From the NCBI RefSeq assembly GCF_003334305.1, contig NZ_QOWS01000007.1: a stretch of DNA of 64,000 nt. The stretch is one strand, 5' to 3'. The position numbers were made by a program, and so were the translations under genes. Source of the stretch: Escherichia coli. GTDB taxonomy: Bacteria; Pseudomonadota; Gammaproteobacteria; Enterobacterales; Enterobacteriaceae. This document shows, piece after piece, positions 1-64,000 of this stretch; position 1 is the first letter of the stretch, and every line of letters starts with the position of its first letter. The notes beneath the pieces are model-generated. The model did no database searches. It was not told the origin of the DNA and saw only the letters and a list, made by a program, of their open reading frames with translations.

Positions 1-283
1 TGCCTTTTTTCTGATAAAAGTTGGCTGCACCTTTGATCGCCAGGTTGTCAGATTCGGTTGCACCAGAGGTAAAGACGATTTCACGCGGATCAGCGCCGAC
101 CAGATCGGCAATCTGATTACGGGCGATATCTACCGCTTCTTCAGCCTGCCAGCCGAAACGGTGAGAACGAGAGGCCGGGTTACCAAAGGTTCCGTCCATC
201 GTCATGAACTGCATCATTTTCTCGGCAACACGCGGGTCCACCGGCGTGGTTGCGGAGTAGTCGAGATAAATCGGTAATTTCAT
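1..283 (-). CDS. iscS: Cysteine desulfurase IscS, N-terminal part only (3-prime end lies outside the window)
   Basis: Minus-strand translation from ATG at 281-283 reads [24 protein letters not shown]...[12 protein letters not shown], recognised as the IscS N-terminus; frame runs off the window edge. Confidence 0.9.
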
Positions 284-394
284 TGCTCTATAAACTCCGT
301 ACATCACTCAATGCAAGGAATCAGGCTACCGGCTGGATGTACGACCGTGTTTACGGAGTATTTAGCACTCCGGCCTGATTCTGAATTCTTTTTA

Positions 395-883
395 TTAAGC
401 GCGTAACTTAACGTCGATCGCGTCTTGTGTGCGGGTGCGTGGCGCGTCGTGAGTATGCTGACGACCAGACACATCCAGCACTTCCTGGTTATTAACCAGT
501 TCGCCTAAAGTAATGTTGTTGAGAAAACCGGTGAGACGGTCGCTCAAATCACGCCACAGCGCGTGGGTCAGGCATTTATCGCCGCCCTGGCAGCCGCCTT
601 TACCCTGACAACGGGTGGCATCTACAGATTCGTCAACGGCGCTAATCACTTCGCCAACGGCGATGCTGCTGGCATCTTTGCCTAACAGATAACCACCGCC
701 TGGTCCACGTACGCTGGAAACCAGACCATTTTTACGCAGACGGGAAAACAGTTGTTCCAGATAAGAAAGGGAAATTCCCTGACGTTCGGAAATATCAGCC
801 AACGGTACCGGGCCCGCTTCAGAGTTGAGCGCAACGTCAAGCATTGCGGTCACGGCATAGCGCCCTTTAGATGTCAGTCTCAT
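395..883 (-). CDS. iscR: Fe-S cluster assembly transcriptional regulator IscR (Rrf2 family), 162 aa
   Basis: ORF track 395..883; recognised IscR sequence with conserved Cys residues; sits immediately upstream of iscS. Confidence 0.95.
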
Positions 884-964
884 GTCTTACTTCACCTCAA
901 ACTCGCCCCTGCCCGGGGTTTTTTATTGTAAAAGTGGGGGTATTGCATAGCAGGGTCAAGTCTG

Positions 965-1020
965 ACATTCCCGAGTAAATTGGTCAACTATTTACTTGAC
1001 TGATTTAGTCGGGTATTTAA
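965..1020 (-). promoter_or_regulatory. iscR promoter region with two IscR type-1-like operators
   Basis: Minus-strand reading gives ATACCCGACTAAATCAGTCAAGTAA and ATAGTTGACCAATTTACTCGGGAAT upstream of the iscR start, resembling the IscR type-1 motif as remembered. Confidence 0.55.
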
Positions 1021-1056
1021 CCTTCAGTGCCATTTTTTTATCGTGGCGTTTGTACC

Positions 1057-1146
1057 TGTTGTCGGATGCGGTGTGAACACCTTATCCGACCTACGGTTCT
1101 GTACATTGTAGGCCTGATAAGACGCGTTAAGCGTCGCATCAGGCAA
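1057..1146. repeat. REP/BIME element (two REP units)
   Basis: cggatgcggtgtgaacaccttatccgacctac followed by gtaggcctgataagacgcgttaagcgtcgcatcaggca; typical imperfect REP palindromes between iscR and trmJ. Confidence 0.8.
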
Positions 1147-1152
1147 CTACTG

Positions 1153-1893
1153 TTATTCGGCCTTGTTACCTTTATTCTGCTGCTCAATAGAAGCCAGAAT
1201 CCCGCGCAGGATATTCAATTCCTGGCTTTCCGGGCGCGCACGGGTAAACAGACGGCGCAATTTATTCATCACCTGCCCCGGATGGTTTTCACGGATAAAA
1301 CCGGTTGCCAGCAGCGTTTGTTCCAGATGACCATAAAAACGCTCCAGATCATCGACCAGCGGATACGGCGTCTCTTCATGCTCGACCTGCTCGCCGTTTT
1401 CCTGAGTTGCCAGCCAGGCCATGCGCACTTCATAGGCAATAACCTGAACCGCCATCGCCAGGTTCAGCGAGCTGTATTCCGGGTTAGCCGCAATCGCGAC
1501 ATGATAATGGCATTTCTGCAACTCTTCATTGGTCAAGCCGACGCGCTCGCGACCAAACACCAGCGCCACCGGGGTATTTGCCGCTTCAGCGACGCTTTTC
1601 AGGCCGCATTCGCGCGGGTCGAGCATCGGCCATGGCAGCGTGCGGGAGCGTGCGCTGGTGCCCACCACCAGGCTACAACCGGCTAACGCTTCGTCGAGCG
1701 TATCGACGATGTGAGCATTACCAATCACATCGCTGGCCCCTGCTGCCAGGGCAATCGCCTGGGAGTCGGGTTTCACCAGTGGATTAACCAGCCACAGATT
1801 GGTTAATCCCATTGTTTTCATGGCACGGGCAACAGAACCCATATTGCCGGTGTGTGACGTCTCCACCAGCACAATTCGAATATTTTGCAGCAT
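1153..1893 (-). CDS. trmJ: tRNA (cytidine/uridine-2'-O)-methyltransferase TrmJ (SpoU family), 246 aa
   Basis: ORF track 1153..1893; recognised TrmJ/YfhQ sequence and conserved position next to iscR and suhB. Confidence 0.9.
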
Positions 1894-2011
1894 TGTCTTT
1901 CTTCATCTAAAGATTATTCACGCATCTTATCATAAAACGAAGACAGATGCCGATCTCGCTGCTATACTCTGCGCCGTTTTCCCGTTCTTTAACATCCAGT
2001 GAGAGAGACCG

Positions 2012-2815
2012 ATGCATCCGATGCTGAACATCGCCGTGCGCGCAGCGCGCAAGGCGGGTAATTTAATTGCCAAAAACTATGAAACCCCGGACGCTGTAGA
2101 AGCGAGCCAGAAAGGCAGTAACGATTTCGTGACCAACGTAGATAAAGCTGCCGAAGCGGTGATTATCGACACGATTCGTAAATCTTACCCACAGCACACC
2201 ATCATCACCGAAGAAAGCGGTGAACTTGAAGGTACTGATCAGGATGTTCAATGGGTTATCGATCCACTGGATGGTACTACCAACTTTATCAAACGTCTGC
2301 CGCACTTCGCGGTATCTATCGCCGTTCGTATCAAAGGCCGCACCGAAGTTGCTGTGGTATACGATCCTATGCGTAACGAACTGTTCACCGCCACTCGCGG
2401 TCAGGGCGCACAGCTGAACGGCTACCGTCTGCGCGGTAGCACCGCTCGCGATCTCGACGGTACCATTCTGGCGACCGGCTTCCCGTTCAAAGCAAAACAG
2501 TACGCCACTACCTACATCAACATCGTCGGCAAACTGTTCAACGAATGTGCAGACTTCCGTCGTACCGGTTCTGCGGCGCTGGATCTGGCTTACGTCGCTG
2601 CGGGTCGTGTTGACGGTTTCTTTGAAATCGGTCTGCGTCCGTGGGATTTCGCGGCAGGCGAGCTGCTGGTTCGTGAAGCGGGCGGCATCGTCAGCGACTT
2701 CACCGGTGGTCATAACTATATGCTGACCGGTAACATCGTTGCTGGTAACCCACGTGTTGTGAAAGCCATGCTGGCGAACATGCGTGACGAGTTAAGCGAC
2801 GCTCTGAAGCGTTAA
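2012..2815 (+). CDS. suhB: Inositol monophosphatase SuhB, 267 aa
   Basis: ORF track 2012..2815; recognised SuhB sequence including the WVIDPLDGTTNF motif region. Confidence 0.95.
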   Translation: MHPMLNIAVRAARKAGNLIAKNYETPDAVEASQKGSNDFVTNVDKAAEAVIIDTIRKSYPQHTIITEESGELEGTDQDVQWVIDPLDGTTNFIKRLPHFAVSIAVRIKGRTEVAVVYDPMRNELFTATRGQGAQLNGYRLRGSTARDLDGTILATGFPFKAKQYATTYINIVGKLFNECADFRRTGSAALDLAYVAAGRVDGFFEIGLRPWDFAAGELLVREAGGIVSDFTGGHNYMLTGNIVAGNPRVVKAMLANMRDELSDALKR

Positions 2816-2959
2816 TGACTCAGGCGGGTGATGTCACTCACCCGCCCTCGCCTTTCAGGCGCTATTCTGAAATACTTCCTCACCGCTTTACTTTCTTTCG
2901 TCACTCTCCCACCATCTTTCCCCGATTAATGGATGATAAAGAAGTCGCAAGGAAAGGTT

Positions 2960-3814
2960 ATGGCACTGCCAGTGAACAAACGCGTTCCCAAAATTCTGTT
3001 TATTCTCTTTGTTGTTGCCTTCTGCGTTTATTTAGTGCCGCGCGTTGCCATCAACTTCTTCTATTATCCTGACGATAAAATTTACGGTCCCGACCCCTGG
3101 TCGGCGGAATCCGTCGAATTTACGGCTAAGGACGGTACTCGTCTGCAAGGCTGGTTTATTCCTTCTTCGACGGGCCCTGCTGACAACGCCATCGCAACCA
3201 TCATTCATGCTCACGGCAATGCCGGAAATATGTCCGCCCACTGGCCGCTGGTCAGTTGGTTACCCGAGCGTAATTTCAACGTTTTTATGTTTGATTATCG
3301 CGGGTTTGGTAAATCAAAAGGCACGCCGTCCCAGGCCGGATTGCTGGACGATACGCAAAGCGCCATCAATGTGGTGCGCCATCGCAGTGATGTAAACCCA
3401 CAACGGCTGGTGCTGTTCGGGCAGAGTATTGGCGGGGCGAATATTCTTGCTGTTATTGGTCAGGGTGATCGTGAAGGCATACGTGCGGTGATCCTCGACT
3501 CCACATTTGCCTCTTATGCAACCATCGCCAACCAGATGATCCCCGGCAGTGGCTACTTACTTGATGAGAGTTACAGCGGCGAAAATTATATCGCCAGCGT
3601 CAGCCCGATCCCGCTTTTACTCATTCACGGTAAAGCTGATCACGTTATCCCATGGCAGCACAGCGAAAAGTTGTATAGCCTGGCAAAAGAGCCAAAACGG
3701 TTGATCCTAATCCCGGATGGCGAACACATTGATGCTTTTTCCGATCGCCACAGCGATGTTTATCGCGAACAGATGGTGGACTTTATCCTTAGCGCGTTGA
3801 ATCCGCAGAACTAA
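2960..3814 (+). CDS. yfhR: Putative alpha/beta-hydrolase (peptidase S9-like) with N-terminal membrane anchor YfhR, 284 aa
   Basis: ORF track 2933..3814; start moved to ATG 2960 (MALPVNKR...) which follows a GGAAAGG RBS; hydrophobic N-terminus and GQSIGG nucleophile-elbow-like motif. Confidence 0.8.
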   Translation: MALPVNKRVPKILFILFVVAFCVYLVPRVAINFFYYPDDKIYGPDPWSAESVEFTAKDGTRLQGWFIPSSTGPADNAIATIIHAHGNAGNMSAHWPLVSWLPERNFNVFMFDYRGFGKSKGTPSQAGLLDDTQSAINVVRHRSDVNPQRLVLFGQSIGGANILAVIGQGDREGIRAVILDSTFASYATIANQMIPGSGYLLDESYSGENYIASVSPIPLLLIHGKADHVIPWQHSEKLYSLAKEPKRLILIPDGEHIDAFSDRHSDVYREQMVDFILSALNPQN

Positions 3815-4004
3815 CCCATGATCGCTAGCACGATAATCATTCACAAAACCACCTTAAGACATGCTAATCCACTGGTCAGAACAGTTTAAGATGAGAAAAA
3901 TTCTGTGACGCTTGCCAACATTTCTGATGATTAGCATTCCCTTCGTCATTTCCCTGAGCAAACTTTAGCTATTCTTATCAATTATGCTTATGGGAGATCT
4001 ACAG

Positions 4005-5285
4005 ATGATGCCTACGCTTGCTCCACCATCTGTCCTTTCGGCTCCCCAGCGCCGCTGCCAGATCTTGCTGACGCTCTTTCAGCCGGGGTTGACCGCCACC
4101 ATGGCAACCTTCAGCGAGCTTAATGGTGTGGATGATGATATTGCCAGTCTTGATATCAGCGAAACAGGACGGGAGATCCTGCGCTATCATCAACTCACAC
4201 TGACGACTGGTTATGACGGTAGCTACCGGGTTGAAGGTACAGTGCTTAACCAACGTTTGTGTTTATTTCACTGGCTACGACGTGGTTTCCGTCTGTGTCC
4301 ATCATTTATTACCAGCCATTTCACCCCCGCCCTGAAGAGTGAACTGAAGCGGCGCGGAATTGCGCGTAACTTTTACGACGATACCAATCTACAAGCGTTA
4401 GTGAATCTCTGCTCCCGACGGCTGCAAAAACGCTTTGAAACGCGCGATATTCATTTCCTGTGTCTGTATCTGCAATATTGTTTGCTGCAACACCACGCTG
4501 GAATTACGCCTCAGTTTAATCCGCTCCAACGTCGCTGGGCGGAATCCTGCCTTGAATTTCAGGTAGCGCAGGAAATTGGACGCCACTGGCAGCGTCGGGC
4601 GCTCCAGCCTGTACCACCTGATGAGCCACTGTTTATGGCACTACTTTTTTCCATGTTGCGGGTTCCCGATCCACTGCGGGATGCGCATCAGCGAGACAGA
4701 CAATTGCGTCAGTCTATCAAACGTCTGGTAAACCATTTTCGTGAGCTGGGAAATGTTCGTTTTTATGATGAACAGGGGTTATGTGATCAGCTTTATACCC
4801 ACCTCGCCCAGGCGTTAAATCGCAGTTTGTTTGCCATCGGTATTGATAATACCCTGCCGGAAGAGTTCGCCAGACTGTACCCACGCCTGGTGCGCACCAC
4901 CCGCGCGGCGCTGGCCGGATTTGAAAGTGAATACGGCGTCCATCTTTCTGATGAGGAAAGTGGTCTGGTCGCGGTGATTTTCGGTGCCTGGCTAATGCAG
5001 GAAAACGATCTGCATGAAAAACAGATTATTCTACTGACCGGGAATGATAGCGAGCGAGAAGCGCAGATTGAGCAGCAGTTACGCGAACTAACGTTACTGC
5101 CGCTCAACATTAAGCATATATCGGTAAAGGCATTTTTGCAGACAGGCGCTCCGCGTGGCGCGGCACTGATTATTGCGCCTTATACCATGCCATTACCGCT
5201 CTTTTCACCACCGCTGATCTATACGGACCTGACGCTGACAACACATCAACAGGAGCAGATCCGCAAAATGCTCGAATCAGCATGA
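4005..5285 (+). CDS. csiE: Stationary-phase-inducible protein CsiE, 426 aa
   Basis: ORF track 3984..5285; start set to ATG 4005 (GGGAG RBS 8 nt upstream) matching the remembered 426-aa CsiE. Confidence 0.8.
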   Translation: MMPTLAPPSVLSAPQRRCQILLTLFQPGLTATMATFSELNGVDDDIASLDISETGREILRYHQLTLTTGYDGSYRVEGTVLNQRLCLFHWLRRGFRLCPSFITSHFTPALKSELKRRGIARNFYDDTNLQALVNLCSRRLQKRFETRDIHFLCLYLQYCLLQHHAGITPQFNPLQRRWAESCLEFQVAQEIGRHWQRRALQPVPPDEPLFMALLFSMLRVPDPLRDAHQRDRQLRQSIKRLVNHFRELGNVRFYDEQGLCDQLYTHLAQALNRSLFAIGIDNTLPEEFARLYPRLVRTTRAALAGFESEYGVHLSDEESGLVAVIFGAWLMQENDLHEKQIILLTGNDSEREAQIEQQLRELTLLPLNIKHISVKAFLQTGAPRGAALIIAPYTMPLPLFSPPLIYTDLTLTTHQQEQIRKMLESA

Positions 5286-6416
5286 GGGAACAACTTTCGG
5301 GCGCAAAAACATTGCCGGAAGCGCCACCAGCGCCATTACCCAGAACACGCCGTGGCCCAGATATTGATACAGGAAACCGGCGAAAACGGTCATGATAGCG
5401 ATACTGCCGCCCATCGCGACGGCAGAGTAAACCGCCTGTAAACGGATGACTTCGCTACCCTGGCGAGCAGCAATATAACGCATGGCGGCCAGGTGGCAGA
5501 CCGTGAAGGTGCCGCAATGCAGAATTTGCACCACTATCAACCACGGCAACGCCGTAGTTGCTCCCATAATGCCCCAGCGCACTACGCCGCAAATCGCCGA
5601 GATCAACAGCATATCGCGTGCACTACAACGGCGGAAAAGTTTATTACTCAGCGCAAAGATAATGACTTCCGCCACCACGCCCAGCGACCACAAATACCCC
5701 ACCGCCGAGGCCGAGTAGCCAGCTGCCTGCCAGTAAATGGCGCTAAAACCGTAATAGGCCGCATGTGCCCCCTGCAATAAACAAACGCAGGCCAGAAAGC
5801 GCCAGTTCTGGCGAACCAGCGCCAACCACGCTGACCAACCGGTGCTCTCCTGCTGGCGGCTTGCCCCTTGTGGCTGAATCGTCGGACGGATGAGAAAGCC
5901 GAGCAGCATGGATGCCACGCCCAACGTCAACAGCGCGAGGATCACCCGATAATCAAACATAGTGACCAGTTTGCCCGTCAGCGCCGAGCCAATGACAAAC
6001 GCCACCGAGCCCCACAGTCGCACTTTGCCGTAATCAAGCGGGAACTGCTTTTGCCACGTATTCGCCAGTGCATCGGTCAACGGTACCAGCGGTGAGAAAA
6101 AGAGGTTAAAGCCAATCATCACCAGCATCAGCCACGCTACGTGCGCCCCCGCCCAGAAGGCGACAGCAAAGAGAAGTGTCAGCAGTGCCAGCACGCGCAA
6201 GGCGGAAATCAGGCGGGAAGGATCGCTGACGCGGGGCGCGATGAGCAAACTCCCGAGAAAACGGGCAACCAGACCTGCCCCCAATAACAGGCCGATGGTT
6301 TCTGGCGTTAAACCAATCCCTTTAAGCCAGACGCTCCAGAAAGGTAGAAAAATGCCGTAACTAAAAAAGTATGTGAAATAGCCGAGCGCCAACCAGCGCG
6401 TGGATTGCAAAACCAT
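5277..6416 (-). CDS. hcaT: MFS transporter HcaT (putative 3-phenylpropionate permease), 379 aa
   Basis: ORF track 5277..6416; highly hydrophobic multi-span protein next to the hca operon. Confidence 0.9.
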   Translation of the reverse strand: MVLQSTRWLALGYFTYFFSYGIFLPFWSVWLKGIGLTPETIGLLLGAGLVARFLGSLLIAPRVSDPSRLISALRVLALLTLLFAVAFWAGAHVAWLMLVMIGFNLFFSPLVPLTDALANTWQKQFPLDYGKVRLWGSVAFVIGSALTGKLVTMFDYRVILALLTLGVASMLLGFLIRPTIQPQGASRQQESTGWSAWLALVRQNWRFLACVCLLQGAHAAYYGFSAIYWQAAGYSASAVGYLWSLGVVAEVIIFALSNKLFRRCSARDMLLISAICGVVRWGIMGATTALPWLIVVQILHCGTFTVCHLAAMRYIAARQGSEVIRLQAVYSAVAMGGSIAIMTVFAGFLYQYLGHGVFWVMALVALPAMFLRPKVVPSC

Positions 6417-6575
6417 GAGTCCCTCCCGTCAGGAGGCGTTAGTCTGGGGTTAATCGAATGTTGGTGCAAGTTGAAAAATAAGAATATTCGAGCCTGCTTC
6501 CCGATGTCTGTAACGCCAGTTCACAAGCACTAAAAAACTGCGATCCGCGACGCATGTTGCAAAAATAATGCGTAA

Positions 6576-7466
6576 TTATGCCGTTACGTTTGCCAAACGT
6601 TCCTGCACAATGGCGATGAAATCGCGTAATGCCGGCTTCATCTCCCCTTTCTTCCACGCCATCAGTAAAGCAATGGAAGGCACATTTCCGGCAATGGGAC
6701 GAAAAACAACCTGTCCGGTATTAAAATTATTCATATAACCGGGTATCAAAGTGACGCCCAGCCCCATGCCCACCAGATTCATGGTCACCAGAATATTCGT
6801 TGCCACCTGGACGATATTTGGCTGGCTGTTTTCTTGCGCAAACCACGCTTTAACGATCGGCGCAAGCGAACCGGAATACGCCGGATCGGTACTGACGAAA
6901 TTCACGCCATCCAGTTGCGCGGCGGTGATCTCTTTTTCATGTGCTAAAGGGTGATCAACCGGTAACACAACCACTAATGGTTCGTCAAAAAGCTCCAGAT
7001 AATCAATCTCCGGGCTATAAACAGGATGGCGCATTAAGCCGACGTCGAGTTCACCACGGCGAATTTTTTCCTCCTGTTGCGTGGTGATTAAACTCACCAG
7101 CTCAATCAAGGTGTCTGGCTGTCTGAGACGAAACATCGGTAATACTTTTGGCAGTAAATTCACTTCCGCCGATGGCACAAAGCCAATGGTTAATTGTCTG
7201 TCTTCCTGAACAATTTTCCGCGCCCGTAATTTGGCATTTTCCGCTTGTTCGAGGATTGCCAGCGCGTCCTGGAGAAAACATTCTCCCGCCGCCGTCAACG
7301 CGACTTTGCGCTTATCCCTCACCAGTAACGGAACACCGACACAGTTTTCAAGATCGCGGATCTGGCTGCTTAACGAAGGCTGTGAGGTATGCAGTTTTTC
7401 CGCCGCACGGGTAAAGTTCAGTGCCTGCGCCACTGCGACGAAATAGCGTAAATGCCGTAGTTCCAT
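6576..7466 (-). CDS. hcaR: LysR-family transcriptional activator HcaR, 296 aa
   Basis: ORF track 6576..7559; start set to ATG 7464-7466 (MELRHLRYFVAVA..., typical LysR HTH N-terminus); divergent from hcaE. Confidence 0.9.
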   Translation of the reverse strand: MELRHLRYFVAVAQALNFTRAAEKLHTSQPSLSSQIRDLENCVGVPLLVRDKRKVALTAAGECFLQDALAILEQAENAKLRARKIVQEDRQLTIGFVPSAEVNLLPKVLPMFRLRQPDTLIELVSLITTQQEEKIRRGELDVGLMRHPVYSPEIDYLELFDEPLVVVLPVDHPLAHEKEITAAQLDGVNFVSTDPAYSGSLAPIVKAWFAQENSQPNIVQVATNILVTMNLVGMGLGVTLIPGYMNNFNTGQVVFRPIAGNVPSIALLMAWKKGEMKPALRDFIAIVQERLANVTA

Positions 7467-7565
7467 CACCTTCCCCTTGTTATCGAAAAAACGTCTCAGC
7501 TGGTAGAAATTAACTATTTCACATATTAGCAACCAACCAGCAACATCCTTATGGCACAAAAATAG

Positions 7566-9477
<1,912 letters not shown>

Positions 9478-9478
<1 letters not shown>

Positions 9479-9798
9479 TGAATCGAATTTATGCGTGTCC
9501 CGTTGCGGATGTGCCGGAGGGTGAGGCTCTCCGGATCGATACCTCGCCCGTCATCGCCCTGTTCAACGTTGGCGGCGAGTTTTATGCCATTAACGATCGT
9601 TGCAGCCATGGTAATGCGTCAATGTCAGAAGGGTATCTGGAAGATGACGCCACGGTGGAGTGCCCGCTACACGCCGCCAGTTTTTGCCTGAAAACGGGGA
9701 AAGCGTTATGCCTGCCCGCCACCGATCCGCTCACCACTTATCCAGTACACGTTGAAGGTGGTGACATTTTCATCGACTTACCGGAGGCGCAGCCATGA
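9478..9798 (+). CDS. hcaC: 3-phenylpropionate dioxygenase ferredoxin subunit (Rieske ferredoxin), 106 aa
   Basis: ORF track 9478..9798; CSHG...CPLH Rieske ligands visible. Confidence 0.9.
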
Positions 9799-10607
9799 GC
9801 GATCTGCATAACGAGTCCATTTTTATTACCGGCGGCGGATCGGGATTAGGGCTGGCGCTGGTCGAGCGATTTATCGAAGAAGGCGCGCAGGTTGCCACGC
9901 TGGAACTGTCGGCGGCAAAAGTCGCCAGTCTGCGTCAGCGATTTGGCGAACATATTCTGGCGGTGGAAGGTAACGTGACCTGTTATGCCGATTATCAACG
10001 CGCGGTCGATCAGATCCTGACTCGTTCCGGCAAGCTGGATTGTTTTATCGGCAATGCAGGCATCTGGGATCACAATGCCTCACTGGTTAATACTCCCGCA
10101 GAGACGCTCGAAACCGGCTTCCACGAGCTGTTTAACGTCAATGTTCTCGGTTACCTGCTGGGCGCAAAAGCCTGCGCTCCGGCGTTAATCGCCAGTGAAG
10201 GCAGCATGATTTTCACACTGTCAAATGCCGCCTGGTATCCTGGCGGCGGTGGCCCGCTGTACACCGCCAGTAAACATGCCGCAACCGGACTTATTCGCCA
10301 ACTGGCTTATGAACTGGCACCGAAAGTGCGGGTGAATGGCGTCGGCCCGTGTGGTATGGCCAGCGACCTGCGCGGCCCACAGGCGCTCGGGCAAAGTGAA
10401 ACCTCGATAATGCAGTCTCTGACGCCGGAGAAAATTGCCGCCATTTTACCGCTGCAATTTTTCCCGCAACCGGCGGATTTTACGGGGCCGTATGTGATGT
10501 TGGCATCGCGGCGCAATAATCGCGCATTAAGCGGTGTGATGATCAACGCTGATGCGGGTTTAGCGATTCGCGGCATTCGCCACGTAGCGGCTGGGCTGGA
10601 TCTTTAA
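9795..10607 (+). CDS. hcaB: 2,3-dihydroxy-2,3-dihydrophenylpropionate dehydrogenase (SDR family), 270 aa
   Basis: ORF track 9795..10607; N-terminal TGGGSGLG Rossmann motif. Confidence 0.9.
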
Positions 10608-11819
<1,212 letters not shown>

Positions 11820-11915
11820 CCAGGATAATTAGCGAATATCTCAATGCCTGGGGCGTGGCGAGGTGCAAGAGTGTGTATTACGTTTAAATCACATTATCTT
11901 GCAAAGGGATTGGTT

Positions 11916-12338
11916 ATGAACACACTACGTTATTTTGATTTTGGAGCTGCCCGCCCCGTTTTGTTATTAATTGCCCGTATCGCCGTGGTCTTAATTTTCA
12001 TTATTTTTGGTTTTCCCAAAATGATGGGCTTTGACGGTACGGTCCAATATATGGCCTCGTTGGGCGCGCCAATGCCGATGCTGGCAGCGATTATTGCGGT
12101 AGTTATGGAAGTGCCCGCCGCGATATTAATCGTGCTTGGCTTTTTCACCCGTCCGCTGGCGGTGCTGTTTATTTTCTACACGCTGGGTACGGCGGTGATT
12201 GGTCACCATTACTGGGATATGACCGGCGATGCGGTTGGGCCAAATATGATTAATTTCTGGAAGAATGTCAGTATCGCTGGCGCATTCCTGCTGCTGGCAA
12301 TTACCGGGCCGGGGGCAATTTCTCTCGATCGGCGTTAG
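11916..12338 (+). CDS. yphA: DoxX-family inner membrane protein YphA, 140 aa
   Basis: ORF track 11844..12338; start set to ATG 11916 after an AAGGG RBS; small hydrophobic protein. Confidence 0.8.
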
Positions 12339-12343
12339 GAAAG

Positions 12344-12378
12344 ATGCCGGATGCGGCGTGAACGCCTTATCCGGCATT
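12344..12378. repeat. REP element
   Basis: gatgccggatgcggcgtgaacgccttatccggcat, canonical REP palindrome between convergent yphA and yphB. Confidence 0.85.
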
Positions 12379-12385
12379 TAATAAA

Positions 12386-13258
12386 TTACAGCCACTCTAC
12401 CCGCAACGACATCTCTGAAGTTGTTGATTCCCCTGGTGCTAGCGCAATGAGATCACCCCCTTCCGGGCGATGATGATCATCCGGCGCATGGCTCATCGGT
12501 TCCAGACAGAAGAAATCAAACGCATATCCTTTATCAAACGCAGGGTCGGAAACAAAGATGAAATAACACGGTGCAGGTGGCGTCGTTTCCATGATGATGG
12601 CATAACCTTCCTGCGGCTGCTCGATGCGGGCCTGACCATTCCATCCGGCAAAACCATTGTTCACCCACTGGCGCGGCAACGGCGCGGGCTGGTTAAAATC
12701 CAGTTCCTGCGGTAGCTGCTCGCAAAACTCACCCGCCAGCCACTGCTCCCGCTCCAGCCAGTAACCGCTCGCCTGTGCCTGAATCCGCGTTTGCGGCGAC
12801 AACGGAAAATAAGGATGCCAGCCGGTACCAAATGGCAGCGTCTCTGCCCCTTGATTGGTGACAGAGAGCGTCACCGTCAGCGTATCCGCCGTTAAATGAA
12901 ACGCCTGACTTACCCGATAGTGATAGACACCGCTGCGATGTTCATACACCAGACACAAACTATCATCGCTGTGCGAGACACATTGCCACTCGCCCAGCCA
13001 GCCATCGCCGTGTAGATAGTGCGCATCCCACTCAACATTCGGTTGCAGTTGATACTCACGCCCCTGCCAGACAAAACGATTGCCGCTCACCCGGTTTGCA
13101 AATGGCACCAGCGGAAAACATGAGGCATCGGTTGCCACACCGCTTTTTTTACCAGGACGTAAGAGCGGCGTCGTATCGCGCCAGAAGCCTTCGATTACGC
13201 CGCCCTGGTCAGAAACGTCCAGCTTTAGCGACCCGTGGGATAAGGTATAGATGGTCAT
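12386..13258 (-). CDS. yphB: Aldose 1-epimerase (mutarotase) family protein YphB, 290 aa
   Basis: ORF track 12386..13258; recognised as E. coli YphB, remembered as aldose-1-epimerase-like. Confidence 0.85.
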   Translation of the reverse strand: MTIYTLSHGSLKLDVSDQGGVIEGFWRDTTPLLRPGKKSGVATDASCFPLVPFANRVSGNRFVWQGREYQLQPNVEWDAHYLHGDGWLGEWQCVSHSDDSLCLVYEHRSGVYHYRVSQAFHLTADTLTVTLSVTNQGAETLPFGTGWHPYFPLSPQTRIQAQASGYWLEREQWLAGEFCEQLPQELDFNQPAPLPRQWVNNGFAGWNGQARIEQPQEGYAIIMETTPPAPCYFIFVSDPAFDKGYAFDFFCLEPMSHAPDDHHRPEGGDLIALAPGESTTSEMSLRVEWL

Positions 13259-13269
13259 CCGCTAACTCC

Positions 13270-14331
13270 TTAATCCGGGAAGTTAATCACAACTTTCCCG
13301 CATTTGCCGCTCGCCATCAGCGCATAGGCATCACCTGCCTGTTCCAGCGAGAAGCGATGGGTAATGGCGTTACGCGGCCACAGTTTCCAGTCCGTCAGAT
13401 CATGGGCGCATTTTTCCATATGGAACAGACTGGTCACCCAGGAGCCGATAATCCGCCGTTGATGGTGCATCAGATCGGCGCTGACCTCGAACTCCACTTT
13501 TCCGGTTTCTCCGATGTAAACCACCCGTCCCCAGTCAGCGGTGGATCGCAGTGCCAGCAAGCGACCTGCGGCATTACCAGAACAATCGAGCGCAACATCC
13601 GCGCCACCGTGGGTGAGTTCGGCGATAATCTGCGGCAGACCTTCGGTGGTTGCTAAATAGCCGTGATCCATCACCCCTAACTGTTTTGCCATCGCCAGAC
13701 GTTCCGGCAGCATATCAACGCCGATGATCCGTTTTGCACCGCGACCTTTCGCCAGCATCATCGCCATCATGCCGACTGGCCCCAGACCGACCACCAGCAC
13801 GTTATCACTGCCGGAAACTTCGCCGCGCAAAATCCCTTCATAGGCCGTGCCAACGCCGCAACTGATAAACGCACCATCTTCGTAGCTCAGCGCATCCGGC
13901 AGGAGGATCAGATCTTTTTCTTCCGCCAGCAGATATTCGGCATGACCGCCGTCACGCTGCCAGCCGTAAGCCGCTTTTCCTTTGCCAGTACAAGAGATAG
14001 GAAAGCCGCGGCGGCAGTTCGGGCAAAAACCACAGCCAGAAATGTGATACACCAGCACGCGATCACCCTCTTTAAAATGGCGACAGCCTTGCCCCATCGC
14101 CACAATCTGCCCGCACGGTTCATGACCGTTGATAAATCCCTGGTATAACGGTTTATCGGGTGCCGCCGCCGTGGCACGGTGTTGATGATAGATATAGTGG
14201 ACATCGCTTCCGCAAATCCCGGAGGATTTCATTTTGATCAGTACCTGGTTAATCCCCGGCGTCGGCACCGCAACTTCCCGCAGATCGACGGTTGAATTTC
14301 CTGGTAAATAAGCTGCCAGCATCGTTTTCAT
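13270..14331 (-). CDS. yphC: Zn-dependent medium-chain alcohol/polyol dehydrogenase YphC, 353 aa
   Basis: ORF track 13270..14364; start set to ATG 14329-14331 (MKTMLAAY...); GICGSDVH zinc-ADH signature. Confidence 0.85.
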   Translation of the reverse strand: MKTMLAAYLPGNSTVDLREVAVPTPGINQVLIKMKSSGICGSDVHYIYHQHRATAAAPDKPLYQGFINGHEPCGQIVAMGQGCRHFKEGDRVLVYHISGCGFCPNCRRGFPISCTGKGKAAYGWQRDGGHAEYLLAEEKDLILLPDALSYEDGAFISCGVGTAYEGILRGEVSGSDNVLVVGLGPVGMMAMMLAKGRGAKRIIGVDMLPERLAMAKQLGVMDHGYLATTEGLPQIIAELTHGGADVALDCSGNAAGRLLALRSTADWGRVVYIGETGKVEFEVSADLMHHQRRIIGSWVTSLFHMEKCAHDLTDWKLWPRNAITHRFSLEQAGDAYALMASGKCGKVVINFPD

Positions 14332-14396
14332 AAATCCCTCATTAACAATACGATTAATTTTCATCCCTGCCGCACCCGCGCCAGGGGCGTTAAGGT

Positions 14397-15395
14397 TTAG
14401 CGTTTCGCTTTACTGCTTCGCTGGGTCAGCAAGATATTCGCCAGCACCGCCACCACGATGATGACGCCGCGTACCACCTGCTGGAAAAAGGAGTTAATAC
14501 CGAGCAGCACCAGACCGTTACCGATTAGCGTAATCACCAGCACACCAAGCAATGTACCGAACAGGGAACCGCGACCGCCGGAAAGTGCCGTACCGCCGAC
14601 CACGACCGCGGCGATGACGTCAAACTCCAGACCGTTTGCGGCACCTGCGTTACCAGAACCGAGGCGCGCCGCCAACAAAATGCCGGTCACCGCCGCTAAT
14701 AATCCCGAAAGGGTAAAGATAAGAATGCGCACCCGACGAACGTTGATGCCGCACAACTGCGCCGCCGTAGCATTACCGCCAACGGCAAAAACCGAGCGCC
14801 CGAAGGCGGTTTTGCGGCTGATGAACACAAACAGCGCAAACAACACAATCATGATCAGCGCGGATACCGGCACACCGAGAAATTGTCCGCCCAGCCAGTC
14901 CAGCACCTCGTTTTCGTCAATCGGCACTGGCAGTGCGTTCGTCATAAACAGCCCCATTCCGCGCAGGGCGCTCCACAGCCCCAGTGTGGCAACGAAACTT
15001 GGTACGTTAAACACGCCGCGCAGCACCCCGGCCAGCGTTCCCATCAGCGCGCCTAACAGCAACACCAGCAGACACGCCACCGCCAGCGGAACTTCAAATT
15101 GCAGCAAAAATGCCAGGCACACCGAGACAAAAGCCACCATCGGCCCAACGCTGACATCAATTTCACCGGAGATAATAATCAGCGTCATCGCCCAGGCGGC
15201 AATCCCAATGGTGGCGGCATCGCGCAGCACGTTCATCTGGTTATTCAATGAGATAAAGCCAGGCGCGTTCAGGGAGAAGACCAGATAAAGAATGGCGATT
15301 ACCACCAGCAAACCGATCTCATTAATATGGCGACTGACAAATTGTTTGAGCGAGACGCTCTTGCCCTGCGGCAATGATAATGACGAAGCAGACAT
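14397..15395 (-). CDS. yphD: ABC transporter permease (sugar, RbsC-like) YphD, 332 aa
   Basis: ORF track 14397..15395; polytopic membrane protein adjacent to the ABC ATPase. Confidence 0.85.
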   Translation of the reverse strand: MSASSLSLPQGKSVSLKQFVSRHINEIGLLVVIAILYLVFSLNAPGFISLNNQMNVLRDAATIGIAAWAMTLIIISGEIDVSVGPMVAFVSVCLAFLLQFEVPLAVACLLVLLLGALMGTLAGVLRGVFNVPSFVATLGLWSALRGMGLFMTNALPVPIDENEVLDWLGGQFLGVPVSALIMIVLFALFVFISRKTAFGRSVFAVGGNATAAQLCGINVRRVRILIFTLSGLLAAVTGILLAARLGSGNAGAANGLEFDVIAAVVVGGTALSGGRGSLFGTLLGVLVITLIGNGLVLLGINSFFQQVVRGVIIVVAVLANILLTQRSSKAKR

Positions 15396-15419
15396 CTTCA
15401 GGTTCCTCGGTAAAATTCA

Positions 15420-16931
15420 TCAGTGCACAGACAGAATGGCGGACATCAGCTCATCCACATTGACCGGCGAGTGAAACTCCTGCGAGAACGTACCGTGCTG
15501 TAACAACAGGATGCGGTCGCACACCAGCGGCAACTCCTCCACTTCACTGGAGATAAACACCACGCTTTTTCCTTCGGCAGCCAGCTCACGGACAATACGG
15601 TAAATCTGCTGTTTGGCTTCGATATCGACGCCGCGCGTTGGCTCGTCGAGCAACAAAATCTGGCTGGCGGCATAGACCCAACGACCGATCACCACTTTTT
15701 GCTGATTGCCGCCAGAAAGCGTGCCGATGGGCGTTTCGCTACTGGCGGCCTTGACCGTCATCCGCTGCATCACCTCTTCGGTCAGGCGGCGGATGGTGGA
15801 CCATTGCAGTACGCCGTTGGCGCTGATTTTTTGCCGATTGGTCAGCACTGTATTTTCGTCAACGCCCAACCAGGGAATGATCCCCGCTTCTTTGCGGTTT
15901 TCTGGCGTATAGCCAATGCCGCGTTTCAGCATGTCGCCGTAATCGGGGCGCGTGATTTTCTCGCCGTTGATAACAATTTCGCCCTGTTCATACTCCTCCA
16001 GCCCAACAATCGCCTTCAGCAATTCACTGCGCCCTGCCCCCAGCAGGCCAGCAATGCCAAGCACTTCGCCGCGACGTAACGTAAAGCTGATATCCTCCAG
16101 CTTGGGCTTATGGCGTAATGCACGGACTTCCAGCACGGCCTGATCCACAATTTCCTGAGGGGCTACCGGCGCAATATCAACGTGATCACGCCCTAGCATT
16201 AGCGACACAATATGATGCGTGGAGGTGTTTTCGAGCATCACATCGCCCGCCACCTGACCATCGCGCATAACGGTGGCACAGGAGGCAATGCGGCGGATTT
16301 CTTCCATCCGGTGGCTGACATAAATCACCGCCACGCCCAGTGCCGACATCTTTTTCACCGCACTGATCACCAGTTCAACTTCTGCACTGGCAAGCGAGCT
16401 GGTGGGTTCATCAAGAATGACCACGCGCGGCTCGCCCTTCATCACCCGTGCAATTTCCACCAGTTGCTTTTGCGCCGGGCTTAGCGTTGAAACAAGTTGT
16501 TCAGGACTAACGTCAACGCCCAGCGCCTGTAAGCAACGTTGGGCATCCTGCGCCATTTGCAGGTAATCAATCATGCCGTTGCGGCGAGGCCATTGACCAA
16601 GGCAGAGGTTTTCTGCCACCGTCAGCCCTTCCACCAGACTTAATTCCTGATAAACCGCACGAACCCCCAGTTCAGCGGCACGGCGAGTCAACGTAGCTTC
16701 GTCACCTTCCAGTCGCGTCTCGCCAATCCAGATATCACCGCTATCCGGGCGTTCGCTGCCGGTAAGCATTCGAATGAGAGTCGATTTGCCCGCGCCGTTT
16801 TTACCTAACAGCGCACGAACTTCGCCTTTATTGAGCGTGAAGTTAACGTTATCCAGCGCAACGACGCCGGGGTAACGCTTATTTCCTGCCACCACTTTTG
16901 CTACCGGGACTGCCTCTGTTGCCGTGAACAT
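15420..16931 (-). CDS. yphE: ABC transporter ATP-binding protein with duplicated ABC domains (sugar importer type) YphE, 503 aa
   Basis: ORF track 15420..16931; two Walker A motifs (GKNGAGKST, GLLGAGRSE) and LSGGNQQK signature. Confidence 0.9.
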   Translation of the reverse strand: MFTATEAVPVAKVVAGNKRYPGVVALDNVNFTLNKGEVRALLGKNGAGKSTLIRMLTGSERPDSGDIWIGETRLEGDEATLTRRAAELGVRAVYQELSLVEGLTVAENLCLGQWPRRNGMIDYLQMAQDAQRCLQALGVDVSPEQLVSTLSPAQKQLVEIARVMKGEPRVVILDEPTSSLASAEVELVISAVKKMSALGVAVIYVSHRMEEIRRIASCATVMRDGQVAGDVMLENTSTHHIVSLMLGRDHVDIAPVAPQEIVDQAVLEVRALRHKPKLEDISFTLRRGEVLGIAGLLGAGRSELLKAIVGLEEYEQGEIVINGEKITRPDYGDMLKRGIGYTPENRKEAGIIPWLGVDENTVLTNRQKISANGVLQWSTIRRLTEEVMQRMTVKAASSETPIGTLSGGNQQKVVIGRWVYAASQILLLDEPTRGVDIEAKQQIYRIVRELAAEGKSVVFISSEVEELPLVCDRILLLQHGTFSQEFHSPVNVDELMSAILSVH

Positions 16932-16953
16932 AGGGACCTCTGCGAATCAGCGA

Positions 16954-17937
16954 TTAGGGCAGACCATCAACGTGCGTTGCCAGCCACTGTTTACCATCTT
17001 CCGTTTTGGTATAGAGATCGATTGGCACCTGAATCACTTTTTCACCGTCGGCTTGTTTATTGATAACCTTCAATGTTTGCGCGAAAACAGCATTGCCCAT
17101 TTTCTTACCGGAAATATCCACTACCGCTTTCAGCACCTGATTGTTTTCCAGCTCCTGAGCAATTTCGGTTGTCATATCCGAACCGAAAACAGCAATTTTT
17201 CCGGCCTGATTTTGATTACGTACCGCTTTTACCGCGCCGAGTGTCGCACCGCCCGACTCCCCCATAATGGCGTTGAGATCCGGCGTGGAGATAATCAGTT
17301 TTTCACCAACGGAAATCGCTTTATCTAAAACAGTCCCTTCCTGATTAGCGACAATTTGCGCGCCGGGAACGCGGGATTTTAATACTTCTTCAAATCCTTT
17401 ACGTCGCTGCACACAAACTTCAAAGGCTTCGCAATTGATGACGGCAATTTTCGGCTGGTCAATTTTATTGGCAATAAAATAATCGGCGGCAGCGTTACCC
17501 AGTTTTTTACCAAATTCCAGTGGATCGCCGACCAGATACGCCGAGACATATTTATCGACACCCTTTTGATTAATACAGGTGTTGTAGCAAATCACCGGAA
17601 TACCCGCTTCACTGGCGCGACGAACGGTACGGCTACTGCCATTTTCAGACACTGCCGATAAAATAATGGCATCGACATTACGCGCCACGAGGGTATCAAC
17701 AAAGGTACTTTCTTTCGAAATATCACCCTGGGCGTTAGTTTCAATTAACTGTACCTGTACTGAAGAATCTTTTGCCGCATCCTGAACGCCCTGACGCACT
17801 CCAGCGTAATATCCCTGGGTATCAAGGTATATTGCACCAATGGTCATCTCTTTATCCGCAGCCCTGGCAAATAGTGCGCTACCTAATAGCGTACCCATTA
17901 ATAATAGATTACGGGTTGTTCTCATTTTTTTAGGCAT
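16954..17937 (-). CDS. yphF: Periplasmic sugar-binding protein of ABC transporter YphF, 327 aa
   Basis: ORF track 16954..17937; N-terminal signal-peptide-like segment, RbsB-like. Confidence 0.85.
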   Translation of the reverse strand: MPKKMRTTRNLLLMGTLLGSALFARAADKEMTIGAIYLDTQGYYAGVRQGVQDAAKDSSVQVQLIETNAQGDISKESTFVDTLVARNVDAIILSAVSENGSSRTVRRASEAGIPVICYNTCINQKGVDKYVSAYLVGDPLEFGKKLGNAAADYFIANKIDQPKIAVINCEAFEVCVQRRKGFEEVLKSRVPGAQIVANQEGTVLDKAISVGEKLIISTPDLNAIMGESGGATLGAVKAVRNQNQAGKIAVFGSDMTTEIAQELENNQVLKAVVDISGKKMGNAVFAQTLKVINKQADGEKVIQVPIDLYTKTEDGKQWLATHVDGLP

Positions 17938-18033
17938 AGTGCCTCCTGTAGGGTTTTTATTAACAACGGCTTATTCTAATTATTTTGTGATGAGCGGCAG
18001 CGCGTGCCGCTCAAATATTACAGTTAATAGGGT

Positions 18034-21000
18034 TTAGTGAACGTAGTTAAAAATAAAAGGCATCACGGTGGTGAATAATGCCGCTTTCGGCCAGGCCGGA
18101 TTAATCGCCGTCAATTCAGCGCGAGCAGATTCATATTGCGCAACCTCCCCGAGTCCCGCGGACGCCAGCATCGCCACCATCAGGCATTTTTCTTTATGCT
18201 GCTGTTGTAAATCGCCATACAGCGACAACAGGTCAGGTTGTGAAACAGCAAAGAAATCCGCCTCAATACTGGTTTTCGCCATCTCTTGCGCCCACTGTTT
18301 CATTTCACTAAACAGTTGCTGTGCGGTTTGCTGTTCACCCAGCAGTCGCAGCGCCATTCCTTGCCAGAAGAGATAATCAACCGGCTGATCGTTGTAATAA
18401 CTGTGGATGTTAATGGTGCGATCGCCGGTCGCCGCCAGACGTAAACAACGCATCGCTTCAGTTTCATCGCCCTGCGCGTTGGCGCATATCGCCTGCCAGA
18501 ACCAGATGTCGTTATCAGTTTGCCCCGGTAAACGGCCTTCGCTTAAATTCTCCGGATAATGCAGCGCGGCATGAAGCAGTTCGCTGGCCTGCTGCGGCTC
18601 TCTGGCATCAAGATGCTGCCAGGCGCGTAATAACTGGTTGAGGATAAACTGACTGGTGACCTTCCCTTCCCCGCCTTCCCACGGGTGGAATTTGCGCGTG
18701 GCGAGAATGTCCGCCGCTTTGTCTGCCTGACCCGTGAGATGCCACAAATTGAGCAACTCTGCTGTCATGTCGTCGCGTTTCAGCGCAATTTCCAGATTAT
18801 TTTCCAGACGCGCCAGTCGTTTCTCCGGTGTGGCTCCGCTTAACTTATCAAGCAAATCCCGTTCGAAAAGCAGACGTGCATCCTGCGGCGCAAGCTGATA
18901 AGCATTATCAAGATAACGCGCGGCCAGCTCATAATCGTGTTGCTTATTCCACGCATGGATCGCTAACCCGCGCCAGCCGTCGGCAAACTCCGGCGACATC
19001 TCTACGCAACGTTGCCATAAGGTAATGGCTTTGTTGTAGCTACGCTTGTTGTAGTAGAAGCAGGCCAGTAAATGACGGGCAAACCAGCACTCTTCAATAC
19101 TCTCCAGCGCCGCCACTTCTTCCAGCGTATTCGGGAAACGGACAAACTGCGGGAAGACATCAATGGCTTTTGCGACCAGTTCGCCGCGTTCGGCTTTCGG
19201 CAATAAACTCGCCTGCAGGTAAAGCGGCAGCGTGCGCTGGCAGTCCAGTGCGTTCAGCATCTCTGCCGCCAGGGTGGGCATTCCCCAGTTAATCAGTTGC
19301 CCGGCGGTCATCAGAGCGTTAACGTCGCGTCCCTGACACAGACCGCGCCACTGCGCGAGAGCTGATTCGCTACGACCATCGAACCAGTTCAGCCACCACA
19401 GAGTGGCGTTCAGCGGATAATCGCGCAGCAGTTTCTCGCGCTGCACACGCGCGTTGTCCTGACGACCACTTAACACCAGCAGCAGATTATGCAGGCAAAG
19501 CACTTCCTGATTGGTTGGGCAGGCGCGAAGACTTTGTTGGCAAAAATCCAGACCAGCGTCGAAGTTACCATTACGCGCCGCCAGTCGTGCCAGGCCATAA
19601 TAGCCACCGGCTTTGCTGTTGCCGCTCCAGACCGCACGCCAGAAATCCTCTTCGGCTTGTTGATATTGTCCCTGACGTTCGTAAGCACTGGCGCGAATCA
19701 AACTGGCCTGTCCGCACTGCGGATTTTTGTTCAGCGCATGTGCGCGTTTCAGCGCCTGAGTGGCATACGCCACCGCTTGCGGGAAATCGGCGCGGTTATA
19801 TTCCAGCATCGCCAGCGCCAGGTTACAGCGGTAATCCAGCGGATCCAGCACCACGCCGCGCAGGTAGTAATCGAACGGTGAACGGCTGGCGTGATGATAT
19901 TGCTCCAGATGCTGACCGATAAACCAGGCTTCATCTGTACTGGTAATGTCTTGTGCTGCCAGTGGCGCTTTGGCGACGTCCGGCAACGGCAACTCTTGCG
20001 GCTGATGTTCCTGATAACTCAGTACAATATTGCCGTCGGCATCGGAGAGCTCAATGGTCAGCCTTTCAGGATTGATACCGTGCAACACGCCCTGGATGGC
20101 GGTCGCAGGCATCAGTGCCACGGCATCATCAAGTAACGCGTTGCATTTGCCGATTTCGCGGATCGCCAGGCGGTATCCGTTCAACGGAGAGATGGCATAC
20201 AGCCCCCACTCAATCCCCCGCTTACTACGCTGGAGTTTTATCACCGCATCGCGGGAGGCATTTTGCACCATGCCCAAAGAATGATAAGGCAGGAAATACT
20301 GCTCAAAACGCATCTCTTCGTAAGCATCAAGCCAGGTAAAATCGGGCTGGTTATCGGCAAAAATACCGGTCATCAGTTCGATATACGGGCCGTTATTGTC
20401 GGTCAGACTCTTATCCCACGCCTGGCCAAATTCACTGTGTCCCCAACTCCACTGTTTTTTACCTGGCGCGATATGGTGGTTGGCAACGTGCAGCAAACCG
20501 CCATCTTCATCGTGACACCACGCGCCGACAAAATCGTACTGCGATTTTTCGGCCATATATGAGGTTGGAACAGGCACATTTTTATAGCGAGAAATGTCCA
20601 CTCCGGCGGAGTAGTCCACTTTGTAGTAAGTGCCGGTGGCGATGGGGAAAGCGGAGACGGCCCGTTTGCCGTGATCAAACACCGCAGTCACATCCGGTGG
20701 GAAAACGCTCTGATGCCCTTCCCCCCCTTTCACTGCCGGGTTGGCCCACCACAAGAAATGACGCGGCGTGGCGTTACCGTTATAGACGCGGCTGGCGATT
20801 TCCAGCGCCGCCCGTTCAGGACGCAGTGTGAAACCTGTCATCACCTGTAAACCGTGCATCGGCTCCGTTTCGCCGACCCACACCGTCTGTGCGCCGTCTT
20901 CATGGGCTTCGAGGGTGAAATCAACGGGCATAAAGGTGGTCGGGCGATGGTGTTGCGGCCAGTTAAACTCAATCCCGCCAGAGATCCACGGTCCCAGCAG

Positions 21001-21315
21001 CCCCACCAGCGCAGGTTTAATGACTTCATTGTGATAGACAAAATCGCGTTGTTTCACTTTATCCCATGCGCGATGCACACGACCGCCCAGTTCCGGCAGG
21101 ATCATCACTTTGATGTAGTCGTTTTCCAGCCACACCGCCTGCCAGGATTTCAGGGTTTTCTGCTCGCTCAGCGTATCGGTCACGCCGTAGGGATAAACCG
21201 CGCCGGACGATCCCTGATAAACGCGATTTTCCAAGAACATGGGATGTATATCCTGCGGCCCGGTTTCATAGGTCGGGATCTCAACGCGCTCTTGCCACAC
21301 TTTTACTGGAGTCAT
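18034..21315 (-). CDS. yphG: Large uncharacterised protein YphG (N-terminal domain of unknown function plus C-terminal TPR repeats), 1093 aa
   Basis: ORF track 18034..21408; start set to ATG 21313-21315, preceded by a GAGGG RBS; the longer form would need a TTG start with no RBS. Confidence 0.8.
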   Translation of the reverse strand: MTPVKVWQERVEIPTYETGPQDIHPMFLENRVYQGSSGAVYPYGVTDTLSEQKTLKSWQAVWLENDYIKVMILPELGGRVHRAWDKVKQRDFVYHNEVIKPALVGLLGPWISGGIEFNWPQHHRPTTFMPVDFTLEAHEDGAQTVWVGETEPMHGLQVMTGFTLRPERAALEIASRVYNGNATPRHFLWWANPAVKGGEGHQSVFPPDVTAVFDHGKRAVSAFPIATGTYYKVDYSAGVDISRYKNVPVPTSYMAEKSQYDFVGAWCHDEDGGLLHVANHHIAPGKKQWSWGHSEFGQAWDKSLTDNNGPYIELMTGIFADNQPDFTWLDAYEEMRFEQYFLPYHSLGMVQNASRDAVIKLQRSKRGIEWGLYAISPLNGYRLAIREIGKCNALLDDAVALMPATAIQGVLHGINPERLTIELSDADGNIVLSYQEHQPQELPLPDVAKAPLAAQDITSTDEAWFIGQHLEQYHHASRSPFDYYLRGVVLDPLDYRCNLALAMLEYNRADFPQAVAYATQALKRAHALNKNPQCGQASLIRASAYERQGQYQQAEEDFWRAVWSGNSKAGGYYGLARLAARNGNFDAGLDFCQQSLRACPTNQEVLCLHNLLLVLSGRQDNARVQREKLLRDYPLNATLWWLNWFDGRSESALAQWRGLCQGRDVNALMTAGQLINWGMPTLAAEMLNALDCQRTLPLYLQASLLPKAERGELVAKAIDVFPQFVRFPNTLEEVAALESIEECWFARHLLACFYYNKRSYNKAITLWQRCVEMSPEFADGWRGLAIHAWNKQHDYELAARYLDNAYQLAPQDARLLFERDLLDKLSGATPEKRLARLENNLEIALKRDDMTAELLNLWHLTGQADKAADILATRKFHPWEGGEGKVTSQFILNQLLRAWQHLDAREPQQASELLHAALHYPENLSEGRLPGQTDNDIWFWQAICANAQGDETEAMRCLRLAATGDRTINIHSYYNDQPVDYLFWQGMALRLLGEQQTAQQLFSEMKQWAQEMAKTSIEADFFAVSQPDLLSLYGDLQQQHKEKCLMVAMLASAGLGEVAQYESARAELTAINPAWPKAALFTTVMPFIFNYVH

Positions 21316-21432
21316 GGTGCCCTCAATATTAACAAGACATACTGAATTAAAAGATTTGTGGCAGTGTATTGAACAATCTGGCAATGTTTTCGCGGAATAA
21401 TCACGCAATTAACTAAACAAGGTTTAGTGAAG

Positions 21433-22626
21433 ATGAGAGCCTGCATTAACAATCAACAGATTCGCCACCATAACAAATGCGTGATTCTGGAACTGCTGTA
21501 CCGGCAAAAGCGCGCCAATAAATCAACGCTGGCCCGGCTGGCGCAAATTTCGATTCCGGCAGTCAGTAATATTTTGCAGGAACTGGAAAGCGAAAAACGG
21601 GTGGTGAATATCGACGATGAAAGCCAGACGCGCGGGCATAGTAGCGGTACATGGCTGATTGCGCCGGAAGGTGACTGGACGCTGTGCCTGAACGTGACGC
21701 CCACCAGTATTGAGTGTCAGGTTGCTAATGCTTGTTTAAGTCCGAAAGGCGAGTTTGAGTATTTACAGATTGATGCACCGACGCCGCAGGCGCTGCTGTC
21801 CGAAATCGAAAAATGCTGGCATCGCCACCGTAAATTGTGGCCGGACCGCACCATCAATCTGGCGCTGGCAATCCACGGTCAGGTTGATCCGGTGACCGGC
21901 GTGTCGCAAACCATGCCGCAAGCGCCGTGGACAACGCCGGTGGAGGTGAAATATCTGCTGGAAGAGAAGCTCGGCATTCGGGTGATGGTCGATAATGACT
22001 GCGTGATGCTGGCGCTGGCGGAGAAATGGCAAAATAATTCGCAGGAACGGGATTTCTGCGTGATCAACGTTGATTACGGCATTGGCTCGTCGTTCGTGAT
22101 TAACGAGCAAATTTATCGCGGCAGTTTGTATGGTAGCGGACAGATTGGTCACACCATCGTTAATCCGGATGGCGTCGTCTGCGACTGTGGACGTTACGGC
22201 TGCCTGGAAACCGTCGCCTCGTTAAGTGCTTTAAAAAAACAGGCGCGGGTATGGCTAAAATCACAACCGGTTAATACTCAGCTTGATCCTGAAAAACTGA
22301 CAACCGCGCAGTTAATCGCTGCCTGGCAGAGTGGAGAACCGTGGATCACCAGCTGGGTTGACCGCAGTGCCAATGCCATTGGTTTGAGTCTGTATAACTT
22401 CCTCAACATCCTCAATATTAATCAGATTTGGTTGTACGGTCGCAGTTGTGCCTTTGGTGAGAACTGGCTTAATACTATTATTCGCCAGACAGGATTTAAC
22501 CCGTTCGACCGCGACGAAGGACCGAGCGTGAAAGCGACGCAAATTGGCTTCGGGCAATTAAGCCGCGCACAACAGGTGCTGGGAATTGGCTATTTGTATG
22601 TTGAGGCGCAGTTACGACAGATTTGA
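21433..22626 (+). CDS. yphH: ROK (NagC/XylR) family transcriptional regulator YphH, 397 aa
   Basis: ORF track 21427..22626 (GTG); first ATG at 21433 used; N-terminal HTH and ROK-type Cys cluster (CDCGRYGC). Confidence 0.8.
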   Translation: MRACINNQQIRHHNKCVILELLYRQKRANKSTLARLAQISIPAVSNILQELESEKRVVNIDDESQTRGHSSGTWLIAPEGDWTLCLNVTPTSIECQVANACLSPKGEFEYLQIDAPTPQALLSEIEKCWHRHRKLWPDRTINLALAIHGQVDPVTGVSQTMPQAPWTTPVEVKYLLEEKLGIRVMVDNDCVMLALAEKWQNNSQERDFCVINVDYGIGSSFVINEQIYRGSLYGSGQIGHTIVNPDGVVCDCGRYGCLETVASLSALKKQARVWLKSQPVNTQLDPEKLTTAQLIAAWQSGEPWITSWVDRSANAIGLSLYNFLNILNINQIWLYGRSCAFGENWLNTIIRQTGFNPFDRDEGPSVKATQIGFGQLSRAQQVLGIGYLYVEAQLRQI

Positions 22627-22642
22627 TGGCGCGATAACGTAG

Positions 22643-22669
22643 AAAGGCTTCCCGAAGGAAGCCTTTTTT
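22643..22669. terminator. Bidirectional rho-independent terminator between convergent yphH and glyA
   Basis: Hairpin aaggcttcc-cgaa-ggaagcctt followed by TTTTTT on plus and flanked by A-tract on the other side. Confidence 0.75.
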
Positions 22670-22689
22670 CAACAGATTAACCGTTTCGC

Positions 22690-23943
22690 TTATGCGTAAA
22701 CCGGGTAACGTGCGCAGATGTCGAGAACTTTACCTTTGATGCGCTCGATAACGGCTTCATCATTGATGCTGTCCAGCACGTCACACATCCAGCCAGCCAG
22801 TTCTTTCGCTTCTGCTTCTTTGAAGCCGCGACGCGTAATTGCCGGAGTACCCACGCGAATACCGGAGGTCACAAACGGGCTCTTCGGATCGTTCGGTACG
22901 CTGTTTTTGTTGACGGTGATGTTAGCACGGCCCAGAGCGGCGTCTGCTTCTTTACCGGTCAGGTTTTTATCGACCAGATCAACCAGGAACAGATGGTTAT
23001 CAGTACCGCCGGAAACCACTTTGTAGCCGCGTTCCAGGAACACTTCTACCATCGCTTTAGCGTTTTTAGCGACCTGCTGCTGGTAAGTTTTGAACTCAGG
23101 CTCCATCGCTTCTTTCAGAGCAACCGCTTTACCGGCGATTACGTGCATCAACGGACCGCCCTGACCACCAGGGAAAACGGCAGAGTTCAGTTTTTTGTAC
23201 AGCTCTTCGCTACCACCTTTCGCCAGGATCAGGCCGCCGCGCGGACCCGCCAGGGTTTTGTGAGTGGTGGTAGTAACAACGTGAGCATGAGGAACCGGGT
23301 TCGGGTAGACGCCAGCAGCAACCAGGCCCGCAACGTGCGCCATATCAACGAACAGGTAAGCACCGATGCTGTCAGCGATTTCACGCATTTTCGCCCAGTC
23401 CACCACGCCGGAATATGCAGAGAAACCACCGATAATCATTTTCGGCTTGTGTTCTTTGGCTTGTTTTTCCAGATCGGCGTAGTCGATATGACCGGTAGCA
23501 TCGATACCGTAAGGAACGATGTTGTACAGTTTACCGGAGAAGTTAACCGGAGAACCGTGAGTCAGGTGACCGCCATGCGCCAGGTTCATACCCAGAACGG
23601 TATCACCTGGTTCCAGCAGCGCGGTGTAGACCGCAAAGTTAGCCTGGGAGCCGGAGTGCGGCTGGACGTTAGCGTAGTCAGCGCCGAACAGTTCTTTCGC
23701 ACGATCGATCGCCAGTTGTTCAACGATATCAACATACTCGCAACCGCCGTAGTAGCGTTTGCCCGGATAACCTTCAGCATATTTGTTGGTCAGCTGAGAA
23801 CCCTGCGCCTGCATTACGCGCGGGCTGGTGTAGTTTTCGGAGGCGATCAGTTCGATGTGCTCTTCCTGACGTACTTTTTCCTGCTCCATAGCCTGCCACA
23901 GTTCGGCATCATAATCGGCAATGTTCATTTCACGCTTTAACAT
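22690..23943 (-). CDS. glyA: Serine hydroxymethyltransferase GlyA, 417 aa
   Basis: ORF track 22690..23949; start set to ATG 23941-23943 ([12 protein letters not shown]...) preceded by AGGAG RBS. Confidence 0.95.
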
Positions 23944-24221
23944 CCGCATCTCCTGACTCAGCTAACAATAAAATTTTTGGCCTTTATAGGCGGTCCTGTT
24001 GGACAACGGCGAACAGTATAACCGAATCATTGTGCGATAACAGGTCTTGACAAAGGAATTTACGCAAACGATTACCTTCAGGCTACGCAAGGCTTTGGAG
24101 AATAAAGAGCTTGCAACCGGAAACGGATTTCTTTTCAGGTTTGTGATGCAAATTTTTCACTTCATCACATTCTTTCTGAAAAACACCAAAGAACCATTTA
24201 CATTGCAGGGCTATTTTTTAT

Positions 24222-24242
24222 AAGATGCATTTGAGATACATC
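24222..24242 (+). promoter_or_regulatory. NsrR operator in the hmp promoter
   Basis: aagatgcatttgagatacatc, an AAGATGCATTT...ACATC inverted repeat matching the remembered NsrR site at hmp, about 30 nt upstream of the start codon. Confidence 0.7.
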
Positions 24243-24270
24243 AATTAAGATGCAAAAAAAGGAAGACCAT

Positions 24271-25461
24271 ATGCTTGACGCTCAAACCATCGCTACAGTA
24301 AAAGCCACCATCCCTTTACTGGTGGAAACGGGGCCAAAGTTAACCGCCCATTTCTACGACCGTATGTTTACTCATAACCCAGAACTCAAAGAAATTTTTA
24401 ACATGAGTAACCAGCGTAATGGCGATCAACGTGAAGCCCTGTTTAACGCTATTGCCGCCTACGCCAGTAATATTGAAAACCTGCCTGCGCTGCTGCCAGC
24501 GGTAGAAAAAATCGCGCAGAAGCACACCAGCTTCCAGATCAAACCGGAACAGTACAACATCGTCGGTGAACACCTGTTGGCAACGCTGGACGAAATGTTC
24601 AGCCCGGGGCAGGAAGTGCTGGACGCGTGGGGTAAAGCCTATGGTGTACTGGCTAATGTATTTATCAATCGCGAGGCGGAAATCTATAACGAAAACGCCA
24701 GCAAAGCCGGTGGTTGGGAAGGTACTCGCGATTTCCGCATTGTGGCTAAAACACCGCGCAGCGCGCTTATCACCAGCTTCGAACTGGAGCCGGTCGACGG
24801 TGGCGCAGTGGCAGAATACCGTCCGGGGCAATATCTCGGCGTCTGGCTGAAGCCGGAAGGTTTCCCGCATCAGGAAATTCGTCAGTACTCTTTGACTCGC
24901 AAACCGGATGGCAAAGGCTATCGTATTGCGGTGAAACGCGAAGAGGGTGGGCAGGTATCCAACTGGTTGCACAATCACGCCAATGTTGGCGATGTCGTGA
25001 AACTGGTTGCTCCGGCAGGTGATTTCTTTATGGCTGTCGCAGATGACACACCAGTGACGTTAATCTCTGCCGGTGTTGGTCAAACGCCAATGCTGGCAAT
25101 GCTCGACACGCTGGCAAAAGCAGGCCACACAGCACAAGTGAACTGGTTCCATGCGGCAGAAAATGGCGATGTTCACGCCTTTGCCGATGAAGTTAAGGAA
25201 CTGGGGCAGTCACTGCCGCGCTTTACCGCGCACACCTGGTATCGTCAGCCGAGCGAAGCCGATCGCGCTAAAGGTCAGTTTGATAGCGAAGGTCTGATGG
25301 ATTTGAGCAAACTGGAAGGTGCGTTCAGCGATCCGACAATGCAGTTCTATCTCTGCGGCCCGGTTGGCTTCATGCAGTTTACCGCGAAACAGTTAGTGGA
25401 TCTGGGCGTGAAGCAGGAAAACATTCATTACGAATGCTTTGGCCCGCATAAGGTGCTGTAA
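24271..25461 (+). CDS. hmp: Flavohemoglobin (nitric oxide dioxygenase) Hmp, 396 aa
   Basis: ORF track 24250..25461; start set to ATG 24271 ([11 protein letters not shown]...) after AGGAAG RBS. Confidence 0.95.
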
Positions 25462-25467
25462 TTTGAT

Positions 25468-25494
25468 GTTGCCGGATGGAAACATCCGGCAACC
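25468..25494. terminator. Hairpin terminator between convergent hmp and glnB
   Basis: Perfect hairpin gttgccggatg-gaaa-catccggcaac. Confidence 0.7.
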
Positions 25495-25505
25495 CTTGAC
25501 GCGGT

Positions 25506-25880
<375 letters not shown>

Positions 25881-25904
25881 CTAAACGTAACACATAACGC
25901 CAAT

Positions 25905-27239
25905 TCATTCCTTGAAATCGTTTGCATCCAGCTCGTGTCGGGAAAGCAGTTTATAAAATTCTGTCCGGTTGCGCCCCGCCATTCTCGCCGCGTGGGTGAC
26001 GTTGCCTTTGGTAATTTGCAGCAGCTTACGCAAATAGTTGAGTTCAAACTGATTACGTGCCTCAACAAAGGTTGGCAGCGCCGTGTTTTCACCCTCCAGC
26101 GCCTGCTCTACTAATGCATCGCTAATAACCGGAGATGAGGTCAGCGCCACGCACTGTTCAATCACGTTGACCAACTGGCGCACATTACCCGGCCAGCTAG
26201 CGGTCATCAGGCGTTTCATCGCATCAGTGGAGAACGCGCGGACAAACGGTTTATGTCGCTCTGCCGCCTGGCGCAACAGGTGATTTGCCAGAAGCGGAAT
26301 GTCTTCTGTGCGCTCTGCCAGAGCCGGAATTTTCAGGCTGACAACGTTGAGGCGGTAATAGAGATCTTCACGGAATTCCCCGCGCGCCATCGCTTTTGGC
26401 AGGTCGCGGTGAGTGGCGGAAATAATCCGCACGTCGATATCAATATCGCGGTTGCTGCCCAGCGGGCGCACTTTACGCTCCTGCAACACGCGCAGCAGTT
26501 TGACCTGCAATGGTGCGGGCATATCGCCAATCTCATCGAGAAATAGCGTACCGCCTTCCGCCGCCTGGAATAAACCTTCGCGATTGCTGACAGCGCCAGT
26601 AAACGCGCCACGCGCATGACCAAACAGCTCCGACTCCAGCAACTGCTCGGGCAATGCGCCACAGTTAATAGCAATAAATGGTTTGCTGTTACGCGGGCTG
26701 GCGTTGTGGATAGCCTGGGCGAAAATCTCTTTCCCGGTGCCGCTCTGGCCATTAATCAACACGCTGACGTCTGATTGCGCCACCAGCCGCGCCTGTTCCA
26801 GCAAACGCAGCATCAGCGGGCTGCGGGTGACAATTGCCTCGCGCCAGCGTTCATCGGTGGCTGGCGCGGATTGCTCCAGCGCATCGTCAATTGCCTGATA
26901 TAGCGCGTCTTTGTCGACAGGCTTGGTGAGGAAACTAAAAACGCCCTGCTGTGTTGCAGCAACGGCATCGGGGATAGAACCATGCGCAGTAAGAATAATT
27001 ACCGGCATTCCCGGCTGCACTTTCTGGATTTCAGCAAACAGCTGCATACCGTCCATTTCATCCATCCGCAGGTCGCTGATAACTAAATCTACTTTTTCGC
27101 GATTCAGTACCCGTAATCCTTCAGCGCCACTTTCCGCCGTGACCACACTGTAGCCTTCGCTGGTCAGGCGCAGGCCAAGCAGTTTCAGCAATCCCGGATC
27201 GTCATCGACCAATAATAAATGCGCAGGTTTATGGCTCAT
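25905..27239 (-). CDS. glrR: Sigma-54-dependent response regulator GlrR (YfhA), 444 aa
   Basis: ORF track 25905..27341; start set to ATG 27237-27239 ([14 protein letters not shown]...); receiver, AAA+ (GESGTGKE) and HTH domains. Confidence 0.9.
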
Positions 27240-27942
27240 CAGGAGTGACCTCATGGGTGGATGGCGCGGGCTTTTCACCCTCGTGCGGCGTATCCGGCGA
27301 GAAATTTCCAGCCGGTTTGCGGGTCGAGAGCTGGCGTTCAATATCAGTCAGGTTTTCCAGCTTGCGGGTGGTGAGTTCCAGTTGCTGCTGTAGAACGTGA
27401 TGTTGCTGGCGCAATGTATCCAGCTCGCTGTCGCTGGCCTGCTGGAGCTTGCCGTAGCGTTGGCGCTCTTCCGCCAGTTGCAGTTGCAGCGCCTGACCGT
27501 CGCGCCAGAGTTGATACAGAGGGCGAACCTGTGCCGGGATCTCGGTACTTAGCGCATCAATGCGCGCGACCAGCTGGCGGCGCTCATACGGCGTAATTTT
27601 GGCGTCGGCGAGCAAAATCCCTTGTTTAAAGGTATTTTGCCAGCTGCCGTCGTCATATTGGCGAGCTTGCTGACGTGACTGCGCAGGCATTAAACGATCA
27701 GCACAATCCATCGCCCGCAGCCAGTAAAGCGGATTGGTTTCGGTTGATTTACCTTGCAGCGCCCAGATGTCGCTACATTCAGTAGAAAGATAGTCAGCCA
27801 GTTGATAAACCGGAATTTTTTCTTCTGCTGGCGTATCAATGGCTGGCTTATTGTGACTCTGCACGCAACCCAGCAATGCCAGACATGGCAGCCCTGCCAG
27901 CCACAGCCGTCGGGGCAATAATCGTTGAAAAATGTGTCGCAT
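27229..27942 (-). CDS. qseG: Lipoprotein QseG (YfhG), 237 aa
   Basis: ORF track 27229..27948; lipobox LLGC in signal peptide; overlaps glrR start by about 11 nt. Confidence 0.8.
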   Translation of the reverse strand: MRHIFQRLLPRRLWLAGLPCLALLGCVQSHNKPAIDTPAEEKIPVYQLADYLSTECSDIWALQGKSTETNPLYWLRAMDCADRLMPAQSRQQARQYDDGSWQNTFKQGILLADAKITPYERRQLVARIDALSTEIPAQVRPLYQLWRDGQALQLQLAEERQRYGKLQQASDSELDTLRQQHHVLQQQLELTTRKLENLTDIERQLSTRKPAGNFSPDTPHEGEKPAPSTHEVTPDEP

Positions 27943-27948
27943 ATTCAC

Positions 27949-28106
27949 CAGACTTAATGCCTATCCCAGTGGGCGTAATTATTGCAGGCAGTTTGGACAT
28001 GGACAGCGCGGAGAAACCGGAGCGTACACGTCGTACGTGAGGATTTCGAGCACTGCCCGGGGCCGAACTGGCAAATAAAATAGCCTGATGGGATAGGCTG
28101 TTAGCA
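27949..28106. repeat. GC-rich structured intergenic element between glrK and qseG (inverted-repeat flanked, internal palindrome)
   Basis: ctatcccagtggg ... cctgatgggatag flanking inverted repeats and internal palindrome cgtacacgtcgtacg; unusually long and GC-rich for an intra-operon gap. Confidence 0.45.
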
Positions 28107-29534
28107 TTATTTCGTGTTTTTCGACGACGGCAATTCAATGCGGAAACAAACGTCTTGCCCGCTCTCGTCGACCAGATACAGTTCCCCTTGCATACGGCGA
28201 ATACAATCCCTGGCAATGCTTAATCCCAGACCGCTGCCCTTCACCGCCCCTTTTCGCTGGTGGCTTCCTTGAAAAAAGGGTTCGAAGATCATGGCGCGTT
28301 CCTCTTGCGGAATGGGTGTGCCTGTATTGATGACATCAATATAAACCCGTGCACCATGTAAGCTGCTGCGAAGGCAAATGTTACCGGATTCAGCCCCGTA
28401 GTGCACCGCATTGGAGTAAAGATTATCCAGTACGCTCATCAGCAGCATTGGCTCCGCCAGGCAAGCTGTTGCTTTGAGATCGACGTCGGTATGCATCATT
28501 TTAGCCCGTGCGGGCAGGCTATGAGCAGAAACCACTGTCTCCACCAGCGGTGCTAATTCAACATTCTCCAGTTCCACCGCACTGTCCGCCTGTTTACGGT
28601 TGTAATCAAGCAGTTGTTCGATCAGTTTTTGCAAATTGCGGCTGCTGCTATCAAGAATGCTCACCACCTCTTTTTGCTCTGGCGTAAGCGGCCCGACAAC
28701 CTGGTCAGCCAGTAATTCAGTGCCCTCGCGCATACTCGCCAGTGGCGTTTTTAATTCATGAGATAAATGTCTTAAAAATTGATGGCGTTGGGATTCCAGC
28801 CATGACAGGCGCTCACTTAACCAAAGAATACGTTGCCCAACCGAGCGTAACTCGCTCGGTCCACTGAACGAAACGCTATTGCCCAGAGAACGCCCTTCCC
28901 CCAGACGGTTGATCATGCGCTCGATATTTTTCACCGGCCCGATAATCATCCGCGTGAAAAGTAGCACCATCACCAGACTCACCAGAAATAGCACCAGCGA
29001 TTGCCAACCAAAATATTGCCCACGTTCGGCGATTTCACGCTGAAGTTGCTGCCCACGAGAGAACACCACTGTGCGCGTGGCCTGCACCATTTCGGTATTG
29101 GCACTGGCAAAGGCTTCAAGACGCGCGGCGGCGGCAGCATCGGGACCACTGTTGTTACACTGAAGTTGGGCCAGATTGTTCAAATCCTGACGCAATGCCT
29201 GGTAAAGTTTATCGTCTGGCAGTACGCCTGCGTGGGCATCGAGCATTTCGCTGTAACGCTTGCGCTGGCTTTGATAAACCTTCGCAAGCGTAGGATCGTC
29301 CAGCACGCAATACTGACGGTAGCTACGCTCCATCTCCAGCGCCGCGTTGGTCATCGCTTCACTACGCCGGGCATCAATAAGCGTAGTGCGGTTAACCAGC
29401 GCCGCCTGATCGCTAAGCGCATTCAGGCTTTGCCAGGCTTGCCATGCCAGCACCAACAGGGGTAGTAGAATTAGCAAAAATGCCAGCATTACCAGTTGTC
29501 GTAATGAGCGGGGAAAAACAGGCCAGCGTTTCAA
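28107..29534 (-). CDS. glrK: Sensor histidine kinase GlrK (YfhK), 475 aa, probable TTG start
   Basis: ORF track 28107..29597; remembered protein begins MKRWPVFPRSL, which in this sequence corresponds to a TTG start at 29532-29534; HisKA and ATPase motifs present. Confidence 0.8.
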   Translation of the reverse strand: MKRWPVFPRSLRQLVMLAFLLILLPLLVLAWQAWQSLNALSDQAALVNRTTLIDARRSEAMTNAALEMERSYRQYCVLDDPTLAKVYQSQRKRYSEMLDAHAGVLPDDKLYQALRQDLNNLAQLQCNNSGPDAAAAARLEAFASANTEMVQATRTVVFSRGQQLQREIAERGQYFGWQSLVLFLVSLVMVLLFTRMIIGPVKNIERMINRLGEGRSLGNSVSFSGPSELRSVGQRILWLSERLSWLESQRHQFLRHLSHELKTPLASMREGTELLADQVVGPLTPEQKEVVSILDSSSRNLQKLIEQLLDYNRKQADSAVELENVELAPLVETVVSAHSLPARAKMMHTDVDLKATACLAEPMLLMSVLDNLYSNAVHYGAESGNICLRSSLHGARVYIDVINTGTPIPQEERAMIFEPFFQGSHQRKGAVKGSGLGLSIARDCIRRMQGELYLVDESGQDVCFRIELPSSKNTK

Positions 29535-29592
29535 GGTGTTACTCTCGTCAGACGCGAATAGCCTGATGCTAACCGAGGGGAAGTTCAGATAC

Positions 29593-29776
29593 AACAAAGC
29601 CGGGAATTACCCGGCTTTGTTATGGAATAAGGCGGTGCCTAACTCGACGTTTCGCCCGATGGTTGATATAGCTACGCTGATATCAGAAGTTGGACGGCAG
29701 GCACCTTGTTGTGCGTCATTCGAATTTTATGTAGCACGTCCCGAAGGGGCTGACATAAGTCGGTGAATGAGCCACT
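29593..29776 (-). ncRNA. glmY: Small RNA GlmY, about 184 nt
   Basis: Minus-strand sequence AGTGGCTCATTCACCGACTTATGTCAGCCCCTTCGGGACGTGC...AAAGCCGGGTAATTCCCGGCTTTGTTGT matches remembered GlmY, ending in a terminator hairpin directly upstream of glrK. Confidence 0.85.
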
Positions 29777-29786
29777 GCTTACTATT

Positions 29787-29804
29787 ATGCAGTAACTGTG
29801 CCAA
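29787..29804 (-). promoter_or_regulatory. Sigma-54 (-24/-12) promoter of glmY
   Basis: Minus-strand TGGCACagttacTGCAT with GG and GC spaced as in -24/-12 consensus, positioned just upstream of the GlmY 5-prime end. Confidence 0.8.
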
Positions 29805-29892
29805 TAAAGAAAATAGTTTGGTAACGTACTGATTATACGTCGCTTTGAGGGGTTTATGGCTTCTCCGTTATTTGAATGTAAATCAGCCACTG

Positions 29893-29910
29893 TGTCGCTA
29901 AAAAGAGACA
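29893..29910 (-). promoter_or_regulatory. GlrR binding site 1 (TGTC-N10-GACA)
   Basis: tgtcgctaaaaagagaca. Confidence 0.75.
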
Positions 29911-29955
29911 ACTTAAGATAAACTTATTAGATAATATTAAAATCAATGAGTTAAG

Positions 29956-29973
29956 TGTCGCCAGAAAGCGACA
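29956..29973 (-). promoter_or_regulatory. GlrR binding site 2 (TGTC-N10-GACA)
   Basis: tgtcgccagaaagcgaca. Confidence 0.75.
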
Positions 29974-29988
29974 CGGTAAACCACCCAT

Positions 29989-30006
29989 TGTCGTGATTTA
30001 CAGACA
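29989..30006 (-). promoter_or_regulatory. GlrR binding site 3 (TGTC-N10-GACA)
   Basis: tgtcgtgatttacagaca. Confidence 0.75.
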
Positions 30007-30007
30007 C

Positions 30008-30032
30008 AAAAAAGCTCCCGGAGTTGGGAGCT
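30008..30032 (-). terminator. Rho-independent terminator of purL
   Basis: Hairpin agctccc-ggagtt-gggagct followed on the minus strand by TTTTTT. Confidence 0.75.
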
Positions 30033-30053
30033 TATGATAGTGGTTGGTGCTTA

Positions 30054-30086
30054 ATGCCGGATGCGGCGTAAATGCCGCATCCGGGC
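30054..30086. repeat. REP-like palindromic element downstream of purL
   Basis: gccggatgcggcgtaaatgccgcatccgggc, REP-type palindrome. Confidence 0.7.
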
Positions 30087-30109
30087 TGCAAAACCAATGA
30101 ACTGATGAC

Positions 30110-33100
30110 TTACCCCAACTGCTTACGCGCATTGCGGAAAATGCGCATCCATGGGCCATCCTCGCCCCAGTTTTCCGGATGCCAGGAGTTGCTGACAGTA
30201 CGGAAAACACGTTCCGGGTGCGGCATCATAATGGTGACTCGACCACTTTCAGTCGTAATCGACGTAATACCGTTCGGTGAACCGTTCGGGTTAGCCGGGT
30301 AGGTTTCAGTGACTTTGCCGAAGTTATCGACATAGCGCAGTGCCACCAGCCCTTTGCTTTCCAGTGCCGCCAGATGCGCCGCATCACGCACTTCCACGCG
30401 CCCTTCACCATGAGAGACAGCAATCGGCATTTGCGAGCCCACCATCCCCTGCAACAGCAGCGACGGGCTTTGGGTCACTTCAACCAGGCTGAAACGCGCT
30501 TCAAAGCGATCGGAGGTATTGCGCACAAAACGTGGCCACAACTCACTACCTGGGATCAGTTCGCGCAGGTTAGACATCATCTGGCAACCGTTACATACCC
30601 CCAGCGCCAGCGTTTGCGGACGGTGGAAGAAGGTTGCAAACTCATCGCGTACACGGTCATTGAACAGGATTGACTTCGCCCAACCTTCACCGGCACCCAG
30701 CACATCACCGTAGGAGAAACCACCGCACGCGACCAGGGCGTGGAAATCTTCCAGGCCCGTGCGTCCAGTCAGCAGGTCACTCATATGCACATCGATTGCA
30801 TCGAAGCCTGCACGGTGGAAAGCTGCCGCCATTTCAACATGCGAGTTCACGCCCTGCTCACGCAGCACAGCAACTTTCGGACGTGCGCCAGTGGCAATAT
30901 ACGGTGCTGCCACATCTTCGTTGATATCGAACGACAGTTTCACATTCAGGCCCGGATCGGCGTCGTTTGATTTCGCCTGGTGCTCCTGGTCAGCACACTC
31001 CGGGTTGTCACGCAGGCGCTGCATCTGCCAGGTAGTTTCTGCCCACCAGACACGCAACGTGGTGCGGCTTTCGCTGAATACAGTCTGCCCGTTGGCGGTA
31101 ATCACAAAACGGTCACCGGAAACCGCCTGCCCTACATAATGGACACAATCAGCAAGCCCATGCTGTGCCAGTACGGACTCGACCGCTTCACGGTCAGCGG
31201 CACGAACCTGAATCACCGCACCCAGTTCTTCGTTAAACAACGCCGCCAGGCGATCGTCGCCCAGAGAGGCAATATCCGCGTTAATGCCGCAATGACCAGC
31301 AAAGGCCATTTCCGCCAGCGTTACCAGCAGGCCGCCATCAGAGCGGTCGTGGTATGCGAGCAGCTTACGCTGTGCAACCAGCGCCTGAATCGAGTCATAG
31401 AAGCCTTTCAGTTGCGCGACATCGCGTACATCTGCCGGTTTGTCGCCAAGCTGACGATAAACCTGCGCCAGCGCCGTTGCGCCCAGCGCGTTATTGCCTT
31501 TGCCCAAATCAATCAGCAGCAGTGCGTTATCTTCGGTAGAAAGCTGCGGCGTGATGGTGTGACGTACATCTTCCACGCGGGCAAATGCAGAAATCACCAG
31601 CGACAGCGGCGACGTCATTTCGCGCTCTTCGTTACCTTCCTGCCAGCGGGTTTTCATCGACATAGAGTCTTTACCCACCGGGATCGTCAGGCCCAGCGCC
31701 GGACAAAGCTCTTCGCCCACGGCTTTAACGGCTTCATACAGGCCCGCATCTTCACCAGGGTGGCCTGCCGCCGCCATCCAGTTGGCGGAAAGTTTAATGC
31801 GTTTGATATCGCCAATCTGTGTTGCGGCAATATTGGTTAACGCTTCACCGACCGCCAGACGGGCAGAGGCGGCGAAATCCAGCAGCGCAACCGGCGCACG
31901 CTCGCCAATCGCCATCGCTTCACCGTAGTAGCTGTCGAGGCTGGCGGTAGTGACCGCGCAGTTAGCGACCGGCACCTGCCACGGACCCACCATCTGATCG
32001 CGCGCTACCATGCCAGTTACGCTGCGGTCACCGATGGTCACCAGGAAAGTTTTCTCCGCCACGGTCGGCAGATGCAGTACGCGTTTCACCGCGTCTGCAA
32101 TGGTGATCCCTTCACGGACCAGCGCATCGCCCTTCGCTTTCAGCGTTTGTACATCGCGGGTCATCTTCGGCGTTTTACCAAGCAGGACGTCCAGCGGCAG
32201 ATCGATCGGCTGATTATCAAAATGACGATCGTGCAGAGAAAGATGCAGTTCTTCGGTCGCTTCACCAATCACCGCGTAGGGTGCGCGCTCACGCTTACAC
32301 AGTTCGTCAAACAGCGGTAATTGATCGGCAGCAACCGCCAGCACGTAGCGTTCCTGGGATTCGTTACACCAGATTTCCAGCGGGCTCATGCCCGGTTCGT
32401 CGCTTAGAATATCGCGCAGTTCAAATTTACCGCCGCGTCCGCCGTCGCTCACCAGCTCCGGCATCGCGTTAGAAAGACCGCCCGCACCGACGTCGTGGAT
32501 AAACAGAATTGGGTTAGCATCACCAAGCTGCCAGCAACGGTCGATCACTTCCTGGCAACGACGCTCCATCTCCGGGTTGTCGCGCTGTACGGAAGCAAAG
32601 TCGAGGTCGGCATCAGACTGACCTGACGCCATGGAAGACGCCGCTCCGCCGCCAAGACCGATGTTCATTGCCGGGCCGCCGAGAACGACCAGCTTCGCAC
32701 CGACGTTGATCTCGCCTTTTTGTACGTGATCGGCGCGAATGTTGCCGATCCCGCCCGCCAGCATGATCGGTTTGTGATAACCGCGCAGCTCTTCGCCGTT
32801 GTGGCTGTTCACTTTTTCTTCATAAGTACGGAAGTAGCCATTCAGTGCCGGACGACCAAATTCGTTGTTAAACGCCGCGCCGCCCAGCGGGCCTTCGGTC
32901 ATGATGTCCAGCGCGGTGACAATGCGCTCAGGCTTACCGAAATCTTCTTCCCACGGCTGTTCGAAGCCAGGAATTCGCAGGTTGGAAACGGAGAAACCAA
33001 CCAAACCCGCTTTCGGCTTCGCGCCGCGCCCGGTGGCACCTTCATCGCGGATTTCACCGCCGGAACCGGTCGCCGCGCCCGGCCACGGAGAAATCGCCGT

Positions 33101-33997
33101 CGGGTGGTTGTGAGTTTCGACTTTCATCAGAATATGCGCCGGTTCCTGATGGAAATCGTAGCGGCCCGTTTCGTGGTCAGCAAAGTAGCGGCCCACTTCA
33201 GAACCTTCCATTACGGCGGCGTTATCTTTATAAGCAGAGAGAACGTAATCTGGCGTGGTTTCGAAGGTGTTTTTGATCATCTTAAACAGCGATTTCGGCT
33301 GTTGCTCACCGTCGATAACCCAATCGGCGTTAAAAATCTTGTGGCGGCAGTGCTCGGAGTTCGCCTGGGCGAACATATACAGCTCGATGTCGTTCGGGTT
33401 ACGACCAAGCTTTGTGAAAGCATCCTGCAGATAGTCAATTTCATCTTCCGCCAGTGCCAGGCCAAGACGCAGGTTAGCGTCGATTAGCGCCTGACGGCCC
33501 TGCCCCAGCAAATCAACGCTGGTGACCGGAGTCGGTTGATGGTGTGCAAACAGCTGCTCTGCATCATCTAAAGCAAAAAAGACCGTTTCCATCATGCGGT
33601 CGTGCAGTTCAGCGGTAACCTGCTGCCATTGTTCATTGGTCAGCGTACCGGCTTCTATATAGTAAGCAACGCCGCGCTCAAGGCGGTTTACCTGTTGTAG
33701 CCCGCAGTTATGGGCAATATCGGTCGCTTTCGAAGACCAGGGAGAGATGGTGCCAGGACGCGGGGTCACCAGCAGGAGTTTGCCTTGCGGGGCGTGGCTG
33801 GCGAGTGCCGGGCCATATTTCAGCAGGCGTTCAAGTTGTGCGTGCTCATCATCGTTTAACGGCGCATTGAGGTCAGCAAAATGGACATACTCGGCGTAAA
33901 TATTGTGAACCGGGAGCCTGGCAGCCTGAAAACGTGCCAGCAGTTTGTTGATTCGGAATGCCGACAGTGCAGGCGAACCACGCAGAATTTCCATCAT
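30110..33997 (-). CDS. purL: Phosphoribosylformylglycinamidine synthase PurL, 1295 aa
   Basis: ORF track 30110..33997; recognised large PurL with C-terminal glutamine amidotransferase domain. Confidence 0.97.
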
Positions 33998-34073
33998 AAG
34001 TCTCTCGTCTTCTAAGCTTTCGGTGTACCCAAGGGGGGGAAACGGGCGTCATTATAAAGAATCTGATGCGCTG

Positions 34074-52736: not shown

Positions 52737-52835
52737 GCCTGATGCGCTACGCTTATCAGGCCTACGTGGCTCATGCAATATATTGAATTTGCACGATCTT
52801 GTAGGCCGGATAAGGCGTTCACGCCGCATCCGGCA
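52737..52835. repeat. BIME (two inverted REP units) downstream of srmB
   Basis: gcctgatgcgctacgcttatcaggcctac ... gtaggccggataaggcgttcacgccgcatccggca. Confidence 0.8.
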
Positions 52836-52892
52836 TGAATAAAGCGCACTTTGTCGACAAGTTAAATGCCGGGTTTAATCCCGACATTATTT

Positions 52893-53774
52893 TTATCCAG
52901 CCACAAAACTCTCTTCAACACACTGAATAAAAGTGTGCATCGCCGGGCTAACCGCTTTTCCAGCATGGTGTGCGCACATGGCCGTAATGGTCTGCGACTG
53001 TTCGCCAAAAGGCAATTCAATTAATTCTCCGCTCTCAAGCTCTTTTTCCACCGCAAAGCGGGGCAAGTAACTGACACCGATATTCGCCGCGACACAACGT
53101 TTGATACTTTCAATGCTTAACAGCTCAATGGTGTTTTCCACCGTGATCCGCCGCTGACGCAGCGTGCTCTCAAATATCTGCCGGAAGACACATTGCGGTT
53201 CGTTGATAATAAAGCTACAGGCGTTATGTCTTCCCGGCTCAGTAAAATCGACATCTGCAATTTGCGGTGAAGCCACCAGCACCAGCGATTGTTCACCCAA
53301 CTCTCGTCGGTTCAGGGCATCATCATTCCCTACGCGATAAAAGACGCCGACATCGGCCTCATCATTCAGTAGCGCATCACGGATCACGTAACAGTTCAGC
53401 GACTGCAACGATAAACGCACTTTTGGTGCGCGTTGCCGAAAACGCTGCAACACCTGCGGCATTCGGTAAGAGAGCAACGTTTCGCCCGAAACAACGCGTA
53501 GTTCCCCGTCCGGATCTGACTCCTTTTTGGCAGCCTCACGAAGCGTATCCATCACTCGGGTAAGTTCATAAATGTGCGGCAGCAACTTTTTTCCTTCGCG
53601 GGTAAGGCACATCCGTCGGCCAATTTTCTCAAATAACTGGACTGAAAACTCCTGCTCAAGCTGCTGAATATGAAAAGTCACCGTCGATTGTGTACAGCAC
53701 AATTTTTGCGAAGCTCGCAAAAAGGAACCCTCTTCCACCACGGTTTTAAGCGTAATAAAACGGCGCAGATCCAT
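52893..53774 (-). CDS. yfiE: LysR-family transcriptional regulator YfiE, 293 aa
   Basis: ORF track 52893..53819; start set to ATG at 53772-53774 (MDLRRFITLKTVVEEGSF...). Confidence 0.8.
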   Translation of the reverse strand: MDLRRFITLKTVVEEGSFLRASQKLCCTQSTVTFHIQQLEQEFSVQLFEKIGRRMCLTREGKKLLPHIYELTRVMDTLREAAKKESDPDGELRVVSGETLLSYRMPQVLQRFRQRAPKVRLSLQSLNCYVIRDALLNDEADVGVFYRVGNDDALNRRELGEQSLVLVASPQIADVDFTEPGRHNACSFIINEPQCVFRQIFESTLRQRRITVENTIELLSIESIKRCVAANIGVSYLPRFAVEKELESGELIELPFGEQSQTITAMCAHHAGKAVSPAMHTFIQCVEESFVAG

Positions 53775-53876
53775 AACCCCAAACCTATCGAAAATATCGA
53801 ATCTAGAATATAAAAACATTCATTTTTTTAAATGTTCCGTGTCGGGTACTGTCTACCAAAACAGAGGAGATAACAA

Positions 53877-54464
53877 GTGACACCGACCCTTTTAAGTGCT
53901 TTTTGGACTTACACCCTGATTACCGCTATGACGCCAGGACCGAACAATATTCTCGCCCTTAGCTCTGCTACGTCGCATGGATTTCGTCAAAGTACCCGCG
54001 TGCTGGCAGGGATGAGTCTGGGATTTTTGATTGTGATGTTACTGTGTGCGGGCATTTCATTTTCACTGGCAGTGATTGACCCGGCAGCGGTACACCTTTT
54101 GAGTTGGGCGGGGGCGGCATATATTGTCTGGCTGGCGTGGAAAATCGCCACCAGCCCAACAAAGGAAGACGGACTTCAGGCAAAACCAATCAGCTTTTGG
54201 GCCAGCTTTGCTTTGCAGTTTGTGAACGTCAAAATCATTTTGTACGGTGTTACGGCACTGTCGACGTTTGTTCTGCCGCAAACACAGGCGCTAAGCTGGG
54301 TAGTTGGCGTCAGCGTTTTGCTGGCGATGATTGGGACGTTTGGCAATGTGTGCTGGGCGCTGGCGGGGCATCTGTTTCAGCGATTGTTTCGCCAGTATGG
54401 TCGCCAGTTAAATATCGTGCTTGCCCTGTTGCTGGTCTATTGCGCGGTACGCATTTTCTATTAA
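53877..54464 (+). CDS. eamB: Cysteine/O-acetylserine efflux protein EamB (YfiK), LysE family, 195 aa
   Basis: ORF track 53877..54464; hydrophobic LysE/RhtB-type protein. Confidence 0.9.
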   Translation: MTPTLLSAFWTYTLITAMTPGPNNILALSSATSHGFRQSTRVLAGMSLGFLIVMLLCAGISFSLAVIDPAAVHLLSWAGAAYIVWLAWKIATSPTKEDGLQAKPISFWASFALQFVNVKIILYGVTALSTFVLPQTQALSWVVGVSVLLAMIGTFGNVCWALAGHLFQRLFRQYGRQLNIVLALLLVYCAVRIFY

Positions 54465-54465
54465 C

Positions 54466-54499
54466 GAAAAAAAGCGGAAGAGGTCGCCCTCTTCCGCTT
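54466..54499. terminator. Bidirectional rho-independent terminator between eamB and grcA
   Basis: A-tract then hairpin aagcggaagagg-tcg-ccctcttccgctt. Confidence 0.8.
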
Positions 54500-54519
54500 A
54501 GTAACTTGCTACTTAAGCC

Positions 54520-54903
54520 TTACAGGCTTTCAGTAAAGGTACGAGCGATAACGTCGCGCTGCTGTTCCGGAGTCAGAGAGTTAAAGCGAACTGCATAACC
54601 GGATACACGGATGGTCAGCTGCGGATATTTTTCCGGATGCTTAACTGCATCTTCCAGAGTTTCACGACGCAGAACGTTAACGTTCAGGTGTTGACCACCT
54701 TCAACGCGAACTTCTGGTTTCACTTCTACTGGAACTTCACGGTATTCAATGTCACCCAGTTTGCTTACTGCAACCACTTCATCTTCTGCATAACCTGCTT
54801 TTGCAACGATGCAACGTGCTTCGCCTTTTTCGCTGTCCAGCAGCCAGAAAGAGTTCAGCAGATCGTCGTTAGCGGCTTTAGTAATCTGGATACCTGTAAT
54901 CAT
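54520..54903 (-). CDS. grcA: Autonomous glycyl radical cofactor GrcA (YfiD), 127 aa
   Basis: ORF track 54520..54921; start set to ATG 54901-54903 ([16 protein letters not shown]...); C-terminal glycyl-radical motif RVSGY. Confidence 0.93.
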
Positions 54904-55010
54904 GTGATGCCTCCCCGGCAAAATTATTTGATTTGTTCAGCCTGTCGCGGCCAATTGGTAAAACCATTGTTGCTTGAGTGTATATATACTCCTCAACCAC
55001 CCTTGATTCT

Positions 55011-55024
55011 TTGATTTAAATCAA
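55011..55024 (-). promoter_or_regulatory. FNR binding site (promoter-proximal) in grcA promoter
   Basis: ttgatttaaatcaa = perfect TTGAT-N4-ATCAA FNR consensus. Confidence 0.8.
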
Positions 55025-55063
55025 TAAAAACCACACATCGATTGTGGTCGTAAATGGATTTTA

Positions 55064-55077
55064 TTGTTTTACATCAA
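55064..55077 (-). promoter_or_regulatory. Second FNR-like site (promoter-distal) in grcA promoter
   Basis: ttgttttacatcaa, near-consensus FNR site centred 53 bp from the first, consistent with the remembered -40.5/-93.5 arrangement. Confidence 0.65.
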
Positions 55078-55207
55078 CTTATGCGGGTGTGAAATTTTAC
55101 CAATTTACATTTTTTTGCACTCGTTTAAGTCTAAAAAATGAGCATGATTTTGTTCTGTAGAAAGAAGCAGTTAAGCTAGGCGGATTGAAGATTCGCAGGA
55201 GAGCGAG

Positions 55208-55897
55208 ATGGCTAACGAATTAACCTGGCATGACGTGCTGGCTGAAGAGAAGCAACAACCTTATTTTCTTAATACCCTTCAGACCGTCGCCAGCGAGCGG
55301 CAGTCCGGCGTCACTATCTATCCACCACAAAAAGATGTCTTTAACGCGTTCCGCTTTACCGAGTTGGGTGACGTTAAAGTGGTGATTCTCGGCCAGGATC
55401 CTTATCACGGACCGGGACAGGCGCATGGTCTGGCATTTTCCGTTCGTCCCGGCATTGCCATTCCTCCGTCATTATTGAATATGTATAAAGAGCTGGAAAA
55501 TACTATTCCGGGCTTCACCCGCCCTAATCATGGCTATCTCGAAAGCTGGGCGCGTCAGGGCGTTCTGCTGCTCAATACTGTGTTGACGGTTCGCGCAGGT
55601 CAGGCGCATTCCCACGCCAGCCTCGGTTGGGAGACGTTTACTGATAAAGTCATCAGCCTGATTAACCAGCACCGCGAAGGCGTGGTGTTTTTGTTGTGGG
55701 GATCACATGCGCAAAAGAAAGGGGCGATTATAGATAAGCAACGCCATCATGTACTGAAAGCACCGCATCCGTCGCCGCTTTCGGCGCATCGTGGATTCTT
55801 TGGCTGCAACCATTTTGTGCTGGCAAATCAGTGGCTGGAACAACGTGGCGAGACGCCGATTGACTGGATGCCAGTATTACCGGCAGAGAGTGAGTAA
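55208..55897 (+). CDS. ung: Uracil-DNA glycosylase Ung, 229 aa
   Basis: ORF track 55208..55897; motifs GQDPYH and HPSPLS. Confidence 0.97.
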
Positions 55898-55944
55898 ATT
55901 TGCGGTAAAATGCCGGATGGCAGAGTTGCCACCCGGCTGATTTA

Positions 55945-56982
55945 TCAGGCTTTATTCTGACGCCACCATTCACCAAGCAAAACGCCGGTTGCAACAGAGA
56001 TATTCAGCCCGGCAACGTTGCCCGTACCGTCAATCTTCACGCGCAGATCGTTCGGATCGCGTGCGGCATCCGGTAACCCTTCATATTCCTGACCCAGCAC
56101 CAGTACCATTTTCGCTGGCAGACTGGTTTTGAACAGCGGTTTCCCCTGCTCGCTGGAAGTGGTCACTACGGTGTAACCTGCCTGACGGAAATCATCCAAC
56201 ACGTTAACAATGTTGTCGCCAGTAATCGGCTGAACGTGCTCTGCGCCGCCTTCTGCGGTACGGATAGCCGCCCCCGACTCCAGCAGTGCCGCATCCTGCA
56301 CCACAACGCCTTTCACGCCGAAGTGCGCGCAGCTGCGCATCATGCCACCCAGGTTATGCGGGTTAGATTCGTTTTCCAGCGCCAGTACACAATCCTGCGC
56401 GCCTGCCTGGCTTACCCACTGCTGCACGGTTGTGCCATTACGCTTTTTGATCAGGAAGCAAACGCCGCCGTGATGTTCCGTGCCTGACGCTTTTGTCAAT
56501 TCCGCTTCATCCACCACATGGTACGCTTTGCGGTTTGCTGCCATCCAGCGCAAGGCTTCTTTAAAACGCGGCGTTACACTCTGGATAAACCAGGCGCGAA
56601 CAATCGCTTCCGGACGGCTCTGGAAAAGTGCCTGACATGCATTTTCGCCGTAGACGCGGGTTTCTTCCGCACGCTGACGACGCAACACTTCCGGATCAAT
56701 AAAACTTTTACCACTGATGCCACCGTGATCGGCCTTTTCCGGCGTCTCATCACCCGGCGCGCGGGAAACCGTGCGCCACGGCGAATCTTCCCACTTGCGG
56801 TCACGGGGCTGACTCTGTTTGTCATCGCGGGCGGGGCGACGGCCACCGTCAGCACGAGATTTTCCTGGACGCCCGCCCCCTTTCCCGGTACGCGGGTTGT
56901 GGGTACGTTTATCAGAATCATCATCACTGCGGACATACATCACTTTGACCTTGCCGCTTTTACCTTTCATTTCATCGTTCAT
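55945..56982 (-). CDS. yfiF: Putative SpoU-family RNA 2'-O-methyltransferase YfiF with basic N-terminal extension, 345 aa
   Basis: ORF track 55945..57057; start set to ATG 56980-56982 ([14 protein letters not shown]...). Confidence 0.8.
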
Positions 56983-57188
56983 GCTTTTCTCCACCAGCGC
57001 TGCGCGAAGCGCGCAGATTACCCGAAGTCCGCGCGGTTCGCCATGATTTCGTACCAAAGCCTGCGACTATCATACCTATTGAATAAAACAGATTGTTGTC
57101 TGGAACAATGTCCCCGATAATATGTAACATATTAGAAACATACCGGCGTCGTTGCCGATAAGTCTCCTTACTCATCCCGAGGTTAGTT

Positions 57189-57608
57189 ATGAATACCGTT
57201 TGTACCCATTGTCAGGCCATCAATCGCATTCCCGACGATCGGATCGAAGATGCGGCAAAATGCGGACGCTGCGGTCACGACTTGTTTGACGGAGAGGTGA
57301 TTAATGCGACCGGTGAAACACTCGACAAATTGCTGAAGGATGATCTACCTGTGGTGATCGACTTCTGGGCACCGTGGTGCGGCCCCTGCCGTAATTTCGC
57401 ACCAATTTTTGAAGATGTCGCGCAAGAGCGTAGCGGTAAAGTGCGCTTTGTGAAAGTGAATACCGAAGCTGAACGTGAATTGAGCAGTCGCTTTGGAATT
57501 CGTAGTATACCGACGATCATGATTTTCAAAAACGGTCAGGTTGTCGACATGCTTAATGGCGCAGTACCGAAAGCGCCGTTCGATAGCTGGCTGAACGAAT
57601 CTCTTTAA
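57189..57608 (+). CDS. trxC: Thioredoxin 2 (TrxC) with N-terminal zinc-finger Cys cluster, 139 aa
   Basis: ORF track 57189..57608; CxxC...CxxC N-terminal and WCGPC active site. Confidence 0.95.
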
Positions 57609-57613
57609 TCTTA

Positions 57614-57640
57614 CCGGGGCGCATCTTGTGCCCCGTTTTC
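57614..57640 (+). terminator. Hairpin terminator/attenuator after trxC
   Basis: cggggcgca-tctt-gtgccccg followed by TTTTCTCCTC. Confidence 0.6.
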
Positions 57641-57676
57641 TCCTCTGCGACAATGGCGTTTTTTCGACGCTCTCTT

Positions 57677-58375
57677 ATGACCGAAAACGCTGTTCTCCAG
57701 TTACGCGCCGAGCGTATTGCGCGCGCAACACGTCCTTTTCTTGCCCGCGGTAATCGCGTTCGTCGCTGCCAACGCTGTCTTTTGCCAGAGAAATTATGTC
57801 TCTGTTCGACAATTACCCCAGCACAAGCAAAAAGTCGCTTCTGTTTGCTGATGTTCGACACCGAGCCAATGAAGCCCAGTAATACCGGGCGTCTGATTGC
57901 TGATATTTTGCCTGATACCGTTGCGTTTCAATGGTCGCGTACCGAACCCTCGCAGGATTTGCTGGATCTGGTACAAAACCCGGATTATCAGCCAATGGTG
58001 GTCTTTCCCGCCTCGTATGCTGATGAGCAACGGGAAGTGATCTTCACACCACCTGCCGGTAAGCCACCGCTGTTTATCATGCTCGATGGTACCTGGCCAG
58101 AAGCTCGCAAGATGTTTCGTAAAAGTCCGTATCTGGATAATCTTCCCGTCATTTCCGTCGATCTTTCCCGGCTTTCTGCCTATCGCCTGCGTGAAGCCCA
58201 GGCTGAAGGCCAATATTGTACTGCCGAGGTAGCCATCGCACTGTTAGATATGGCCGGCGATACTGGAGCGGCTGCAGGGTTAGGCGAGCATTTTACCCGC
58301 TTTAAAACACGCTATCTGGCAGGAAAAACGCAACATCTGGGTAGCATCACAGCAGAACAGTTAGAAAGCGTTTAA
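57677..58375 (+). CDS. tapT: DTW-domain tRNA-uridine aminocarboxypropyltransferase TapT (YfiP), 232 aa
   Basis: ORF track 57626..58375; start set to ATG 57677 (MTENAVLQLRAERIARA...); Cys cluster CQRCLLPEKLCLC and DGTW motif. Confidence 0.8.
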   Translation: MTENAVLQLRAERIARATRPFLARGNRVRRCQRCLLPEKLCLCSTITPAQAKSRFCLLMFDTEPMKPSNTGRLIADILPDTVAFQWSRTEPSQDLLDLVQNPDYQPMVVFPASYADEQREVIFTPPAGKPPLFIMLDGTWPEARKMFRKSPYLDNLPVISVDLSRLSAYRLREAQAEGQYCTAEVAIALLDMAGDTGAAAGLGEHFTRFKTRYLAGKTQHLGSITAEQLESV

Positions 58376-58406
58376 AATCATTCGGTCACTTCTGCGGGAG
58401 ACCGGT

Positions 58407-61067
58407 ATGAGTCAGCGAGGACTGGAAGCACTACTGCGACCAAAATCGATTGCGGTAATTGGCGCATCGATGAAACCCAATCGCGCAGGTTACCTGATGA
58501 TGCGTAACCTGCTGGCGGGAGGCTTTAACGGACCGGTACTCCCGGTGACGCCAGCCTGGAAAGCGGTGTTGGGTGTGTTGGCCTGGCCGGATATTGCCAG
58601 CTTGCCCTTTACACCCGACCTTGCGGTTTTATGTACTAATGCCAGCCGTAATCTTGCTCTTCTGGAAGAGCTCGGCGAGAAAGGCTGTAAAACCTGCATT
58701 ATTCTTTCCGCCCCGGCATCGCAACACGAAGATCTCCGCGCCTGCGCCCTGCGCCATAACATGCGCCTGCTTGGACCAAACAGTCTGGGTTTACTGGCTC
58801 CCTGGCAAGGTCTGAATGCCAGCTTTTCGCCTGTGCCGATTAAACGCGGCAAGCTGGCGTTTATTTCGCAATCGGCTGCCGTCTCCAACACCATCCTCGA
58901 CTGGGCGCAACAGCGTAAGATGGGCTTTTCCTACTTTATTGCGCTCGGCGACAGCCTGGATATCGACGTTGATGAATTGCTTGACTATCTGGCACGCGAC
59001 AGTAAAACCAGCGCCATCCTGCTCTATCTCGAACAGTTAAGCGACGCGCGACGCTTTGTTTCGGCGGCCCGTAGTGCCTCTCGCAACAAACCGATTCTGG
59101 TGATTAAAAGCGGACGTAGCCCGGCGGCTCAACGTCTGTTGAACACCACGGCAGGAATGGATCCGGCGTGGGATGCGGCTATTCAGCGTGCCGGTTTGTT
59201 GCGGGTACAGGACACCCACGAACTGTTTTCGGCGGTGGAAACCCTTAGCCATATGCGCCCGCTGCGTGGCGACCGGTTGATGATTATCAGCAACGGTGCT
59301 GCGCCTGCCGCGCTGGCGCTTGATGCCTTATGGTCACGCAATGGCAAGCTGGCAACACTAAGCGAAGAAACCTGCCAGAAACTGCGCGATGCACTGCCAG
59401 GACATGTGGCAATCTCTAACCCGCTCGATCTGCGCGATGACGCCAGCAGTGAGCACTATATTAAAACGCTGGACATTCTGCTCCACAGCCAGGATTTTGA
59501 TGCGCTGATGGTTATTCATTCGCCCAGCGCCGCTGCTCCCGCAACAGAAAGCGCGCAAGTATTAATTGAAGCGGTAAAGCATCATCCCCGCAGCAAGTAT
59601 GTTTCTCTGCTGACGAACTGGTGTGGCGAACATTCCTCGCAAGAGGCACGACGATTATTCAGCGAAGCCGGGCTGCCGACCTACCGTACCCCGGAAGGAA
59701 CCATCACTGCTTTTATGCATATGGTGGAGTACCGGCGTAATCAGAAGCAACTACGCGAAACGCCGGCGTTGCCCAGCAATCTGACCTCCAATACCGCAGA
59801 AGCGCATCTTCTGTTGCAACAGGCGATTGCCGAAGGAGCAACGTCACTCGATACCCATGAAGTTCAGCCTATCCTGCAAGCATATGGCATGAACACGCTC
59901 CCCACCTGGATTGCCAGCGATAGCACCGAAGCGGTGCATATTGCCGAACAGATTGGTTATCCGGTGGCGCTGAAATTGCGTTCGCCGGATATTCCACATA
60001 AATCGGAAGTTCAGGGCGTCATGCTCTACCTGCGTACAGCCAATGAAGTCCAGCAAGCGGCAAACGCCATTTTCGATCGCGTAAAAATGGCCTGGCCGCA
60101 GGCACGGGTCCACGGCCTGTTGGTGCAAAGTATGGCTAACCGTGCTGGTGCTCAGGAGTTGCGGGTTGTGGTTGAGCACGATCCGGTTTTCGGGCCGTTG
60201 ATCATGCTGGGCGAAGGCGGTGTGGAGTGGCGTCCTGAAGATCAAGCCGTCGTCGCGTTACCGCCGCTGAACATGAACCTGGCCCGCTATCTGGTTATTC
60301 AGGGGATCAAAAGTAAAAAGATTCGTGCACGCAGTGCGCTACGCCCATTGGATGTTGCAGGCTTGAGCCAGCTTCTGGTGCAGGTTTCCAACTTGATTGT
60401 CGATTGCCCGGAAATTCAGCGTCTGGATATTCATCCTTTGCTGGCTTCTGGCAGTGAATTTACCGCGCTGGATGTCACGCTGGATATCTCGCCGTTTGAA
60501 GGCGATAACGAGAGTCGGCTGGCAGTGCGCCCTTATCCGCATCAGCTGGAAGAATGGGTAGAATTGAAAAACGGTGAACGCTGCTTGTTCCGCCCGATTT
60601 TGCCAGAAGATGAGCCACAACTTCAGCAATTCATTTCGCGAGTCACCAAAGAAGATCTTTATTACCGCTACTTTAGCGAGATCAACGAATTTACCCATGA
60701 AGATTTAGCCAACATGACACAGATCGACTACGATCGGGAAATGGCGTTTGTAGCGGTACGACGTATTGATCAAACGGAAGAGATCCTCGGCGTCACGCGT
60801 GCGATTTCCGATCCTGATAACATCGATGCCGAATTTGCTGTGCTGGTTCGCTCGGATCTCAAAGGGTTAGGCTTAGGTCGACGCTTAATGGAAAAGTTGA
60901 TTACCTATACGCGAGATCACGGACTACAACGTCTGAATGGTATTACGATGCCAAACAATCGTGGCATGGTGGCGCTAGCCCGCAAGCTCGGGTTTAACGT
61001 TGATATCCAGCTCGAAGAGGGGATCGTTGGGCTTACGCTAAATCTTGCCCAACGCGAGGAATCATGA
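58407..61067 (+). CDS. patZ: Protein lysine acetyltransferase PatZ/Pka (YfiQ), CoA-binding + ATP-grasp-like + GNAT domains, 886 aa
   Basis: ORF track 58407..61067; recognised YfiQ architecture. Confidence 0.9.
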   Translation: MSQRGLEALLRPKSIAVIGASMKPNRAGYLMMRNLLAGGFNGPVLPVTPAWKAVLGVLAWPDIASLPFTPDLAVLCTNASRNLALLEELGEKGCKTCIILSAPASQHEDLRACALRHNMRLLGPNSLGLLAPWQGLNASFSPVPIKRGKLAFISQSAAVSNTILDWAQQRKMGFSYFIALGDSLDIDVDELLDYLARDSKTSAILLYLEQLSDARRFVSAARSASRNKPILVIKSGRSPAAQRLLNTTAGMDPAWDAAIQRAGLLRVQDTHELFSAVETLSHMRPLRGDRLMIISNGAAPAALALDALWSRNGKLATLSEETCQKLRDALPGHVAISNPLDLRDDASSEHYIKTLDILLHSQDFDALMVIHSPSAAAPATESAQVLIEAVKHHPRSKYVSLLTNWCGEHSSQEARRLFSEAGLPTYRTPEGTITAFMHMVEYRRNQKQLRETPALPSNLTSNTAEAHLLLQQAIAEGATSLDTHEVQPILQAYGMNTLPTWIASDSTEAVHIAEQIGYPVALKLRSPDIPHKSEVQGVMLYLRTANEVQQAANAIFDRVKMAWPQARVHGLLVQSMANRAGAQELRVVVEHDPVFGPLIMLGEGGVEWRPEDQAVVALPPLNMNLARYLVIQGIKSKKIRARSALRPLDVAGLSQLLVQVSNLIVDCPEIQRLDIHPLLASGSEFTALDVTLDISPFEGDNESRLAVRPYPHQLEEWVELKNGERCLFRPILPEDEPQLQQFISRVTKEDLYYRYFSEINEFTHEDLANMTQIDYDREMAFVAVRRIDQTEEILGVTRAISDPDNIDAEFAVLVRSDLKGLGLGRRLMEKLITYTRDHGLQRLNGITMPNNRGMVALARKLGFNVDIQLEEGIVGLTLNLAQREES

Positions 61068-61180
61068 GTAAGGTACTGGAAATGTTGACCACTTAATCGG
61101 GACTGGTGTTATTATTGCCCGCTTATGTCGTCTGCATTGCACAGAGGACCCTTCAATGAACAGAGAAGAAATGCACTGTG

Positions 61181-62536
61181 ATGTTGTCAAAATTTAAGCG
61201 TAATAAACATCAACAACACCTTGCCCAACTACCCAAGATTTCTCAATCAGTTGATGATGTCGATTTCTTTTACGCTCCCGCCGACTTCCGGGAGACGCTG
61301 CTGGAAAAAATAGCCAGCGCGAAGCAGCGCATTTGCATTGTCGCCCTGTATCTCGAACAGGATGACGGTGGCAAAGGCATTCTGAACGCGTTGTATGAAG
61401 CTAAAAGGCAGCGTCCGGAACTGGATGTGCGGGTGCTGGTCGACTGGCATCGTGCACAACGTGGACGCATTGGCGCTGCGGCATCTAACACTAACGCTGA
61501 CTGGTACTGCCGCATGGCGCAGGAAAATCCGGGCGTAGATGTTCCGGTTTATGGCGTTCCAATCAATACCCGTGAAGCCCTTGGTGTTCTGCACTTTAAA
61601 GGCTTTATCATCGACGATAGCGTACTTTATAGCGGTGCCAGCCTGAACGATGTTTACCTGCATCAGCACGATAAATATCGCTACGACCGTTATCATCTTA
61701 TCCGTAACCGTAAGATGTCAGACATTATGTTTGAATGGGTTACACAGAATATTATGAATGGCCGCGGCGTTAATCGTCTGGATGATGTTAATCGGCCAAA
61801 AAGCCCGGAAATCAAGAACGATATTCGTCTGTTCCGCCAGGAGCTGCGTGATGCCGCTTATCATTTCCAGGGCGATGCCGACAACGATCAGCTTTCCGTA
61901 ACGCCGCTAGTGGGGCTGGGGAAATCGAGTCTGTTGAACAAGACCATTTTCCATCTTATGCCTTGTGCCGAGCAGAAACTAACCATCTGTACGCCATACT
62001 TCAACCTGCCAGCAATCCTTGTGCGCAATATTATCCAGTTGCTGCGCGAAGGGAAAAAGGTCGAAATTATTGTTGGTGATAAAACCGCGAACGACTTCTA
62101 CATTCCGGAAGATGAACCTTTCAAGATAATTGGCGCATTGCCTTATCTCTATGAGATCAATCTGCGTCGTTTCCTGAGCCGTTTGCAGTATTACGTCAAT
62201 ACTGACCAGCTAGTGGTTCGGTTATGGAAAGATGACGACAACACCTATCACCTAAAAGGGATGTGGGTTGATGATAAGTGGATGTTGATCACCGGTAATA
62301 ACCTGAACCCGCGCGCCTGGCGTCTGGATCTGGAAAACGCCATTTTGATCCACGATCCACAACTGGAGCTTGCGCCGCAGCGAGAGAAAGAACTGGAGCT
62401 GATCCGCGAGCATACCACCATCGTTAAGCACTATCGCGATCTGCAAAGTATTGCCGATTATCCGGTGAAGGTTCGTAAACTCATCCGCCGTTTGCGCCGT
62501 ATCCGCATCGACCGATTAATTAGCCGCATCCTGTAA
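61181..62536 (+). CDS. pssA: CDP-diacylglycerol--serine O-phosphatidyltransferase (phosphatidylserine synthase) PssA, 451 aa
   Basis: ORF track 61178..62536 (GTG); ATG at 61181 used; two PLD-type HxK motifs. Confidence 0.93.
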   Translation: MLSKFKRNKHQQHLAQLPKISQSVDDVDFFYAPADFRETLLEKIASAKQRICIVALYLEQDDGGKGILNALYEAKRQRPELDVRVLVDWHRAQRGRIGAAASNTNADWYCRMAQENPGVDVPVYGVPINTREALGVLHFKGFIIDDSVLYSGASLNDVYLHQHDKYRYDRYHLIRNRKMSDIMFEWVTQNIMNGRGVNRLDDVNRPKSPEIKNDIRLFRQELRDAAYHFQGDADNDQLSVTPLVGLGKSSLLNKTIFHLMPCAEQKLTICTPYFNLPAILVRNIIQLLREGKKVEIIVGDKTANDFYIPEDEPFKIIGALPYLYEINLRRFLSRLQYYVNTDQLVVRLWKDDDNTYHLKGMWVDDKWMLITGNNLNPRAWRLDLENAILIHDPQLELAPQREKELELIREHTTIVKHYRDLQSIADYPVKVRKLIRRLRRIRIDRLISRIL

Positions 62537-62541
62537 TCACA

Positions 62542-62569
62542 ACCCCGTCCTGTACGGGGTTTGTTTTTT
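62542..62569 (+). terminator. Rho-independent terminator of pssA
   Basis: accccgt-cctgt-acggggt followed by TTTGTTTTTT. Confidence 0.75.
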
Positions 62570-62581
62570 GGAGGCCACGTT

Positions 62582-62905
62582 TTGCGTATTCTTTTTGTCT
62601 GTTCGCTATTGTTACTTTCTGGATGCAGCCATATGGCTAACGATAGCTGGAGCGGGCAGGATAAAGCTCAACACTTTATTGCCTCGGCGATGCTTTCCGC
62701 CGCCGGAAATGAATATTCACAGCATCAGGGGATGAGCCGGGATCGCAGTGCCATGTTTGGATTGATGTTCTCTGTCAGTTTGGGGGCGTCAAAAGAGCTT
62801 TGGGATAGCCGCCCCGAAGGGAGCGGCTGGAGCTGGAAGGATTTGGCCTGGGATGTCGCCGGTGCAAGCACCGGCTATACCGTCTGGCAACTGACCCGTC
62901 ACTAA
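62582..62905 (+). CDS. yfiM: Putative lipoprotein YfiM, about 107 aa; start uncertain (TTG at 62582 or TTG at 62561)
   Basis: ORF track 62561..62905; lipobox LLSGC; GGAGG RBS at 62570-62574 sits 7 nt upstream of TTG 62582. Confidence 0.6.

Positions 62906-64000: not shown

Follow-up and report, generated by a model that had tools for sequence, protein, structure and literature searches.

GlmY, GlrK and GlrR control glucosamine-6-phosphate synthase and, through it, the supply of cell-envelope precursors, and in pathogens they control virulence genes as well. The GlmY/GlrKR circuit was worked out experimentally in Escherichia coli K-12 between about 2008 and 2020. GlmY is a small RNA that is processed from 184 nt to 148 nt (PMC4152352) and serves as a RapZ decoy that protects a second small RNA, GlmZ (PMC4152352, PMC7073468). 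GlmZ (SraJ) belongs to the same Rfam clan and adopts a similar two-domain fold. Its target for base-pairing is glmS; GlmY has no such complementarity, its role being that of the RapZ decoy (PMC4152352). In many Enterobacteriaceae, glmZ is preceded by a sigma-54 promoter, a set of three GlrR sites and IHF sites resembling those of glmY; in E. coli, unlike glmY, it has a sigma-70 promoter only (PMC3045617).

For glmY, the sigma-54 promoter has been characterised experimentally in E. coli, and transcription of the gene in K-12 depends on rpoN, glrR and ihf (PMC3045617). Gel-shift assays (EMSA) and mutagenesis showed that GlrR binds its upstream sites, two of which are essential for sigma-54 activity and one of which is dispensable (PMC3045617). 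Two IHF-like sites flank the activator site ABS3, and mutation of the distal one abolishes sigma-54 promoter activity (PMC3045617). The other reported sigma-54 promoter activated by QseF/GlrR is rpoE P2, which has similar upstream sites (PMC6075780).

Identity of the locus

The DNA analysed here, a stretch of 64 kb referred to as the window, almost certainly contains the E. coli glmY locus, comprising the sRNA gene, its sigma-54 promoter and three GlrR (QseF) sites. The window is assigned to E. coli because every one of the 5426 complete E. coli genomes carries the 621-bp glmY region (5426/5426). It is always chromosomal and in nearly all of them occupies a single place (median 1, maximum 2 places per genome), and several strains carry it with 100% identity. 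Read along the minus strand, the end of purL is followed by a REP-like palindrome, a hairpin terminator with a T-tract, three further palindromes, an AT-rich stretch, TGGCACAGTTACTGCAT and AGTGGCTCATTCACC. This is exactly the published architecture (PMC3045617, PMC6075780). An earlier note on this DNA had pointed out GlmY, the sigma-54 element, the GlrR sites, glrK and the purL terminator, and every element was found as stated. Its reading of the region as the known GlmY/GlrKR circuit is borne out by the Rfam match, the identity to K-12, the conservation described below and both of these papers.

The same 184-nt ncRNA lies between glrK and purL in K-12 MG1655 (glmY, b4441; formerly tke1/sroF). 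K-12 and the window are identical in every regulatory motif: the sigma-54 element, the CATAAT box, the two IHF-like sites and the three GlrR sites. Between 29480 and 30160 the two sequences differ by twelve substitutions: a single one falls within the RNA (29723), another at -2 (29778), and none of the others touches a regulatory motif. There is also an indel, in that K-12 lacks 18 bp of the REP-like element that follows purL. This indel is the probable reason for the identity of only 95-99% that most E. coli genomes show over the 621-bp region.

A close match to the window, a locus in NZ_CP019953.1, differs from it at 13 of 10,621 aligned positions. Its RefSeq/PGAP annotation shows the purL-qseE interval without a glmY ncRNA feature, while the K-12 record has one. 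Automated annotation can thus leave glmY unmarked. Elsewhere in the window, Rfam also matched the iscRS stability element (285-394), the OhsC sRNA (38974-39050), the rncO leader (42462-42676), AsrC, an antisense of rseC (45460-46291), and ES036 (52758-52800), all of which are expected in this part of the E. coli chromosome.

The GlmY RNA

Full-length GlmY is encoded on the minus strand at 29593-29776 and is recognised by its identity to K-12 b4441, its fold and its homologues. The 5' end of the RNA is AGTGGCTCATTCACC, with +1 at 29776, 11 nt past TGGCACAGTTACTGCAT. The earlier note had proposed a covariance-model search, and the outcome was positive: the Rfam family RF00128 (GlmY_tke1) matched 29629-29776 on the minus strand with 147.1 bits (E = 7.5e-34), against a gathering score of 33. 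The match spans the whole model (positions 1-163 of 163) and was recovered in a scan of the whole window with Rfam as well. It delimits the GlmY core with its two stem-loop domains and covers exactly the first 148 nt of the RNA, the same length as the published processed active form. The last 36 nt carry the terminator.

The 184-nt RNA folds with a free energy of -64.2 kcal/mol and a z-score of -5.5 relative to shuffled sequences, forming the two GlmY stem-loop domains and a terminator hairpin. In the minimum free energy structure the intrinsic terminator (29593-29621, minus strand) is a 12-bp hairpin formed by ACAAAGCCGGGT and CCCGGCTTTGTT, followed by a U-rich tail. Its stem covaries in relatives, with GCCGGG/CCCGGC in some and GGCAGAG/CTCTGCC in others. 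A generic terminator scan of 29450-30150 missed this hairpin, clear as it is in the fold, since the T-run is taken up into the maximal stem. The helices of the GlmY core hardly vary across 24 genera and show only five compensatory pairs; with a sequence so nearly invariant, the covariation term of RNAalifold for 24 homologues is almost nil (-0.23). Support for the structure hence comes chiefly from the Rfam model, not from newly found covariation.

Homologues were sought in 80 loci of Enterobacteriaceae, one genome per species, retrieved with the GlrK protein only. This makes the set of loci independent of the RNA and the promoter. GlrK identity among them ranges from 77% to 99%. Of the 80, 79 have a GlmY homologue directly upstream of glrK, and its first nucleotide is the same; the contig of the 80th is truncated.

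GlmY and its base-pairing paralogue GlmZ share one Rfam clan (CL00011) and a common structure (PMC4152352), and a resemblance of this kind could in principle make a GlmZ gene, or a GlmY/GlmZ-like pseudogene, pass for functional GlmY. The likelihood of such a mistake here is negligible. Within the clan, GlmY is the best-scoring family, at 147 bits over the full model. The RNA of the window is identical to K-12 glmY b4441 at 183 of 184 positions, the single substitution being that at 29723, and this identity led us to reject GlmZ. Moreover, purL and glrK are the flanks expected from glmY synteny (PMC6075780), and E. coli glmZ, with its sigma-70 promoter, is without GlrR sites (PMC3045617).

The sigma-54 promoter

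Upstream of GlmY lies the sigma-54 promoter TGGCAC-N6-TGCAT (TGGCACAGTTACTGCAT; 29787-29803, minus strand), which the earlier note had already read as a -24/-12 element and which corresponds to the promoter described in PMC3045617. It places GG at -26/-25 and GC at -14/-13, 12 nt apart, and ends 11 nt before +1. The pattern TGGCAC-N6-TGC[AT] has this single match in the 64 kb. For a comparison across species, as that note had also suggested, the window and the 77 loci with at least 270 nt upstream (78 sequences) were aligned with MAFFT, and conservation was expressed as column identity to the window. TGGCA[CT]-N6-TGCA begins at -27 in 78/78 sequences. Mean identity is 0.96 for TGGCAC and 1.00 for TGCAT, and it is likewise 1.00 for the first 10 nt of GlmY.

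A weak sigma-70 promoter overlaps the sigma-54 promoter and uses the same start site (PMC3045617). Its -10 box, CATAAT (29784-29789, minus strand), shares bases with the -12 element, and its conservation over the 78 loci is 80-100%; the position of the box is read from the sequence and its function from PMC3045617. A generic sigma-70 scan of 29450-30150 called no full -35/-10 promoter. This fits a weak promoter, and the overlapping sigma-70 element is accordingly taken from the literature. A perfect TATAAT is also present at 29832-29837 on the minus strand (-61 to -56), where it overlaps the proximal IHF-like site. The generic scan called no matching -35 for it, and the stretch is poorly conserved.

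GlrR and IHF sites

The motif TGTC-N10-GACA occurs exactly three times in the 64 kb. The three copies, at 29893, 29956 and 29989, lie within 114 bp of one another. Dinucleotide shuffles give a mean of 0.73 matches per whole window, so three in a region of about 240 bp are far beyond chance. The proximal site, TGTCTCTTTTTAGCGACA (29893-29910), extends from -134 to -117; the middle site, TGTCGCTTTCTGGCGACA (29956-29973), from -197 to -180; and the distal site, TGTCTGTAAATCACGACA (29989-30006), from -230 to -213. The middle site is probably ABS2 of the published promoter. Judging from the text of PMC3045617 on the flanking IHF-like sites, the proximal site is probably ABS3, and the same text makes the distal site probably the dispensable ABS1. 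The earlier note was right about the three palindromes and their positions but had called them regularly spaced, and on this second point it does not hold. Their centres are 33 and 63 bp apart, which comes to roughly three and six turns of the helix, so that the sites are in helical phase without being evenly spaced.

Each palindrome specifies only eight bases, and chance alone would give roughly 0.7 matches per 64 kb. Together with the -10 box that overlaps the promoter and the basal expression that persists without GlrR (PMC3045617), this could suggest that the three are chance matches or sites of another regulator and that glmY is essentially driven by sigma-70. We give this view almost no weight. 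All the matches that the window has, three in number, fall inside 114 bp, their half-sites are phylogenetic footprints at fixed positions across the 78 loci, and GlrR binding, with two essential sites, was demonstrated by EMSA and mutagenesis (PMC3045617). On the grounds of conservation and literature, chance palindromes and another regulator were both rejected.

The footprints of these GlrR sites stand out. Nearly all of the 78 sequences have exact or one-mismatch copies of TGTC-N10-GACA at -230, -197 and -134, give or take 2-3 nt. The arms of the distal site have a mean identity of 0.99 around a spacer of 0.58, and those of the middle site 0.97-0.99 around a spacer of 0.44. At the proximal site the right arm reaches 0.96 and the left arm 0.80. 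For comparison, the N10 spacers range from 0.44 to 0.61, the sequence between elements from 0.36 to 0.48 and the flanks from 0.30 to 0.36, with 0.30 for the upstream flank (-270 to -231). These column identities form a clear phylogenetic footprint of the promoter and the GlrR half-sites, and the palindromes and the -24/-12 element proposed in the earlier note thus recur across the family.

At the proximal site it is the left arm that is weakly conserved. Only about 20% of the 78 loci keep the C of its TGTC, and outside Escherichia most genera have one mismatch there. The perfect third palindrome of E. coli is therefore the exception. Escherichia albertii (L006:1485-1768) departs further. Each of its three GlrR sites has GACG in place of the final GACA, the proximal one has two mismatches, and neither IHF site matches the consensus, yet its GlmY is still 97% identical; an insertion of about 0.8 kb separates purL from the GlrR sites. 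Given the weak left arm of the proximal site and the GACG ends of E. albertii, the natural consensus is looser than the strict TGTC-N10-GACA of E. coli. In Escherichia sp. MOD1-EC7003 (L047:1485-1768), a 22-bp insertion splits the distal site (TGTCT-TTGACTGCTCCCCGCCCAATCG-GTAAATTACGACA), with the other two GlrR sites and the promoter intact. This arrangement fits the report of one dispensable site, which is probably the distal one.

Seven matches to the IHF consensus WATCARNNNNTTR occur in the window, and two of them lie in the glmY promoter region, where they flank the proximal GlrR site. Neither had been listed in the earlier note, nor had the overlapping sigma-70 -10 box or the weak promoter in front of glrK. 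The promoter-proximal site is AATCAGTACGTTA (29822-29834, minus strand; -58 to -46) and the distal one is AATCAATGAGTTA (29941-29953, plus strand; -177 to -165). Over the 78 loci their mean conservation is 0.68 and 0.84, respectively, against 0.36-0.48 for neighbouring sequence. By their sequence, the two are conserved candidate IHF sites in the enhancer-promoter region and agree with the published IHF-like regions. From the description in PMC3045617, 29941-29953 is probably the essential IHF site 1.

The window also contains rpoE, on the minus strand with its start at 48466. Three copies of the looser pattern TGT-N12-ACA, out of 18 in the whole window, lie in the 600 bp upstream of this gene, between 48793 and 49057. 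Unlike the glmY sites, none of the three fits the strict TGTC-N10-GACA, though one comes within a single mismatch of it. A simple regular expression found no sigma-54 element at rpoE P2.

A model of glmY activation

The steps of binding, activation, processing and decoy action are drawn from PMC3045617, PMC6075780, PMC4152352 and PMC7073468, and they can be laid onto the elements of the window. The kinase GlrK/QseE, with the lipoprotein QseG, would phosphorylate GlrR (QseF), and GlrR~P would bind the enhancer formed by the three TGTC-N10-GACA sites (-230, -197 and -134). IHF, bound on either side of the proximal GlrR site, would bend the DNA and bring the activator into contact with the sigma-54 RNA polymerase held at TGGCAC-N6-TGCAT, and this contact would start transcription from 29776. 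The 184-nt transcript is predicted to end at its own hairpin terminator and would then be trimmed to 148 nt. Processed GlmY would mimic GlmZ and titrate RapZ, the RNase E adaptor. GlmZ would thereby be protected from RNase E and translation of glmS activated.

The end of purL

Beyond the distal GlrR site lies purL, whose stop codon is at 30110-30112 on the minus strand. A terminator scan identified its intrinsic terminator at 30005-30033 (minus strand), consisting of an 8-bp hairpin (30012-30033) and a T-tract, and in E. coli this T-tract reaches into the TGTC arm of the distal site. A REP-like palindrome (GCCCGGATGCGGCATTTACGCCGCATCCGGC) sits between the stop codon and the terminator, at about 30056-30086. 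The earlier note had described the third GlrR site as abutting the purL terminator, which is true of E. coli, and had gone on to treat purL read-through and glmY activation as sharing one compact region. The latter is an over-reading, as the abutment varies by lineage.

A finder of perfect-stem terminators proved too strict for comparing species: it called 25 of 76 loci, and many of the loci scored as having no terminator visibly have a hairpin and a T-run. The distance from the purL stop to the distal site was used in its place. Over 72 loci this gap has a median of 70 nt and extends from 14 to 1020 nt. A hairpin with a T-run abuts the distal site in some genera. In Citrobacter and Salmonella an abutting terminator is mostly not obvious, and in E. 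albertii and one other genome an insertion of 0.8-1 kb separates purL from the distal site. At the other extreme are five species (L042, L063, L067, L072 and L077), among them Pseudescherichia vulneris and 'Escherichia sp. ESNIH1', in which the purL stop comes within 14-17 nt of the distal site. Such a gap leaves no room for a terminator, and in these species purL transcription would therefore have to enter the glmY enhancer region.

Could the purL terminator and the distal GlrR site nevertheless form a functional unit, in which purL read-through modulates the enhancer or adds glmY transcripts? The overlap of the T-tract with the TGTC arm would suit such an arrangement, as would the five species into whose 14-17 nt no terminator fits. 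We consider it improbable, however. The gap differs by lineage over its whole range from 14 to 1020 nt, and the abutting hairpin and T-run are present or absent by genus; the juxtaposition is thus not a conserved functional unit. The distal site is also probably the dispensable one in E. coli (by our assignment from PMC3045617), and the E. coli purL terminator is canonical, with a hairpin and then a run of six T. The sequence comparison of the 72 loci gave no evidence of functional coupling between purL and glmY.

A more specific proposal is that purL transcription into or through the glmY enhancer might disturb its occupancy by GlrR and IHF, or might yield purL-glmY co-transcripts that are processed to GlmY. 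We regard it as slightly less probable still than a functional unit, and in the terminator-less species such interference or co-transcription keeps a small probability. If it were true, purL transcription through the enhancer would link purine biosynthesis to the control of cell-envelope precursors.

The glrK-qseG-glrR-glnB genes

Downstream of glmY, on the same minus strand, are glrK (qseE; 28107-29534), a sensor histidine kinase gene with a TTG start; qseG (27229-27942), for a lipoprotein; glrR (qseF; 25905-27239), for a sigma-54-dependent response regulator; and glnB (25506-25844), for a P-II protein. Three of the four were matched by NCBIfam equivalogs: qseG by NF007997 (357 bits, cut-off 234), glrR by NF011695 (982 bits, cut-off 763) and glnB by NF008111 (243 bits, cut-off 202). 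GlrK has only generic histidine-kinase matches in NCBIfam, all below their cut-offs, and its name therefore follows the RefSeq annotation of NZ_CP019953.1 and that of K-12 (b2556). The RefSeq gene order in NZ_CP019953.1 is purL, qseE (GlrK), qseG, glrR, glnB. Together with the equivalogs it confirms the glrK-qseG-glrR-glnB cluster that the earlier note had placed next to glmY.

The spacer between the glmY terminator and glrK is where that note had put it. Its length is 58 nt (29535-29592, minus strand), the 59 nt given before being the difference between the coordinates. It holds the weak sigma-70 promoter of qseEGF (PMC6075780), at which transcription begins 25 bp upstream of the start codon, here at about 29559. 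This promoter is separate, and read-through from glmY is reported to be negligible (PMC6075780). From the sequence, TAGCAT at 29566-29571 may be its -10 box.

Concluding remarks

The identity, position and conservation of these sequence elements are established here, and the layout of the glmY locus is as already published. The reading is correct but ordinary and contains nothing new. Its worth is that of a sanity check, in that a textbook sRNA locus with an enhancer-dependent promoter can be recognised from raw sequence. The cis elements are all there, as is the activator gene, each of them in its proper place and under purifying selection, and the allele of the present strain leaves the established picture of GlmY and GlrKR unchanged.

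Follow-up and report, generated by a model that had tools for sequence, protein, structure and literature searches.

Tandem FNR sites in the grcA (yfiD) promoter of Escherichia coli and their conservation in related families

The region analysed here lies in a 64,000-nucleotide stretch of Escherichia coli DNA (hereafter the window) and spans positions 54904-55207. Since grcA has its ATG at 54903 (minus strand) and ung has its own at 55208 (plus strand), this segment corresponds to the entire grcA-ung intergenic region. According to both the open reading frames and the annotation, grcA (= yfiD) occupies positions 54520..54903 (-) and encodes a protein of 127 aa, and its divergent neighbour ung occupies positions 55208..55897 (+). 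A 901-bp query covering positions 54400-55300 matched every one of the 5426 complete E. coli genomes; the top matches were 100% identical, and the underlying annotation names eamB, grcA and ung. The gene order at the locus is srmB / yfiE / eamB / grcA / ung / yfiF / trxC. The locus is thus the grcA (yfiD) promoter on the E. coli chromosome. The initial annotation had proposed that ung shares the region, and this was borne out by the positions of the reading frames, by the annotation and by adjacency in relatives: among the matches listed, ung is divergent from and adjacent to grcA in 41 of 41 testable enteric loci and in 20 of 20 testable loci of Pasteurellaceae. A promoter of ung was not convincingly located, either by eye or by the promoter scan of positions 54400-55300.

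The same 901-bp query found a median of two matching places per E. coli genome. The second place probably falls at the 3' end of either pflB or tdcE, the C-termini of whose products we take to be duplicated in GrcA. The protein itself is an autonomous glycyl-radical cofactor, a spare part that restores pyruvate formate-lyase after cleavage by oxygen.

Downstream of the coding sequence, the terminator scan identified an intrinsic terminator of grcA at 54472..54499 (-), in which seven consecutive T residues follow a 12-bp stem. Upstream of the coding sequence, the Shine-Dalgarno sequence GGGAGG is located at 54910..54915 (-), with GGGAG conserved at 96% in an alignment of 42 species. The A of the grcA AUG is part of an ACA triplet (cACAUG; 54903-54905, minus strand). 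Cleavage of the yfiD mRNA by MazF at such an ACA site, yielding a leaderless mRNA, has been reported. An open-access paper on MazF only names YfiD among the proteins still made after MazF induction.

Two FNR sites and the promoter core

FNR sites were searched for by counting mismatches against TTGAT-N4-ATCAA, with shuffled sequences and control windows serving as the background. The proximal site, FNR I (TTGATTTAAATCAA, 55011..55024, minus strand, centre 55017.5), matches the consensus perfectly, as had been noted from the sequence at first inspection, and is the only exact occurrence in the 64-kb window, against an expectation of 0.14. Given that 14 of 100 dinucleotide shuffles of the window contained at least one perfect site, a lone perfect site could arise by chance; the tandem pair could not. 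The distal site, FNR II (TTGTTTTACATCAA, 55064..55077, minus strand, centre 55070.5), reads TTGATGTAAAACAA on the grcA sense strand and carries one mismatch, located in the promoter-proximal half (AACAA). The second site, which the initial annotation had placed 53 bp away, is found exactly at that distance, measured either start-to-start or centre-to-centre, which amounts to 5.05 helical turns and puts both sites on the same face of the DNA.

Across the window, 7 FNR-like sites with at most one mismatch were observed versus 2.3 expected. Four of these are inside coding sequences (yphF, purL, rseB and patZ), and three are intergenic, namely, the two grcA sites and one upstream of hmpA (TTGAGATACATCAA, 24231-24244, one mismatch), which is situated between hmpA and glyA, with the hmpA ATG (24271) following 27 bp downstream. 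The hmpA site presumably overlaps its promoter and serves in repression, not in activation. It resembles the grcA sites in being an intergenic one-mismatch palindrome and a recognised FNR target, but, unlike them, is a single site; the FNR ChIP-seq paper includes hmp among the predicted FNR sites for which previous work had given evidence that FNR binds.

The -10 hexamer of the grcA promoter, TATATA, is located at 54983..54988 (-), and its TATA (54988-54985) is invariant in 42 species. The scan of positions 54400-55300 for sigma-70 promoters returned no promoter and no -35/-10 pair, an outcome that is to be expected of an activator-dependent promoter devoid of a -35 element and renders the scan uninformative here. 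Among the matches listed, 29 of 42 enterics have TG at -15/-14, that is, an extended -10 element (e.g. loci L005, L014 and L023). E. coli has GA instead of TG at these positions and hence no extended -10 (window 54985-54990), so that its grcA promoter may lean more heavily on FNR.

In FNR-activated class II promoters, the site is centred at about -41.5 (range -40.5 to -42.5), over the -35 region. Judging from the centre of FNR I, its published position of -40.5 and the position of the -10 hexamer, transcription would start at 54976..54977 (-): at 54977 if FNR I is centred at -40.5, or at 54976 if the hexamer spans -12 to -7, in which case FNR I would be at -41.5. The conserved position of the -10 element is compatible with either value. 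Taken with the second site in tandem, the grcA promoter is almost certainly an FNR-dependent class II promoter with an additional FNR site upstream, and none of our results spoke against this reading. The promoter resembles narG, dmsA and nirB, class II promoters with one site near -41.5, in having a consensus site about 41 bp upstream of the presumed start, no usable -35 element and anaerobic activation, and the ChIP-seq table places yfiD among such FNR-activated promoters. The difference is that grcA adds a second FNR site five helical turns upstream, which is reported to lower activation.

Since CRP is a paralogue of FNR that has related sites, and the TGA-N6-TCA core is common to both palindromes, the two sites could in principle be CRP or dual CRP/FNR sites, with the promoter answering to cAMP rather than to oxygen. 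The position that differs between TTGA and GTGA discriminates FNR from CRP sites, and three of the four half-sites start with TTGA, not GTGA. Moreover, FNR ChIP signal has been reported at the locus by both ChIP-seq and ChIP-chip, and published reporter assays show an oxygen-dependent promoter. None of the results obtained here pointed to CRP, and we consider a cAMP-responsive promoter extremely unlikely.

The reading of the two palindromes as FNR sites agrees with a substantial body of literature, to which we owe the reports of FNR occupancy, fnr-dependence, down-regulation by the distal site and repression by PdhR. According to papers that cite Green 1998 and Marshall 2001, yfiD has an activating site, FNR I, at -40.5 and a down-regulating site, FNR II, at -93.5. 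As summarised in a 2024 paper, Green 1998 described FNR at the usual activating position together with an extra site at -93.5, the upstream site down-regulating yfiD even with the activating site occupied; the 2024 paper adds that such an extra upstream site is otherwise seen only in FNR-repressed promoters. According to one review, the alpha C-terminal domain plays no part in the damping by the distal FNR dimer. The FNR ChIP-seq study found a peak at yfiD, with a site at -40.5, and classed the operon as directly activated, and an earlier FNR ChIP-chip study listed the target as yfiD/ung. The promoter described by Green 1998, Marshall 2001 and Wyborn 2002 is the same locus, with 100% identity to E. 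coli genomes, sites 53 bp apart and the PdhR operator downstream.

A 2023 Metabolic Engineering study compared three constructs, yfiD-WT, yfiD-m, in which both key G/C pairs of FNR II were substituted, and yfiD-P1, in which the upstream site was deleted. Under strict anaerobiosis, the reporters yfiD-m and yfiD-P1 were much stronger than yfiD-WT, which was most active when oxygen fell slowly. We mapped the sequences from the supplement of this study onto the window. Primer m095 corresponds to positions 55089-55066 (minus strand) and m096 to positions 54960-54981 (plus strand); m097, used for yfiD-m, turns TTGAT into TTTAT and AACAA into AAAAA within 55064-55077, which is exactly FNR II; and the P1 oligonucleotide begins at 55036, just upstream of FNR I. 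The published FNR sites are therefore these exact bases. The 2023 strain differs from the window by a few base changes between FNR I and the -10 element (agattcaagggtgtttgagg against agaatcaagggtggttgagg), none of which falls in the sites. The published positions (-40.5 and -93.5, 53 bp apart), the identity of the locus and the mapped primers together support the dual-FNR architecture that the initial annotation had attributed to this promoter. By these accounts the sites are not cooperative, as FNR II damps the activation that FNR I provides.

Between the two sites, the terminator scan also picked up a terminator-like hairpin, GACCACA..TGTGGTT (55049-55029), followed by a T-run (55026-55049, minus strand). 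Among the matches listed, its mean z was -1.6 in enterics and -1.0 in vibrios, and it is absent in E. albertii. It was dropped as a candidate part of the promoter, with its stem only partly conserved. A T-rich tract just upstream of FNR I looks conserved in the Enterobacteriaceae alignment and in the Vibrionaceae consensus; it might represent an intrinsic bend or a contact for the alpha-CTD.

The tandem pair in related genomes

To collect orthologous promoters, a degenerate DNA pattern for the GrcA N-terminus was matched against species-representative genomes, which yielded at least 120 loci. Each of the 120 loci among the matches listed codes for a clear GrcA homologue, the families represented being Enterobacteriaceae, Vibrionaceae and Pasteurellaceae. 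For each locus, the 250 bp upstream of the start codon were scanned for sites with at most one mismatch. Among the matches listed, a pair spaced by 52-53 bp was present in 42 of 44 Enterobacteriaceae (the window counted in) and in 36 of 48 Vibrionaceae, that is, in 78 of the 92 orthologous promoters of the two families. No such pair was found in 3935 other 250-bp control windows from the same loci (0/3935) or in 23200 shuffled grcA upstream regions (0/23200). The notion that the FNR sites are functionless chance matches in AT-rich intergenic DNA, which could draw on the perfect sites appearing singly in shuffled windows, is refuted by the conservation of the pair together with the published experiments, and the half-sites also stand out as conserved blocks of the alignment; its probability is practically nil.

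The spacing of the pair is tightly maintained. Among the matches listed, it is 53 bp in 39 of the 42 pair-bearing enterics and 52 bp in the other 3, and it is conserved in 35 of 36 pair-bearing vibrios. In the alignment of 42 species, the blocks with at least 85% identity were the two FNR sites, the TATA, AACAA plus GGTTTTACCAAT, the Shine-Dalgarno sequence and the start of the coding sequence. The FNR I half-sites are ~95-100% conserved among the 42 Enterobacteriaceae species in the matches listed, with the whole site being perfect in 29 of them. The distance from the centre of FNR I to the first T of the -10 hexamer is 29.5 bp in 41 of these 42 enterics, and 37 of them keep the PdhR box at a constant distance from FNR I; the distance from FNR I to the grcA ATG is variable, from 110 to 121 bp, with one case at 159.

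The imperfect half of FNR II is likewise retained, with AACAA kept in 39 of the 42 enterics among the matches listed; in Vibrionaceae, both sites are usually one base from the consensus. A design that included a weaker upstream site would be expected to show such an imperfect FNR II and, judging from this pattern, the distal site may have been kept imperfect by selection.

The position of FNR II between the two genes, with its centre 137.5 bp upstream of the ung ATG, could be taken to mean that the distal site is no brake on grcA at all, and mainly serves the ung promoter or else acts as a class I-type co-activator of grcA. The latter would be in line with a literature summary according to which an FNR-activated melR promoter is still inducible with a second site at many upstream positions. 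Several observations argue against both versions. Anaerobic expression rose when the distal site was mutated or deleted in the 2023 study, the literature calls the site down-regulating, and ung is absent from the FNR ChIP-seq regulon paper. Furthermore, among the matches listed, the distance between grcA and ung in the 31 Vibrionaceae with a divergent ung match is mostly ~1.2 to 1.6 kb (range 332 to 3288 bp). Because 36 of the 48 Vibrionaceae keep the pair even though ung is usually distant, the pair belongs to grcA rather than to ung. We therefore retain the distal site as a brake on grcA and regard service to ung or co-activation as very unlikely.

The 53-bp tandem design is not universal, given that some vibrios and enterics lack a second site and that the layout in Pasteurellaceae differs. 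Among the matches listed, the 250 bp upstream of grcA contained no second site at one mismatch or fewer in 12 of 48 Vibrionaceae and 2 of 44 Enterobacteriaceae. In Pasteurellaceae, 7 of the 21 loci among the matches listed (L002, L035, L045, L062, L090, L119 and L121) carry a pair spaced by 43-44 bp in the 250 bp upstream of grcA, with the perfect site usually being the distal one. The consensus of the 21 Pasteurellaceae upstream regions includes repeated TGTTAA motifs resembling ArcA boxes. Across Enterobacteriaceae and Vibrionaceae, the tandem architecture is deeply conserved; this conservation is established by the present analysis, as are the existence and geometry of the sites and the identity of the locus.

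The PdhR operator and the leader stem-loop

Downstream of the presumed start, a PdhR operator, AATGGTTTTACCAATT in the sense orientation and AATTGGTAAAACCATT on the plus strand, is located at 54953..54968 (-), with its centre at about +17.5, and was recognised by its conservation and its match to the pdh operator. No other block of the region is conserved as strongly: AACAA (54971-54967) and GGTTTTACCAAT (54965-54954) are both 100% conserved in the 42 species. With respect to the dyad ATTGGT-N3-ACCAAT, AATTGGTAAAACCATT has one mismatch compared to the pdh operator AATTGGTaagACCAATT. The latter, in pdhR-aceEF-lpd, extends from +11 to +27 (centre +19), so that the two operators share the same dyad at nearly the same downstream position; the grcA operator differs in having the mismatch in one half, in the addition of FNR control and in the conserved stem-loop that directly follows. 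In the literature, yfiD has been described as repressed by PdhR and enhanced by ArcA, its listed regulators being FNR (+/-), ArcA (+) and PdhR (-). An inverted copy of positions 54953-54963 with 100% identity, AATTGGTAAAA, lies upstream of FNR II at 55095..55105 (-), approximately -118 to -128. This copy of the left half of the operator was found only in Escherichia and some Enterobacter and Lelliottia among the matches listed, and may be a second, weak PdhR half-site.

Per-sequence folding identified a leader stem-loop immediately following the PdhR operator, TTGGCC-gcgaca-GGCTGA (54937..54954, minus strand). Among the matches listed, all 44 enteric sequences form it, with a mean MFE of -9.9 kcal/mol and a mean z of -2.9 versus shuffles, z being below -1.5 in 41 of the 44. 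Tabulation of the pairs revealed G-C, A-T and G-T variants at stem positions and a variable loop length, and this switching of stem pairs together with the changing loop speaks more for a nucleic-acid structure than for a fixed protein operator. When the leader segment was simply aligned with MAFFT, RNAalifold gave no consensus structure, a result that we attribute to misregistered 3' arms in the alignment, and per-sequence folding and pair tabulation were used for this reason. An Rfam search of positions 54400-55400 with E-values up to 1 found no family; the two matches returned, a yeast snoRNA and SorY, were at chance level and far below the gathering scores.

A promoter probably tuned to intermediate oxygen

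The arrangement of the sites suggests how the promoter would respond to oxygen. As oxygen falls, dimers of [4Fe-4S]-FNR would occupy the perfect proximal site, about 41 bp upstream of the start and over the -35 region, where FNR would bring in RNA polymerase and activate it, the promoter having a good -10 element and no usable -35. As strict anaerobiosis sets in and more FNR becomes active, a second dimer would bind the presumably weaker distal site on the same face of the DNA and damp activation. Because the proximal site activates and the distal site is reported to reduce expression, the latter would peak at an intermediate amount of active FNR, that is, under microaerobic conditions, and yfiD has been found to be induced on a shift from anaerobic to microaerobic conditions. 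Such a peak would coincide with the cleavage of pyruvate formate-lyase by oxygen, when the GrcA spare part is needed. PdhR bound to the operator at ~+17.5 would add control by pyruvate, keeping the promoter blocked until pyruvate accumulates.

The dual-FNR promoter of grcA is already known in detail, and finding it here adds no new biology. What may go beyond the earlier literature is the conservation across families of the 53-bp layout and of the imperfect distal site, and the leader stem-loop of enterics. We tentatively put forward, as a possibility somewhat short of even, that the tandem design is an ancient and maintained intermediate-oxygen filter, preserved with 53-bp spacing and an imperfect distal site in Enterobacteriaceae and Vibrionaceae and re-wired to 43 bp in Pasteurellaceae, and that the leader stem-loop (54954-54937) may be an undescribed post-transcriptional or stability element of the grcA mRNA. 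The yfiD promoter is already in use as a metabolic engineering part, as in the 2023 study, and is a textbook case of one transcription factor that both activates and limits the same promoter, such that expression peaks at intermediate oxygen.

Follow-up and report, generated by a model that had tools for sequence, protein, structure and literature searches.

The start of yfiM in Escherichia coli K-12 (b2586, NP_417081.2) has been re-annotated. The 2006 GenBank record placed it at an ATG, giving a product of 90 aa without a signal peptide, and this start is now abandoned. Tetracycline-inhibited ribosome profiling (TetRP; PMC4909307, Table S2 row 42) assigned a new start, a TTG at U00096.2 2722150, 51 nt upstream of the ATG annotated in 2006, and the 2014 K-12 record already carried the change from ATG to TTG. 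CoBaltDB (2010, PMC2850352) lists the start of MG1655 YfiM as already changed, with 17 N-terminal residues added, and credits the 2006 annotation paper (PMC1325200) with this change, which made YfiM a predicted lipoprotein; CoBaltDB gives lipoprotein status as a prediction only. This dating conflicts with the TetRP account, according to which the ATG was still in place in the 2006 record.

As to function, Burroughs, Nicastro and Aravind (2025) described the Lipocone superfamily, which includes proteins annotated as YfiM together with Pfam DUF2279 and whose core comprises four helices (H1-H4) with conserved polar residues. The same authors reported a conserved five-gene operon of a thioredoxin, a DTW enzyme, an acyl-CoA ligase/GNAT/ATP-grasp protein, PssA and YfiM-1, tied it to the modification of lipid head groups and possibly to antibacterial resistance, and proposed, as a prediction, the head group of phosphatidylserine as the target of YfiM.

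Here we analyzed the start of yfiM in a 64,000-nt stretch of E. coli DNA (hereafter the window, to which all coordinates refer unless marked K-12). An earlier note on this DNA had called the start ambiguous between two TTG codons, at 62561 and 62582, and had preferred the second. We conclude, with a probability of about 0.92, that translation of yfiM begins with the UUG at 62582, under the direction of the GGAGG found at 62570-62574, and yields a 107-residue prolipoprotein with a 14-residue signal peptide and Cys15 as its lipobox cysteine. This start is already known from RefSeq, from the K-12 record and from a published start-site screen. The TTG at 62561 belongs to the pssA terminator, lying in its T-run, and shares the yfiM frame by coincidence in the common E. 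coli allele.

Identity and layout of the yfiM locus

The locus was identified by comparison with complete E. coli genomes, using a 701-nt query (window 62300-63000). It was matched in all 5426 of them, with identity up to 100%, and the matches always fell under the pssA, yfiM and kgtP annotations; the 75-nt start region was the same in 4903 genomes, K-12 included, where K-12 coordinates equal window coordinates plus 2661546. Both the PGAP annotation of a strain 100% identical over the 701 nt and NC_000913.3 give yfiM as a gene of 324 nt and 107 aa, corresponding to window 62582-62905 on the plus strand (YfiM family lipoprotein, Pfam DUF2279). The protein was identical to that of K-12, as checked against the K-12 sequence in the TetRP table; the gene order is shared (patZ, pssL, pssA, yfiM and the convergent kgtP), and so is the TTG start, leaving no difference of substance.

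Profile searches agreed with this assignment. The NCBIfam equivalog model NF008028 (YfiM) scored 193.5 bits (E = 6.6e-58) against a curated cut-off of 117 bits, which together with the RefSeq and K-12 annotation bore out the reading of the earlier note that the gene is the yfiM lipoprotein gene downstream of pssA. Residues 9-112 of the 114-aa form that begins at the first TTG aligned with positions 2-105 of the 106 of the model; since residue 9 corresponds to position 2, position 1 falls on the codon at 62582. Pfam PF10043 (DUF2279) matched residues 31-107 with model positions 12-88 of 91 (E = 1.7e-9), and YfiM homologues carry a precomputed PF10043 assignment. Nearly all homologues are 107 aa long, and clusters of 90-aa database entries persist. 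An IS3-family element lies within yfiM of E. coli SCU-306 (L003, locus 2783-4419), splitting it into two pseudogene fragments; yfiM is thus dispensable in at least one commensal isolate.

Upstream, the pssA gene (RefSeq, window 61181-62536, plus strand) ends with ATC CTG TAA, its stop codon occupying 62534-62536, and is followed by tcac before a terminator hairpin. From there the order is hairpin, T-run (62560-62569), GGAGG (62570-62574), ccacgtt and the TTG of 62582. The reading from this TTG begins TTG CGT ATT CTT TTT GTC TGT TCG CTA TTG TTA CTT TCT GGA TGC. The two TTGs (62561-62563 and 62582-62584) share one frame, seven codons apart, and one ORF end, TAA at 62903-62905; the longest form in the ORF list, 62561-62905, is TTG-initiated and codes for 114 aa. 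That the two are in frame was therefore rightly noted. They are not the only candidates, as two more in-frame NTGs follow: TTG 62609, which falls within the hydrophobic core, and ATG 62633 (62633-62635), three codons past the cysteine, which is the ATG of the old K-12 annotation.

At their other ends yfiM and kgtP converge, with coding ends that overlap by 4 nt (62902-62905, both strands): the yfiM TAA lies at 62903-62905 and the kgtP stop is the reverse complement of CTA at 62902-62904. The two genes have no intergenic terminator between them (window 62800-62905, both strands). Two minus-strand hairpins lie within yfiM around RNA 3′ ends of the kgtP strand, which were reported antisense inside yfiM at K-12 2724397 and 2724366 (window 62851 and 62820); ExcludonFinder gives yfiM-kgtP as an overlapping transcript pair. 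At the other flank, a 13-codon ORF, MNREEMHCDVVKI (61156-61197, plus strand), overlaps the pssA start at 61181 and is named pssL (b4782) in K-12; a search of the literature for 'pssL' returned only unrelated acronyms. A GTG at 61178 stands immediately 5′ of the annotated pssA ATG.

The pssA terminator and the length of its T-run

The pssA terminator (62541-62561, plus strand) consists of AACCCCGT cctgt ACGGGGTT, an 8-bp stem with five G-C pairs and a 5-nt loop, and is followed by the T-run TTTGTTTTTT at 62560-62569; it folds at -11.4 kcal/mol. Our terminator scan reported a 6-bp core (62543-62548 paired with 62554-62559, loop 62549-62553) and found this hairpin with its T-run to be the sole terminator-like site in 61000-63200. 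The first T of TTG 62561 can pair in the extended stem. Local folding of 62530-62600 was marginally more stable than that of shuffled sequences (z = -2.0). The earlier note had placed the gene about 12 nt after the terminator hairpin, a figure that holds when counted from the end of the T-run; counted from the core hairpin the distance is 22 nt. The same remark overlooked that the first TTG lies inside the T-run.

The structure is conserved. In an alignment of 34 representative species, five of the eight stem pairs had changed in both partners with pairing preserved (e.g. G-C to A-U). All 77 species in which both genes were found have a pssA-yfiM spacer of 39-57 nt with a constant order of hairpin, T-run, some 10-15 nt and start, the hairpin beginning 5-10 nt after the pssA stop. 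In published K-12 data (PMC7815308, supplementary file 2), a 'primary' 3′ end of pssA is given at K-12 2724116, i.e. window 62570. RNA coverage across this position drops from 179 to 30 in untreated cells, and bicyclomycin reduces the drop to one from 90 to 46 (PMC7815308). The table in question lists Rho-dependent regions, and Rho may account for some of the loss. The coverage drop and the 3′ end together indicate that most pssA transcripts end there and that a minority reach yfiM. A G+C-rich hairpin followed by a T-run, a conserved structure and a 3′ end in vivo at the T-run make this an intrinsic terminator.

The T-run is polymorphic in length within E. coli. Counted as exact matches to queries of 73-76 nt in E. 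coli genomes, the second T block occurred as T6 in about 4903 genomes, as T4 in 106, as T5 in 18 and as T7 in four. At least 128 E. coli genomes thus carry length variants that are not multiples of three, and in the T4, T5 and T7 alleles the upstream TTG is out of frame. The yfiM gene was nevertheless annotated as an intact YfiM lipoprotein in six variant records among the 100% matches listed, and the T4 strain GPEC60-33-648 is likewise annotated with an intact YfiM family lipoprotein gene. Insertions and deletions of lengths other than multiples of three are tolerated in non-coding sequence only. As side observations, the second T block of E. whittamii is a T8, and the length of the T-run could change both the efficiency of termination and the distance from hairpin to Shine-Dalgarno sequence.

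The start codon of yfiM

To compare the locus across Enterobacteriaceae we scanned one genome per species, which gave 80 loci, located the lipobox cysteine and walked the frame upstream; the window and 79 loci with enough upstream sequence made up the 80 loci of the start-codon count. A start codon stood 14 codons before the cysteine, or 15 where a one-codon insertion occurred, in 80/80 loci. At this conserved position, which in the window is the TTG at 62582-62584, there were 55 ATG, 19 GTG and six TTG codons. TTG was confined to Escherichia, GTG occurred mostly in Citrobacter and Salmonella with a few Enterobacter and Leclercia, and ATG was used by the rest. Four loci have an in-frame stop only two or three codons upstream of the start, so that the short, 14-residue signal peptide is the sole option there.

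The ribosome-binding signals point to the same codon. The earlier note had seen a GGAGG at 62570-62574 and taken it to favour the second TTG; it is indeed there, 7 nt before that codon, and was present in all Escherichia loci. The choice accords with the annotation, the NF008028 alignment, the conserved start in all 80 loci and the TetRP signal. For TTG 62582 we computed an anti-Shine-Dalgarno duplex with the 16S 3′ end of -9.3 kcal/mol, a spacing of 6-7 nt and a predicted unpaired probability of 0.46. Profiling of initiation sites, which the note had proposed as a check, exists in published form: the TetRP screen recorded read depths of 0, 16.7 and 2.3 in three samples at this TTG and of 0, 0 and 0 at ATG 62633 (PMC4909307). 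The signal is weak, one of the three samples being without reads. We found yfiM in neither of the supplements of the INRI-seq and TRAINSPOTTER start-site studies. TTG 62582 therefore has the 5-9 nt spacing and the initiating-ribosome signal, albeit a weak one, of Shine-Dalgarno-led initiation at non-AUG codons.

Were translation to begin at the first TTG, 62561, the precursor would have 114 residues and a signal peptide of 21. This codon shares the frame, and no NTG precedes it after the upstream stop; the longer signal peptide would be of a more typical length, and the TetRP screen, which covered NTGs fewer than 60 nt 5′ of the ATG annotated in 2006, did not score a codon 72 nt away (PMC4909307). 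Its sole anti-Shine-Dalgarno match, however, consists of the GGGG in the 3′ arm of the hairpin (-5.6 kcal/mol) at a spacing of 0-1 nt, its predicted unpaired probability is 0.15, and it is situated within the T-run of the terminator, reaching in part into the stem. An equivalent in-frame TTG was found among related loci only in the common-type E. coli allele and in E. whittamii; it was either missing from or shifted out of that frame in E. albertii, Escherichia sp. MOD1-EC7003 (L004), Escherichia sp. E1V33 (L006), the E. coli SCPM-O-B-8794 representative (L008) and the E. coli T4 strains, and the out-of-frame T4, T5 and T7 E. coli retain yfiM. Some upstream in-frame NTG occurred in 50/80 loci, so that this one amounts to no more than chance. 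The seven extra residues moreover lie beyond the reach of the family profile and contain neither Lys nor Arg. We regard a start at 62561 as very improbable and reject it, the codon (62561-62563) being a by-product of a G within the T-run. A joint use of both codons, with 62582 as the main start, 62561 as a minor one in T6-allele strains and a single mature lipoprotein after cleavage, would profit from the fact that both N-termini carry the same hydrophobic core and lipobox. All points against the 62561 start apply equally to it, it would be without selectable consequence, and the frame is not kept across strains; we give it only a slightly better chance than exclusive use of the first TTG.

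The start of the old annotation, ATG 62633, would yield a 90-residue protein without signal peptide. In its favour, ATG is the strongest start codon, and, besides its place in the 2006 record, 90-aa entries from it still form database clusters. Against it stand the read depth of 0 in all three TetRP samples and a weak Shine-Dalgarno match (-3.1 kcal/mol at a spacing of 8 nt). The 17 residues upstream of it, including L-x-G-C, are conserved at the protein level across all homologues, as would be expected only of translated residues; of the readings considered, this one has next to no chance. The start at 62582 is itself open to one objection, in that Cys15 lies at the short extreme of what lipoprotein signal peptides allow and the 22-residue alternative has a more typical length. 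The orthologues with upstream stops indicate that the short length is genuine. We retain UUG 62582. The ambiguity that the earlier note described does exist as two in-frame TTGs and is far smaller than stated, having long been resolved in annotation; historically it was one between ATG 62633 and TTG 62582, and the gene was re-annotated years ago. More generally, an in-frame NTG is no candidate start when it falls within the T-run of a terminator, and length variants between strains, where they shift the frame, offer an inexpensive way of showing this.

Two observations on start signals in other genera were made from the same scan. In the 22 nt upstream of each yfiM start (loci L004-L083), an anti-Shine-Dalgarno duplex of -9 kcal/mol or stronger was found in 6/6 TTG, 15/19 GTG and 3/55 ATG loci. 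Weak start codons thus pair with strong Shine-Dalgarno sequences across genera, in a comparison that is confounded by phylogeny, Escherichia and Citrobacter being one clade. In Citrobacter, Enterobacter and Leclercia (e.g. L015, L029, L052 and L075), an in-frame ATG lies four codons before the conserved GTG, overlaps the Shine-Dalgarno sequence (TATGGAGG) and yields 111-aa database entries beginning MEV... or MEL...; the yfiM start is more ambiguous there than in E. coli.

Lipoprotein signal, expression and relation to known systems

Lipoprotein signals are described by a PROSITE PS51257-style rule, {DERK}(6)-[LIVMFWSTAG](2)-[LIVMFYSTAGCQ]-[AGS]-C, with the cysteine at positions 15-35 and at least one Lys or Arg among residues 1-7. 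We applied it to both candidate N-termini, a check that the earlier note had suggested. The lipobox pattern was matched in both, and only the short form has the early Lys or Arg. The short form has Cys15, at the lower limit, and Arg2, whereas the long form from 62561 has Cys22 and no Lys or Arg among its first seven residues. The second start gives the lipobox LLSGC, as had been noted: the predicted type II signal peptide of 14 residues spans 62582-62623, and the lipobox L-S-G-C spans 62615-62626, its cysteine codon (62624-62626) encoding Cys15, the would-be lipidated first residue of the mature protein. L12, G14 and C15 were invariant or nearly so in 38 homologues. In the published passages naming yfiM that were examined, no experiment on lipidation or LspA-dependent (globomycin-sensitive) processing of YfiM was found. 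The precursor would be processed by the usual Lgt/LspA/Lnt route, and Ser at +2 would direct YfiM to the outer membrane. Because LspA would cut before the cysteine, as in the established lipoprotein pathway, either start would lead to the same mature protein, and the choice between the TTGs would matter little for it.

The AlphaFold model of YfiM (mean pLDDT 80.8) has helices at residues 2-13, 25-48, 53-74 and 85-106, the first being the predicted cleaved signal peptide and the other three, long ones, following the cysteine. The polar residues invariant among YfiM homologues (D21, K28, Q30, N43, K71, E72, D75, K86, D87 and D91) fall in or beside these three later helices. Structural neighbours of the model were YfiM lipoproteins, DUF2279 proteins and VanZ-like proteins.

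Expression of yfiM is probably dependent on transcripts that read through the terminator of pssA, as suggested by one published coverage comparison and by the lack of a promoter match. The yfiM mRNA would arise mainly in this way, given that no promoter above chance was found between pssA and yfiM: the scan of 61000-63200 returned three weak sigma-70-like sites, where 2.7 would be expected by chance. Just one of them is on the plus strand; it lies at 62006-62034, 550 nt upstream inside pssA, and was rejected. Apart from a fortuitous miRNA match on the opposite strand, close to the start of pssA, an Rfam search (E <= 1) found nothing. In the read-through RNA, GGAGGC (62570-62575) is predicted to pair with 62523-62531, in the last pssA codons, enclosing the hairpin. 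Sequestration of the Shine-Dalgarno sequence with translational coupling was considered on this ground and rejected, as a shuffled 5′ segment equalled the pairing probability in 13/60 trials, which is not significant; over 79 loci (78 related ones and the window) mean pairing was 0.80 for native and 0.63 for shuffled sequence, a difference mostly of composition.

One can imagine that the pssA-yfiM layout is a device fixing yfiM expression as a small fraction of pssA expression, an idea we consider unlikely. Under it, ribosomes ending pssA would cover the hairpin 5′ arm and the segment that pairs with the Shine-Dalgarno sequence, and would so weaken termination and unmask the yfiM Shine-Dalgarno sequence, such that only those pssA messages that are under translation would give rise to YfiM. 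The shift to weak starts (GTG, then TTG in Escherichia) with strong Shine-Dalgarno sequences would be a part of the same tuning. With genes whose ribosome-binding site follows a terminator and which depend on read-through, the locus shares the hairpin, the T-run, a gapless Shine-Dalgarno sequence and a start 12 nt later; it differs in that the predicted pairing of this sequence with the pssA end is no better than in shuffled sequences.

Similarly, YfiM shares with classical type II lipoproteins (e.g. Lpp) an N-terminus charged by Arg2, a hydrophobic core, L-S-G-C and Ser at +2. It differs from them by an unusually short signal peptide (Cys15) and by UUG initiation, and its lipidation is predicted. 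The gene is more interesting than its start, as a probable Lipocone member with a predicted function in a conserved operon with phosphatidylserine synthase. The model and its neighbours fit the Lipocone superfamily; YfiM has three helices past the cysteine in the model, in contrast to the four-helix core, so that either the cleaved signal peptide was counted as H1 or mature YfiM would be a three-helix, lipid-anchored version. The five-gene operon described for this superfamily matches trxC-tapT-patZ-pssA-yfiM of the window (57189-62905, plus strand, pssL/pssA included).
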